Source of the DNA: a virus
Lineage: Duplodnaviria; Caudoviricetes
Direction: 5' to 3' (one strand)
IMG/VR virus record: IMGVR_UViG_3300028490_000010
Location: 1-52,979 of that record
DNA: 52,979 nucleotides
The notes under the pieces: model-generated
Seen by the model: only the letters and a program-made list of their open reading frames with translations
What the model was told of the DNA's origin: nothing
The model's database searches: none
Part shown: positions 1 through 52,979 of the stretch, piece after piece
Position numbering within the stretch: the first letter of the stretch is position 1
How the letters are laid out: each line of letters begins with the position of its first letter
Translations under genes and position numbers: made by a program

Positions 1-288
1 CTCGCTCTTCTTGTTGAAGGTGAGTCTTATTTTGTAAGAAAATAGCTCAGGCTTGCCGTCTACTATTTTTCTCTCAGCCGTCTCTTTATAATACACAAGC
101 CTGTCTTCATTATCAAACTCATACAGGTCGGCATCCATTGCATCTCTCGAAGAACACTGGTTGAATATATTCCCAAGACTCACTCCGCTATCTGGCTTTT
201 CGCTTCTTCTGATGTTAATCATCTTCCCGTCAGCATCGACAGAAACCATCGCATCAAGCCATAGTCCGTGATAGCTATAGCTATCCAT
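1..288 (-). CDS. hypothetical protein (partial, runs off window)
   Basis: Open frame read by hand from ATG at 288 (MDSYSYHGLWLD...) to position 1. Confidence 0.6.
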   Translation of the reverse strand, partial: MDSYSYHGLWLDAMVSVDADGKMINIRRSEKPDSGVSLGNIFNQCSSRDAMDADLYEFDNEDRLVYYKETAERKIVDGKPELFSYKIRLTFNKKSE

Positions 289-293
289 TACAA

Positions 294-977
294 TTACGTA
301 CACATTACTGCCTTTTCTTGAACTGGCTCACATAGAAATGCCACTATGTCTCTTGCCTTAATTGCCGCACTCACAAACGACGCCTCTATTGATATACTGA
401 TCTTCTCATTACTCCCTGGTCTAAGGATTGCACACTCCCATTTGCCACCCACAACAACAGTAGGGGTTATCACTAGCCCGTATACATCGAGAACCTCTTG
501 AATTACAGCAACTCCTGTTGAAGCCTGACCAGCTCTAGCTTTGTCTGCAATGCCCTCTTTGTTGTCGGCAACCCTCATGGCAGCATCAACGTCTCCCTTG
601 TGCTTCACGAGTCTCCTGAAGCTTCCTAGCCCATACTTTGTTGAAGCATTTCTTTCTGCATCATATGTTGTGTACTCAATAACATTTGCTGTAAATATGT
701 ATTGCTGTCCCTCTTCAAAAATATCACTGACTAGCCACACATACTCCAAGTCTAGGATTTCTCCTTCAACAAACACTTTCACATCCACCAGTAGTGATGA
801 TGGCTTCTTGTATTTTCCTTTGGTCATTGAGTTCTTCTCTATAAGACCACCGACTCTAACCTCTTTCCCTAAGTAGGGCTTCAGCACCTCTCTGACATCC
901 ATTGGTTCATGCATAGCTGCCTGCATTAAATCTAATGCTGTCTGCTTGCCACTATCCATATCTTCTTGCTCATCCAT
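294..977 (-). CDS. hypothetical protein
   Basis: ORF track; start moved to MDEQ behind AGAGGT RBS. Confidence 0.7.
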   Translation of the reverse strand: MDEQEDMDSGKQTALDLMQAAMHEPMDVREVLKPYLGKEVRVGGLIEKNSMTKGKYKKPSSLLVDVKVFVEGEILDLEYVWLVSDIFEEGQQYIFTANVIEYTTYDAERNASTKYGLGSFRRLVKHKGDVDAAMRVADNKEGIADKARAGQASTGVAVIQEVLDVYGLVITPTVVVGGKWECAILRPGSNEKISISIEASFVSAAIKARDIVAFLCEPVQEKAVMCT

Positions 978-987
978 TCTGACCTCT

Positions 988-1293
988 TTATTTATTTTTT
1001 TCTTCAACATCCCATGTTGTCTCTAAGGGCTGTCCATCCAATAAGATATCGTATCCACTATTAAATACGACCATCTGTCCCCTTTTAGTGTCTTCGCAAT
1101 AAACACTATCGCCATCCACCTCTGTAAGCTTCGTGCACACATACTCTTCTTCCGCAGACAACCTCTTAAGGATATCTTTTCCGTGAACATCATACATTCT
1201 ATTAAGGGTATCCACAAGACGCTCTTTTGAAATATGCTCGTATGCAGGAGGAAGTGTTACTTCATACTCCTGCACTATTGTTATCTTCTTCAT
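988..1293 (-). CDS. hypothetical protein
   Basis: 101-aa ORF in co-oriented array. Confidence 0.65.
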   Translation of the reverse strand: MKKITIVQEYEVTLPPAYEHISKERLVDTLNRMYDVHGKDILKRLSAEEEYVCTKLTEVDGDSVYCEDTKRGQMVVFNSGYDILLDGQPLETTWDVEEKNK

Positions 1294-1296
1294 GCC

Positions 1297-2499
1297 TTAC
1301 TCCAACACTTTTCCGTCAGCATCGCAATCACGCCACACTATACCTACAGGCTTAGTTGGCTTATCATCCTTGCTTAGGGACTCAAACTCTATCTTAAGCC
1401 ACTGCCCTATCTTGTCGTCTGCAATAGCAGCTTCAGCCAGACGGACAGGAGCTGTACCTTTTCTTTTAACACTGAAGGTATGTAGCTTAGCAAACTTTTT
1501 ACCTTCAGTGCCACTCATCTCTCTGTGCTGATTATCGAAATCCTCTTGGGATATATTACACAAACACTCCCATACAGCATGTCCATACTTATCTATGTTG
1601 TATCCGATAACCTTGTACTCTCCGTCCAATGGAATTTTATACTTGAACACATCAGAGCTACGAACATTATATTCATACAGCCCATCTGCATTCCGGATAA
1701 TAATACCCTCATATCCTCTAGCGACACACTCTGTATGGTATGCCTCTATCTCCTCATGAGAATTTGCTTCTATTGAACCTATCATCTTCACATAGAATAG
1801 ATCTCCAACGGTAGCCATCTTCTCACGACGCACATCAAATGTATCGTCTGTCCCACAATAATCAAAAACATGGAATTCAAGATCACCCGTCATTCCATTC
1901 TCTTTTTTGGCTGCCGACTGTATGTCTTGTAAATGCTCTCCATGCAGATATAATTCTCCATTTATAGCTTCGACGTCTAGTTTTGTAAGAATGTGGTCAA
2001 GCTCTTGCTCCATTGAGTAGCTAGTTGTAACGAATTTCTCTTCGCTATCATAGTATCCTACCCTTCCCATTACGGTCACGGTTGGGTACTCATCCCCCCC
2101 TCTCTGAATGAGAGCCAGCCTATCTTCCCTAATTGCAAGTCCATTACCTCCATCTAGCTTAGGTGACATAAAACAAGGAAAGCGTACATTCTTCTTCTGG
2201 TCTTTGTAGCTTTTTACCTTCATGGCGAGCTTATGGCTAGACTCTCCGGTTTCGTTTAAGACATAACGCTCCTTGCACTTTTTAGCATGCTTAGCAAGAG
2301 CTTCTTTGTATGCCTGCTCTTCGTCTGTTGTAGCGTTAGCCTTGCCCTCATTCTTCCCTTGGCACGTGGTCTTATGGAAGGTTGGCCTATCTGTTCCTAC
2401 CTGACCTGTCTCAACAGTTATCTCGGCCCCCTCAACAGTAATGTTGCAATATACAATAGCATCGGTTTTAGTCTTTTTATATAGTCTTTCCAATCTCAT
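1297..2499 (-). CDS. lig: ATP-dependent DNA ligase with N-terminal WGR-like extension
   Basis: Motif I SPKLDG, motif III NGELY, motif IIIa FHVFD, motif IV EGIIIR, motif V FKYK, C-terminal OB-like region. Confidence 0.9.
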   Translation of the reverse strand: MRLERLYKKTKTDAIVYCNITVEGAEITVETGQVGTDRPTFHKTTCQGKNEGKANATTDEEQAYKEALAKHAKKCKERYVLNETGESSHKLAMKVKSYKDQKKNVRFPCFMSPKLDGGNGLAIREDRLALIQRGGDEYPTVTVMGRVGYYDSEEKFVTTSYSMEQELDHILTKLDVEAINGELYLHGEHLQDIQSAAKKENGMTGDLEFHVFDYCGTDDTFDVRREKMATVGDLFYVKMIGSIEANSHEEIEAYHTECVARGYEGIIIRNADGLYEYNVRSSDVFKYKIPLDGEYKVIGYNIDKYGHAVWECLCNISQEDFDNQHREMSGTEGKKFAKLHTFSVKRKGTAPVRLAEAAIADDKIGQWLKIEFESLSKDDKPTKPVGIVWRDCDADGKVLE

Positions 2500-2500
2500 A

Positions 2501-3061
2501 CTACACACTCGCCATAACGCTTGCTGTCAAGTCTAGCTTTGAGGCAAACACTTCACTACTAGGTAGCCACTCTTCGCAGCTTGTTCTATCATAGCACACA
2601 TGATATTCAACAGAAGGCGTACCTTTTAATACAGTAAGTCTAAACCCTACAATTCTTGCTCTACCGGCACTTCCGTTCTTTGCCTTCTTGAAGTAGATAT
2701 GAGAACCGTCACTAAACACTGCTGCTGTAAAGTCTCTCATTGAATAGCCTCCTACATTAGCATCTTCTCTTCTTTGTGCCTCTGCTTCTTCTTCGGCACG
2801 TTCAGCTTCAACCATTTTAACGTACTCTGCTTCTCTAGCATCGTCATCTTCATTCCACGTGTGCCAGCCAGACAATAAACTTTCAAACCCAAACAGGTCT
2901 GCTGTAACATCACTCCCATCTGCATCTACAAAAATCTGCTGATGTGCATCGAACTCAAAGAACCCTCCCGGTCCAAAACTCTCATGTACTGCTTGTCCAC
3001 ACCCTGCTACCATAATCTCTATTGCATGTGCTCTTGTTCCGCTTTCTATTGTTCCTAACAT
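2501..3061 (-). CDS. hypothetical protein, possible C-terminal SH3/Tudor-like domain
   Basis: ORF track; start at MLGT behind AAGGGA. Confidence 0.65.
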   Translation of the reverse strand: MLGTIESGTRAHAIEIMVAGCGQAVHESFGPGGFFEFDAHQQIFVDADGSDVTADLFGFESLLSGWHTWNEDDDAREAEYVKMVEAERAEEEAEAQRREDANVGGYSMRDFTAAVFSDGSHIYFKKAKNGSAGRARIVGFRLTVLKGTPSVEYHVCYDRTSCEEWLPSSEVFASKLDLTASVMASV

Positions 3062-3104
3062 TGTATTCCCTTTTTTGTGTTTTTTATTGTTTGGTGACAC
3101 GTAC

Positions 3105-3962
3105 TCACCTAACGCCTCTTCTTTGTCTTATATTAATCTTTAGTATCTTTTCGCATGCCAACCTTGGCCATGCCGTCTGGTCTCTACCATCAAGCATTAT
3201 TATTGTGGGCTCTAAAGTGTTTCTGCTAAATAAAAATGTGGATGTGCTTCCGCCTGGTGCACCGTCTTCCATAAGCTCATTTAGAGTAACGCAATCATTC
3301 ATATCCCTAATTATGCTTGAAGCTTCATCAAGTTTTTCATTGTAAGTATCCTCATCGTAGTGCTCTCGTCCAAGATGCCTAACTCCAGCAATCTTCTTGC
3401 ACTTATTACAATATACTTCTCCATACCACATAGACAATGTATTTATTAGTTCTTTTTCCTGCAAATTTTCTCCACAAAAACAGCACTCCAAGCCTGTCTC
3501 TTCTGTGCTCCAGTAGTGACCAATACCTCTATCCTCAAATGCAGCAATTATTACTTCAACATTGTATGTATCGCCTGCATAATATACAAATACACCATTT
3601 TGTTGATACTCATTTCCCCACCCCATAGAAAATGATGGTCTCTCTTTGTATTTATTCATCTTTAGGAAGCTACTGACTCTGTCTGCATACTTGTTTGCAT
3701 CGTCTTCCAATTCAAATGTCTTATATTGCCTATGCTCGTACTTGCCTGGGTTCTTGTTTATAAGCTCTTTTGTTATGTTCTGATGGCTCCTGCTTGCCTG
3801 GCACATGTAGTATATCTGCAAAGCAGTATACTTGTATTTTGTGTTCATTCTAAAGGCAGGGCGAACAGAATGCATTTGTCTACTAAACACCATATACCTC
3901 CTCCATCTCATCGTATGGTAAAAATATTCTCCTATACATTTCAGATACGTGACTGTTTTCAT
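3105..3962 (-). CDS. hypothetical protein with CxxC...CxxC zinc motif
   Basis: 285-aa ORF; CCFCG and CNKCK. Confidence 0.65.
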   Translation of the reverse strand: MKTVTYLKCIGEYFYHTMRWRRYMVFSRQMHSVRPAFRMNTKYKYTALQIYYMCQASRSHQNITKELINKNPGKYEHRQYKTFELEDDANKYADRVSSFLKMNKYKERPSFSMGWGNEYQQNGVFVYYAGDTYNVEVIIAAFEDRGIGHYWSTEETGLECCFCGENLQEKELINTLSMWYGEVYCNKCKKIAGVRHLGREHYDEDTYNEKLDEASSIIRDMNDCVTLNELMEDGAPGGSTSTFLFSRNTLEPTIIMLDGRDQTAWPRLACEKILKINIRQRRGVR

Positions 3963-4647
3963 CCCCAGACAAACTCCAGGTTCTGCCTTTCATTCTTGAT
4001 AGAACGGAACTTCTGTACACCTCTATAATGTCATCATTGTCTTTGTCAATATCGTGCAATTTAAAATACTTCTGTAGCATTGATGTGTTTGCTCCAGATA
4101 TGCGTGATAAAGCACTCCACGTTATACCCCTATTTGAATTTTTTGCTGCAAGCATCTCTGCCTCTATCCCATATCTTCGGATCAATACTTCTGGTGCAAT
4201 ATCAGAGATATACTTTGATGCATACATGTAACTATCTTCCTCTAACTTAACTAGGCCCCTGTTTATCTTAGCAAACATGCATATAATCTTATCTACATAC
4301 TCATCAGGAATGACATTCTCGCCATAAACAATATCCGGATCTAAAATTAACAATGGGTCCTCTGCAACAAATCTCAATTCAGAAAGCATTGTAGCTAGGT
4401 TATCAAAATCCATAGTTCTGAGTGCCTCCATCATTCCTTCAGTAATATTATCTCTAGTCTTCATGAAATCTAAAATCCTACCAAACCCAAACTCTGATAC
4501 CATTATCTGAGAGCACTCGTAACATACAGTTACTATGCCGTTGTCTCTTGTTATCTCGTATGTCTTGAAATTTCCAGGAGGCGACCATGAGTAATCATGG
4601 GCATCAGCACCACATATATCACATGTGCTATAAGTTGCATTAGCCAT
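3883..4647 (-). CDS. hypothetical protein, N-terminal zinc finger, possible C-terminal HTH
   Basis: CDICG...CYEC; ITWSALSRISGANTSMLQKYF is HTH-like. Confidence 0.6.
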   Translation of the reverse strand: MANATYSTCDICGADAHDYSWSPPGNFKTYEITRDNGIVTVCYECSQIMVSEFGFGRILDFMKTRDNITEGMMEALRTMDFDNLATMLSELRFVAEDPLLILDPDIVYGENVIPDEYVDKIICMFAKINRGLVKLEEDSYMYASKYISDIAPEVLIRRYGIEAEMLAAKNSNRGITWSALSRISGANTSMLQKYFKLHDIDKDNDDIIEVYRSSVLSRMKGRTWSLSGDENSHVSEMYRRIFLPYDEMEEVYGV

Positions 4648-4942
4648 TATTACAATCCTCCAACAAGCTTGTGTCTGAAGTCGGAATAGCATGTAGATTG
4701 CCGATAAGTTTTACATTTCTGTCTTTGAGCCCATTAGCTGCTACAACTGCTGATATCTCAACCTTATAACTTTCAATAACCTGATGAGATAGCTTACTCA
4801 TAGCCATCGCTTGTGCTGGTTCAGTTTTTCCTGCTCTGAGATTAATCATCTCCTCAAACATAAACCTTCTTAGCGTTCCAAGTGTATTGTTTTGGACGCT
4901 TTGCTTATCCTGTAGTTCTTGATTTGTTATTTCATCTTGCAT
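4640..4942 (-). CDS. conserved-looking helical phage protein
   Basis: LRRFMFEEMINL...AMAMSKLSHQVIESYKVE resembles a common phage hypothetical family. Confidence 0.65.
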   Translation of the reverse strand: MQDEITNQELQDKQSVQNNTLGTLRRFMFEEMINLRAGKTEPAQAMAMSKLSHQVIESYKVEISAVVAANGLKDRNVKLIGNLHAIPTSDTSLLEDCNNG

Positions 4943-4953
4943 ATTTTTCCCTT

Positions 4954-5193
4954 CTATAATTCTATAAGTATATGATCTACTTCTTCCTCACTCATTCCTT
5001 CTTCTATCATGTAGAAGTCGTACTCTGCCTGTATTGCCAAGTTTACATTTTGCTGGTCTTCATGGAACTCTGTGCATGTGCAATCCACATTGCGACATTC
5101 CTCGTTCTCATACCAGTTCAGCCACTTACACTCATGGCATACTTTTAAGTCCGACGGCTTACCTACAGCCGTCTGTAGTTCCATCTCAATCAT
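4954..5193 (-). CDS. small zinc-binding acidic protein
   Basis: CHEC...CRNVDC; start overlaps upstream stop. Confidence 0.6.
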   Translation of the reverse strand: MIEMELQTAVGKPSDLKVCHECKWLNWYENEECRNVDCTCTEFHEDQQNVNLAIQAEYDFYMIEEGMSEEEVDHILIEL

Positions 5194-5359
5194 TTGATTT
5201 TTCTCTTGGTGTTCCTGACGAAATAAGAATATCCACATCAGCCATCGCCTCTGCCATTTCTTTTGCCATCTCTGGAGTTTCTGCCTCGACCTTGCTTGTG
5301 CGTGTTATCTTGTGCCCATTAAACGATACTGATACCGTTACTTCGTATTTTTTATCCAT
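5186..5359 (-). CDS. small beta-beta-alpha protein (not in ORF track)
   Basis: 57 aa read by hand: MDKKYEVTVSVSFNGHKITRTSKVEAETPEMAKEMAE...; AAGGAG upstream. Confidence 0.65.
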   Translation of the reverse strand: MDKKYEVTVSVSFNGHKITRTSKVEAETPEMAKEMAEAMADVDILISSGTPREKSND

Positions 5360-5558
5360 CTTTTTCTCCTTCTATGAGTTGTACCGAGTCCTTGTGAACA
5401 AGAACCGCCTCTGTATTTACTTGTCTTTTCATCATACCTACTGTATATCTGCCTCTAAGAATATAATGCATATCCTTATTGCTATCACAGAAGTAGAAAC
5501 CTTCTACCTTACAATCCATTTCAATAGATGTGCCAGTAAATAAAAACTTCCCATGCAT
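5352..5558 (-). CDS. hypothetical protein
   Basis: 68-aa ORF with GGAG RBS. Confidence 0.55.
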   Translation of the reverse strand: MHGKFLFTGTSIEMDCKVEGFYFCDSNKDMHYILRGRYTVGMMKRQVNTEAVLVHKDSVQLIEGEKDG

Positions 5559-5566
5559 ATCAACTC

Positions 5567-5746
5567 CTATTGTTTAAAACCATCTGCAGTTCTAGCACTA
5601 AAAGAGTTGTACACTCTCACCATTTCTTGACCACAAGCCTTGCAAAGCTCAATAGACGTACACTCGGACATAGGCTTGTCAATATCTATACCCTTTCCTG
5701 CTTCGTCACAATTCTCTTTTACACACTTGTATGTATATGTTGCCAT
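5567..5746 (-). CDS. FmdB-family zinc ribbon protein (not in ORF track)
   Basis: 59 aa read by hand: MATYTYKC...C...CKACGQEMVRVY; AGGAG RBS. Confidence 0.7.
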   Translation of the reverse strand: MATYTYKCVKENCDEAGKGIDIDKPMSECTSIELCKACGQEMVRVYNSFSARTADGFKQ

Positions 5747-5777
5747 TTTAAGCTCCTATTTTATTCTCATGCGTCAC

Positions 5778-5969
5778 TCACCAAGCCAACACTTGACCCT
5801 TGGGATGCACCTTCCCATCGCTTACTACAACTGTCGATATCTTCTCAAATCCCTCTATAGAATTATTCGCTTGCATCAACTCCTCTTTGCTTAACTTGCA
5901 GTCTTTCATTACAGTGGTGAAGTCTCCACCATCTGCAATCATTTGTGCTGCTTTACTTATCTTGCTCAT
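5778..5969 (-). CDS. hypothetical protein
   Basis: 63-aa ORF, ATGA overlap with upstream gene. Confidence 0.55.
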   Translation of the reverse strand: MSKISKAAQMIADGGDFTTVMKDCKLSKEELMQANNSIEGFEKISTVVVSDGKVHPKGQVLAW

Positions 5970-6733
5970 CTTTCTATTACAGCAGAGGCAAGAGCATCAG
6001 CATGTTTTTCCATAAAGACAGTCTTGTCCTCTTTTGAGAAAGAGAAATCAAGCGGATCATCCATCCAAATAACAGATGTTACATCCCAATTCTTAATAGC
6101 TATATCTCTAATGACTTCAGCATTATCTTTAACCCATGCTTGGATCTCGTCAGTTACACCATCTTGACTAAAGTCATCAACACTAGCCGGGATCTTTGTC
6201 TTATAGACATCATCTCTACTATCATCGATAACCTTTACAAGGATACTATCCTCTCCATAATTGAAATCATCATTATTGAACGTAGGATATACCATGAAAT
6301 TCTTTTCTCTTCTACCTAATTCATTGAACGATACCATATGCTGATATGCTCTACCTACTGCCTCAAGAGTAGACTCATCCTCTGTCTTACTAAAGATAAA
6401 CAAGTCCTTCATATTTTTATATGCATCCGTAGCATATGCTTTAAGTTTAGCTTTGAACAATATCATCTCGTCGTCATACAACTCGAAGTCATCAACATGA
6501 ACATCACCCTCTTCCTTAAGAAGAAGCATCAGTTCATCTAACTCTCTTATGGTATAGTATGCCATCTCTCCATGCTCATATATTCCTCTACTTGCAGCAT
6601 AGAAGACACTCTCCAAAAAAGGGCCCTCTTGATTTTTCAAGTTTGTCTCAAAGATAACAACATTTCTTTGATTTATGACGTCCGACTTCTCTGTTCCTGT
6701 GACCTCTACTGGTCTTCCATATTCATTACTCAT
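5966..6733 (-). CDS. acidic hypothetical protein
   Basis: 255-aa ORF, AAAGGA RBS, promoter upstream. Confidence 0.7.
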   Translation of the reverse strand: MSNEYGRPVEVTGTEKSDVINQRNVVIFETNLKNQEGPFLESVFYAASRGIYEHGEMAYYTIRELDELMLLLKEEGDVHVDDFELYDDEMILFKAKLKAYATDAYKNMKDLFIFSKTEDESTLEAVGRAYQHMVSFNELGRREKNFMVYPTFNNDDFNYGEDSILVKVIDDSRDDVYKTKIPASVDDFSQDGVTDEIQAWVKDNAEVIRDIAIKNWDVTSVIWMDDPLDFSFSKEDKTVFMEKHADALASAVIER

Positions 6734-6763
6734 TATTAAATCCTTTCGTGTTAAACACTCCCT

Positions 6764-6792
6764 ATTATAGCCGTATTACAGGCACAATCCAA
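6764..6792 (-). promoter_or_regulatory. sigma70-like promoter TTGGAT-N17-TATAAT
   Basis: Minus strand reads TTGGAT tgtgcctgtaatacggc TATAAT, 30 bp upstream of ATG 6733, in a rare intergenic gap. Confidence 0.65.
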
Positions 6793-6887
6793 TAGTAATT
6801 TTGACCCATCTAATAGTGTATAATTAGACATGTTTAGATCCAGTTGGACCCTTAAATCACATATTAAGCTTAAATACACTCGGTTAC

Positions 6888-7112
6888 TCATTTTAGATCA
6901 TATGCTGTTACAGTGTCCGGCTTCTTTCGTCTGTCCACGAGAGCGGAAGGAGGTGTTGGGATTATAGTTCTAATATCTATCACACCTCGCTGTCTAACCT
7001 TTTTGGCGACCTCTCCTCTGCGTCTCTCGGCATCTCCAAGATCCTCATAAAATCCAAACTCAGCAACTTCCTTACCTAGTTCATCCAAGAACCTTACTTT
7101 GTATATCTCCAT
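6888..7112 (-). CDS. hypothetical protein
   Basis: 74-aa ORF. Confidence 0.6.
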   Translation of the reverse strand: MEIYKVRFLDELGKEVAEFGFYEDLGDAERRRGEVAKKVRQRGVIDIRTIIPTPPSALVDRRKKPDTVTAYDLK

Positions 7113-7115
7113 GTA

Positions 7116-7511
7116 TTATGCCTTCCACTTAGTGTCATCTGTAACTTCGGATCTCTTAACCACATCCCAACTAACAGAACCTGTCCCATTGCCTCTCCAC
7201 GCATACTGATCCTTGCTGCACTCTTTATCAGCAAGAACCTTGCTTGTAAATATAGCAATCACTTCTCGTGTGTAATTACTATTCATTGACATGGGGTTAC
7301 ATTTACTCTCATGTGTATGCACAATCACATAGTCTTCACTCCCATCCACTATGGTTCCGTCAAGTACGTGATCTACAAACATGGTAGAAACAAAACCTTT
7401 TGCATCTTCAAGCGATACGACCTTAGCATCTTCATTAAAGCAGTCTGCTGTCTGAGCCATCTTTGTTATTTCCTCAAGTCTCTCTTCTCTTGTTTTAATA
7501 CCTTTTGCCAT
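7116..7511 (-). CDS. hypothetical protein
   Basis: 131-aa ORF with GGAGG RBS. Confidence 0.65.
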   Translation of the reverse strand: MAKGIKTREERLEEITKMAQTADCFNEDAKVVSLEDAKGFVSTMFVDHVLDGTIVDGSEDYVIVHTHESKCNPMSMNSNYTREVIAIFTSKVLADKECSKDQYAWRGNGTGSVSWDVVKRSEVTDDTKWKA

Positions 7512-7514
7512 CTC

Positions 7515-7715
7515 TTATACCTCCGCCTTTGCTGTGCCTATAGTTGTATGGATACGGATATTATCATCTGCACTTTCCTCTGCCATGCGTCTAGCAACTC
7601 TCCCGGACACAGGCTTCTTCCCTTCTACTGTAATAGGAACTACAATTTTTCTTCCTTGAACCTCTACGGTCACATCTACTTTCCATTTCTTACTTACTTC
7701 TGCTTCTGTACTCAT
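7515..7715 (-). CDS. small beta-beta-alpha protein
   Basis: KKWKVDVTVEV...ITVEG...ARRMAEE. Confidence 0.6.
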   Translation of the reverse strand: MSTEAEVSKKWKVDVTVEVQGRKIVVPITVEGKKPVSGRVARRMAEESADDNIRIHTTIGTAKAEV

Positions 7716-9334
7716 TACGCAACCTTTGTGTTTATTGCTGCCATTACAGCTCGTCTTGTAAACGCACTATAATCCAACTCTAGTAGGGCATCACCTCTGA
7801 TACCACCAATCTTCTTTGTGTCTATATGGAACCGGTCACAGAAAGCCTGTGTACCAGACGTACAATTTCCACTATCTATACTGTCATTAAAGCTAACAAA
7901 TACTCTCTCTGCCTTAGATACAATCACATCTTTCTCATGCATTTCTGTGAGCCTCATTGTTAAGCTCGTAGATATACTATTGTAGAACTTCTTAGGAGTA
8001 GTCTCAAACAAGTCTGCCAAAGAGAAGTGGTACTCCTCGTTTCGGTACTTGACCGCCCATGCCTTAGCATAAGTGAAGTCTCCAATCCTACTATACACAA
8101 GCTCTTTGCCTTCTCTTTCTACTATCTCTCGAAGCATAGGTAGATGCTTGTATGTCCCGAACAAGTATTCTCTCTCGTCCATATTTTTGGTGAGGAACTT
8201 CTCGTAAGCAGTCATGACTATAGCTGCCTCTCTATCCCCATCACCGTAATCAACGTACTCTCTTATCTCATTTCTTATATCAAACATATCCATAGGAGAG
8301 TCTGCATATTCCTGTTTTCTAAGGATTGGAAGATTGAAAAGCCCGTCATTGTATTCCCAGTTCGCATTGCTTTCCCAAGATCCTATTTCAAGTTCGTTCA
8401 TGATAAGCCCATCTATTTCAAGGGACTTCTTCATTTCCTCCACTGACTGAACAACCTCGTCAACCTCCCTATCCTCTGCCATGTTTGCATACACCCAGAG
8501 TTCTTCCTCTTCGACAAGCTCTCCGTCTTCATCTATATATGTGATGTATTCGTCTCTCTGTTCAATACCACTTGTTACATACCAGTCTTTCCCTTTTCTG
8601 GCATATACAGACACTCTTCCACTCGGATCAAGGTAGTTGAACGGGTCTTCATCTGCCATTGTAAAGTTCCAAAAATCATCAACCACACTATCATTATAGT
8701 TTGACATCTTTCCGTCGATACGTGGAACCTCGCTATCATCAAGACATAAGGCAGGACCATGAAACAAAGTATAGTCCCCATTATAATCCCACGACGAGCC
8801 ATTTCTGGACTCGCTAAAACTAATAAGGTCTTCAGGCTCATCCCAAGAAGAGTCAAAAGACTCCTGTTGTATTTCTACCTTGTCTATAGCCCATACCAAT
8901 TCTTTATACAAGTCAAGTTGTGACTCTTTATACGAGTGATACTTAGTAATAGGCCAGTAAGCTTTCACCTCTGGCTTTGTATACACAGATATAAACTCTA
9001 CGTTTTTAAAGTCATTGGCAATGAGCTTCTCTATTGAGAACCGATCAAGAGAACCAACATGGTTATTGTCATAGTTAAACGACTTTGTTCCAAACCCCTC
9101 AACATAAATGCGTATTTCCTTTGCGTATACTCTATCTATACCCTTGGCTTCTATCGCTTTCACTAGAGACACTCTCTCTTTTTTATACTCTTCTTTATCT
9201 TCGGCATTGAGATACCACGAAGAAGTAACCCAGCTTGGTCTCGTAATTATCTCTGTACCTTTACCTTGGATGGAACGTCCTATCTCCCACCCCCACACTC
9301 GAATGTTCGTTTTTGTTATCTCTAAAGCATTCAT
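7715..9334 (-). CDS. large acidic hypothetical protein with C-terminal DSxxxGNCxxGT motif
   Basis: Long ORF; start moved to MNAL behind AAAGGA. Confidence 0.75.
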   Translation of the reverse strand: MNALEITKTNIRVWGWEIGRSIQGKGTEIITRPSWVTSSWYLNAEDKEEYKKERVSLVKAIEAKGIDRVYAKEIRIYVEGFGTKSFNYDNNHVGSLDRFSIEKLIANDFKNVEFISVYTKPEVKAYWPITKYHSYKESQLDLYKELVWAIDKVEIQQESFDSSWDEPEDLISFSESRNGSSWDYNGDYTLFHGPALCLDDSEVPRIDGKMSNYNDSVVDDFWNFTMADEDPFNYLDPSGRVSVYARKGKDWYVTSGIEQRDEYITYIDEDGELVEEEELWVYANMAEDREVDEVVQSVEEMKKSLEIDGLIMNELEIGSWESNANWEYNDGLFNLPILRKQEYADSPMDMFDIRNEIREYVDYGDGDREAAIVMTAYEKFLTKNMDEREYLFGTYKHLPMLREIVEREGKELVYSRIGDFTYAKAWAVKYRNEEYHFSLADLFETTPKKFYNSISTSLTMRLTEMHEKDVIVSKAERVFVSFNDSIDSGNCTSGTQAFCDRFHIDTKKIGGIRGDALLELDYSAFTRRAVMAAINTKVA

Positions 9335-9336
9335 AT

Positions 9337-9750
9337 CTATTCCTTTTCTGACTCTAATCTGTCCTCTATTTCTGAAGAAAGTTTCCATGTTGCATCTGAC
9401 TCTGCTTCCCACATAGCTGACACGATCTCGCTGCAATCATCGTCCGTCAACACGGTCAAAATGACTTCTTCTTCTACCTCTAGTTGCTCAGACAAGCTCT
9501 CTACGATAGAGTCCTTTAATAGGTTGTCATCAATGATATATTGACTCTTGCAACCACAGGCATATGTATCCCATGACGCATCAACTATCTCTTGACACAT
9601 ATCAAGACTCATGTTCCCAGGCTCTGTTTCAACTACCTCATCTCCAAGCAAGATAACAGTTTCATTTGCACCCTTGTCATAATGACAAACCCACTCATCA
9701 ACCATATTACTTGCCACTACTCTTCCCGTAAACTTATTAATTAATACCAT
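9337..9750 (-). CDS. acidic hypothetical protein
   Basis: 137-aa ORF, AGGAG RBS. Confidence 0.65.
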   Translation of the reverse strand: MVLINKFTGRVVASNMVDEWVCHYDKGANETVILLGDEVVETEPGNMSLDMCQEIVDASWDTYACGCKSQYIIDDNLLKDSIVESLSEQLEVEEEVILTVLTDDDCSEIVSAMWEAESDATWKLSSEIEDRLESEKE

Positions 9751-9759
9751 CTCTACTCC

Positions 9760-10005
9760 TTAGAAATTATCATTACTTGCTACAAATATGTCAATATCAC
9801 ACATCGAACAAACAGCTTCAATCTTATACCCTTTTCTCTCCACAAACCATATAAACTCATCCTCTGCGGTAAAGCCTTCTTCTCGCTCAGCAACATATGT
9901 AGTCGCCATATTTAATATATCCACAGGGGCATCTGTTGTAAACAGATCCTTCCCTGCAAGACTATCTTCATCTGCAGACTTTATATCTATGATTATGAAC
10001 CTCAT
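9760..10005 (-). CDS. hypothetical protein
   Basis: 81-aa ORF, ATGA overlap. Confidence 0.6.
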   Translation of the reverse strand: MRFIIIDIKSADEDSLAGKDLFTTDAPVDILNMATTYVAEREEGFTAEDEFIWFVERKGYKIEAVCSMCDIDIFVASNDNF

Positions 10006-10424
10006 AGTAAGTTCAATTCTTTCAGTAGATATTCCGTAAACACTTTAGGGAACCACCCGTACACTTCTTCGTCTGTCATGCAAGCCATAGCTTCATTAAG
10101 TTCCATGCTCTGCCCCTCAAACTCAGTCCCGTACAGGTAATCCCAAATCTCACTACGGCTCCTAGCCTCGAATGCAGTTGTCATTAAGCTCATAACTCCA
10201 TTCATGTCTAGCTCTGGTCTTTTTTGGTCTCCGGTTAAACCTACGATCATTTCTTTTGCATCAGAAAAGGTCAGGTCGCCTTCTCTGTACCCATTCAAAA
10301 TAGAGCCTGGATTATGGGATACTCCAAGCTTACTCTCTGGATTTTCATCCTTTAATCTTCGCAGGTCTTCCATTACGGTTTTTATTTTGCTTACTTTTTT
10401 GTCTATCTCTTTTTCTATATTCAT
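10002..10424 (-). CDS. hypothetical protein
   Basis: 140-aa ORF, GAGGAG RBS. Confidence 0.65.
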   Translation of the reverse strand: MNIEKEIDKKVSKIKTVMEDLRRLKDENPESKLGVSHNPGSILNGYREGDLTFSDAKEMIVGLTGDQKRPELDMNGVMSLMTTAFEARSRSEIWDYLYGTEFEGQSMELNEAMACMTDEEVYGWFPKVFTEYLLKELNLL

Positions 10425-10427
10425 CGA

Positions 10428-10733
10428 CTACTCCTCATCTCGTAAATCTTCTTCTGAAACATAGTATCCCATGTTCCGAATAACTGTTCTTGCTGCCGCT
10501 TTTTTTGTTTTGTAAACATTATCTTCTAGGACGCCACTCAAATCTTCTTCCATTCCTGAGTGTGGATACATATCGTATCTCACAACAGTATCCAAGGAGA
10601 TACTTCCGTCCACTTCTTTGTTGCCATTTGATGTTACTTGTATTGATATCTTTCTGACTCTAACACAGTCAACTCTTGAAAGTCCTGGAACGAATACATC
10701 TGCACCTATTTCATGTTTTGCTTCTAATTTCAT
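10428..10733 (-). CDS. hypothetical protein, SH3-like beta pattern
   Basis: Start at MKLE behind GAGG. Confidence 0.6.
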   Translation of the reverse strand: MKLEAKHEIGADVFVPGLSRVDCVRVRKISIQVTSNGNKEVDGSISLDTVVRYDMYPHSGMEEDLSGVLEDNVYKTKKAAARTVIRNMGYYVSEEDLRDEE

Positions 10734-10735
10734 AA

Positions 10736-11071
10736 TTACCTCACTTCTATATAGTCTATTCCGTACGTTGCACAAAGTTGTGCGTGTACAGCTACATCTC
10801 TAGCCACGGCTTCGAGAGCAGTATCGTATCTTTTAACGGCGTCAATGAAATGATCCACTTCACTATCGTTAAAGAAAAGCTGTGCGTTGATAGATATCAT
10901 ATTGAAATCACCCTCAACATCTAAGAACTCATCACAAAACACCATTGCTGCATGCCACAAGTTTTCCTCTCCAAAAGAACGGAGACTCATGCTTTGCACG
11001 ACTCTAATATTCAATAGCTCTGCATTGTTACATACAGTTTTGCCCTCATCAAAAAACTCACTTGCTCTCAT
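10736..11071 (-). CDS. hypothetical protein
   Basis: Start moved to MRAS. Confidence 0.6.
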   Translation of the reverse strand: MRASEFFDEGKTVCNNAELLNIRVVQSMSLRSFGEENLWHAAMVFCDEFLDVEGDFNMISINAQLFFNDSEVDHFIDAVKRYDTALEAVARDVAVHAQLCATYGIDYIEVR

Positions 11072-11378
11072 CTTCTCTCTCCTCTGTTTGGACAAACATA
11101 CTTCTAGGCATAGCTCTTTGTTCTGCATCAATGAGGCTTGTCATTATAGAGTCAATAGACTCATCCTGTGTCAACATCACTCTTATGACTATATTTAAAA
11201 CTTCGTTCAGATCTCTCGCCACACGTATATAGTCCACTGCCATTCGTATCATAGGTCTCGTCTGTGCTTTTTCACACAAGTCTTCTATGAACTGTTGCTT
11301 TACATTGTGCAGAACTTCATCGGATACAGTTTGAGACATTGTTCTTTTCCTAACCCTTAACAATTCGTCATTGGTCAT
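11058..11378 (-). CDS. hypothetical protein
   Basis: 106-aa ORF, GGAGG RBS. Confidence 0.6.
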   Translation of the reverse strand: MTNDELLRVRKRTMSQTVSDEVLHNVKQQFIEDLCEKAQTRPMIRMAVDYIRVARDLNEVLNIVIRVMLTQDESIDSIMTSLIDAEQRAMPRSMFVQTEEREDESK

Positions 11379-12417
11379 TTGTGCCCTCCATTGTCTTACC
11401 CATAGCCACTGCTTTATTTACACATGTATCACAACCATATCCACCTCCAAAACTATCCTCCATAATAAGATATTGTTCCTCTCCGTCGGCACTCTGTGCA
11501 GGATCTTGATAGTGAGCTTCATGCTCTTTGTCTGCATCATAGCATTCATCACACATGCCGTCACCACATGACTCACATATAAAATGCGTTGGCCCGTTTC
11601 CGCTATTGCAGTATAGACATCTGGGAGTCTTCCCGGCTTCCGTCAAATCGTCTACTACCTCTAGGTTTTCATACCCGATTGACTCCAGTTCCTTAAGAAG
11701 GCATCCGTGGGTGTCGCACCCTGATTTTGTCGATATTGTGTCACCAATCACGAACTCCCTGCAAGCGTCAGAATGCTGACCTGTGTGCATATACGAGCCG
11801 ATGGTATTGTTATGAAAAGTAAACTCTTGGTCTAGGAAAAAAGCTATTACATCTCCTGCTTGTGGGTTGCTGATGATCTTTCTAAACATTACACGCACCG
11901 GCTGCTTTTCTCTAAAGAAGTCAAGTATACACTCGTACAGTGGTTCATCAGGGTCATCAAATCCACTTGCTGTAAACTCTTTCCATGCATCAATAATCAT
12001 TTCGTACGATAAGTCATATTCAAGCCTACTGTGCTTAGGATACTCGTTGTGCCATAGCATAACAAACAAATACAGTGGGTAGTTTCTATCCTCGTCTGTC
12101 CATTCACCTTTAGTCTTGCCCTCTTTTTCTTTAGTCTCAGTGTCAGGGATCATTCTCTCTGAAGACATATGTAAGAACACAGTATACTTGTCTTCATTAC
12201 CCTTGATTGTTCTGACAAACTTCACATCGACAACCTCAATCTGAGGGTCAACAATATCAAACTCATGCAAGACATGCTCTGCCGTATCTGGGTTGTCAAA
12301 CAGGGTAGCCTTATTAAACCCTACCGTCTCAAGTATTGACGGTGCCCCAAGTGTTGTCTTTAGTCTAACAAATACTCTCTCTGTGCCATCCATGCACGTT
12401 ATCGCTAATTTAGTCAT
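11368..12417 (-). CDS. multi-module hypothetical protein with C-terminal Cys-rich domain
   Basis: Start MTKL behind GAGGA; SYMHTGQH module; multiple CxxC. Confidence 0.7.
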   Translation of the reverse strand: MTKLAITCMDGTERVFVRLKTTLGAPSILETVGFNKATLFDNPDTAEHVLHEFDIVDPQIEVVDVKFVRTIKGNEDKYTVFLHMSSERMIPDTETKEKEGKTKGEWTDEDRNYPLYLFVMLWHNEYPKHSRLEYDLSYEMIIDAWKEFTASGFDDPDEPLYECILDFFREKQPVRVMFRKIISNPQAGDVIAFFLDQEFTFHNNTIGSYMHTGQHSDACREFVIGDTISTKSGCDTHGCLLKELESIGYENLEVVDDLTEAGKTPRCLYCNSGNGPTHFICESCGDGMCDECYDADKEHEAHYQDPAQSADGEEQYLIMEDSFGGGYGCDTCVNKAVAMGKTMEGTNDQ

Positions 12418-12418
12418 T

Positions 12419-12601
12419 TTATCCTCTCCAAATTTCATCAAGTTCTTCAAACTTTGTTTCATGTATATGTTCACTCAAGCTTAAGTCATGCATGCCTCTT
12501 TCGTATTCATCTTTAACTTTAGCTTTTGCTGCCTCTGGTGTCTCTGTATCTACCTCAATCATTCTGGTTCTCACTTCTGTTATTAATACCTCGTGCTTCA
12601 A
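12419..12601 (-). CDS. DpnD/PcfM-like small protein
   Basis: MKHEVLITEVRTRMIEVDTETPEAAKAKVKDEY matches the family pattern as recalled. Confidence 0.6.
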   Translation of the reverse strand: MKHEVLITEVRTRMIEVDTETPEAAKAKVKDEYERGMHDLSLSEHIHETKFEELDEIWRG

Positions 12602-13233
12602 GTATTCCTCCTGGTTAATCTTATATCTTCTGCGTACCTACGTGTCGTCTCTAAGACATGCTCGTAGTTCTCAGGGTCAATGCCTATGTCTTGGATCATT
12701 GCAGTAAACACATCACTGTGTCTATGTCTATGACCATCTTCAGTTCCTAGCCACTCAGCAAACATAATCGCCGAGTCCACCAGAAGTGTACCCATCCCTT
12801 TTTGCTCTATGAAATCGTTCACACTGCTTCCGCCGTGATGTATCTCATAGTGCTCTGCAGGAGGAAGACAACACACAAAAAAGTCATTGTGCTTAATCCT
12901 ACTCTTAGGCATCCAATGGTGGACTTCCATTTGTGTTCCTACCCCACCACCATATCTCATATGCAGATAAGCCATATAGTCTTTTACTATCAGTACACCA
13001 CGCTTATCTTCTTTGGTTTTCTTCTTTCTCTCTCGTATTTTGTTTAACCTATCGGCAACTTTCTTTTTTTGTTCCCAGTCCCTATTGTTAAACTTGTTTA
13101 CAGTTTTCTGTTTGTGCTCTACAACTGTTCTATTTACTGGTGGATATATCTGAATGTTATCGTTTGGCTCATCCATATCTATAGGCTTATACGGAGCTGG
13201 CTTCTTTTTGTTCCATTGGCTTTTCTTTTCCAT
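12598..13233 (-). CDS. putative HNH/DUF968-like nuclease
   Basis: EVHH...DFFVCCLPPAEHYEIH His cluster; basic N-terminus. Confidence 0.5.
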   Translation of the reverse strand: MEKKSQWNKKKPAPYKPIDMDEPNDNIQIYPPVNRTVVEHKQKTVNKFNNRDWEQKKKVADRLNKIRERKKKTKEDKRGVLIVKDYMAYLHMRYGGGVGTQMEVHHWMPKSRIKHNDFFVCCLPPAEHYEIHHGGSSVNDFIEQKGMGTLLVDSAIMFAEWLGTEDGHRHRHSDVFTAMIQDIGIDPENYEHVLETTRRYAEDIRLTRRNT

Positions 13234-13828
13234 CGTTATATTCCTTTATGAAATTACTAACCTCAATGGGTGATACTCTCCCAAATTCTTTGGCATAGCT
13301 TCTAAAGTGGTGTAGCATTGCTTCTGCTTCTGTACTTAATGACATGATTTGGCTGGCTCTTACTGGACTCTCCCCATCGGTAAGGTAGTATGCCATTTCG
13401 ATATTGTCACTGAGATCCATTCCACATCCAGTTAAAGCCAACACACAAGTATCGCAACTGTCTATCTCCACGACCACCACATTGCCGACATACTTATCTA
13501 CAAGCAAAATCTCTTCTGATGTAGGCTCACTCATTAACACATGGACATAGTTGTATATAGGTGTGTACCCATCTTGAATTTCATAGTAGGAGTCGCTGTT
13601 TCTGAAGTGTTCCATTAGTTCCGATACATCAAAATCCTCATTACTGCAGAGACCTTGTGCTATTTCGGAAGCATCAAGACCTTCGTCCTCATAGTTTTCA
13701 TTCAGCCAATACTCAAAAGCTTCCGTCTCAGCCAGTGCTGCATCATCACTGCATACCTCTTCCCACGTCAAGTTACGATACTCTTCGTCCGGATATCCCC
13801 ATTTATCAAAATGTATTACATACGACAT
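13187..13828 (-). CDS. highly acidic hypothetical protein
   Basis: 213 aa, D/E rich, LALTGCGMDLS motif. Confidence 0.7.
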   Translation of the reverse strand: MSYVIHFDKWGYPDEEYRNLTWEEVCSDDAALAETEAFEYWLNENYEDEGLDASEIAQGLCSNEDFDVSELMEHFRNSDSYYEIQDGYTPIYNYVHVLMSEPTSEEILLVDKYVGNVVVVEIDSCDTCVLALTGCGMDLSDNIEMAYYLTDGESPVRASQIMSLSTEAEAMLHHFRSYAKEFGRVSPIEVSNFIKEYNDGKEKPMEQKEASSV

Positions 13829-14088
13829 TACTCACCTCTCTTTTTTACTATAGGAGCCAACAGTGCTGCAAACAACATATATGCTGATGTTGGGTCCATA
13901 TACTCTTCTGCTTTTTTCATAGCCTCATGCGGTCTGTCTTTTTCAAGTGACTCTGCAACTGCCTGTATACATGTAAATCTATCTGCACTACCTTTTACTC
14001 CAATATGATTTTTAAGCATGTCGTTACCTGCTTCTCTATGCAAGTGGTCTATCGGCTTGCCAATATTATCTAGTCCTGTTCCGTCCAT
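13828..14088 (-). CDS. hypothetical protein
   Basis: 86-aa ORF, AGGAG RBS. Confidence 0.6.
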   Translation of the reverse strand: MDGTGLDNIGKPIDHLHREAGNDMLKNHIGVKGSADRFTCIQAVAESLEKDRPHEAMKKAEEYMDPTSAYMLFAALLAPIVKKRGE

Positions 14089-14096
14089 CTTCTCTC

Positions 14097-14294
14097 CTAG
14101 TTGAACCCATATGGGTTTGGTTTCTTTTTTACTTTGTTTGATTTTGGCTCTACTTTTGGAGCAGACACAAATCTTCGTATCTCTCCATGTGCAGACAACG
14201 CATCATCTCTCATTTTTTTTTCGTCTCCCTCATGCTTTACGAAGAAATAGTTCTTGTTTTTTTCGTAAAAGTCCTCAAAGCCTTTAGCTATCAT
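14097..14294 (-). CDS. hypothetical protein
   Basis: 65-aa ORF, TAATG coupling. Confidence 0.55.
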   Translation of the reverse strand: MIAKGFEDFYEKNKNYFFVKHEGDEKKMRDDALSAHGEIRRFVSAPKVEPKSNKVKKKPNPYGFN

Positions 14295-14557
14295 TAGAGA
14301 GGGACCTTATGAGTAAAGTCCTCATTGTCTGTATCTGCCCATACTTTCACAGACAGCTCTCCATCAAATAGATCCAGCATCACACCTCTTCCATCCTCAC
14401 TATCTGGAAATTCTATCCATAGCCCGTACACTCCCTTCCTGACAGTAACCTCAACCTTGTCACCTGTACCCATCTCATCCATAAGAGTGACTCCTATAAT
14501 CTCACCTTCTCCCATTTGCCTAATCATCATATCTCCTTGTTGCTTTGTATTTTCCAC
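14294..14557 (-). CDS. hypothetical protein
   Basis: VWADTDNEDFTH motif; true start probably internal. Confidence 0.6.
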   Translation of the reverse strand: MENTKQQGDMMIRQMGEGEIIGVTLMDEMGTGDKVEVTVRKGVYGLWIEFPDSEDGRGVMLDLFDGELSVKVWADTDNEDFTHKVPL

Positions 14558-14861
14558 AATGAAATTTTTGGCGACCCAGAACCTTTAGTGCAACAGAAAA
14601 TCTCTGTACAGTGATAATCCCTCCACCAATATATATGAAATAAAATGCGTACATAGGAAACCCTGCTTCACCAAAAAGTGTTATAGCTATAAACATAATT
14701 AGCAAAATCAACACTACCTCTAGCCCGTAAAATATAACAGGCACAATAGAATTGCAAAACCTTCTCCTCTCTCTAAACTTACTCATCTGAAATCTCCCAC
14801 ATGTCGTAATGATGGTTCCACTCGCAAACCATATCAAATGCATCAGACGGATCATCTGCAA
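14520..14861 (-). CDS. putative two-TM membrane protein
   Basis: Two hydrophobic stretches; likely start at MSKF. Confidence 0.55.
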   Translation of the reverse strand: MQMIRLMHLIWFASGTIITTCGRFQMSKFRERRRFCNSIVPVIFYGLEVVLILLIMFIAITLFGEAGFPMYAFYFIYIGGGIITVQRFSVALKVLGRQKFHCGKYKATRRYDD

Positions 14862-15312
14862 AAACTGTTTCCTCTATCTCTCCACCTCGATAGGTCATCT
14901 CATACTTAATCTTTAGTCCTTCTACTGACTGCCTCATGCATCCTGTGTCCTGGTCAGTCATGTCGTCCTTGAGCCAATCACGCAAATCTATGGCGTTCTC
15001 AGGCACAACAAAACCTTTCTCTCGAATAAGGGGGAGTAACTCATCTGCTGTTACATACTTGCCGAAATATTCATAATCATATCCTGCATATGTCGAGCCT
15101 TCCTCTTTTGAAAAATACGGACCGTGTTCTATGACAACTTCTATTCCATGTCTCTGCTCTAGTGCTGCCTCTTCTATTTCTTCGTATGTATCCACAACGA
15201 TGCCGTTATCTGAAGCTATGCTTAGTGCCTCATCTTCTGCATCTTTCAACAACTCCCATCCAGATGCTTGTCTGATCCTTCCATCATCCAGTTCTATTAC
15301 AAAAAATACCAT
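14779..15312 (-). CDS. acidic hypothetical protein
   Basis: 177-aa ORF. Confidence 0.65.
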   Translation of the reverse strand: MVFFVIELDDGRIRQASGWELLKDAEDEALSIASDNGIVVDTYEEIEEAALEQRHGIEVVIEHGPYFSKEEGSTYAGYDYEYFGKYVTADELLPLIREKGFVVPENAIDLRDWLKDDMTDQDTGCMRQSVEGLKIKYEMTYRGGEIEETVFADDPSDAFDMVCEWNHHYDMWEISDE

Positions 15313-15780
15313 CTACTTTTTCTCCTTTAAATACTCATCTATTGAGTCCATTATCCTGTTTGCAATCTGAATAGATCTGAACCCAGCTCTGCTGTGAGCA
15401 TAGGCATCTTTAAGATTTGCTATATGATCTGCAGTCAACCCGAATGGCTCAACGCACTCCTCATACTTAAACACCATTGTAGAAATTATGGCACCAGGAT
15501 TAATCAGAAAGTTATCTTTGGACATCTGCTCTCTTGCCGACTCCATAACAACATCCGCATCAGCAACCATGGCTAGATAATTGTCTCTATCCTTTTTCCC
15601 ATGTATAGCTAGTTGCTTCTTCACTTTCTGCATAATTGCTTTACGTCCACGCTTTCCGTGTGGTTCTGTTCTGTCTATTGAGGACAGTATTAGGTATATA
15701 ATAATACCCGTCATCATCTGTTTATCATTCATCCTAATCTCCTGACTGATGCATTTCATTCCATAAGCTCTTTGCGTCAT
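15313..15780 (-). CDS. hypothetical protein
   Basis: ORF track; likely start at MNDK. Confidence 0.6.
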   Translation of the reverse strand: MTQRAYGMKCISQEIRMNDKQMMTGIIIYLILSSIDRTEPHGKRGRKAIMQKVKKQLAIHGKKDRDNYLAMVADADVVMESAREQMSKDNFLINPGAIISTMVFKYEECVEPFGLTADHIANLKDAYAHSRAGFRSIQIANRIMDSIDEYLKEKK

Positions 15781-16096
15781 CTGTTATCTTCGCATTAGCC
15801 TCCTCTTTTACTCTCCCTGTGAAGTCTGACAGCACAGTAGGTCCCTTGCAATAACATACCCCACATACACCGCTCGCTTCTGCAAATAAGCTATCGTTTC
15901 TCATGTAAGTCTTTACTTCCACTTTTATATAGTCGTTCTCGCAAAAAGGACATCTTCTCATTCCCGTCTCTTCAACCGGAGCTAAAAACTTGTCCCTGCA
16001 GACTCTGTATCCATAGACAAATGCTCTATGAACAGGTCCTGCTTCCATAGACTTTTTGTACGGTCTGGGAATATCTTCTTCTTTAAGGCTAAACAT
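15734..16096 (-). CDS. Lar-family restriction alleviation-like zinc protein
   Basis: RRCPFCE...CGVCYCKGP...AKSLWN pattern. Confidence 0.6.
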   Translation of the reverse strand: MFSLKEEDIPRPYKKSMEAGPVHRAFVYGYRVCRDKFLAPVEETGMRRCPFCENDYIKVEVKTYMRNDSLFAEASGVCGVCYCKGPTVLSDFTGRVKEEANAKITDDAKSLWNEMHQSGD

Positions 16097-16724
16097 TATT
16101 TCTCTCCTTTAGATCTTGTTCTATCCATCCCATCATTTCTTCTTCAATAAACTCATCTACAAACTTTCTCACCGTATACTCATCAACATCAATAGTGAAG
16201 GTCATGCTGTATACACCGTCACCTTTGTTACTGTGCACATTGTATGAATAGTCACAATGCTCAGGTGTCTGGCAGAATACATTTCCATACAGCCAGTTTT
16301 CAAATATATCAACAGCGTTAAGCTCTACTGCACTTTTGTATGACGGGTTCAGGCTTAAGTCAAAATCTATAGTGATTATCTCTGCAAACTTTTGGTACTG
16401 CTCTTCCATAGCCGCATATATCTCTGCGATTTTATCTTCCGTCAATAAGCCTTCTGACGTTACAGTCATTACACTTTCACCACCCCACACTACCTTTTCT
16501 AAAGTAAAAGCAATAGAAGGAAATATTCTTTCTAGCTCTTCCACCCAATAGTCGTCCGAAACATACTCATGGTTAGTACACCGTGCCTGATACCTCTTGC
16601 TGTCTTTTTCTCTTCTGTAGTCATCCGTAAAATATCTTGATCGCCCATCCTCTATTGCACGAATATCTGCAAACCGTGGGAAATCCTCTTCTCTAATTGC
16701 ATATGTTACTTCATGTATTTCCAT
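16089..16724 (-). CDS. acidic hypothetical protein
   Basis: 211-aa ORF, AGGAGG RBS. Confidence 0.7.
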   Translation of the reverse strand: MEIHEVTYAIREEDFPRFADIRAIEDGRSRYFTDDYRREKDSKRYQARCTNHEYVSDDYWVEELERIFPSIAFTLEKVVWGGESVMTVTSEGLLTEDKIAEIYAAMEEQYQKFAEIITIDFDLSLNPSYKSAVELNAVDIFENWLYGNVFCQTPEHCDYSYNVHSNKGDGVYSMTFTIDVDEYTVRKFVDEFIEEEMMGWIEQDLKERNNV

Positions 16725-16748
16725 ATCACCCTCCTATTGGTGTGTTGC

Positions 16749-17300
16749 TCATTTACAACATTTCTTGTATTTCTTTCCACTACCACAAGGGCATGGACTG
16801 TTTCTACCTACCTTGTCATCTTCTCTGACATACGGTTCTCTGTGCATAGGCCAAGACATTTCATCATACACACTCTTGTCCAGAGTTTTTGATCCAACGA
16901 ACTCCTGCTTTAGGTCTGCCCAACTATTATCTGGCTTAAGGTCTATCTTGTCTAGTATTGTTATGTCAAACTCTTCAGGCATATGGTTGTAGGCTCTCCA
17001 TAGAGGGTGAAATGTAAACACATTCTTCTCATCCCCTTGTAGTTGCTCTCCCATAATAATCTCTACCTCTGTTGCCTTCTCTTTTGGAAATTCACCATGC
17101 CATGTGCCAGTATTACACTCTGAGCACAAAAGCACAACAGGAGAACGAACTCCGGTTTTATCATATTCTACATCAAATCCGTGCATTGCCATTGAAGACA
17201 TATTCGGAAAGCCATCTTCTTTTTCATCAACACTATACGCAGGTGTACATAAATTTGAATTCTCTACACACCCACAATCACTACATATAAACAAGCTCAT
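16749..17300 (-). CDS. zinc-binding protein with C-terminal SEC-C motif
   Basis: C-terminal [20 protein letters not shown]; N-terminal CSDCGC and CSEC. Confidence 0.85.
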
Positions 17301-17301
17301 A

Positions 17302-17832
17302 TTACGCTCCCCATAACATTTTTATCTGAGACAAAGATGCCTCTTCTCTTTTTTTCTTAACACCAAGCACTGATGCATCTCTTCTCTCCTGCATTTCCCG
17401 TACGGTCAACGGCTCTTTAAGCAGTAGCACATAACTATATGTTCCACCTTTGCCTGAATTGTTGGTAAGCTTGAGAGCTATGATTATCTCATCCTGGTCG
17501 CAACCAAACTTATATCCCTCACTTTCTCTCCTGAAGGCATCCGGCTCTGAAAGCCTATTGTAGCTTGATGGAGGAACCTGACAAACTACATCCCCCTTTT
17601 CATTTATGAGTCCTACACTTTTTGTTTCTCTGTGAGTATGTCTATAATTAGACACCAACGAGTAAGGTATGTGCTGAAAATTCTTCCCCACACTATGCAC
17701 ACTAAAAGTGAGCACATCTAAAAACATTGTGTGCTCTGTTGCCGGGACGTCCTTGTTGTGATCGTCCATAATTATGCGAAACGGTTGTTTCTCTACAAGT
17801 TTTTTACCTGCTTCTTTCATATCTATTTTCAT
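17302..17832 (-). CDS. hypothetical protein
   Basis: 176-aa ORF, AAGGAG RBS. Confidence 0.65.
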
Positions 17833-17841
17833 ATTTTCTCC

Positions 17842-18399
17842 TTATTCTATGTTTCCAAACTCTTCAATGAGTTCTTCATTAGTGTATTTAAACACATTGT
17901 AAACACCCCTTATGGATGGTCTATCTAGGTCACTGACATCACAGTACCCTCCTGTTGCGTTATCATCTTTTAGATTATCTTCCTCTATCTCTATCCCCTC
18001 TAGCTCAAGATATGCATCGTCTATTGCTCTTCTTACTTTTTTAATACGAACAAAATCAGTAATATTACGCATTATCTTCTCTAGCAGCATTTTTGCAGTT
18101 CCTAGTGTCTTTAGGGCACTAATAATTTCATCATACTTTTCATGCTCTTCATCTACTTTGCCAGAGAAATTTAAAGCTCTTGATATATTGGTGTGCATCT
18201 TTGCCAAAAATAGTAAAGACGCACGGTCAAATTCAATATTCTTATTCCTAGCTATCTCATGTAGGGTGTCTAGCTGATACTGATTGCGATATCTCCATTT
18301 AAGATGTCTCTCAATCACCACAGATATCATATGTTTTGGTTCGGTATATACAAAGTAGTCATAACTACTAAGATATCTATATAGGTTTAGTGCAAACAT
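17842..18399 (-). CDS. hypothetical protein
   Basis: 185-aa ORF, AAAGGA RBS. Confidence 0.65.
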   Translation of the reverse strand: MFALNLYRYLSSYDYFVYTEPKHMISVVIERHLKWRYRNQYQLDTLHEIARNKNIEFDRASLLFLAKMHTNISRALNFSGKVDEEHEKYDEIISALKTLGTAKMLLEKIMRNITDFVRIKKVRRAIDDAYLELEGIEIEEDNLKDDNATGGYCDVSDLDRPSIRGVYNVFKYTNEELIEEFGNIE

Positions 18400-18412
18400 T
18401 ATCTTTCCTTTA

Positions 18413-18712
18413 CTACTCGTGCATTCTGTCTAAATGTGCTTCCTCTTGTATGTGGCTATACCCCTGCTCTGTTAAGTCTTTGCGAAATCTAAGCTCAGGA
18501 TTATTCTCTCTTACCTTTTGCATAGATCTTCGTATTGTCTCGAACGAGGGTATCTCTTTCTTGTCAATCTTATCCATAACGTCCCCAAAATAAGTAGACA
18601 CATACACACCGTGGTACTTTGCGTACAGTTCTTTTATCATTCTGGTTGCAGTAAACACACTAGGGTCATTTGACGATCTAAGAATTTCCAAAACCTTATC
18701 ATATGTCTTCAT
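18413..18712 (-). CDS. phage hypothetical protein, possible winged helix
   Basis: IPSFETIRRSMQKVRENNPELR motif. Confidence 0.65.
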   Translation of the reverse strand: MKTYDKVLEILRSSNDPSVFTATRMIKELYAKYHGVYVSTYFGDVMDKIDKKEIPSFETIRRSMQKVRENNPELRFRKDLTEQGYSHIQEEAHLDRMHE

Positions 18713-18728
18713 TTAATTGTCCTTCAAT

Positions 18729-19703
18729 TTATGTTGGTCCGCTTGCATCTCCAAACGCACCTTTCGGTAAGTCCCACCCACCACTCAAGATAATTTCTTG
18801 GTCGTATGTTTTGGACATAGCTAATCTATAGACGTCCGGCTCAACATTATATGCTGTTCCTTTATCTGCTTGTTCAACAATACTCATAGTGCGATGAATG
18901 GTTACATCAAACTCTGCCTCGTATGCAGCCACCTTGTTGAAGTGGTCTGGCATATACTTCGCTACGGTTGCCCATTGGTTAGGGCTGCCGAATATACACG
19001 TAAGACAAGATGTTCTACCCCACCCTGCTTGATAAGCTGGATGTGGGTTCACTCCGTATTGTTTTAATAAGTCCCATACTTGAGCCTCAGTAGCTTCTTT
19101 TGCTATTCTGGCATGGTAGATCAATCTCTTGGTCCTTTTGCCGTCTATGAAGCTCCTGTGTGTCTCAAACGACTTGTATTTTGCTCGTGCTGCAGACTCC
19201 TCTGCTCTCTCGCCAGTTATTACGAGATACTTCCTGTTGCCACTAAATCTAAATTGACGCTTTATTAATCTATCACCTACGTCTATTTTAAGGGCACTCG
19301 AACACCATCTGGTTGCCAGGTTTGCAGTGACCTGTGGAAACTTACGCCTTGTTCCTAATGGAGGGTTCTTTAATCCACCTGGGGCATAAACAATCTCATG
19401 GTTCTCATCCTCAAACATTATTGCTTCGGTTGCATCTTCCTCTCTTAACATCTCTCTTTCAAACCCACCAACACGCCAAGACATATACACCTTTGAGCCA
19501 AATGCTTTGCCGAATGCACGACAATAGCTTTCAGTAATAGGCCAATCCATAAGGGAGCTTCCCTCATTTCCGTCAATTAAGTGATGATGTAGTTCGATTT
19601 TATCCGGGCTAACGCCGGCTTCAAGTAGTTTAAGGTAGCAGAAAACTGAGTCTTTGCCACCAGAGAAGAAGAGTATAACCTTGTCATACTCCTCATATTT
19701 CAT
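18729..19703 (-). CDS. PAPS reductase-like (PP-loop) protein
   Basis: FSGGKDS PP-loop, RWCSSALK, TGERAEESAARA, HPAY..GWGRTSCLTCIF. Confidence 0.85.
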   Translation of the reverse strand: MKYEEYDKVILFFSGGKDSVFCYLKLLEAGVSPDKIELHHHLIDGNEGSSLMDWPITESYCRAFGKAFGSKVYMSWRVGGFEREMLREEDATEAIMFEDENHEIVYAPGGLKNPPLGTRRKFPQVTANLATRWCSSALKIDVGDRLIKRQFRFSGNRKYLVITGERAEESAARAKYKSFETHRSFIDGKRTKRLIYHARIAKEATEAQVWDLLKQYGVNPHPAYQAGWGRTSCLTCIFGSPNQWATVAKYMPDHFNKVAAYEAEFDVTIHRTMSIVEQADKGTAYNVEPDVYRLAMSKTYDQEIILSGGWDLPKGAFGDASGPT

Positions 19704-19704
19704 A

Positions 19705-19899
19705 TCAATCCCTGTCTATGTCTATCTTTAGCCCATTCACCATGATAACAAGCTCATCCGTATACTCATATCTCATTTGGGCATGTGTGTCAATAGATAC
19801 ATCATCAACAGGCCAGTTGTCATTTCCGTCCCATATAATAATATCTATCTCATCCCCATGTGCCTCATTTATAAGGTCTATCAAATCTTGCTTTTTCAT
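19705..19899 (-). CDS. small acidic protein
   Basis: 64-aa ORF. Confidence 0.55.
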   Translation of the reverse strand: MKKQDLIDLINEAHGDEIDIIIWDGNDNWPVDDVSIDTHAQMRYEYTDELVIMVNGLKIDIDRD

Positions 19900-20225
19900 T
19901 ACGCTCTCCTTAACATTTCTAGCGATACTATCTCATTTTCTAATAGCTTTATCTTATTCGACAATGCCATATCGTATGTCGTTGCCCAGTCTCTAGTTGT
20001 ATTCATATCCATAGCGTCAAACACCTTAGCCTCTTTATGCACACCTTCAATAGAATGAAGCACATATGAGGTATTGGTATATGTGATACCTATGGGCCTA
20101 ACCGTCTCAGTTCCAACAACTTTATAAGCAGTAAGATCAGATGTCCTATAATAAACATTACCCTCTTTCATTTCCGGGCCCTTCGTCATAGTTAAATCCA
20201 ACCACTCTCCCAAGGCTAGTCTCAT
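19899..20225 (-). CDS. hypothetical protein
   Basis: ORF track; start uncertain. Confidence 0.55.
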   Translation of the reverse strand: MRLALGEWLDLTMTKGPEMKEGNVYYRTSDLTAYKVVGTETVRPIGITYTNTSYVLHSIEGVHKEAKVFDAMDMNTTRDWATTYDMALSNKIKLLENEIVSLEMLRRA

Positions 20226-20352
20226 TCACCCATACGCCTCTTTCTACCATGCCGGTCAATCTTACAACAGCTTTTTGTGCTTCACTTTCAAGCTCGCAGT
20301 CCATAACTGTCTCTGTACCCTCATCACTTATTGCAAATACTTCAAACGCCAT
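20158..20352 (-). CDS. hypothetical protein
   Basis: 64-aa ORF, AGGAG RBS. Confidence 0.55.
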   Translation of the reverse strand: MAFEVFAISDEGTETVMDCELESEAQKAVVRLTGMVERGVWVNETSLGRVVGFNYDEGPGNERG

Positions 20353-20362
20353 ATAACTCTCC

Positions 20363-20863
20363 TTATATTTTAGCGAACGTCATGGTGCGATCTTTGACTC
20401 CTTCTACAACAAACCCTTTTATGTTTTTCTCATAATATTCAAAAAGGCTATCGTCGCTATATTCCACAGTCAAAAATATGATATTGGTATTTTCCTCTCT
20501 ATTAGAGATCCAGTCCAACATCATCTTACCATACCCATCGCCTCTTTTTTTGTCACATACTAGAAGTTCTTCTATGTACACATCTCCATCATCAAAACTA
20601 TGCACGACGCAGTTGTTTATTGCCTCTACTGCACTCTCGCAATAAGAACAAGCCATATCGAGAAGGTCTTCTTTGAAAGTAAATTCCTTCTCAAACCTGT
20701 ATCGTATGTAACCAATCTTTTCAAAGCTGCTACCTATCTTTCTAAAGAAGGTCGCCTCTTCCGTATCAAACTCAAACTCTCTCGTATCAGCTCCCAAAAC
20801 TGAAACATACACATCGGGAACGTAGTCTATACGCTCAAACTCAAAATTATAATTATCTGGCAC
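20363..20863 (-). CDS. GNAT-family N-acetyltransferase
   Basis: YIEELLV...RGDGYGKMML acetyl-CoA motif A; YYEK..GF motif B. Confidence 0.75.
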   Translation of the reverse strand: MPDNYNFEFERIDYVPDVYVSVLGADTREFEFDTEEATFFRKIGSSFEKIGYIRYRFEKEFTFKEDLLDMACSYCESAVEAINNCVVHSFDDGDVYIEELLVCDKKRGDGYGKMMLDWISNREENTNIIFLTVEYSDDSLFEYYEKNIKGFVVEGVKDRTMTFAKI

Positions 20864-20891
20864 TTTAGTATCCTGTTGTTTTTTAAACTAC

Positions 20892-20920
20892 ATTATACTT
20901 AAAAGTACCGTCAAAGTTAA
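20892..20920 (-). promoter_or_regulatory. putative promoter TTAACT-N17-TATAAT for the GNAT gene
   Basis: Perfect TATAAT preceded by TTTTAAG, in an intergenic gap. Confidence 0.5.
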
Positions 20921-21597
20921 TAGCCAAGAAACTTCTTCACACGTGCTCCGTATTCGCTTTGAATATCAAACAGTACATTCTCGTCAATTCTCCACTTGTC
21001 ATCAACCTTGTTGGCAGGCACAAGCACTTGCCCTCCAGATAAAAGGTCGATCCTAATCTCCATAGAGTCATTACTTGAGGGGAGTGGTGCACAGTCTTTG
21101 TTTCTTTCGGTAACATATCCCGTCAGAGGATCTATGGTTACTCCAATTTGACTCTCTGCCCATGGTCCAACGGAGAATACCTCTCCGTTTAAGTAGTGAT
21201 ACATGTCAGGATAGAAGAAGCCGATTATAGGCCACCAACTAAAACTGTGAGAGAAAGCTGACGCACCTGAATGTTTCTCGAACCCATTCACGTAACCATC
21301 CCCTCCTGCAAACACCACGACCTGTCCACCATCCATTCTATGCTCGCTATCTGTTAGGTTTGAGATATTAGGATAGCACCCTTCTTCTTCCCCATAGTCA
21401 AACCACTCATGATCCATAAACCTGCTTACCTTGTCCCACTTGCTCTCTCTCAGGTATTTTACACCATCCAGAATATGCTTAACGTCCGTCTTATCTACCT
21501 GGAAGGAAACATATGCAATGCTCGTCAGATATTCATCTTCAAAACTAGCCTCTTCAACGATAGTCAATACATCCTTTGTTATGCCGACTACTATCAT
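20917..21597 (-). CDS. hypothetical protein
   Basis: 226-aa ORF, ATGA overlap. Confidence 0.7.
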   Translation of the reverse strand: MIVVGITKDVLTIVEEASFEDEYLTSIAYVSFQVDKTDVKHILDGVKYLRESKWDKVSRFMDHEWFDYGEEEGCYPNISNLTDSEHRMDGGQVVVFAGGDGYVNGFEKHSGASAFSHSFSWWPIIGFFYPDMYHYLNGEVFSVGPWAESQIGVTIDPLTGYVTERNKDCAPLPSSNDSMEIRIDLLSGGQVLVPANKVDDKWRIDENVLFDIQSEYGARVKKFLGY

Positions 21598-22172
21598 GAC
21601 GCAACCAAGTCTACATAGTCTTCATCATTGTCGTATGCTTCTTCAATCTTTTCACACACGGCTTCTACTGCATCCATATCTTCGGTCTCGTCAACCTTAT
21701 AGAACACATATGCTTTCAGTTCTGCAACGAAGCCTTCCATGTCTATAGCCACATCAGTATCAACACCAACACGACTCTCGTTTACGTAGTCAACGTACAT
21801 AGACAAGTCAACAGAAATACCACTTGACGCCTCAGAGAATGCAACTATCACAGGCCAAGGAACTTTAATCTCTGTCCTTACCGACTGTAAAGCTTCTTCT
21901 GATATCTCATGTATCATCGCTGACCACGCTATCCATACTAAGTCGTTCAGAGATGGGCACTTATCCATTTCGCCAAAGTTATCCTTGACCACTTGCATAA
22001 GCTCACTATGATACTTTGCACCGATTTCTTCTGTCTCTGCATACATAATCAATCCGGACACGCTACCTGACTCAGGAATTGCATCGTTATCAATATAGTA
22101 TTTTGCCTCTTCTTTGCTCATACCTTCAATGTTGTCTTCCAGTATGTCTAAAAATGTTTGTCTTAAGCTCAT
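21594..22172 (-). CDS. acidic protein, candidate Ocr-like DNA mimic
   Basis: GSVSGLIMYAET...NDLVWIAW pattern, very D/E rich. Confidence 0.5.
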   Translation of the reverse strand: MSLRQTFLDILEDNIEGMSKEEAKYYIDNDAIPESGSVSGLIMYAETEEIGAKYHSELMQVVKDNFGEMDKCPSLNDLVWIAWSAMIHEISEEALQSVRTEIKVPWPVIVAFSEASSGISVDLSMYVDYVNESRVGVDTDVAIDMEGFVAELKAYVFYKVDETEDMDAVEAVCEKIEEAYDNDEDYVDLVAS

Positions 22173-22193
22173 GCTTCTCTCCTGTATTTTATT

Positions 22194-22538
22194 TTACTCA
22201 AACTCACTATTGAAATCTTTAGCATCACCCAGGTAATCAACATAGATATCAACATCTTTGAAGTTGTCTGGTGTTCCCCAAGGTACTTCAGTTACAATGT
22301 AATCCATTCTGTTTACCATATGCCATCCGTTGCAAATACACATATCTCCATTGTCATCAGTCATTAAAGTCCAGACATGTAGAAATCTATTATCTTTATC
22401 CAGCTTGTCTAGTTCTGCGTACAGGTCTTTCTCGTCTTTACCTGCCCAATGGAAGTGTCTCTCTTGCTCTGTATCCTCGTCAATGATAGGTATGTATTTC
22501 TTTTCCCATTCATAAATATCAAGTTCTTCTAAATTCAT
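22194..22538 (-). CDS. phage hypothetical protein
   Basis: HVWT...GWHMVNRMDYIVTEVPW motif. Confidence 0.65.
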   Translation of the reverse strand: MNLEELDIYEWEKKYIPIIDEDTEQERHFHWAGKDEKDLYAELDKLDKDNRFLHVWTLMTDDNGDMCICNGWHMVNRMDYIVTEVPWGTPDNFKDVDIYVDYLGDAKDFNSEFE

Positions 22539-22972
22539 TTTTTGTCCTTAAATTTTCCAGGGTTATTTCTTTTCATTGCGTCCATGCTGTTCTTGGCACC
22601 TTCGCTATCAATCAATCCCTTTAATGTGTATCCCTGCTCTTGATGTATCCCTGAGAAAACCCTCTGGAAGAGAGGCTTGCCATCCTTGTCTATGACCCCA
22701 TGGATGTCACCCAGATTGAAAACCTTTGAGTTCTCATTGTCCCCAAAAGCTATTTTAATATAAATGCCGTATGCACCACTCATGGAGGCTTGCTCTAGCG
22801 ACCATCCATTAAGAGCAAGCATCATCATCTTCTGGCTTGCTATTTCTGTATCTAGTGGGAATTCCCAATCATCTGCTGTTGGGACAACGATACTGAACGG
22901 AGTCTGATCTGAAATTAACACAGTAAGCAGCTCTTTCAAAGCCTCTTCCATAATAATCCTGTATTTATTCAT
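22535..22972 (-). CDS. hypothetical protein, possibly SspB-like and host-derived
   Basis: Start moved to MNKY; IKIAFG...NLGDIHGV; ends SMDAMKRNNP. Confidence 0.5.
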   Translation of the reverse strand: MNKYRIIMEEALKELLTVLISDQTPFSIVVPTADDWEFPLDTEIASQKMMMLALNGWSLEQASMSGAYGIYIKIAFGDNENSKVFNLGDIHGVIDKDGKPLFQRVFSGIHQEQGYTLKGLIDSEGAKNSMDAMKRNNPGKFKDKK

Positions 22973-23438
22973 CTCTGTACACCTTTTCAACACCATCAGG
23001 ATAGATATCAAACTCTTCGTTTGCAATACTAATCTCTCCTTTTTCATTCAAGATCATACCAACGGCACGTTCACAATATGGTGCGTCAATAGCGTAAGTA
23101 AATTCTTCATCTCCATTAGCAACAGAGAAGTAAGTCTTCTTCTTTCGGTCTCTGCGAACCTTTTTAACAAACACATACTGATCTACCATAGACCCAAGCA
23201 GTATTGCATCTGCCTCTACATATTCATCTCCCTGAAGGAGGTGTGCAAGAGACATAAAATCAGACTCTGCATCATCATCCAAGTAGTCTATTTCCATCGG
23301 ACCACCAAGACCACGCTCTGTAAATGTAGCCACCTTTCTAGCACCTCTATATAAATTTCCTGAAAAGAAATGCCCTCTATCGTGTTCTTCCGCCTTCACT
23401 GCTTTCACAGTCCAATCTTCTACGTCTAACTTTCTCAT
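22965..23438 (-). CDS. hypothetical protein
   Basis: 157-aa ORF, AGGAG RBS. Confidence 0.65.
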   Translation of the reverse strand: MRKLDVEDWTVKAVKAEEHDRGHFFSGNLYRGARKVATFTERGLGGPMEIDYLDDDAESDFMSLAHLLQGDEYVEADAILLGSMVDQYVFVKKVRRDRKKKTYFSVANGDEEFTYAIDAPYCERAVGMILNEKGEISIANEEFDIYPDGVEKVYRDE

Positions 23439-23446
23439 ACACTCTC

Positions 23447-23665
23447 CTATTTATTGTTTTCTAAAATTGCCCAGTGAGCACCGATATTCACCACCTCTTG
23501 TTTTCCGTTTTTCCAATACACCATAACCATCATGGATGCATCTATCCCCAAGTCGTGCAGTGCTTTTGACACACCTAGTGGTATAGCAGAGTCCATCTCT
23601 TTAATGCGACTATCCATGTCTTTTACTGCTGACATATAATCGCCCTTGCTTCTTAATGGAGTCAT
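23447..23665 (-). CDS. hypothetical protein
   Basis: 72-aa ORF. Confidence 0.55.
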   Translation of the reverse strand: MTPLRSKGDYMSAVKDMDSRIKEMDSAIPLGVSKALHDLGIDASMMVMVYWKNGKQEVVNIGAHWAILENNK

Positions 23666-23666
23666 A

Positions 23667-24242
23667 CTACACCTCCATCAAAGGAAGAGCATGCCCTTCA
23701 GAAGAAGAGATGATAATGACTTCCTTGTAGAAGCTTTTCGTCTTTCCTACGAATGGTTTATCCAGAGACGGAGCGTATGCCACGATCTCATCCTTGAACC
23801 AACCATTGTCTCTTTTACACATACATACAAGGTCAAGATTATAGCCATCGGCAAGTAGCATACCTATTTGATACCAATCATACTCGCCTACAACCTTCCA
23901 TTGTTTGCCCTCATCAAAAATATCTCTATGACCATTAGTGGAACATAATGTCCCCTTGTGGTTTATCCACACGAAGTCACCTCTATCACTCTTTAATTTG
24001 CACCCTTGGCTTAAAGCCATAAATACATACTTGTCCGTAACAAGATCATCTTCTAGGTAAATCTTCACAGGACTAACAGTACAGGTAGACCCTGCTTTAA
24101 TCGCTGCCTCTGCAAGGTTCTTTATCAGTGGTCGATAAGCAGCAGGTATTCTTCCGTCACCTGTTCCGCTCTCGACAAAGTTAATCACATCCATAACCTC
24201 TGCTCCGTATTTCGTTAGCGTTCTAGCGTCTATTTGTGTCAT
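23667..24242 (-). CDS. hypothetical protein
   Basis: 191-aa ORF, AAGGAG RBS. Confidence 0.65.
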   Translation of the reverse strand: MTQIDARTLTKYGAEVMDVINFVESGTGDGRIPAAYRPLIKNLAEAAIKAGSTCTVSPVKIYLEDDLVTDKYVFMALSQGCKLKSDRGDFVWINHKGTLCSTNGHRDIFDEGKQWKVVGEYDWYQIGMLLADGYNLDLVCMCKRDNGWFKDEIVAYAPSLDKPFVGKTKSFYKEVIIISSSEGHALPLMEV

Positions 24243-24311
24243 CGTTTTTGTTCTCCTTTTTCATAAAAATTAGGGATATACCCAAGCCGATCAGAATATA
24301 TGCGAGCCATT

Positions 24312-25283
24312 TCATTCTACTTTTCCCCTTCCGTATAGCTTCCATCTTGTTGCAAACGGATTTGCACTACACAGAACGTACACAATTCTTTCATATTCAT
24401 GTTTAAATTTATCATATGCTTTTCTAGGGTCTTCCCATATTCCGTACATGCCTGTTTCGTGACATGACTGTTCAATATCTTCGCACCCATACTCTTCATA
24501 ATCTATCCAGCTTACACCGAGCCTTACAGAGTCAATAGAGACTTGTCTTTCTATAGAAACATATTCTATATATGCTTCTTCATTTCCTTCGATGGCTGCT
24601 ATCTCGCACTCACTTATCCAAAAATAGCTAAGCTCGCCTTGCTCATCCCCATCGCTCCTGAATATCTCATGTGTCTCATGATCCATTATCCATTGGTCAT
24701 GCCACTCCATCTCGTATCCGTTTTCCTCAATGATATCGTATATTGATCCGGCAAGAGAATTCCAGTCTCCTGTAATTATCATATTGCTGTCTTTATCTTT
24801 GAAATACCCTCTCTCTCCATATTCCGTTGCAAAATCACACACAATACCATCATCATTCAGAAGCCTTACAAACTCATCAACGTAATCATTAATTGATAGT
24901 GTTGAGCCCTTAGTGTATTTCAGGAACATCTCGTAATCAGGGTCGTTGTCTTCATCTACATGCTCATTTATGAAACTGTCAATATATGACATGTCAATCC
25001 TCATAAACTCCATACATTGAGTAATAAGACTCAATGAGTCAGAGATTTGTCTACTCTCGTATGATGGAACATCAATATTGGACATGTCAAGGTCAAAAGG
25101 AATTTCTTTTGTCATCTTTTCCTCATCACTCCATCCATACGTCTTCGCTAGAACACCGCTCTTTACCTTACTCATACTTATAGCAAGATCATCCATGCCT
25201 CGGAATATATCCAGGACATTGTCCTCGGTAAGAGGACTCTCTTTTAGTTTTTCAGTGTTTTTCATATCGTCTCCTTTTACCAA
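24312..25283 (-). CDS. highly acidic hypothetical protein
   Basis: 323-aa ORF; YGERGY...TGDWN...EWHDQW. Confidence 0.7.
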   Translation of the reverse strand: MVKGDDMKNTEKLKESPLTEDNVLDIFRGMDDLAISMSKVKSGVLAKTYGWSDEEKMTKEIPFDLDMSNIDVPSYESRQISDSLSLITQCMEFMRIDMSYIDSFINEHVDEDNDPDYEMFLKYTKGSTLSINDYVDEFVRLLNDDGIVCDFATEYGERGYFKDKDSNMIITGDWNSLAGSIYDIIEENGYEMEWHDQWIMDHETHEIFRSDGDEQGELSYFWISECEIAAIEGNEEAYIEYVSIERQVSIDSVRLGVSWIDYEEYGCEDIEQSCHETGMYGIWEDPRKAYDKFKHEYERIVYVLCSANPFATRWKLYGRGKVE

Positions 25284-25570
25284 TCAAATACTGGAAAATC
25301 AGGGAAGGTTTCTCCGTCCATATCTACCATAAGGTACGTTACCTTTAGTGTGAAAAATGCATACTCAAATAGTCTTGCTGCATATGTACTCACCCCTGCC
25401 TCCTTAAGCTCGGAAAGCATTTCTTTTTTATCTGAGCACCCATAAAACATCCATCCACCATCATATTTAGTGAACATAGGTATACCATCTAAAGCCTTGC
25501 TTTCCTCAAACAAAGTGTTGTCACTTAGTGTTACGTGTGCCGTAGACACCATGAGTATCGTCTCTATCAT
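25277..25570 (-). CDS. DUF5983-like protein
   Basis: VSTAHVT...YDGGW...YLMVDMDG...PVFDW. Confidence 0.55.
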   Translation of the reverse strand: MIETILMVSTAHVTLSDNTLFEESKALDGIPMFTKYDGGWMFYGCSDKKEMLSELKEAGVSTYAARLFEYAFFTLKVTYLMVDMDGETFPDFPVFDW

Positions 25571-25797
25571 CGCACTTCCTTAACAATCTCTTGCTCTGCG
25601 AGATAGTCTCTTATTTTATAGGACTCTCCGTTTCTTGCAAAATTACAAACGTCCATAACGATATCCATTACCTCACCATCTGAATATTCTTCAGGCTCCG
25701 TATGCAAACATAGCGATATTACCAAGTTCGCCAAATTCACTTCACATGTTACTCTCTCGTATGCACACAGTGCCTCTTCTGGTTGTCTAGCTTCCAT
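25567..25797 (-). CDS. hypothetical protein
   Basis: 76-aa ORF. Confidence 0.55.
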   Translation of the reverse strand: MEARQPEEALCAYERVTCEVNLANLVISLCLHTEPEEYSDGEVMDIVMDVCNFARNGESYKIRDYLAEQEIVKEVR

Positions 25798-26144
25798 TAT
25801 AAATCCTCCTTACAGTATCCATAAAATATACATATCGACCCATCATCCTCGTGCCAATCAATGTGATAATTATCGTCACCCATAGCATCCCCAAGTTGGG
25901 CACTTGCTTTTTCAATCACTTCTGCTACAGCAGCGTCGATCATCTCTTGGTCGTTATCAGAAACAAGCTCTCCCATCATCTCTAAAAAGTGCATAGACAC
26001 ATGACTTCCTCTGTGCCCATCAACCAATGTTGACAGTACGGCACAGCCATGGAGATCAATATAGTCCTGTTGCACAGATTTCTCTTCCTCAAGAGTGTTC
26101 AAAAATAGAACTTCATGTATCTGCATCATCCGAACTCCGTCCAT
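25797..26144 (-). CDS. acidic hypothetical protein
   Basis: ORF track. Confidence 0.6.
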   Translation of the reverse strand: MDGVRMMQIHEVLFLNTLEEEKSVQQDYIDLHGCAVLSTLVDGHRGSHVSMHFLEMMGELVSDNDQEMIDAAVAEVIEKASAQLGDAMGDDNYHIDWHEDDGSICIFYGYCKEDL

Positions 26145-26509
26145 ACTTCAAGACCTGCTCCTAATTTAGATAGCTTCTCTGACAGTTCAAAGTTTGATCC
26201 CCATAAAACCTGCCCTGCGTTTTCAGAAGGAGCATCTGATGCAATCTCAAAAGGGAAGATGTTAACTCCTGTCGCTTTATAAAAAGCAGTTCGGAACGAC
26301 TCAATTAGGTCCCCCAGAGTAATCCACGCTTCCTCTGTAATCTCACAATAGGTATCCGAGTTGTCAGCCCAGTACCGCTGCATATCGCTATCCTCGATCT
26401 CTTTCTCTCTCATGAATTCCTGGAGGGCAGCATATTCGCTACCTCCAAATTCAATAACTGAACTGTCTGGGATAGTAACCTCATACATAGGGTATTCTCG
26501 CATACTCAT
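26126..26509 (-). CDS. acidic hypothetical protein
   Basis: 127-aa ORF. Confidence 0.65.
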   Translation of the reverse strand: MSMREYPMYEVTIPDSSVIEFGGSEYAALQEFMREKEIEDSDMQRYWADNSDTYCEITEEAWITLGDLIESFRTAFYKATGVNIFPFEIASDAPSENAGQVLWGSNFELSEKLSKLGAGLEVWTEFG

Positions 26510-27468
26510 TACAGCTCCTTGTCAACTCTATAAACAGCAACGAGATACTCGCTACCATCATCTGTGATTAGGTTGTCCCCTATATTAACGAGCACGTCTT
26601 TCTTCCCTTCCACTGACACCAGTTTCCCATTAAAGTAAGATGCATTATGTAGAGCCATTAGAGACGCACTCTTTGCCTGCTTTGGCTCTTTAATCCAAAT
26701 CTTAAGTAGTGGGTTCGTATTACGCATGGTCGCACCATCACTAAACCCGATGACTTTACATGTGCGGTCAAACAGGACTGTTCTTCTTATCGGCTTACTT
26801 GCATCAACAAGATGTTCTCCTGGGTTTGTAGTAACGTAATCCATTGCCTCAATAAGATTGAATACCTTGATGCCGCTTGCTGACTTAATGCCTTCCGTTA
26901 CATGAATATTCAGATCTAGCCATTCTACTCGTGTTTCTTTTCTAGTGTCAACACCCTGATACACCTGCACCGAGAACATGTCTCTCTGTCTTGCCGGTGT
27001 CACCACAACCGTGTACTCCTTGTGCTCTTGAGGCATCTCTACTCTTGTTGCAATAGATGATACGACACAACCTATATCAAGGTCCAAAATACCCCTTAAC
27101 GCTTCTACTTTTAATGCTTCTACCGACTTCTTTTCTACTGCAAATTTCTTCATACCTAACATACATTCCTCCTGGAATTCTTCTCTTGTTGGAACAGAAA
27201 ATACAAACACCAACTCATCTGTTGGCACTGCAAATCCGTCATCTCCTGCTGGGTCAAGTTGATACACGACTGCTCTGAAAGGTTCACCTTCAGCATCATG
27301 AAAAATATTGACATCGTATCCGTTTGGTGTTTCAAAATACGGGTTTGTTATGCCCCACCACCAATCACCATCTCTTTCCCACTCTTCTCTATATTGCTCT
27401 ATCTCACCCATTATGATTTTGGATGTTAGAGACTCAAGCTCCTTTGCCATTGCTGACCTCCTTGCCAT
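26509..27468 (-). CDS. multi-module hypothetical protein
   Basis: 319-aa ORF. Confidence 0.7.
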   Translation of the reverse strand: MARRSAMAKELESLTSKIIMGEIEQYREEWERDGDWWWGITNPYFETPNGYDVNIFHDAEGEPFRAVVYQLDPAGDDGFAVPTDELVFVFSVPTREEFQEECMLGMKKFAVEKKSVEALKVEALRGILDLDIGCVVSSIATRVEMPQEHKEYTVVVTPARQRDMFSVQVYQGVDTRKETRVEWLDLNIHVTEGIKSASGIKVFNLIEAMDYVTTNPGEHLVDASKPIRRTVLFDRTCKVIGFSDGATMRNTNPLLKIWIKEPKQAKSASLMALHNASYFNGKLVSVEGKKDVLVNIGDNLITDDGSEYLVAVYRVDKEL

Positions 27469-27640
27469 ATACTTCTATAGGCACAAAGTTGTTGTGTCTA
27501 TGTCTCACGCATAGTGTTGACTCAACATACGAGAGCTTGCGTGTGTCAGACTTTTTGACTAGCAACTCCAAGTGTCTCTTGTTTCTAAGACAGTCACCTT
27601 TTTTACCGCATCTGTATCCGTTACAATATGTAAAAGCCAT
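27434..27640 (-). CDS. small Cys-rich basic protein
   Basis: YCNGYRCGKKGDCLR...C. Confidence 0.55.
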   Translation of the reverse strand: MAFTYCNGYRCGKKGDCLRNKRHLELLVKKSDTRKLSYVESTLCVRHRHNNFVPIEVYGKEVSNGKGA

Positions 27641-27643
27641 TCT

Positions 27644-28006
27644 TTACCTCCAAATTTTTTTATACCATGGTAGTCTATAGTATCTCTCAAGCAAATCTAT
27701 TTTTGCTCTATTTTCTTCATCCATCCGCTTATACCAAGCAATCAACTCTTCTTTTCTGACCATCTCCAAATTTTGAACATAAGGAAGATAAACCTTTGCC
27801 TTAATTAAAAACCCTCGTCCAGCTCTCTTGCTACTGATATCAACAAGTTTCGCCAGCCTATTGGACATCAGCCCTCTCATATGGTCAGCGAAGTCAAGCT
27901 CATTATCTTTTTCGGGGTCGCAGTAGGCTTCCTCTTGCATAGTTAAAATATCGTAAGCAATTCTCTTAACCTCTTCGTCCCCTGTCTTTTCATATACTTC
28001 CATCAT
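27644..28006 (-). CDS. hypothetical protein
   Basis: 120-aa ORF ending LPWYKKIWR. Confidence 0.6.
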   Translation of the reverse strand: MMEVYEKTGDEEVKRIAYDILTMQEEAYCDPEKDNELDFADHMRGLMSNRLAKLVDISSKRAGRGFLIKAKVYLPYVQNLEMVRKEELIAWYKRMDEENRAKIDLLERYYRLPWYKKIWR

Positions 28007-28341
28007 GACTTGTCACTATATTCAGACAGAATAGTTAAGCATGCCTCGCTCATTTTGTCCCACATCTCTTCTGCTTTTTCTATCCCCATATTAGAGATTA
28101 CCACATCCATTTCTGAGCGTAGAGAGCTATTGAAATTCATTGCCTTATACTCGGTATTGGTAACACCTCCATCTTGATCCATGTAGTGCTTCTCAAGTTC
28201 TCGACCAAGCACAGCTTTTGCAAACTGCTCCTTGTCCCTTATTGCTACATAGTATGGTTTGAACATCCACGATGCAGGTGTTGCATCATATAAGTCTTCA
28301 CTTGACTTTATAGCATAAGGCTTACCCATTTCGTGCCTCAT
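28003..28341 (-). CDS. hypothetical protein
   Basis: 112-aa ORF. Confidence 0.6.
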   Translation of the reverse strand: MRHEMGKPYAIKSSEDLYDATPASWMFKPYYVAIRDKEQFAKAVLGRELEKHYMDQDGGVTNTEYKAMNFNSSLRSEMDVVISNMGIEKAEEMWDKMSEACLTILSEYSDKS

Positions 28342-28990
28342 CCACTACAGATACATACTCTTTTGAAAGCAACTTGTACAGATCGTCATCAAAATGGTCT
28401 GAAATTCCAATCTCTGCAACATTACTTTGCATAAACACATTGTCTTCTTCACCGCCCCAAATCTTCAAGTATGTACCCTCTTTATACCCGTTGGCTTGTC
28501 GGAATTCATTTAGTACATTCTTGGCGAAGTACATCTTGAACATATCATCTCTTGACATACCAAGAAGCCACATGTATCTTGCAATATCAATTATAATTCC
28601 ACTAGCATCAGAAGAGGCTCTTGGGATATCAAACGACATAAGGATGATGTTATCAATAACCTTTTGGATTTCATCTGCGAGTTTCTCTTCTGGGATATTT
28701 CTCTGCTTAGAGAATACTGCTTCAACTTCTGCATCAAGCCACTTCCACCCAGAATACCCGTCAGCAAGAGCTACAGATAAACCAAAGTGCATCATGTCAA
28801 CACCTTCCACAATTAAGTTATTCACATCCATTTCTCTAACCTTCCACCATGGCCAAGGAGTAGAGTCCATTGCCTCTGCTGCTTCAAGTCTAAGTGCTCT
28901 TCTGAAATTTAAACCTTTAGTTATCCACCCTTTAATTGTACGTTCATTTAAGCTGTCTTGTCTCTGTCCCATTTTAAGTAAGTAGTTCAT
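28322..28990 (-). CDS. dut: dimeric all-alpha dUTPase (Campylobacter-type)
   Basis: EAAEAMDSTPWPWWK, VEGVDMMHF, KNVLNEFRQANGYKEGTYLKIWGGEEDN. Confidence 0.9.
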   Translation of the reverse strand: MNYLLKMGQRQDSLNERTIKGWITKGLNFRRALRLEAAEAMDSTPWPWWKVREMDVNNLIVEGVDMMHFGLSVALADGYSGWKWLDAEVEAVFSKQRNIPEEKLADEIQKVIDNIILMSFDIPRASSDASGIIIDIARYMWLLGMSRDDMFKMYFAKNVLNEFRQANGYKEGTYLKIWGGEEDNVFMQSNVAEIGISDHFDDDLYKLLSKEYVSVVDEARNG

Positions 28991-29001
28991 ATTTTGTTCC
29001 T

Positions 29002-29331
29002 TTATTTTAAATCATATATAGCAGAAGAGTCACAATGCTCTTCATCTTCTTTTCCGTCTACCCACGACACGTCCGTATCGTATCCCTTATAGATGCCACC
29101 ATCACAAGGAACGCTGTCGTTTATTCTTATGGCAACATAATATTCTTCCTCCTCATAATCTACTGTCCCTGGTTCTCCGCCAAAATAGTCTGTTACGACA
29201 ACGGCAAGATCACCAAGGAAGCGTTTATACGTTTCTCTATCGTCAATTTGTTCGCCTGTAATGGCCGCCTTTATAATGCTTAGTAGCTCCTCATCCGTTA
29301 GTATTTTTGACATGCTCAATCTCCAATTCAT
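29002..29331 (-). CDS. acidic hypothetical protein
   Basis: ORF track; DYFGG...DGGIYKGYDTDV. Confidence 0.65.
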   Translation of the reverse strand: MNWRLSMSKILTDEELLSIIKAAITGEQIDDRETYKRFLGDLAVVVTDYFGGEPGTVDYEEEEYYVAIRINDSVPCDGGIYKGYDTDVSWVDGKEDEEHCDSSAIYDLK

Positions 29332-29608
29332 AGATCTTCACCATCTCATCTTTTGCGTCACGTAGAGAGTCCATTAAATCTCTCAATCCATTTCTGGCAT
29401 TGCCTAGCTCATTTCTGATAAGCCTAGTCTCTTTGTATACTCCCTTCACTGTTGGCGTTTGATACACAAGCATTCCCTCAATGGCACCATATGCTGTCTG
29501 GGCAGGGTGCATCTCGTTTATTGCTGCTTGCATAAAACCTTCCACTTTAGCGAAAGAGCAAACCACTTTCGTGATCTCGTCTCTAATTATCTTCTCGGTT
29601 GCGTCCAT
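29291..29608 (-). CDS. hypothetical protein
   Basis: 105-aa ORF. Confidence 0.6.
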   Translation of the reverse strand: MDATEKIIRDEITKVVCSFAKVEGFMQAAINEMHPAQTAYGAIEGMLVYQTPTVKGVYKETRLIRNELGNARNGLRDLMDSLRDAKDEMVKIYELEIEHVKNTNG

Positions 29609-29919
29609 TAAAACTTTCCTTTCAGTACCAGGTCTTCAGCCAAAGCCACAATAGCTTCAAACTCATCTTTGTTGTGTCCGTATGGAATGACACCAATCCC
29701 TGCTGCACACCCACCTTTAAAGGTACTCACGACAATATTCAAGTTAAGTTTATTAACCAAGTGCATCTTTAAATCATTCGTCAACTTTGTCGTCTCTGCA
29801 AAACTAGGTATTGTATCTCCTACACCATAGTAAACCAATTTACCTCTCGAAATAGAAACCTCTCCTGTTATACTTTTTCCGTATAAGACCTTAAAAATCT
29901 TTGGGCTAATCTTTGTCAC
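29608..29919 (-). CDS. hypothetical protein
   Basis: 103-aa ORF. Confidence 0.6.
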   Translation of the reverse strand: MTKISPKIFKVLYGKSITGEVSISRGKLVYYGVGDTIPSFAETTKLTNDLKMHLVNKLNLNIVVSTFKGGCAAGIGVIPYGHNKDEFEAIVALAEDLVLKGKF

Positions 29920-29920
29920 A

Positions 29921-30148
29921 TTACATCCTTTCTACATTTACATACAGTTGTCTATTCTCGTTAAAGAACCATTCCGCATCTTCATAAGTATCCCAAGGGC
30001 TTACCGCAGTAAACCCATCCTCTCGTGTTATCTCTACGTCCCAACTACAAACAACCTCCCCCTCTTCTGTAGTTCCGTACTCTACATAGTACATCTCTAT
30101 CTCTGTTTCGGGAGTGTATTGTCGCATACATATCTCTCTAGTTGACAT
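29921..30148 (-). CDS. small acidic protein
   Basis: 75-aa ORF. Confidence 0.55.
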   Translation of the reverse strand: MSTREICMRQYTPETEIEMYYVEYGTTEEGEVVCSWDVEITREDGFTAVSPWDTYEDAEWFFNENRQLYVNVERM

Positions 30149-30524
30149 CTACAATTTCAACTCTTACATCAAACCTATCAGGATACAACACCCCTACAAG
30201 AAGACCTGTGTATTCTGGGTTTCTTCTGTAGTCAGTCTCCCCATTCTTCTTGATATCGTAATGCTTTGCATACAAGCCCTTTACTGCGGTCTTCTCTTCA
30301 TAAGGAGCATCACTCAAGTACAATTTCTGTACTCTTACGTTTCTTTGGGGGTGAACAATGTCTGTACCGATACCTATTCCAGACAACTCAGTCAGGGCAT
30401 AAACAGCCATCTTATTAGACGCCACCATATCCTGCTTTGCATCAATCATATGTACTTCATGGCCGTATGCCTCATCAATTTTTTGCCCAGCAAGTAAAAG
30501 CAACTCTTCTTTAGTCATGCTCAT
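30138..30524 (-). CDS. hypothetical protein
   Basis: 128-aa ORF. Confidence 0.6.
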   Translation of the reverse strand: MSMTKEELLLLAGQKIDEAYGHEVHMIDAKQDMVASNKMAVYALTELSGIGIGTDIVHPQRNVRVQKLYLSDAPYEEKTAVKGLYAKHYDIKKNGETDYRRNPEYTGLLVGVLYPDRFDVRVEIVDVN

Positions 30525-31831
30525 GACAACTCTTCTCTGTCGTCGGTAGCACCATCCCCAAGGATGCCTCCCTCTCTCATGATAATAGATCCCTCAACCT
30601 CTTCTACGATTTCCACCAAGAATTGATAGTCTTTAAGTTCACTCATTCCAGATATCTGTGCAAGAGTATCTGGGTCAAGTAAGCTTCCATCCTTAATGTA
30701 AATGACCTGTAGCTGTGGGTTAGACTCGATATAGATACGTGACATAATCTTTATCTGTTGAGCTGTTGACATGTCGTTGAACGGAATTCCTGCAATAATG
30801 AGACCTAGCTCTTTATCAAATTCTACATTCTTGAATGGAAGCTTGCTCTCAGATATAATCTTCTCTCTGTCTGTCAGTGCTTTGTCCATCTTTTTATTAA
30901 TGGAGACGACTGCATTCTCTGCGTCTGCTGCACCCTCTCTCGCCTTGACAAACATATCATAAGCTTGAGCTTTTTGGTTTATTGTTTCGGCATCATTTAC
31001 CTGCTCACGCAATGTTGTAACACTCTTCTCTTTAGATATCTTCTTCTCACGATTGGCAGCTTCTGTATTTCTTTTTTCTATCTGTGCGTCTTTGATTTCA
31101 ATCTCTTTCTTCAAGGACTTTATCGCCTCTGTGTAGTGGTCGATTGTAGCCTGGGCCTTCTCTATGGCTGACTCGTCTTCTGCCTCGGAAGCACGTAGAG
31201 CATCAATAGCAGCACGTTCTCTTCTGATGTCTCTGTTGTCTTTTTCTATAACCTCTATCTGAGACAGAAGATCGGACAAGCTCACAGACTTGACCTCATC
31301 CAAATCTCCATATCCCTTTACAGAACTTTTTGCTTCTTTTGCAACACGGTTCAAGACAGTACGCTCAGCAAATAACTCTTTGTATTTCTCTTCTACCTCA
31401 GACGTGTCTATGCCTGCCACTTTCTTCACGAAGTCAATTTGCCCTTTTGGGTCAAGATGCAACAGCTTCGTAATGTTTATCGTTGAACTGTCTAAGAGTT
31501 TATCTAGGTCAGTCTGAGATACAGGCTTTCCATCTGCTCTTTCAGCCTTGAGGTATACATCTTTCTGGGTTATTGTACGCTTGATTTTTAACGCCTCATC
31601 TCCCTCACCTAGAGTTACCTCAATTATCGCTTTCTCTTTTCCTCTTTGTATCTTACGCTGTGGGCGTTTGCCCATCTCTGTCTTGCCTTTTATAGCATCT
31701 ATCATCGCCTCAATAAGGGATGACTTTCCTGCACCATTTTTGCCTGATACTAAATTCATATGGCTATCAGGAACAAGTTCCACGAAGCTAATATTTTTGT
31801 ATCCCTCTATTTTCATTCCTGTCAATATCAC
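30521..31831 (-). CDS. Rad50/SbcC-like ABC ATPase with central coiled coil
   Basis: KIEGYKNI, Walker A GKNGAGKSS, long coiled coil, signature-like MSTAQ, IYIKDGSLLD. Confidence 0.8.
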   Translation of the reverse strand: MILTGMKIEGYKNISFVELVPDSHMNLVSGKNGAGKSSLIEAMIDAIKGKTEMGKRPQRKIQRGKEKAIIEVTLGEGDEALKIKRTITQKDVYLKAERADGKPVSQTDLDKLLDSSTINITKLLHLDPKGQIDFVKKVAGIDTSEVEEKYKELFAERTVLNRVAKEAKSSVKGYGDLDEVKSVSLSDLLSQIEVIEKDNRDIRRERAAIDALRASEAEDESAIEKAQATIDHYTEAIKSLKKEIEIKDAQIEKRNTEAANREKKISKEKSVTTLREQVNDAETINQKAQAYDMFVKAREGAADAENAVVSINKKMDKALTDREKIISESKLPFKNVEFDKELGLIIAGIPFNDMSTAQQIKIMSRIYIESNPQLQVIYIKDGSLLDPDTLAQISGMSELKDYQFLVEIVEEVEGSIIMREGGILGDGATDDREELS

Positions 31832-31989
31832 ATTCTGTCCTTATAGTTTTTTGCGAAAGCTACTCTTCCACCTTTTTCCTTGAACTCACTTAGTGGTATC
31901 TTCCCCCACTTCTTAGAGTCAACATAAACCTCTCCTACACTTATTCCAATCCATTTCCCTGTCTTAGGGAGAGGTATTGCTTTTGCCAT
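31828..31989 (-). CDS. small basic protein (not in ORF track)
   Basis: 53 aa read by hand (MAKAIPLPKTGKWIG...), AAGGAG RBS, GTGA overlap with the ATPase start. Confidence 0.55.
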   Translation of the reverse strand: MAKAIPLPKTGKWIGISVGEVYVDSKKWGKIPLSEFKEKGGRVAFAKNYKDRM

Positions 31990-32215
31990 TAGCTACTCCT
32001 TTGAGCATTGGGTACTTTTCTACAGATGCGATTACCCATCCATACATAAGTGCCGTTTCCATACCTACGACTCTTTGTTCCCCACACATCTCGCATGGGT
32101 ATGATATTGCATCTGGTTCAATACCACCATAAGATATTTCGCCGCACTCTATGCATAGCCCGTTGGACTCACTTGTGTGATCTTTTATTTTATCTTCATT
32201 CATTAAGACTTGCAT
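31964..32215 (-). CDS. zinc ribbon phage protein
   Basis: GLCIECGE...EPDA..YPCEMCG. Confidence 0.65.
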   Translation of the reverse strand: MQVLMNEDKIKDHTSESNGLCIECGEISYGGIEPDAISYPCEMCGEQRVVGMETALMYGWVIASVEKYPMLKGVANGKSNTSP

Positions 32216-32511
32216 TACAAGCCCATCCGTCTGTCTCTTTCCTCTTCATATTTCTGGTCTGCACAATCATCTATTGCACTCTCATATTCTGAGTCAAGCC
32301 ACTCGTAATCAAGAGAAAACTCAAACTCTTCCTCCATCTCCTCTGCGAAATCAACAACAGAAGGAGTCTTATCCCCCTCGACATTCTCAAGATATGACTC
32401 AGCCATTTTCACGATCAACGCAATAAACTCTTCATTACGCTCTTCAAAGAACCTGTCGATATTATCATCGTAATAGTCGTTTGCTCCCTGCTTTGTTCTT
32501 CTGCATGCCAT
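32215..32511 (-). CDS. extremely acidic small protein
   Basis: 98 aa, roughly one third D/E. Confidence 0.65.
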   Translation of the reverse strand: MACRRTKQGANDYYDDNIDRFFEERNEEFIALIVKMAESYLENVEGDKTPSVVDFAEEMEEEFEFSLDYEWLDSEYESAIDDCADQKYEEERDRRMGL

Positions 32512-32520
32512 GTGTTATCC

Positions 32521-32706
32521 TTATAAGTTTAATTCTCCGCTGTTAAGCGTATTTAGGAGTTTCATTACTGACTCCCACTCGTTCTTCTTTACAGCCCTAC
32601 AGTATTTATGCTCAGCAATAAACACTGGGTTTGTAGCAGAGTTCCACTCGCCAAGACTGTCTTTGTAGACAAAATAATACTCATCAAAGTTATTCATCTT
32701 CTTCAC
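32521..32706 (-). CDS. hypothetical protein
   Basis: 61-aa ORF. Confidence 0.5.
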   Translation of the reverse strand: MKKMNNFDEYYFVYKDSLGEWNSATNPVFIAEHKYCRAVKKNEWESVMKLLNTLNSGELNL

Positions 32707-33055
32707 TTTCCTCTTCTGCGTTTACCGAGTATACTCCTATATCCACAGAGGTTGCATCAGTAGATATAGACAACTGTTGACACACAGCACTCCAGTCGTG
32801 TGTCTTATGAAAGTCCTCTGGGTATAAGGTTAAGACACCTACGTCAGCAATAGTTTTTTCAAGTTCTGTATTTGCATTTTTTAAGTCAATCACTTCCCTC
32901 CATTGAGCTGTCGTAAGCTCCTCTATCTTTGAAAAATGTGCCTCCATTTCTCGTGTAAACTTATGGTACTCTTCAGGGTAAAAACCTTTGTCTAGCATAT
33001 CGTGCAACGCACTAATCTCTACGTCTATATCTTGCATATTTTTTGCATTACTCAT
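32690..33055 (-). CDS. hypothetical protein
   Basis: 121-aa ORF. Confidence 0.6.
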   Translation of the reverse strand: MSNAKNMQDIDVEISALHDMLDKGFYPEEYHKFTREMEAHFSKIEELTTAQWREVIDLKNANTELEKTIADVGVLTLYPEDFHKTHDWSAVCQQLSISTDATSVDIGVYSVNAEEESEEDE

Positions 33056-33064
33056 GTGTTTTCC

Positions 33065-33418
33065 TTATAGTTTAAATTCATGTCTCTTGTCTCCATAGGC
33101 ATCATATACATACTCGTACCCACAAAGAACACCAGTGATGTCACCCATAAGACCTCCATCAGCCTCTATGTTGCCTGTAAACATTGTATCGTTTGAAAGG
33201 AGTAGATTTCCCTGCTTCTTTTCAATAGGCTTTCCGTTTACACCTTTTAGCCCGATCCAATACGTACCATTTTTGATGCTCACCTCAACAGATATTGAGT
33301 CATTAAGAACATCAGATAGCATTTCCAACATTGTTAGTAGCCTAATATAGTTTTCCATATTACGCATCCTCCCCATTAACTTTTCTAATCTCGTAGTATC
33401 CTGGCTCACCTTCTGCAA
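33065..33418 (-). CDS. hypothetical protein
   Basis: ORF track; likely start at MENY. Confidence 0.55.
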   Translation of the reverse strand: MQKVSQDTTRLEKLMGRMRNMENYIRLLTMLEMLSDVLNDSISVEVSIKNGTYWIGLKGVNGKPIEKKQGNLLLSNDTMFTGNIEADGGLMGDITGVLCGYEYVYDAYGDKRHEFKL

Positions 33419-33650
33419 CAGGTCTATCGTCTGTCTCTACCTCAAAGATAGGCTTAAGAATGGACACCATCGAGATATGCACCTGTGACAACGGCATCTC
33501 ATCAAACACTTCGCTGTCATAACACAACTCTCCAGCCTCATCAGGCATAATCGAATGCACCTCTGAGTCAACAAACCCTTGTGCATCTATCTTCACCATG
33601 TATCCTGCCTCGAAATAAGTCTCAACCATATTGGCTTCTTCTTTTGTCAT
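33360..33650 (-). CDS. acidic hypothetical protein
   Basis: 96-aa ORF, AGGAG RBS. Confidence 0.6.
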   Translation of the reverse strand: MTKEEANMVETYFEAGYMVKIDAQGFVDSEVHSIMPDEAGELCYDSEVFDEMPLSQVHISMVSILKPIFEVETDDRPVAEGEPGYYEIRKVNGEDA

Positions 33651-33923
33651 CTATCTCTCCTGTCCTGAATTTTGTTCAATAATATCAATAGTTCTCTCCA
33701 TTGATTTACGTGTTGTAATACCGAGACTAAGCATCGCACCTATAACTGTAATTGCTTTACTGTACTCATTATTATCATATATTAGATCCTCTATTTTAGA
33801 TACAAACCTTCCTGCTATATCAGAGTCCTTTGCATTATCTGCATCCTCTTTTGTTTCGTATATCTTGCCATTATATTTGAATGCTTCTACTTTCTCATAC
33901 TTATGCAACTTTTTCTCCTTCAT
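33651..33923 (-). CDS. hypothetical protein
   Basis: 90-aa ORF. Confidence 0.6.
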   Translation of the reverse strand: MKEKKLHKYEKVEAFKYNGKIYETKEDADNAKDSDIAGRFVSKIEDLIYDNNEYSKAITVIGAMLSLGITTRKSMERTIDIIEQNSGQER

Positions 33924-35457
33924 TAATTTTCACATTACTCTCAACCAGTGCTTTTGCAAGCATAGGAACAACGCTGTTTCCACACATTCTAACCTGTGCC
34001 GTTTTAGGCAACTGCTTACCCTCATACATGATATTAATCTTGTAATCCTCTGGGAAGCCTTGTGCTCTGTACAGTTCCCTGGGAGTGAACATTCTCATTG
34101 CAATATCTACAATCTCGTACTCCTGTCCCATGACCTCCACTATTGCAAATCTCTCTTTAGTGGTAACTGTATGGGCAGGGTCACTCAGTAATTGACCTTC
34201 ACCCTGTCCGTAATATTTCATCATGTAGGCACGTACTTCTGCAAAGTGTCCTCCGCCTGCCGTGACAGTATGTAGAGGAGTATCTGTCTTCAGTCCAGTA
34301 TTCCCATTACGCATCTTCATAACATGAGATGTAACGAGTTGCTGTTGAGAACCTGTTGCCGTAACTGTAGACATAGGATTGTCCGCCTTTCTACCAACGG
34401 CACCAAGGTTATGCTGAGCGATAAACGCATTCACTAAAGCGAATGTCCCACCCTTTGTCTGAGCAGTGATTGTTCTCAAAGGCTCATCTATCTTAAAGTT
34501 ACGCTGAGATGATCCATTTGCATGCTCTGTAATAATAGGAGTTACAAGGGAGTGTCTGCTTCCTCCTGCAGTTATCGTACCTACTGGTGCATCAATCTTG
34601 TTGCCACGAGCTGTGGCTCCTATAGCTCCCCCGTAAAATGTAGACACAAAAGGAGCTTTGTCCCCAACGATATACGGCTTCGGGTTATCTAAAACAAATT
34701 TCTTTAACCCTCTTGCTATTCGTTTCATCGTATTCTCTGCGAGTGGTCTACGCACTTTAACCACCTTTGCCTCCTCTTTTGAAAGAAATATTGAGTGAGT
34801 AGGGATAGACCAATCTATACATTCTGCAGCAGTTCTCCATGGAATTCTTTCAGGAAACTTATCCGGGTCTCCATGTGTAGCTTCTGGCCACGACACAGCA
34901 CTTCCATCTTTCTTTGCCACAATAAACAGTCTCTTCCGTATCGTAGGTGCTCCGTAGTCACTAGCTCTAAGCTCACGCCACTCCACATTGTAGCCCATGT
35001 CTCTAAATGCCTGTACAAAGATTTCAAAGGTTAACCCCTTGTCCTCTTTTATTGGCATGTTATCGTCATCTAGTGGACCCCAATCTTTAAACTCCTCAAC
35101 ATTCTCAAGCATGATAACGTCAGGGCTAACTGCTTTTGCCCACTTTACACCAACCCAAGCAAGACTTCTCACATTGCAACTTACAGGCTTTGAGCCTTTT
35201 GCTTTAGAGAAATGCTTACAGTCTGGACTTAGCCACAACATTGCAACCTCTTTGCCACCACATACTTCATCAGGGTCAACATCAAAAACATCTTCTATGT
35301 AATGCTTTGTGCTTGGATGATTTGCCTGATGTAGTGCTATAGCCTGTGGGTCATGGTTAACTGCCACATCAGGACTAACACCCAATGCCATTTCAATACC
35401 CGTACTTGCTCCACCGCCACCGGCGAACAAGTCTATAATCATTTTTCCATTATACAT
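33901..35457 (-). CDS. dcm: DNA (cytosine-5)-methyltransferase
   Basis: Motif I DLFAGGGG, motif IV SPDCKHFS, motif VI ENVEEF, motif VIII PTIRKRLF, RELYRAQGFP, CGNSV. Confidence 0.93.
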   Translation of the reverse strand: MYNGKMIIDLFAGGGGASTGIEMALGVSPDVAVNHDPQAIALHQANHPSTKHYIEDVFDVDPDEVCGGKEVAMLWLSPDCKHFSKAKGSKPVSCNVRSLAWVGVKWAKAVSPDVIMLENVEEFKDWGPLDDDNMPIKEDKGLTFEIFVQAFRDMGYNVEWRELRASDYGAPTIRKRLFIVAKKDGSAVSWPEATHGDPDKFPERIPWRTAAECIDWSIPTHSIFLSKEEAKVVKVRRPLAENTMKRIARGLKKFVLDNPKPYIVGDKAPFVSTFYGGAIGATARGNKIDAPVGTITAGGSRHSLVTPIITEHANGSSQRNFKIDEPLRTITAQTKGGTFALVNAFIAQHNLGAVGRKADNPMSTVTATGSQQQLVTSHVMKMRNGNTGLKTDTPLHTVTAGGGHFAEVRAYMMKYYGQGEGQLLSDPAHTVTTKERFAIVEVMGQEYEIVDIAMRMFTPRELYRAQGFPEDYKINIMYEGKQLPKTAQVRMCGNSVVPMLAKALVESNVKINEGEKVA

Positions 35458-35464
35458 ATTACAC

Positions 35465-35698
35465 CTATCCTTTGTAATCTTCTGACTCTATCATTTCAAC
35501 AATGAGGTCAAACATCTTTTCTTCTCCTCGTGAAACAATAAACATCACAGGAGAGTCTCTAAAAGCCGGCCATTTGTCTTCTACATATCCTTCGCTACCT
35601 GGATACAAGTCCATCATAATACGCTTAAACATGTCATAGTTTATTCTATTAACGCAATACTTGTAGAATACATTTAGGTCACTAAACTGCATCTTCAC
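35465..35698 (-). CDS. hypothetical protein
   Basis: 77-aa ORF. Confidence 0.55.
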   Translation of the reverse strand: MKMQFSDLNVFYKYCVNRINYDMFKRIMMDLYPGSEGYVEDKWPAFRDSPVMFIVSRGEEKMFDLIVEMIESEDYKG

Positions 35699-35936
35699 AC
35701 TCCTCTAAGATATAAAAATCTTCTTCCTTCCCATTCATAGTCACTCCGTCTGTCCATGTAAGCCCTATGGTATGCTGATTACTCGTGCACACTATATTGT
35801 ATTCTTCATCTGGAATATACTGTAGACTAATTGGGTCAAGTGTTTCGCTTGTAGTCTTTTTAACTACGTAGTTGGGCTGTTTCCAACATACGGTTTTTCC
35901 GCAATCAACAGCCTCTAGTATTTCATCTAATTTCAT
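35682..35936 (-). CDS. phage hypothetical protein
   Basis: AVDCGKTVCWK..NYVV...IGLTWTDGVTMNG. Confidence 0.65.
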   Translation of the reverse strand: MKLDEILEAVDCGKTVCWKQPNYVVKKTTSETLDPISLQYIPDEEYNIVCTSNQHTIGLTWTDGVTMNGKEEDFYILEECEDAV

Positions 35937-35937
35937 A

Positions 35938-36210
35938 TTACGCCTTTATGTCTGTGTTTCTTAAATCTAATGCATGCTTCAGTGCATCCTCTAGCCACTC
36001 CATCATATATGGTCTAAGCTCCTGTATCTCGCATTCTGTACGATCTGCCATTTCTTCGTCAAAAGACAACTCAAAAGGAATTGTTGACGAGTCCATATGC
36101 TCATGTATTCCATCGTCCCAGCAATCATTGTCGTACGCCAAGCCAATCATGTCATCATTCTGAACATATGTAATAGCTCTTTCTATCGCCTTAATCTCTT
36201 CTTCTAGCAT
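35938..36210 (-). CDS. acidic hypothetical protein
   Basis: 90-aa ORF. Confidence 0.6.
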   Translation of the reverse strand: MLEEEIKAIERAITYVQNDDMIGLAYDNDCWDDGIHEHMDSSTIPFELSFDEEMADRTECEIQELRPYMMEWLEDALKHALDLRNTDIKA

Positions 36211-36947
36211 TTAACGCTCCTTTCTAGTCCGTCTTTATCAGACAGTCTCGCAAGTATCTTTTCGGGTGTATCCCTAGAATGATTTCTGGCAAGGTTTGTA
36301 CTGTCACCACTATGGAAAGCAAAGTTTCCAAATATCTTATGGTTCAAGCATCTCAGCATATGCACTTTCACCAAGGGCACTCCGTCTTTATCACTAAGTA
36401 AACTCATCGCTGTGCTTACTTTTTTATTCCATTTCTCAGTACCTAAAGTGCTAAACTCTCCTGCACTTCCAAATGCTATGTATGGATAGTCTGAAGCAAG
36501 TCTGCCCAAACGCTCAAAGCTCTCATTCACATGCCACACAGGTATCCCATTCATAAGGTTACACTCTGTCAGCAATGCGTCATTATCCTCTTCACTACCA
36601 TCTATAACATCAGGCAGAATAAACTCTGTTATGTCTGCATATATGCTATCTATCCACGTGTAGTAGGGGTCCCAAGAGATTGTCTTTTTTTTACCCCGCT
36701 TTTTATTCTGCATCCATATGGAGAATGCACCATTGTCAATCATTATCTCTTTTGCATGTATCTTGGCTAACTCAAACTGGTCTGGTCTGGCAAAGCTAAC
36801 AAGTGCATTTCTGAAGTTTATATGCTCCTTAAATACCTTGTTCGGCGTGATGGGAGTACCGTGATAAACCGTAAAGTTTTTACCGCTTCGTATCCGCTCT
36901 AATACATCTCTACTGAGACAGTTTTTAGGATACTTCATCCTGCCCAA
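36204..36947 (-). CDS. TGT/DpdA-related transglycosylase-like TIM barrel protein
   Basis: YHGTPITP, VSF, IDNGAFS, LPDVIDG, PVWH, IAFGS, VHML, SGDST. Confidence 0.6.
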   Translation of the reverse strand: MGRMKYPKNCLSRDVLERIRSGKNFTVYHGTPITPNKVFKEHINFRNALVSFARPDQFELAKIHAKEIMIDNGAFSIWMQNKKRGKKKTISWDPYYTWIDSIYADITEFILPDVIDGSEEDNDALLTECNLMNGIPVWHVNESFERLGRLASDYPYIAFGSAGEFSTLGTEKWNKKVSTAMSLLSDKDGVPLVKVHMLRCLNHKIFGNFAFHSGDSTNLARNHSRDTPEKILARLSDKDGLERSVKC

Positions 36948-38103
36948 TCAAATGAGAAGGAACTCCCATGGCTCCAGAGATTTCCGACACTGCGTTATCA
37001 ATACCACTCATCAGATCTTTCAGTTCACCAAATAATTCGTCTAGCCCAACATCCATCTCCTCTGCGTACGCCTTGTCTCTGTCTCTCTTGTCATCCTCTG
37101 CATATGCTGCTCTCTCTGCAATCACAGTCGCTACCATCTTATCTATATCTGCAAGAGGAATTGTATGACATCCAATATGTGCATTCTTGTCCTCATCTAT
37201 ACCTCCGTAGGTATAGGCTCCTATGTGCATGCCTTTATTGAGCTTACCTTTACTGAAGCGGATATATGCACGAATGGCATCTCCCATTCCAATAGAGGCA
37301 TTCTCTGTTGTCTCAATAGTATTGTCTACAATTCTAAGGTATACCTTGTCAAGATAACCCCTGTTGACATAAACCTCTTCTCCCTTAAGCCACAGTGCCA
37401 ACTGAGATTGAGCCTTCTCGTACTCTTTTTTCTTTTGCTTTTCAAGGTCACGTACCTTTTTAGATCTAGCCCTTTGCTCAGCCATCATTCTATCTTTTAC
37501 TGACTGTTCTATTTTGCTCTCAAAATCGACATCATCAGGCATAGGGAATTTTACAATCTGCTTGTATGGAGATGTCTTCTTTAGTTTAAAATATGAGGCA
37601 TATCTGTTTGCCACACTCACATTTTCAGCCATGGCATTAGCCACAGCCTTTCTCGTACTGTCCCTTCTCTTCTTGGGATATTCTTCCGCAAGGTGATCTA
37701 GGTTGGACAAGAGCACATTAAGGTTTGATTGATGATCGTCCATATAGCATGGGTCTGGGTTTGCTATATACAGGTAGTCCATATGGGAAGCTGCAGATAA
37801 TATAGCTCCCATGTGGGTTTGTGTTGTGGGACTGTAGTTATTGCTTGTGAGAAGTATAAGTGGTTGACCACCTTTTTTAACTGGGTCAAACATTCTTCCG
37901 ATAACCGTACTGTACGATTTTATTCTCGTCCCCTCTGCAGACATCCTGTAAACACCACCACGTCTATCAAACGCTGTAGATGCGTGTCCATTATTGTACA
38001 CCCACCAGTGAGCCAAACCAAGATAGTCATAGCTCCCAGGTGATCTTGGGTTTTCAGACTTTCTCTTCCGTACCTTCTTATCCAATAAGGGCATGACAGA
38101 CAT
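36925..38103 (-). CDS. conserved-looking basic phage protein
   Basis: SYSTVIG...YSPTTQTH; C-terminal IGCHTIP module. Confidence 0.7.
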   Translation of the reverse strand: MSVMPLLDKKVRKRKSENPRSPGSYDYLGLAHWWVYNNGHASTAFDRRGGVYRMSAEGTRIKSYSTVIGRMFDPVKKGGQPLILLTSNNYSPTTQTHMGAILSAASHMDYLYIANPDPCYMDDHQSNLNVLLSNLDHLAEEYPKKRRDSTRKAVANAMAENVSVANRYASYFKLKKTSPYKQIVKFPMPDDVDFESKIEQSVKDRMMAEQRARSKKVRDLEKQKKKEYEKAQSQLALWLKGEEVYVNRGYLDKVYLRIVDNTIETTENASIGMGDAIRAYIRFSKGKLNKGMHIGAYTYGGIDEDKNAHIGCHTIPLADIDKMVATVIAERAAYAEDDKRDRDKAYAEEMDVGLDELFGELKDLMSGIDNAVSEISGAMGVPSHLIGQDEVS

Positions 38104-38611
38104 CGTATTCCTCCTTAGTTATTGTTTTATAGGTTACATAACCTACTGAGTAGTTATTAAATTCAATACTGTACTCACCATAATCCGTAGTCGGAGTCCC
38201 GTTTCCTTCTCCATAATAATAGAGAAGGTAGCTTTCAGACTCTTCCTTTATGTCCTTGCCTGGATACAATACCCATGGTACATATGTCTGAAACTCCAGT
38301 TCGCTAACCTTCTCGTGAATACACATGAGAAAGTATTGTCTCAGCGTTCCTGCATATTGTTGAACCGTTTCAAAGTTCGACCCATACACAACAACATCAT
38401 TGTCTTCATTTCTGTATGTGTCCAGAGCTGAAGTCAAACTGCTTGTCTTCACAAACAATGTTTCATAGTCAACCCCCTCAACTTCTGGAGCTTCTGGAGG
38501 AGTGCCGGAAGGAAACGTCACCACTCCTGTAATACAGTCCAGGGAAACACGATGTCTTTCTCCTTCGCTGCTTTCGTAAGTTGCGTCCAAGTATCTAGTC
38601 ATAATCTTCAT
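38078..38611 (-). CDS. hypothetical protein
   Basis: 177-aa ORF. Confidence 0.65.
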   Translation of the reverse strand: MKIMTRYLDATYESSEGERHRVSLDCITGVVTFPSGTPPEAPEVEGVDYETLFVKTSSLTSALDTYRNEDNDVVVYGSNFETVQQYAGTLRQYFLMCIHEKVSELEFQTYVPWVLYPGKDIKEESESYLLYYYGEGNGTPTTDYGEYSIEFNNYSVGYVTYKTITKEEYDVCHALIG

Positions 38612-38801
38612 CCTTTATGTCTTCACTACCGCACACCTCACAGGCATACGGCTCTTCAAAGTCTCCCATTGTTGGGTTCTTATCCATTTCAATCCACTCA
38701 ACAAACCTTCCATCACCATCTATTTTGGCAACAGCATCAATCTGACCAAGGGAAGTAAAAGACTCATTATTCCCACAGTCATTACATGTATACCTAGCCA
38801 C
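38595..38801 (-). CDS. small zinc ribbon protein
   Basis: CNDCGN...CEVCGS. Confidence 0.65.
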   Translation of the reverse strand: MARYTCNDCGNNESFTSLGQIDAVAKIDGDGRFVEWIEMDKNPTMGDFEEPYACEVCGSEDIKDEDYD

Positions 38802-39159
38802 GAGCTAAACTTTCATCGACCACAATATCACTCATGTTCGTTTTTGGCATTGCATTGTCTGCAATAATTTTAAAGTCAGGAGCGATATCAACTCCTAATC
38901 TTCTTCGACACACAAGTCTCGAATAGTTAGCCAAGTCAACCCATGAGTCTTTTGCTGACTCTCCTCTGGCTGTAACACTTCTACTCATCTTCAGTGCGAG
39001 CAAGGTGTAGTCTACATTCTCTTCTGCTGTAAGCCCTTTACTTCCAACACTTACTGTTCGTCTAAGCTCATCCATCGCTGCCACGACTTTTGCAACTGCT
39101 GTTGCCTGATCTTCGTATTTTCCGTACTGCTCTTCTTTATTATTTAGTGTATCTTCCAT
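38794..39159 (-). CDS. DUF6378-like helical protein
   Basis: TL..KEEQYG...LKMSR...DSWVDLANYSRL. Confidence 0.65.
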   Translation of the reverse strand: MEDTLNNKEEQYGKYEDQATAVAKVVAAMDELRRTVSVGSKGLTAEENVDYTLLALKMSRSVTARGESAKDSWVDLANYSRLVCRRRLGVDIAPDFKIIADNAMPKTNMSDIVVDESLARG

Positions 39160-39161
39160 CT

Positions 39162-39362
39162 TTATTTTCCTTCTGCTTTTTTCTTTGCTAACTCAATGCT
39201 GTTAAGCATAACCTCGAATGCATCTTGGAAAAATATCCAATTTGCGATCTTCCCTGTTTCATTCAGATAATCTTCAACATAGTCGAAGTCTTCAAACTCA
39301 CCTATATATTCGATCTCTCCCTCGAAATTTAATATAAACACTTTATCTTTTGTATTTTCCAT
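39162..39362 (-). CDS. small acidic protein
   Basis: 66-aa ORF. Confidence 0.55.
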   Translation of the reverse strand: MENTKDKVFILNFEGEIEYIGEFEDFDYVEDYLNETGKIANWIFFQDAFEVMLNSIELAKKKAEGK

Positions 39363-39363
39363 G

Positions 39364-39648
39364 CTATCCCTTCCTTTTCTTTACTTCAAGCACTCCATCT
39401 TCATATCTAAATGAATACCTAAGTAAAGTATCTTCCCCACAATGTCTACACACATATACACTTGCATTTAAACCTCCCTGACTATACACCATTTTACAGT
39501 CCTTGCAATATGTACATTTCGTCCATTGTGTTGTTCCGTTATTTCTATATTTTGTATACCATTTCCATACAATAAAAATTACAGCCATGATAATTACCCA
39601 TAGATTAAACGCACCTATCCCAAGAAGTTGATTATCTTGCATCTGCAT
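39364..39648 (-). CDS. membrane-anchored zinc ribbon protein
   Basis: N-terminal TM segment, CKDC...CRHC. Confidence 0.6.
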   Translation of the reverse strand: MQMQDNQLLGIGAFNLWVIIMAVIFIVWKWYTKYRNNGTTQWTKCTYCKDCKMVYSQGGLNASVYVCRHCGEDTLLRYSFRYEDGVLEVKKRKG

Positions 39649-40150
39649 CCTCCTTAAGTTTAATATTTATACAATTAACACACAGGAAAGACTCTGACAG
39701 AGGCGTGAAGCTCTCTTTTTTGTCTCCTAGTGCAATCGCCTTAGCTTCCTCGTATCTATCGTCTGTAAGCCCTCGTATGGTCTCACAACCGCAATTAGAA
39801 CAAACCACACCAACGATAATCTTATCATCCAACTCTTCTGCCTGGTTACTAACCTCTACTGAAAAGGTGGCCTCTTTAGCACACACGACATCTGCCTCAG
39901 TAAAATAGTCCATTCTGATGCCTTGTCTAATACACATTGTTTTAACAAAAGACAAGTGGTCGTCAAACTCTTCTTGTGTGATGTCTCTCATGCTTATCTT
40001 ATCTGTACCATTCTCTGCTAACGGAAAGTTCGGATCAAGATCCTTTATATCTTTACGAAAAGATTTACCATCTGATGTTGGTGAAACCATAGCTCTTATG
40101 TCTCCTAGAAGCCCGTTAAATTTACGGTTGTCATCTACTGATATAATCAT
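39632..40150 (-). CDS. hypothetical protein, NinB-like N-terminal half plus zinc motif
   Basis: SMRDITQEEFDDHLSFV...GI; CSNC...CVNC. Confidence 0.5.
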   Translation of the reverse strand: MIISVDDNRKFNGLLGDIRAMVSPTSDGKSFRKDIKDLDPNFPLAENGTDKISMRDITQEEFDDHLSFVKTMCIRQGIRMDYFTEADVVCAKEATFSVEVSNQAEELDDKIIVGVVCSNCGCETIRGLTDDRYEEAKAIALGDKKESFTPLSESFLCVNCINIKLKEDADAR

Positions 40151-40323
40151 GACTCTTCCATTTCGATTAGGTCTGCATTAATTCCTGCAATCATAATGTT
40201 GTTACGGACGTATTCTTCTGCATCTGACTTTGCATCCTCTTCACTCATGCCTTCTGCATCCATTGTGACATGAAAGGCTTGGGCAAGCACTGATATTTCT
40301 ACTTCTACAGTATATGTGTTCAT
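40147..40323 (-). CDS. small beta-beta-alpha protein (not in ORF track)
   Basis: 58 aa read by hand: MNTYTVEVEISV...DAEGMSEEDAKSDAEEYV; AAGGA RBS. Confidence 0.65.
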   Translation of the reverse strand: MNTYTVEVEISVLAQAFHVTMDAEGMSEEDAKSDAEEYVRNNIMIAGINADLIEMEES

Positions 40324-40505
40324 TTTATTTCCTTATTTTTTAGCACAGCTCTACTCCTACATAAAAGTTTATCCTCTAGTAAAGCTGTTGTATTTGGGTA
40401 TTCATAGAGAGGGAACCCCTCTATTTTAGTCTTAGTTCGATGTACGATATAACGATCTTCCCCAGTAGGATGAGGAATACTTGTACTGTGTTTACATGGT
40501 CTAAC

Positions 40506-41468
40506 TTATCGAGTACGTTCGACCAGTCCACGCATCGACTTTGCAAGAGTTCTTACTTCCCACTGAGCCTTTCCAGCACTTCGCAGTTCTACCATATCAT
40601 CGAATTGTGGCTTAAACCAAGCTGACCAGATCTTAGTAATTGCACCTTGAGGAATAATCCTCCTTGCGTCTTGAGGTTTCACTCCATTCTCTATTGCTTT
40701 ATCATAGAGCTGTAATGCAAGCATCACTAGAGAAGTAGCATCAATATGTCTATGCTCGCTTATTGGAACAGAGATTTTATCGCTTAACATATCCTCTGTG
40801 AGGTAAACCTCAAACGGAACTTTCTTCCCGGACACATATCTTCGTGACAACTCCTGCCATGATGTTCTATGTCTCATGAACTGCCTAGCCGTAACGATAT
40901 CTATCTCTGTGTGAAAGACATAGAAGTTTTCGTGGATCAAGGCTATCTCGGTAGGGTCTGTGTTAAAAAACCTTTCTGAGGGATCAATCCTTTCATCTTC
41001 CGCAAGAAACTTATTAATAATTTCAATATCATACAGTAAAGCTCTTAGGTTAGTAAGCCTGTACACATCTCTGCCATAGACAACAGTCATACCATACTTT
41101 TCAATATGAGGGCCTTGAGTAAAATTACCCATGCCGCTAATAAGATGTCTCATGTATTCATTATTGATAAACTCTGCATCAAACGAGTTAAGCAGTACCG
41201 GCACAAATTCAAATGATGATGACGGCAGCCCTAGCGACTCAGCGTGTAGCTTGTCATACAAGGCAGATGTGCCAACCTTGACATTGCTCTGGAAGCATAT
41301 AGAGGCTACCTTTTGTACCGCATCAATTCTAGCCTGCTGATTTGAATTCGCATAACTAAAATCCCATTTCTCTGCCGAACCAGCAGAACCAAATAGACCG
41401 GTATCCTTCGCCATAGGGATAACTTGATCTACATCAACTACCCCTTCTTCTGTCATCTTCTTTTCCAT
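40506..41468 (-). CDS. thyX: flavin-dependent thymidylate synthase
   Basis: ARQFMRHRTSWQELSRRY, GVKPQDARRIIPQ, LRS..KAQWEVR. Confidence 0.9.
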   Translation of the reverse strand: MEKKMTEEGVVDVDQVIPMAKDTGLFGSAGSAEKWDFSYANSNQQARIDAVQKVASICFQSNVKVGTSALYDKLHAESLGLPSSSFEFVPVLLNSFDAEFINNEYMRHLISGMGNFTQGPHIEKYGMTVVYGRDVYRLTNLRALLYDIEIINKFLAEDERIDPSERFFNTDPTEIALIHENFYVFHTEIDIVTARQFMRHRTSWQELSRRYVSGKKVPFEVYLTEDMLSDKISVPISEHRHIDATSLVMLALQLYDKAIENGVKPQDARRIIPQGAITKIWSAWFKPQFDDMVELRSAGKAQWEVRTLAKSMRGLVERTR

Positions 41469-41659
41469 ACTATTTCCTTATATTTCTCGTACATGTTTAA
41501 AACAAACATCCCGACTGCCATTGCTGGCCACATAACTACTGCCGTTTTATAGAACGACTTTTCCTCTTCTTTTAGCATCTGGTTTGAGTGCAACCAAAAT
41601 AAGAATACGACAGTGCTACCTCCGAGGTAGAATGTTAATAATATCTGTAATGTCTGCAT
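41453..41659 (-). CDS. small membrane protein
   Basis: Two hydrophobic segments. Confidence 0.55.
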   Translation of the reverse strand: MQTLQILLTFYLGGSTVVFLFWLHSNQMLKEEEKSFYKTAVVMWPAMAVGMFVLNMYEKYKEIVWKRR

Positions 41660-41780
41660 CTATATAGTCCTTCTTCTTTTTCTTTTTCTTTTTCTTACCA
41701 CAATCACAATGATTGGCAATCGCTGCAGTAACTGCTGTTGTCACAACTGTTGCTGCAAGTTCTAAGACAAATCTTTTCAT
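41616..41780 (-). CDS. small peptide with hydrophobic segment and Lys9 tract (not in ORF track)
   Basis: 54 aa read by hand; GAGGTGAGG upstream of the ATG. Confidence 0.45.
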   Translation of the reverse strand: MKRFVLELAATVVTTAVTAAIANHCDCGKKKKKKKKKDYIDADITDIINILPRR

Positions 41781-41789
41781 GCCTCACCT

Positions 41790-42029
41790 CTACTGTTCTG
41801 GCCAACCGGCATCAACCTTCTCAACAAAACTATTGAGGGCAGACCCTGGGATTAGCTTCTTCTCTGACCCTGTACCTATTGTCTTATCCATAACATACCC
41901 TACTTCCATATTGTCTCTTGTTACAGATATGACCATAGTGGCTGTATCTTCTATCTCTTTAAAGTGAACTTCCAGTCCAAGCTTAATCAGCTTTTGTATT
42001 GCGTTCACTCTATCGTTTCCTGTAGCCAT
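41790..42029 (-). CDS. hypothetical protein
   Basis: 79-aa ORF. Confidence 0.6.
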   Translation of the reverse strand: MATGNDRVNAIQKLIKLGLEVHFKEIEDTATMVISVTRDNMEVGYVMDKTIGTGSEKKLIPGSALNSFVEKVDAGWPEQ

Positions 42030-42030
42030 A

Positions 42031-43641
42031 CTATTTCCTCGCTTCTTCTTCTAATTGGAGTATCTTTACCTGTGCCTCACGTATCTGCATAAGCTTTTTT
42101 TCTGTGGACATTGAACTGCTTGACCTAATGCGTGACACAAATGTCTTCATGCACCAAATCTTGAACAGTCTTATATCTGCATGTAGATTACCTGACGTGA
42201 TTGTATTCTCGTCCAAGAATATATCGGTGAGTAACTGATTGTCGAACTCCATATTCTTTAGAGCTTCAAGCTCCGCCTTTAGTGAGAAGCATTTCTTTAC
42301 CTCCATAATCTGAGATATATCCTCTTCACTGCCTGACAATATTGCAGCCTTGATGAGTTCACGTTCACGCATTTCAACGACACCTACGTCTCGTCTACCT
42401 ACGGCAACTTCCCTCGAAATCTCTGGCTCTATTGTCCCAAGTATCGATGACGCTTCTTCAAGAATTGCCTTTGTCACGAGTGGTGACATCTGGCTTGCAA
42501 ACTTTTGTACCTCATTGAACGCTTTTGTTTTGTCAAAAGGATTGTTTAAATCATGCCCAATAAGTAGTCTGTCTATACAGAAGCGTATAGATGGTATTCC
42601 ATTTTTCATCATCTTCACGATATCCTGCCCTCTCCCTTGGGAGATTAGATCAGCAGGATCTTCACCATCGTCAAAAATTACCACCTTTGTATCTATCATA
42701 TTTCGTATGAATAGTTCTGCAGCTTTAAATGCTGCTTCTATCCCTGCTCTATCTCCATCATAGGCTATAATCCCCTTATCGGCGAACCTTCCTATTATCT
42801 TAACATGAGCTGGAGTGAGTGCTGTGCCCATTGAAGCAAAAGAATATTTAAGTCCAACCTGATGCTGCATAACAACATCCATTTGTCCTTCACTAAGTAT
42901 GAAAAACTTCTTCTTAGATATTACTTCTTTTGCTCTATCAAATCCATACATCAATGACGATTTATGAAATAGCGGAGTATCTTTGGTATTCACGTATTTA
43001 GCAGGATGACTGCCTATTGTTCTACCACTATACCCACAGAGCTTTCCCGTATGGTCTCTAATAGGGAACATTATTCGTTCAATAAATCTACCATACAGGC
43101 CGTTTTCGCCTAAGTCTATTATCCCAAGTGCTATTGCTTCGTTCTCCGTCATAACGCTACGTCTTACGAAATCAACAACCTCACGAGATGATGTGCTGTA
43201 ACCTATTTCAAAATCAGAAATGGTTGAGTCTGACACCCCTCTATCTCTGAGATATTTGAGTGCTACTTCGTTGGTTTGCAACTTTTTCATACACCAGTCT
43301 TTGTACATTTCAAGAGGAGCAGAGCTGAGTCTCGGTTGCCCGTCATCATTCTCTTGCTCTACTGTTATGTTGTACATATCACAAAGCTTTTCTACGGCCT
43401 CTGGGAAGTTAAGATTTTCTATTAGTTGCACAAGCTTTATGGCGTCGCCACCTTGTCCAGAGCTAAAGTCGTGCCATATTCCCTTACTTGGTGTTACTGT
43501 GAAGCTTGGAGTTTTCTCGGAGTTAAATGGTGATAACCCCTTGAACGCTCCTCCTGCCTTTCGCAACTCAACATAGAGTTCAGCGACTTCAACAACGTCA
43601 ACGGTATTCTTAAGAGTATCAATAGTTGTACTCTTTATCAT
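42031..43641 (-). CDS. dnaG: DNA primase (bacterial DnaG type)
   Basis: GLSPFNSEKTPSF, RIMFPIRD, KYVNT..T..FHK, TOPRIM EGQMDV and YDGDRAG, DPAD. Confidence 0.93.
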   Translation of the reverse strand: MIKSTTIDTLKNTVDVVEVAELYVELRKAGGAFKGLSPFNSEKTPSFTVTPSKGIWHDFSSGQGGDAIKLVQLIENLNFPEAVEKLCDMYNITVEQENDDGQPRLSSAPLEMYKDWCMKKLQTNEVALKYLRDRGVSDSTISDFEIGYSTSSREVVDFVRRSVMTENEAIALGIIDLGENGLYGRFIERIMFPIRDHTGKLCGYSGRTIGSHPAKYVNTKDTPLFHKSSLMYGFDRAKEVISKKKFFILSEGQMDVVMQHQVGLKYSFASMGTALTPAHVKIIGRFADKGIIAYDGDRAGIEAAFKAAELFIRNMIDTKVVIFDDGEDPADLISQGRGQDIVKMMKNGIPSIRFCIDRLLIGHDLNNPFDKTKAFNEVQKFASQMSPLVTKAILEEASSILGTIEPEISREVAVGRRDVGVVEMRERELIKAAILSGSEEDISQIMEVKKCFSLKAELEALKNMEFDNQLLTDIFLDENTITSGNLHADIRLFKIWCMKTFVSRIRSSSSMSTEKKLMQIREAQVKILQLEEEARK

Positions 43642-43659
43642 CGCATCCCTCCTTTCATG

Positions 43660-43869
43660 TTAGTCTTCTATTTTATCAACAGATACAATCTCGCTAGACA
43701 ATTCTGCTATGTCTGAGCACTCAACTATATCCACTTCTAAACAGTCACCTGTCTTTAGTTTATGCTTAGCCTCTTCTTCAGAAGATGCCTCAACAATAAC
43801 TTCTTCGACTGTCATGGAAAGTGAGTTGCGATTTACTACAATCTTATACTTCACAATAGACTCGCACAA
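43660..43869 (-). CDS. small beta-beta-alpha protein
   Basis: KYKIVV...VIVEASSEEEAK. Confidence 0.6.
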   Translation of the reverse strand: MCESIVKYKIVVNRNSLSMTVEEVIVEASSEEEAKHKLKTGDCLEVDIVECSDIAELSSEIVSVDKIED

Positions 43870-44021
43870 ACAAATGCTGCTGCGAAAGCCAGTCCTGGAG
43901 CAAGAATAAACCCAATGAATACATCAAATTTATTTGCTCTTTTCTCTTTGTATATACCTATTAGGGTTGCCATCGTAACGACAACAAACCAAAAGCACAT
44001 AGCCCCTGATACATATATCAT
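43851..44021 (-). CDS. small two-TM membrane protein (not in ORF track)
   Basis: 56 aa read by hand (MIYVSGAMCFWFVVV...), AGGAGG RBS. Confidence 0.55.
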   Translation of the reverse strand: MIYVSGAMCFWFVVVTMATLIGIYKEKRANKFDVFIGFILAPGLAFAAAFVCASLL

Positions 44022-44029
44022 ATTCCCTC

Positions 44030-44416
44030 CTAATACTGTCTTCTAAAATCTGTTGCGAAAAGGGTATCTCCTCCGCCATTTCTGACTTGCTTACCTAGTG
44101 CAACAACATCACTTCTTGAGTCATTAAGTAAGTTCACTACTTGACCAGACACAACATACATTGTGCCATCAACCTCATCTGGTAATCCAGATATCCCACC
44201 ATAGACATCTCTTACAACAGGAAACCCTGCATGCTTTTCAATGTCTGGAGGCTTCCTATCTATTCTTGCGACCACTCCACTCTGAGGTATCTCAATAAGG
44301 GCACCTCCGTCTAGTGGTGAAAGAATTTTGATATCATGATTGGTCAAGTTTACGATGCACTGACCATCTTGGACCACAGCCTTTAAGCCATCTGGTCTAC
44401 TGAACACCTTGTGCAT
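44030..44416 (-). CDS. NLTxH-motif protein, candidate Crn4-like ring nuclease
   Basis: VNLTNHDI...IPQSGVVARI...GLPDEVDGTMYVVS...RSDV...VR. Confidence 0.5.
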   Translation of the reverse strand: MHKVFSRPDGLKAVVQDGQCIVNLTNHDIKILSPLDGGALIEIPQSGVVARIDRKPPDIEKHAGFPVVRDVYGGISGLPDEVDGTMYVVSGQVVNLLNDSRSDVVALGKQVRNGGGDTLFATDFRRQY

Positions 44417-44882
44417 TTGTCAACACCTCTTTAACCCCATCAATACTGAGGATATTGTCGATGTTTTCCTGTGTTGCAGGCCCTTTGTAAATCCTGCCCT
44501 CTCCACTATCTAATAGTGTAGCGATATTCCCCAACTCTTCTGCCTTTGCAATCAAGGATGCTCTCCAAGACGCTAAGATTTCTTCATCCGTCTGCTCTTT
44601 AAGTTCAGGCTCAATCACTACCTCTTCTTCAGTTGGAGTTTCTGCTTCTACAGTAGGCTCTTCTCTTACAGGAGGCTCTGGTTGCTCCCCAAGTTCAAGA
44701 AATGTTTTAATTTTCTCTTGGTCGTCGCCAAATTCATCTGACCAGTTCTGTCTACGAGCAGGTTGAGCCAAGTCAACCACAATACCACCGTCTTCTGCAA
44801 TCGTATAAATACCAACCTTGCGGCTCTTGTAACGGATAATTCCGCCCTTATCATTTTCTCTGCTGTGTGTAAATTCACTCAT
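44397..44882 (-). CDS. acidic hypothetical protein
   Basis: 161-aa ORF with E/P-rich linker. Confidence 0.65.
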   Translation of the reverse strand: MSEFTHSRENDKGGIIRYKSRKVGIYTIAEDGGIVVDLAQPARRQNWSDEFGDDQEKIKTFLELGEQPEPPVREEPTVEAETPTEEEVVIEPELKEQTDEEILASWRASLIAKAEELGNIATLLDSGEGRIYKGPATQENIDNILSIDGVKEVLTNAQGVQ

Positions 44883-45984
44883 TTTCTTCTCCTTGATTTG
44901 TTAAATACCCTTCTACACTAAGTTTTGTAGAGGTATACGTTTTTGGACTTGACTCGAAAAAGTTTGACTTAATCTTGTTTGGGTCATCATACATTTTTTC
45001 ATAGACAGATAGTGGACTTACAGGATCACCATATAGTTTTCCAAAGCCCATTCCTGTCATAAGCATGTCTGCTTTTCCATGGATATATCTTGAGATAGTA
45101 GCTTCGTTAAACTCAGCAATCTCACCTTGTGTTAAATAGTGCAACCATTTAATCTCTATCTCAACTGTTGCAGTAACAGCCTCTCTAGCCATGTCCTCAA
45201 CCTCTACCCTTGAAATTCCTGGATAGGATTTTAGAGTGCTCGTCAAGATCTGTCTGAACAGCAAGACGTGAGTTCTTTCGTCTCTGGCAATAAAAGATAT
45301 CATTGACGCAGAGCCTTTCATTGTTGTACCTAAATACCAAAACCACACAAACCCAGCATAGAACATTAATGCTTCAAGAATGTTGTTTGCTATCATCGCC
45401 TTTAGCAAGCTTCTCATAGAGACACCCTCTCCCTTTGAATAAGCCAGATCAGAATACATATTCTCAAGAAATTCATTTCTCTCTCTTAGGACAGCATCTG
45501 TGTTGTACATCTTGTATATCTCGTCACGGTTAGGACTCACATCCTTAAGCATGACATCATACGAGTCAGAGTGTAGTGCCTCATCAAAGATTTGCCTAGC
45601 CATACACTTTGCAATATTTCCATCTGTAATAAATGGCATCATGCTACCGGCTAAGTTTCTTGTCTGTACACTATCGTTAAAAATCAGTGCAGAAATAGCA
45701 AGGTCGTAACCTCTTTTCTTTACATCAGAAAGCTTCATATACGCAATTCCATCAGAAGTCATATCAACCTCTTCTGGCCCCCAGTCATTTCCCCTCATGA
45801 TTGGGAATAGGTTTTGAGCCCATTGGAACGGACTGTTTGTTGGGTCTATCATCCCGTCAACATTTGATCCAACAGGGGCTGCTTCAGAAGCATCCTGTGT
45901 TGGGTTTGGGTTGAACAGGACAGCTTCATAGACTATAGAGTCAAGCGTCATATCTTCAGGTTTAACAGTATTGTATGTTTTCAT
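44875..45984 (-). CDS. nrdB: ribonucleotide reductase class I beta subunit
   Basis: Metal ligands NDSVQ, DEALHSDSY (with radical Tyr), LEALMFY, RDERTH. Confidence 0.93.
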   Translation of the reverse strand: MKTYNTVKPEDMTLDSIVYEAVLFNPNPTQDASEAAPVGSNVDGMIDPTNSPFQWAQNLFPIMRGNDWGPEEVDMTSDGIAYMKLSDVKKRGYDLAISALIFNDSVQTRNLAGSMMPFITDGNIAKCMARQIFDEALHSDSYDVMLKDVSPNRDEIYKMYNTDAVLRERNEFLENMYSDLAYSKGEGVSMRSLLKAMIANNILEALMFYAGFVWFWYLGTTMKGSASMISFIARDERTHVLLFRQILTSTLKSYPGISRVEVEDMAREAVTATVEIEIKWLHYLTQGEIAEFNEATISRYIHGKADMLMTGMGFGKLYGDPVSPLSVYEKMYDDPNKIKSNFFESSPKTYTSTKLSVEGYLTNQGEENE

Positions 45985-45992
45985 TTATTCTC

Positions 45993-48602
45993 CTATTGGC
46001 ACCCAGAACATTCCATGCTTCGGTCTAAAACCTCAAGCCTGTCTTGTGCTGGTGCAGTTGATCGTACATAGTACACAGATTTTAATCCAGAAAGCCAAGC
46101 TAGTCTGTAAAGACTTGCCATATATTTAACATCCACTTTTGCAGACGGCTTTATGAAAATATTGAATGATGTCCCTTGGTCAAATTTCTTTGTTCGGACT
46201 CCGTTCATTTCTATCGACAGTTCTTGACTTACATCATATGCCGACGGATAGTACGCATAATTTTCAACATTTAACCCAGGAGCTGTGACAGGAGTCATAC
46301 CCGAAAGGTTTTCCTCATACCATGATCTATCAAATACAGGTTCAAAACATGACGTTGTCCCTGTAAGTATAGATATAGAGCTTGTGGGAGCAATCGCATT
46401 AAGGTATCCGTTTCTCATAGGGTTTGGCCACTCTGAGCCTTTCCACTCTGGATAAGTACCTTTCTCTATAGCCAACTTCTCGGAAGCCTCAATACTTGCT
46501 TCTTGCAGCCAACCATAATACTTCTCTATGTATTCCACATGCTCTTCACTACCAAATGTAATCTTTCTATTTGCAATATCTTCAGCCTCGCCCATTGCAC
46601 CTAGTCCGATAGCTCTTGACGCCATAGCTGTATTTCTAATCTTCTCAGACGGATACAGGTTTACATCAATAACATTGTCCAACATACGTATTGCAACATA
46701 CACCTTCTTAAAGAACTCTTCTTTTGACAAATGAGTCATTTTTGAAAAGTTTGCCGACGCTAGGTTACAGATAGCTGTCTTACCTTTTGATCTGTACTCC
46801 TCAACAGCCATCACTTCCATGCCATCAATAAAGTCACCTTTCTCTATATACTTAGCTCTCTTCTCTCCGTCACCAGTAACAACTGTTTCAAACGCAGACA
46901 GCTCAATAACTTTAGTGCCATTCGGACTACTTTCATTTTCAAGAGCAAAAGAGTACATGTCTCTCTCAGGCTCTGTCACTTGAAATATCTCAGTACATAG
47001 ATTTGTTGAACGTATCATTCCAACATGCTTATTTTTGTTCTCTTTATTCGCAGTATCCTTATACCCTGCAAAAGGAACACCGTGTTTGTATGCAGACTGC
47101 ATAACTTCAGCCTGTAATTCTCTAGCTCTAATCTTAACTTTTCGGATGTTAGGATTTTCTTCAGCTTCTCTATAGAGACGCTCAAATTCCTCTCCATACA
47201 CTTCGTTAAGGAACGGAACATCATATGGATCAAATAGTGTCCACATCTCGTCATTGGCTTCTCTACGCATGAATTCATCAGAGTACCAAATACCTGGGAA
47301 GATATCTTGAGCACGATGTCTTTCTTCACCACCACTGTCTCGCATCTTAATAAATAAGAATACGTCCATGTGCCAATCTGGTACATAGTTAGCAAAAGCT
47401 CCCTTTCTAGTACCGAGCTGATCCACAGCAAGAGCAACATCATTGTCAATCTTAAGGAATGGTCTAAGCCCTTTAGCTACACCTTCATACGATGCAATCG
47501 TACTATCGTGACCTCTAACCTGAGACCAATCCCAACCAACACCACCACCAAGTTTAGACAAGAAAGCCTTCTCTTTATAACCATCAAAAATACCCTCAAG
47601 ACTGTCATCATTTGATCCAATAAAACAACTGGATAACTGGTGATGGATAAGTCTTGCATTTGATAATGTTGGAGTAGCAGTCATAACATCAAATAAACTA
47701 ATGATGTCATAGAACTTCTTTGCCCAATACTCTTTGTCTTTTTCTTTTTGTGCTAGGAACATTGCAATAGCCATAAACGCATGCTGTGGTAACTCTAATT
47801 GTTTACCATCCCCTGTAGTAATAGCATATCTATCAGCAAATGTAATGATGCCTAGATAAGTAAACTGAAGGTCACGCTCAGGCTTGATGTATGCACTCAT
47901 AACATCAAGGTCATACCCTTTATAGAATTCCTTGTGGAACTTACCTGTACTTAGTGCAAAATCAATATACTTAGACATATGCACATAAGGTGATCCCTTC
48001 TTCGTACCATACAGTTTTCCAACCTTGTGATACATACTGTCTAAAGTAAGTCTTGCTGCAACATACGTCCAGTTTGATGATGGTTCAGATATCTTTCCTA
48101 CGGCTGTCTTAATTATCGCACTCTGTAGCTCATCTGTGGTGATGCCCTCTTTCCATGTGATATGACTATCAATGATTAATTCAGCAGCACTAACTCCAGA
48201 TATTCCATCTGTAGCATTTTCCGCTTTCTCTGTCATTTTAGATAGATCCATAGGAGCTTTATAGCCACCTCTTTTTGTAACAGTATTTACCTGAGCGACT
48301 TTCTCAAATGGTCTATTACTAAGATGATGTAGGTCATTCATAATTAACTGATTTGATACTTCGAGAAGTTGATTATCTCCCATTGCAAGACCACGCTTCT
48401 TCGCATAGTCAATCAACAGAATATGTATTTCCTCAGTAGGAATTCCATCATACACACCATCAAGAACATGCTGTAATAACAACTCGTGCTCTTTATCTGG
48501 AAGACAAACACCATCAGGAGTGGAGTTGTCTATGGTCCTAGAAAGTTTTTCTAAGGAGAAAAGTTCAACCTCTCCACTCTTTTTAGTTACATCATGGTTC
48601 AC
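45993..48602 (-). CDS. nrdA: ribonucleotide reductase class I alpha subunit, tandem ATP-cones
   Basis: ATPTLSNA, LSSCF, TNLCTEI, ICNLAS, IAPTSS, SVYYVR, C-terminal CSGC. Confidence 0.95.
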   Translation of the reverse strand: MNHDVTKKSGEVELFSLEKLSRTIDNSTPDGVCLPDKEHELLLQHVLDGVYDGIPTEEIHILLIDYAKKRGLAMGDNQLLEVSNQLIMNDLHHLSNRPFEKVAQVNTVTKRGGYKAPMDLSKMTEKAENATDGISGVSAAELIIDSHITWKEGITTDELQSAIIKTAVGKISEPSSNWTYVAARLTLDSMYHKVGKLYGTKKGSPYVHMSKYIDFALSTGKFHKEFYKGYDLDVMSAYIKPERDLQFTYLGIITFADRYAITTGDGKQLELPQHAFMAIAMFLAQKEKDKEYWAKKFYDIISLFDVMTATPTLSNARLIHHQLSSCFIGSNDDSLEGIFDGYKEKAFLSKLGGGVGWDWSQVRGHDSTIASYEGVAKGLRPFLKIDNDVALAVDQLGTRKGAFANYVPDWHMDVFLFIKMRDSGGEERHRAQDIFPGIWYSDEFMRREANDEMWTLFDPYDVPFLNEVYGEEFERLYREAEENPNIRKVKIRARELQAEVMQSAYKHGVPFAGYKDTANKENKNKHVGMIRSTNLCTEIFQVTEPERDMYSFALENESSPNGTKVIELSAFETVVTGDGEKRAKYIEKGDFIDGMEVMAVEEYRSKGKTAICNLASANFSKMTHLSKEEFFKKVYVAIRMLDNVIDVNLYPSEKIRNTAMASRAIGLGAMGEAEDIANRKITFGSEEHVEYIEKYYGWLQEASIEASEKLAIEKGTYPEWKGSEWPNPMRNGYLNAIAPTSSISILTGTTSCFEPVFDRSWYEENLSGMTPVTAPGLNVENYAYYPSAYDVSQELSIEMNGVRTKKFDQGTSFNIFIKPSAKVDVKYMASLYRLAWLSGLKSVYYVRSTAPAQDRLEVLDRSMECSGCQ

Positions 48603-49057
48603 TTTTTACCTCCTGTTTTATTGCGTGTCTCTTTTCTTGGAGATGGCATTAGCGACTTTGCATGCTTCTTAATTTTCTTCTTGGTTAAGTTGTCTACCTC
48701 GGAAGCATAAGTTGCTATCTGCTGTAGAGCCTTTTCCGGAAGAAGATTTCCAAACTTATCAGAGAGCATCGCACCAACAATGGTTGACCCCTCTTTAAGT
48801 GTTTCAATATAGAACTCATGTGCATCAGCATAATCTCTAGCTTCTTCAATATTTCCGGGGAAACTATTCTTTACAGTATGCACCAACTGTGCATAGTTAG
48901 CAAGATAATAGAATGTCGTTACTGCTGCATTCATATCATCGTCTGATACTGCTTTCAATATGTCTGTCATGTAGTCGGACGTAGCTGCAACAACACTATC
49001 TGCATTGATATGTTTGTCGTCAATCTTGTTCTTTCTAATTTTATATAAATAACTCAT
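48599..49057 (-). CDS. hypothetical protein
   Basis: Start moved to MSYL behind AAGGA. Confidence 0.65.
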   Translation of the reverse strand: MSYLYKIRKNKIDDKHINADSVVAATSDYMTDILKAVSDDDMNAAVTTFYYLANYAQLVHTVKNSFPGNIEEARDYADAHEFYIETLKEGSTIVGAMLSDKFGNLLPEKALQQIATYASEVDNLTKKKIKKHAKSLMPSPRKETRNKTGGKK

Positions 49058-49081
49058 GGGTTTCCTTACTTTAGGGTTTTC

Positions 49082-49090
49082 TGCTATAAT
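49082..49090 (+). promoter_or_regulatory. extended -10 promoter TGCTATAAT for the HU-like gene
   Basis: Perfect TGnTATAAT 32 bp upstream of the ATG; AAAGGA RBS at 49111-49116. Confidence 0.7.
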
Positions 49091-49122
49091 GTCCACTGTA
49101 ATACAAATACAAAGGACATCCT

Positions 49123-49380
49123 ATGAGCAAGATACTCACAGAAACAGTTGCCAAAAATCTTGGCATTTCTAAGACAGAAGCTGCTAAAATTGTCAAAGCT
49201 GTAACGACTTCTATTGAAGAAGTAACAGCAGCCAATGGTAGCTTAACTCTTATCAATTTTGGTTCATTCACAGTGAAACCATTCAAGCGTACAAGTACAC
49301 TACACAAGAAGACGTATCATATTGATAAAAATATCATTCGCTTCAAGCCGGGTCTTGGTTTCTCTCGTAAAGTAAACTAA
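49123..49380 (+). CDS. hup: HU/IHF-family DNA-binding protein
   Basis: LGISKTEA...LTLINFGSFTV...IRFKPG. Confidence 0.85.
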   Translation: MSKILTETVAKNLGISKTEAAKIVKAVTTSIEEVTAANGSLTLINFGSFTVKPFKRTSTLHKKTYHIDKNIIRFKPGLGFSRKVN

Positions 49381-49383
49381 CTC

Positions 49384-49599
49384 CTAGAGCGTCACTACGA
49401 CGCTCAATCCTTTATACTTCAACACTCTTCCCTGCTTAATCTTTATGTTTCCGTCCATGACAAGCATACTGTCGTGCTGTTCTTTATCTACAACGATATA
49501 GTCTGGTTTTTGACCAGTAGCTTCAATCACTGCAGAGACCTTTTCCCCAACTGTATCAAAGCTATTACCTCTGATACTAATTGCATTAATCTGTTTCAT
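49384..49599 (-). CDS. hypothetical protein
   Basis: 71-aa ORF. Confidence 0.55.
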   Translation of the reverse strand: MKQINAISIRGNSFDTVGEKVSAVIEATGQKPDYIVVDKEQHDSMLVMDGNIKIKQGRVLKYKGLSVVVTL

Positions 49600-50026
49600 T
49601 CAAAGCCTTAGTAAATTTTAAATTTAAGTGCGATAAGAAAGCCAATGATTTTGACTTGTCCCTCATTACTATTTTCTTATAAGCAACCTTTCCGGCCACA
49701 ACCTCTATTGAATATACACTGTCTGCTGTATCTTTCGTTACTGCAGGCATCCATATAATCTCTGTTACTTTGTCCCATTCTACGCTTGGGAACCTTTTTT
49801 CTACTACTTCATTGAAGATCTCCTTCTCTGTTTTTTCAATTTTAGGGATTACAACTTTAGCAACTTCAACCTTTGGTTTAGTTTTCCGACTAAGTATAAA
49901 CTCATTTACATACTTCGCTAGAACATCCTCCTCAAGGGTATCAGCATCTACATCGTATCTCACTTTTGCGAAATCTTTAAATGCCTGTATATCTGGTATA
50001 GGCACATACCTATTTATCAAACTCAT
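49586..50026 (-). CDS. hypothetical protein
   Basis: 146-aa ORF, ATGA overlap with dnaB. Confidence 0.65.
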   Translation of the reverse strand: MSLINRYVPIPDIQAFKDFAKVRYDVDADTLEEDVLAKYVNEFILSRKTKPKVEVAKVVIPKIEKTEKEIFNEVVEKRFPSVEWDKVTEIIWMPAVTKDTADSVYSIEVVAGKVAYKKIVMRDKSKSLAFLSHLNLKFTKALNETD

Positions 50027-51411
50027 ATTGGAGGCATGTCTACATTAATATTCCCCGTATTCATAAGCGTCGTCTCTACGATTTCACCTGTTTCTTCGTG
50101 GTATACATCTATATCATCCTCGGCATAGTCATATTCTACAACATGAACAGCTCCAAAGTTTCCATCTGCATTATCTGTAAATTTAACCTTTGGACCAACG
50201 AACATTGTCTTAGCTCCACCAACCTCACCATCTCTGTTTTTCAACACGAGTATTTCTACTTCATTTACTGGCTCTTCTCTTTTTGCTTCCTCTCTTGATG
50301 TATAATAAGACTCACGGTAGATACCAAGTATTACATCAGCATCTTCTTCAATAGATCCCGACTCACGCATGTCTGATAATTGAGGTCTTTTGTTTGGTCT
50401 GCTCTCTATTCCTCTGTTTAGCTGAGACAATAACCACACCTTACATCCTGAGTCTTTAGCCAAGCGTTTAAGTGTCTTTGTAACATCACCAATCCTCAAG
50501 TGGTTATTTGCATATCCACCTGGGTCTTTGATGTACGTTAAGTGGTCAATGAATATATTCTTGATAGACGGGTCTCTACGAATTAGGGCCATTCCCATGT
50601 TGTATATTTGTATGTGGTCCACTACTTTGTCAAGTAGGATAAAGTTATCTGCATCTTCAAGTAGTTTCTTCATCCTGTTATAATTGCCGAGATCTCTAAG
50701 CTTGTTATGTCGTATGTCGTTCAAGGCTTCACCTGAACCACAAGACAACGTCCTTAGCATAATGTTCTCTGCAGGCATCTCAAGAGAGAAGAAGGCACTA
50801 CCCTCATTACTATCAAGTAAGTGGAGTATTATCGATACCACAAGCCCAGTTTTACCCATACTTGGTCTAGCTGCAACCACAATAAGATTTCCTGGCTCAA
50901 GGTTCAAGTACCTGTCAACTTCAGACAGTCCTGTTCCATGATCCTTTATAGGGTTTGCTATACGGTCTTCCATTACAGCAATGATATCCTTATTTGTTCT
51001 CTGGACAGATGAGTCAAAAGAACTTGTGTGTTTAAGGTCATCGATAGAGTAATCTCTACCTTCTAGTATTGCTGCCTTTACTTCTTCTAATTTTGCAAGC
51101 ATAGACCTATTCTCATACGCAGCTTTAATGTTATCTGCCTGCATGATTACAGTGTCTATACTAACGGGTGTAGTCAGTGCAATGGAAACAATTTCTTTTT
51201 CTTTGTCTGGGAATTTTTGTGTTACTAAGTAATCCGTCACAGGGCTATTTGTAAGATAGTTCACCATGGCGAAGTCAAATATGTCACGACAAACCTGGTC
51301 AAAGAAATGCTCAGGTTGTAATCGGTCTATAAGGTGTTCCATTATCGAGGAGTTAAACATCAAAGTAGAGCATATCGACTTTTCAGCCGGTATGGTATTC
51401 ATACTTATCAT
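50023..51411 (-). CDS. dnaB: replicative DNA helicase
   Basis: AARPSMGKT, FSLEM, LSQLNR, RPQLSDMRESGSIEEDAD, KNRDG. Confidence 0.95.
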   Translation of the reverse strand: MISMNTIPAEKSICSTLMFNSSIMEHLIDRLQPEHFFDQVCRDIFDFAMVNYLTNSPVTDYLVTQKFPDKEKEIVSIALTTPVSIDTVIMQADNIKAAYENRSMLAKLEEVKAAILEGRDYSIDDLKHTSSFDSSVQRTNKDIIAVMEDRIANPIKDHGTGLSEVDRYLNLEPGNLIVVAARPSMGKTGLVVSIILHLLDSNEGSAFFSLEMPAENIMLRTLSCGSGEALNDIRHNKLRDLGNYNRMKKLLEDADNFILLDKVVDHIQIYNMGMALIRRDPSIKNIFIDHLTYIKDPGGYANNHLRIGDVTKTLKRLAKDSGCKVWLLSQLNRGIESRPNKRPQLSDMRESGSIEEDADVILGIYRESYYTSREEAKREEPVNEVEILVLKNRDGEVGGAKTMFVGPKVKFTDNADGNFGAVHVVEYDYAEDDIDVYHEETGEIVETTLMNTGNINVDMPPI

Positions 51412-51911
51412 TATCTACTCCTTGTGAACATGGCGTTCATTTTCATCCTAAGCATTCCTGCTTCTACGTTGGCTACCGTTACTTTAAGTAGCTCTGCAAA
51501 TCCTCTCAACATGTTATTGTTAAGTGGAGCAAAAGCCTCATTGCCACCAATAGTTATCAGTAGACCAGGTCCTTTTGCAGTAATTCCTGCCCTAAGAATG
51601 TTTGTTCCGCCTCTACCGGTAAGAGCTTCATAGTTCTCTCCTTGTGTTCCATCTAACTGGCAAAGCATATGTGATGCTAGAGAGAGTGTAGTCTCAGGTG
51701 TAAGATATACTTTAAAGTCTTCCCCACCTTTTTGTGCGTGGTTATGCACTTTTATGTAGAAGCCTGTAGAATAGTTCACGAAAGGTGAAGTTCCATTTGG
51801 GTTAGGTGTAGTCTTTACTTTGATAGTAGAGTCTATCCTAATTGTATGCTCTTTATCTGTACAAAAAATTGTATGATTTAGAACAGTGTGCGTTATTGTT
51901 TTGGGTTCCAT
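51411..51911 (-). CDS. hypothetical protein between initiator and helicase
   Basis: 166-aa ORF translationally coupled to dnaB. Confidence 0.65.
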   Translation of the reverse strand: MEPKTITHTVLNHTIFCTDKEHTIRIDSTIKVKTTPNPNGTSPFVNYSTGFYIKVHNHAQKGGEDFKVYLTPETTLSLASHMLCQLDGTQGENYEALTGRGGTNILRAGITAKGPGLLITIGGNEAFAPLNNNMLRGFAELLKVTVANVEAGMLRMKMNAMFTRSR

Positions 51912-52927
51912 AGTTTGTTTCCTCCTTTATAGTTTTGAACGATAGCATCAAAGTTGCTTTCAATGAATGGCCACATCTTGTCAGCCTTTTCTTTTTCGAG
52001 ATACTTGTTTGCTCTATAGTCGTATAGTGCTTTGTATTCTCCGAAGATACACAAGTGTGTTTCTCTCGTTTCTCCTTGCGGAATAAACTTGAAGAACACT
52101 TTACTATCTCCGAATGCCTCTAGTACACGGTCACGTATAGGCTTTACAGGCTCATGCTTTGTCTGCTGAGCTGTTAGTGTATCAAACTGATCTCTAAGCT
52201 TTTTACCTGACTTTATGTTGCCTATCCAGAATGATCCGCCGCCATTGTGTATCCAGTTGATTTTTTCAATCAGTTGTTGCTTCGTACGATTGTCTAAGCG
52301 GATAGCTCTGTCAATGTCTTTTGCCCATGCACTGATCGTTGGATTTGTAGGTGCTTTATAGTTATCTATAGAGCTGAGTAGTTTAGTTGCTAGATACTCT
52401 GATATCTCTATAGCCTCTTTCATACTTTCACTAATCTCTACAGAAGCAACGTCGTCAACTTTTGTTGCGACAGGAGCAGTAGCGACATTAAGGTTAGTGT
52501 TTATATTAGTATTACTAAGGGGTGTCAAATCTGTCACCCCCGTCCCGGTGTCACCAGTGTCACCCTCCCCGGTGTCACCAGTGTCACCCCCTATCTCTCG
52601 GATGTTCGTACCTTTTATCTTCTCTGCATAGGCTTTCCTATCACCTCTCTTGTCAAACATATAGTAGTCCATACCTGTCATAGCACCAGTTTCACCTACT
52701 CTTTGTTGCACTAAAATATATCCTGCTTCCACAAGCTCAAGACGTCTCCTTTGAAGCGTTCTCTTTATTAGTCCCGTCTCTTTCATGATATTCCTATCAT
52801 AAAATTTCCAAGTATCAGATTTAGACTCTATATAGATCCACAATATCTTTGCACCATCTGATAATTCTTTGTCTAAGATTAGTGCGTTTGGAACTTGAGT
52901 AAAGTTACCATGCAATCTTGTTTTCAT
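51893..52927 (-). CDS. phage replication initiator (N-terminal winged HTH)
   Basis: NFTQVPNALILDKELSDGAKILWIYI...ELVEAGYI; low-complexity linker with repeats; FWIGNIKSGKKLRDQFD; lies upstream of dnaB. Confidence 0.8.
   Translation of the reverse strand: MKTRLHGNFTQVPNALILDKELSDGAKILWIYIESKSDTWKFYDRNIMKETGLIKRTLQRRRLELVEAGYILVQQRVGETGAMTGMDYYMFDKRGDRKAYAEKIKGTNIREIGGDTGDTGEGDTGDTGTGVTDLTPLSNTNINTNLNVATAPVATKVDDVASVEISESMKEAIEISEYLATKLLSSIDNYKAPTNPTISAWAKDIDRAIRLDNRTKQQLIEKINWIHNGGGSFWIGNIKSGKKLRDQFDTLTAQQTKHEPVKPIRDRVLEAFGDSKVFFKFIPQGETRETHLCIFGEYKALYDYRANKYLEKEKADKMWPFIESNFDAIVQNYKGGNKLWNPKQ
52519..52590. repeat. iteron-like repeats (candidate replication origin)
   Basis: CCCGGTGTCACCAGTGTCACCC at 52544-52565 and 52568-52589, variant GGGGTGTCAAATCTGTCACCCC at 52519-52540; adjacent AT-rich tract. 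Confidence 0.8.
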
Positions 52928-52979
52928 TTATCTCTCCTTAGTCTTTCACCTCCGTAATCATTACTGATAACGCAGTCAT

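Follow-up and report, generated by a model that had tools for sequence, protein, structure and literature searches.

The DNA analysed here (the window, 52,979 nt) is the entire IMG/VR record IMGVR_UViG_3300028490_000010, estimated to be 28% complete, of a phage of roughly 190 kb; contigs bearing 74–87%-identical relatives of the DpdA described below measure 183–192 kb. The sizeable genes of the window all lie on the minus strand, and the GC skew is negative in 26 of 26 bins (-0.09 to -0.32). Positions 36204..36947 (minus strand) hold an ORF of the DpdA family, of its singleton, short subfamily, which encodes 247 aa if read from the TTG at 36947. The true start is likely to be the ATG at residue 4 (36938), which is used in the source's own gene call (P0270) and gives a protein of 244 aa. 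In a second pipeline's call of the same protein (P0007, on a contig of 192,328 b) translation starts at M69, yielding 179 aa; we rejected this start, since homologues align from residue 28 on and conserved strands would be lost.

A sequence-only reading of this DNA had pointed to five motifs in an ORF of ~245 aa, and all of them are present: IDNGAFS (residues 70–76), PDVIDG (112–117), PVWH (136–139), VHML (195–198) and SGDST (213–217). They are not due to chance, because residues D71, D113, H139, H196 and D215 are invariant in 87/87 diverse relatives of the window protein in our profile alignment (A1) and because the family is large: it comprises 870 proteins at E ≤ 1e-3 in a collection clustered at 90%, with 571 representatives at 50% identity, 318 of these at E ≤ 1e-10. 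Matches also occur in 105 phage records, each with less than 60% identity to the query. The window DpdA and its six closest relatives are extended by 24 residues at the N terminus and have a basic insert, KKRGKKK, behind DNGAFS.

The gene is surrounded by a replication and nucleotide-metabolism module composed of a DnaD-like loader, DnaB helicase, both RNR subunits, primase, a ThyX-like protein, Dcm, an SbcC-like protein, a MazG-like NTP pyrophosphohydrolase, a PAPS-reductase-like protein and DNA ligase. Dcm is a C5 cytosine DNA methyltransferase of 518 aa (33901..35457, minus strand; PF00145 E = 8.8e-39, phrog_116 E = 3.7e-97, PADLOC MTase_II), separated from the DpdA-like gene on the same strand by 746 nt that contain three small ORFs. 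The sequence-only reading had thus rightly placed Dcm within 1 kb, but its second neighbour, a "DUF6378-like" gene (38794-39159), gives only a borderline match (26.8 bits versus the cut-off of 27.1). An overlapping ORF of 392 aa upstream was considered as a conserved partner and rejected: among 66 loci it occurs only in L001 (the locus of an 87%-identical relative), it has no PADLOC match, and apart from one weak phage match it falls into virus-only hypothetical clusters of the atlas, with a weak lead to DUF8033.

The window contains no tRNA genes and no match to the preQ1 riboswitch or any other Rfam family, and megablast of 15 kb of it against phage records gave no match. The primase is nearest to those of Helicobacter (pro)phages (36–37% identity), and the best matches of the DpdA-like protein in bacterial genomes come from a Helicobacteraceae MAG (52%) and a Campylobacteraceae MAG (46%). 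These are weak hints of a host among Campylobacterota; an enterobacterial host is improbable.

Relationship to DpdA proteins, fold and active site

The ORF matches phrog_887, annotated "queuine tRNA-ribosyltransferase", with E = 2.2e-53. Searches of Pfam, NCBIfam and PDB sequences with the ORF returned no match, and the Pfam TGT family (PF01702) was detected neither by hmmscan nor in a six-frame search at E ≤ 1. What phmmer and the A1 profile retrieved from PDB sequences (bL27m, a snake venom protease and GCN4) was discarded as chance matches, and hhalign of A1 against a TGT alignment of two sequences, a thin template, gave 1.4%. For the homologous DpdA of Pantoea phage MED16, its authors report an HHpred match of 99.18% to the TGT structure 2ASH (PMC8306585). 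Sequence and profile similarity to bacterial TGT, ArcTGT and the TGT-like Cap10 of CBASS is not significant; compared with these enzymes the window DpdA is ~130–330 residues shorter and has no Zn subdomain and no tRNA- or protein-binding additions.

Comparison with phage DpdAs gave a clear result. Phage CAjan (DpdA sequence taken from an annotated phage record) encodes a genetically validated DNA preQ0 insertase, for which <6 dPreQ0 per 10^6 nt are reported in the dpdA deletion mutant versus 70,628 in the wild type (PMC6884629). Its DpdA belongs to phrog_887 as well (E = 8.2e-96), and hhalign aligns A1 to it with 98.9% probability (E = 1.5e-17, 172 columns), pairing IDNGAFS with LDSGAFS, PVWH with PCFH, KVH with KLH and SGDS with SCDS; in BLASTP the similarity is weak (24% identity over 136 residues, E = 3e-6). 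The DpdA of Salmonella phage 7-11 (gp032, 234 aa) shows 36% identity in BLASTP (E = 3e-41) and 100% in hhalign (E = 6.5e-50), and the query also matches the DpdAs of SW9 and SEN1, to which MED16 DpdA is most closely related. The ORF is a phage DpdA of the TGT superfamily and a member of the singleton (DpdA-only) subfamily. The TGT/DpdA-like enzyme proposed from the letters alone is supported in this respect, with strong profile matches to phage DpdAs and none to Pfam TGT itself. The PADLOC Dpd models (DpdA, DpdB, DpdC) found nothing in the ORF and seven neighbouring proteins, which sets the locus apart from the bacterial Dpd system; bacterial DpdA is reported to depend on ATP and DpdB, and phage DpdAs to work on their own (PMC6884629, PMC10164549).

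Modelling of the single sequence with AF2 was unusable (pLDDT 35.6), and a model made with alignment A1 was used instead (pLDDT 89.3, pTM 0.85). It predicts eight strand-helix units forming a (beta/alpha)8 barrel core at residues 26–236 (36240..36872, minus strand), with strands at 26–30, 46–51, 65–71, 108–110, 137–139, 156–160, 194–197 and 213–216. In the model the invariant D71, D113, H139, H196 and D215 lie at or just after the C-terminal ends of strands 3, 4, 5, 7 and 8, respectively, and C-terminal strand ends are the usual place of TIM-barrel active sites. The absence of a barrel or of catalytic Asp positions had been named beforehand as evidence against a TGT-like enzyme; the model shows a barrel, with conserved Asp residues at the places expected of catalytic ones. 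Foldseek against the PDB returned generic TIM barrels only, TGT and DpdA being absent among the matches listed. Among the folds compared, those of tRNA-guanine transglycosylases come closest, by a small margin over unrelated barrels; in BFVD the model matches phage "queuine tRNA-ribosyltransferases" and, less strongly, the proteins of phiST and nt-1. The comparison of the predicted fold supports the TGT/DpdA assignment without proving it.

For the DpdA of S. Montevideo it has been described that Asp95 is the general acid/base and is followed by Phe99, that Asp130 and His181 bind the base and that Asp256 is the nucleophile; Asp95 precedes the beta3/alpha3 insertion, and residue 256 opens the beta8/alpha8 insertion (PMC10164549). 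By analogy with this described topology, D71 (codon 36735..36737, minus strand), at the end of strand 3 and paired with the Asp of CAjan LDSGAFS, would be the general acid/base equivalent to Asp95, with F75 as the counterpart of Phe99. On the same grounds D215 (36303..36305, minus strand), at the end of strand 8 and paired with the Asp of CAjan SCDSSS, would be the nucleophile equivalent to Asp256. D113 (36609..36611, minus strand), just after strand 4, may be the base-recognition Asp equivalent to Asp130, but this assignment is unsettled: hhalign puts the middle Asp of CAjan opposite D116, not the invariant D113, and position 116 is Asp in only 50/87 relatives. H139 (36531..36533, minus strand; PVWH, end of strand 5) pairs with the His of CAjan PCFH, and H196 (36360..36362, minus strand; KVHML, end of strand 7) with the His of CAjan KLHAFG.

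The window DpdA and CAjan DpdA, which is a DpdA1 from the phages with a full pathway, are thus alike in PHROG, in the order of catalytic motifs and in their near-equal spacing (143 versus 142 residues from DxGxF to xDSx). They differ in the displaced middle Asp, in their low identity and in the tail after the nucleophile motif, which has 100 residues in CAjan and 32 in the window DpdA. Both are without the Zn motif CxCxxC, which is found in 0/87 family members and is also absent from the DpdAs of 7-11, BTP1, AB3P2 and D105, so that its absence is normal for phage DpdAs. Compared with the Dpd DpdA of S. Montevideo (PDB 7UI4), the window DpdA lacks the CXCX2CX22H Zn site and the beta8/alpha8 insertion of ~128 residues, the corresponding loop being ~1 residue long in the model.

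Genes for preQ0 synthesis and uptake

CAjan encodes FolE, QueD, QueE, QueC and YhhQ beside dpdA. In the window, Pfam searches for QueC, PTPS/QueD, FolE, TGT, Vut_1, radical-SAM and QueF gave no match, in agreement with the earlier statement that it holds no que or folE genes. With the record 28% complete, absence from the window alone says little. An indication for the rest of the genome comes from the relative G001, which has 187,664 b, terminal repeats, a completeness rating of 100%, the same gene order and a DpdA 87% identical to ours. There, too, QueC, PTPS, FolE, Vut_1 (YhhQ) and QueF are missing, and the single radical-SAM ORF shows generic maturase/viperin-type matches far below the cut-offs and no match to a QueE model. 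Judged from the gene content of the window and of G001, the phage clade is "DpdA-only", because the complete relative has none of these five genes and no recognisable QueE. The sequence-only reading had offered a different or a host-supplied base; supply by the host is consistent with a complete relative that lacks preQ0 genes, but an uncharacterised system coupled to Dcm is not supported.

The wider family was surveyed in one genome per prokaryote species with a closer alignment (A2) as the query, which gave 65 loci from many phyla; of 66 loci inspected, 65 yielded the DpdA-like ORF (64 bacterial loci and L001). A homologue of the YhhQ-type transporter of CAjan adjoins the DpdA-like ORF on the same strand in 19/65 loci, or in 15 of 46 when only loci are counted that extend 1 kb or more to either side, and all 13 YhhQ-like proteins tested passed the Pfam Vut_1 cut-off. 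The transporter gene lies upstream of the DpdA-like ORF in the loci of Solirubrobacterales and downstream in most others, which span Bacteroidetes, Phycisphaerales, Rhizobiales, Acetobacteraceae and Ideonella. QueD/PTPS adjoins the ORF in a cluster of six loci (E = 6.5e-33 in one example) and a QueE-like gene in one locus. An unbiased Pfam census of the 118 directly flanking ORFs yielded Vut_1 (7), C5 DNA methylase (5), PTPS (5), PAPS_reduct (3), N6_N4 MTase (2) and DUF1376 (2), with radical SAM among 12 families represented once. The subfamily is associated with genes of preQ0 salvage and synthesis.

We also searched for QueC in 50 host genomes; 15 loci on short contigs (L011, L013, L015, L021, L022, L028, L036, L037, L038, L040, L060, L062, L065, L067 and L069) had been left out before the results were seen. 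Full-length QueC (E ≤ 1e-57) is present in 34/50 genomes, and the remaining 16 contain PP-loop fragments or nothing. YhhQ adjoins the DpdA-like ORF in 13 of the 16 genomes without QueC versus 5 of the 34 with it (odds ratio 25, Fisher p = 8.9e-6, with kinship ignored). Both Campylobacterota genomes with the closest bacterial DpdA-like copies possess QueC. This pattern is as expected of a preQ0-dependent enzyme and supports a host-supplied 7-deazaguanine substrate; it is consistent with a gene that brings a transporter along where the host cannot make the base. As to the composition of the sample, 9 of the 13 QueC-less, YhhQ-adjacent cases are related prophages of Solirubrobacterales, many of the genomes compared are MAGs, at least two of those without QueC are labelled complete chromosomes (L019 and L031), and L028, among the omitted loci, is YhhQ-positive.

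Predicted function and alternative readings

The "DpdA-only" or "singleton" group was described in 2019 by Hutinet et al., who included in it the DpdA of phage 7-11, found that singleton DpdAs form similarity clusters of their own and hypothesised that such phages use preQ0 of the host or take it up (PMC6884629). The same article, which lists 76 DpdA-only phages, gives 50 dADG per 10^6 nt (~0.02% of G) and <6 dPreQ0 for the DNA of phage 7-11 and no modification for phage Orion, whose host makes no preQ0; among phage isolates it found YhhQ correlated with none of the groups (PMC6884629). For MED16, a second dpdA-only phage, 354 dADG (~0.13% of G) and 3 dPreQ0 per 10^6 nt were reported, with no visible effect of the modification on the restriction enzymes tested; its DpdA was grouped with SW9 gp39 and SEN1 gp38 in the cluster "DpdA/TGT_1" (PMC8306585). 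Cui et al. (2023) defined bDpdA and DpdA1-4 and regard DpdA as the signature of 7-deazaguanine DNA in viruses (PMC10516641). Among the articles that our literature search covered, none assayed a singleton DpdA directly. The window gene adds to this known group and is not a new modification system.

It resembles the singleton DpdAs of 7-11 and MED16 in its short architecture (234–260 aa), in the common motifs xDNGAFS, PDVIxG, PVWH, K-x-H-x-LR and S-x-DS, in the lack of preQ0 genes in the genome and in its place among replication and nucleotide-metabolism genes. In contrast to them, the window DpdA and its six closest relatives have the N-terminal extension and the KKRGKKK insert, the phage is of ~190 kb rather than 30–90 kb and is known from metagenomic contigs alone, and its host is probably non-enterobacterial.

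In our view the gene probably encodes a short phage DpdA of the singleton type, which after replication would insert preQ0 made by the host into the phage DNA, possibly with dADG as the end product. Such an enzyme would remove guanine from double-stranded DNA and insert the 7-deazaguanine base by double displacement, with D215 as the nucleophile, D71 as the general acid/base, and D113 and the invariant histidines binding the base. The base (preQ0, possibly in the end dADG) would be drawn from the queuosine pathway of the host, because the phage and its complete relative encode neither a preQ0 pathway nor a transporter. The modification would probably be partial and motif-specific, and it may serve restriction evasion.

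The main rival, possible though on balance unlikely, is a functionally diverged singleton DNA transglycosylase whose substrate is not preQ0 but ADG or CDG (intermediates of host QueC), preQ1 or another purine analogue. The two singleton phages analysed by LC-MS, 7-11 and MED16, both have dADG in their DNA, while their dPreQ0 does not exceed the detection limit (PMC6884629, PMC8306585), no DpdC-type model matched among 10 window proteins tested, and the invariant PD113 motif, displaced from the Asp of CAjan, is the subfamily's own. Divergence of singleton DpdAs was also left open by Hutinet et al. (PMC6884629), and DpdA2 enzymes are described as promiscuous (PMC10516641). Against a diverged substrate, the neighbours found elsewhere in the family, a preQ0-type transporter and QueD/QueE, point to the ordinary preQ0 route, every DpdA tested up to the survey of Cui et al. 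inserts preQ0 (PMC10516641), and dADG could arise from dPreQ0 through an as yet unrecognised hydratase. A more specific version, to which we give somewhat less credence still, regards the short singleton DpdAs as a clade of distinct function with dADG as its product, made either by direct insertion of the amide base (from the host QueC reaction or salvage) or with a hydratase helper; together with Dcm this would provide layered protection of G and C in full reliance on the queuosine metabolism of the host. The PAPS-reductase-like PP-loop protein, which recurs beside family members and is present in the window, is a speculative candidate for the hydratase.

The sequence-only reading had viewed the DpdA-like protein and Dcm as one cooperative, uncharacterised system that installs a new base, which we find very unlikely. 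The two genes are close together on one strand, their arrangement is kept in L001, C5-methyltransferase genes also flank family members in L010 and in four loci of Solirubrobacterales (in the order Dcm-YhhQ-DpdA), and the C5 methylase family is the second most common in the census of flanking ORFs. However, a Dcm-like neighbour is found in just 6/65 loci (L001, L010 and those four), from about three lineages, and in none of three phage contexts with annotated genes (AB3P2, BTP1 and Vibrio D105) does a methyltransferase lie within 4 kb of the gene; the BTP1 copy is an accessory gene that sits in the early-left region, flanked by ead/Ea22-like and eaA. The small ORFs between the two genes are unrelated, DpdA and Dcm are each of a complete stand-alone type with different target bases, and N6/N4 methyltransferases occur as neighbours too, as expected if anti-restriction genes of phages merely cluster. 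The group itself was published in 2019, the proposed coupling is not supported, and Dcm is probably a separate cytosine-methylation gene in the same module, not a partner.

A tRNA-directed, TGT-like enzyme that alters tRNA of the host or the phage instead of DNA is highly improbable. It would suit the nearest fold and the name "queuine tRNA-ribosyltransferase" that RefSeq and PHROGs give to relatives, but these names were assigned on the strength of homology, CAjan DpdA, which is validated and in the same PHROG, has DNA as its substrate (PMC6884629), and dADG was found in the DNA of singleton phages (PMC6884629, PMC8306585). The window DpdA is also without the Zn subdomain and the beta8/alpha8 insertion by which TGT binds tRNA (PMC10164549), and the window is without tRNA genes. 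That the protein is an idle or repurposed relic, for instance a DNA-binding or glycosylase-only protein, as the unmodified DNA of Orion and the inactivity of phiSM DpdA1 in E. coli might suggest (PMC6884629, PMC10516641), is scarcely credible given five putative active-site residues conserved throughout the alignment, an ORF intact in at least seven relatives at 70–87% identity and the attribution of the Orion result to a host without preQ0 synthesis (PMC6884629).

Significance for DpdA-only phages

Phages that possess DpdA without pathway genes are the largest and least understood DpdA group, and the window adds to it a clade of large, uncultured and probably non-enterobacterial phages. The window gene itself is ordinary; what retains interest is what singleton DpdAs do and how YhhQ adjacency relates to QueC. 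The latter suggests a candidate rule, namely that singleton DpdA is accompanied by a preQ0 transporter mainly where the host lacks preQ0 synthesis and stands alone otherwise. Were this rule to hold, one could tell from a bacterium's queuosine status whether such phages are able to modify their DNA in it; this matters for the evasion of restriction and for GrwAB, Dag glycosylases and other defences that recognise modified DNA. Should the short singleton DpdAs indeed be a distinct clade with dADG as its product, the Que status of the host would be a determinant of host range.

Transporter adjacency and possible 7-deazaguanine salvage

Among the 50 bacterial genomes behind the loci with a singleton DpdA (L006-L070), a YhhQ-type preQ0 transporter lies beside this gene in 13 of the 16 hosts without QueC versus 5 of the 34 with QueC (Fisher p = 8.9e-6, uncorrected for shared ancestry). 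A 2019 survey of isolated phages reported YhhQ as uncorrelated with any phage group (PMC6884629). Eleven prophage-like loci from Solirubrobacterales (L016, L019, L024, L025, L027-L031, L033 and L035) carry a YhhQ (Pfam Vut_1)-DpdA pair at ~3.7-6.7 kb in each locus, with both genes in the same direction. The pair is immediately preceded by a C5 methyltransferase gene in L025 and L030; in L018 and L023 a C5 methyltransferase is found beside DpdA and YhhQ was not detected. In most of these Solirubrobacterales host genomes full-length QueC is replaced by PP-loop fragments only; the host of L016, in which QueC is present, is an exception, and the host of L028 was outside the QueC search. The Solirubrobacterales YhhQ-DpdA loci look like a salvage-dependent 7-deazaguanine module.

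The complete relative genome G001 contains a lone radical-SAM ORF (239 aa; L071:1483-2202, plus strand), adjoined by a weakly glycosyltransferase-like ORF. The ORF is unrelated to QueE; it most resembles maturases and prokaryotic viperin (NF038283, E=1.6e-8), with scores far below threshold.

Candidate nucleotide- and DNA-modifying enzymes in the window

The C5 methyltransferase near DpdA (33901-35457, minus strand) is long (518 aa), and its Pfam match falls into two stretches, the better of which covers residues 7-194, with different PHROG families matched at the N-terminus (residues 5-151) and the C-terminus (residues 438-511). The split Pfam match and the separate PHROG matches imply that ~240 residues of this protein form a large insertion or a target-recognition region. 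The ThyX-like protein (320 aa; 40506-41468, minus strand) matches Pfam Thy1 (E=1.5e-19) over residues 183-317 only, which correspond to positions 59-186 of the 191 in the profile, and its N-terminal ~180 residues gave no match in Pfam or PHROGs. Two readings are possible: a flavin-dependent pyrimidine-modifying enzyme of an unusual kind, or just a divergent ThyX.

A PAPS-reductase-like PP-loop protein (18729-19703, minus strand; phrog_424, E=7.9e-32) shows partial, weak matches to the BrxP, SspD and DndC models, and may represent a further DNA-modification or anti-defence gene. Among the immediate neighbours of singleton DpdAs in the bacterial loci, its Pfam domain, PAPS_reduct, ranks fourth (3 of 118 flanking ORFs); to tie the phage protein to the formation of dADG would be pure speculation.

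Strand layout and the 5' end of the DpdA gene

Nearly all sizeable ORFs of the window are carried by the minus strand, and each of the 26 two-kb bins has a negative GC skew (-0.17 to -0.32 in 25 of them, -0.09 in the final one). Such a layout is consistent with a single long early/replication transcription unit, all in one direction, in a ~190-kb phage.

The start of DpdA is overlapped by 14-23 nt by the end of a 392-aa ORF (36925-38103, minus strand), which is kept in the locus of the 87%-identical relative (L001; E=6.9e-88). Its sole family match is phrog_7247, of unknown function (E=1.9e-10), with no family found in Pfam, NCBIfam or PADLOC; its atlas neighbours are hypothetical clusters from viruses only, and the lead to DUF8033 is weak. 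In one public pipeline the DpdA gene, on a contig of 192,328 b, was called from M69 as a protein of 179 aa (P0007). This start drops 36741-36947 (minus strand) of the window, and thereby the first two strands of the barrel and the greater part of the third are lost. Truncated calls of this kind would conceal the DpdA family from automated surveys.
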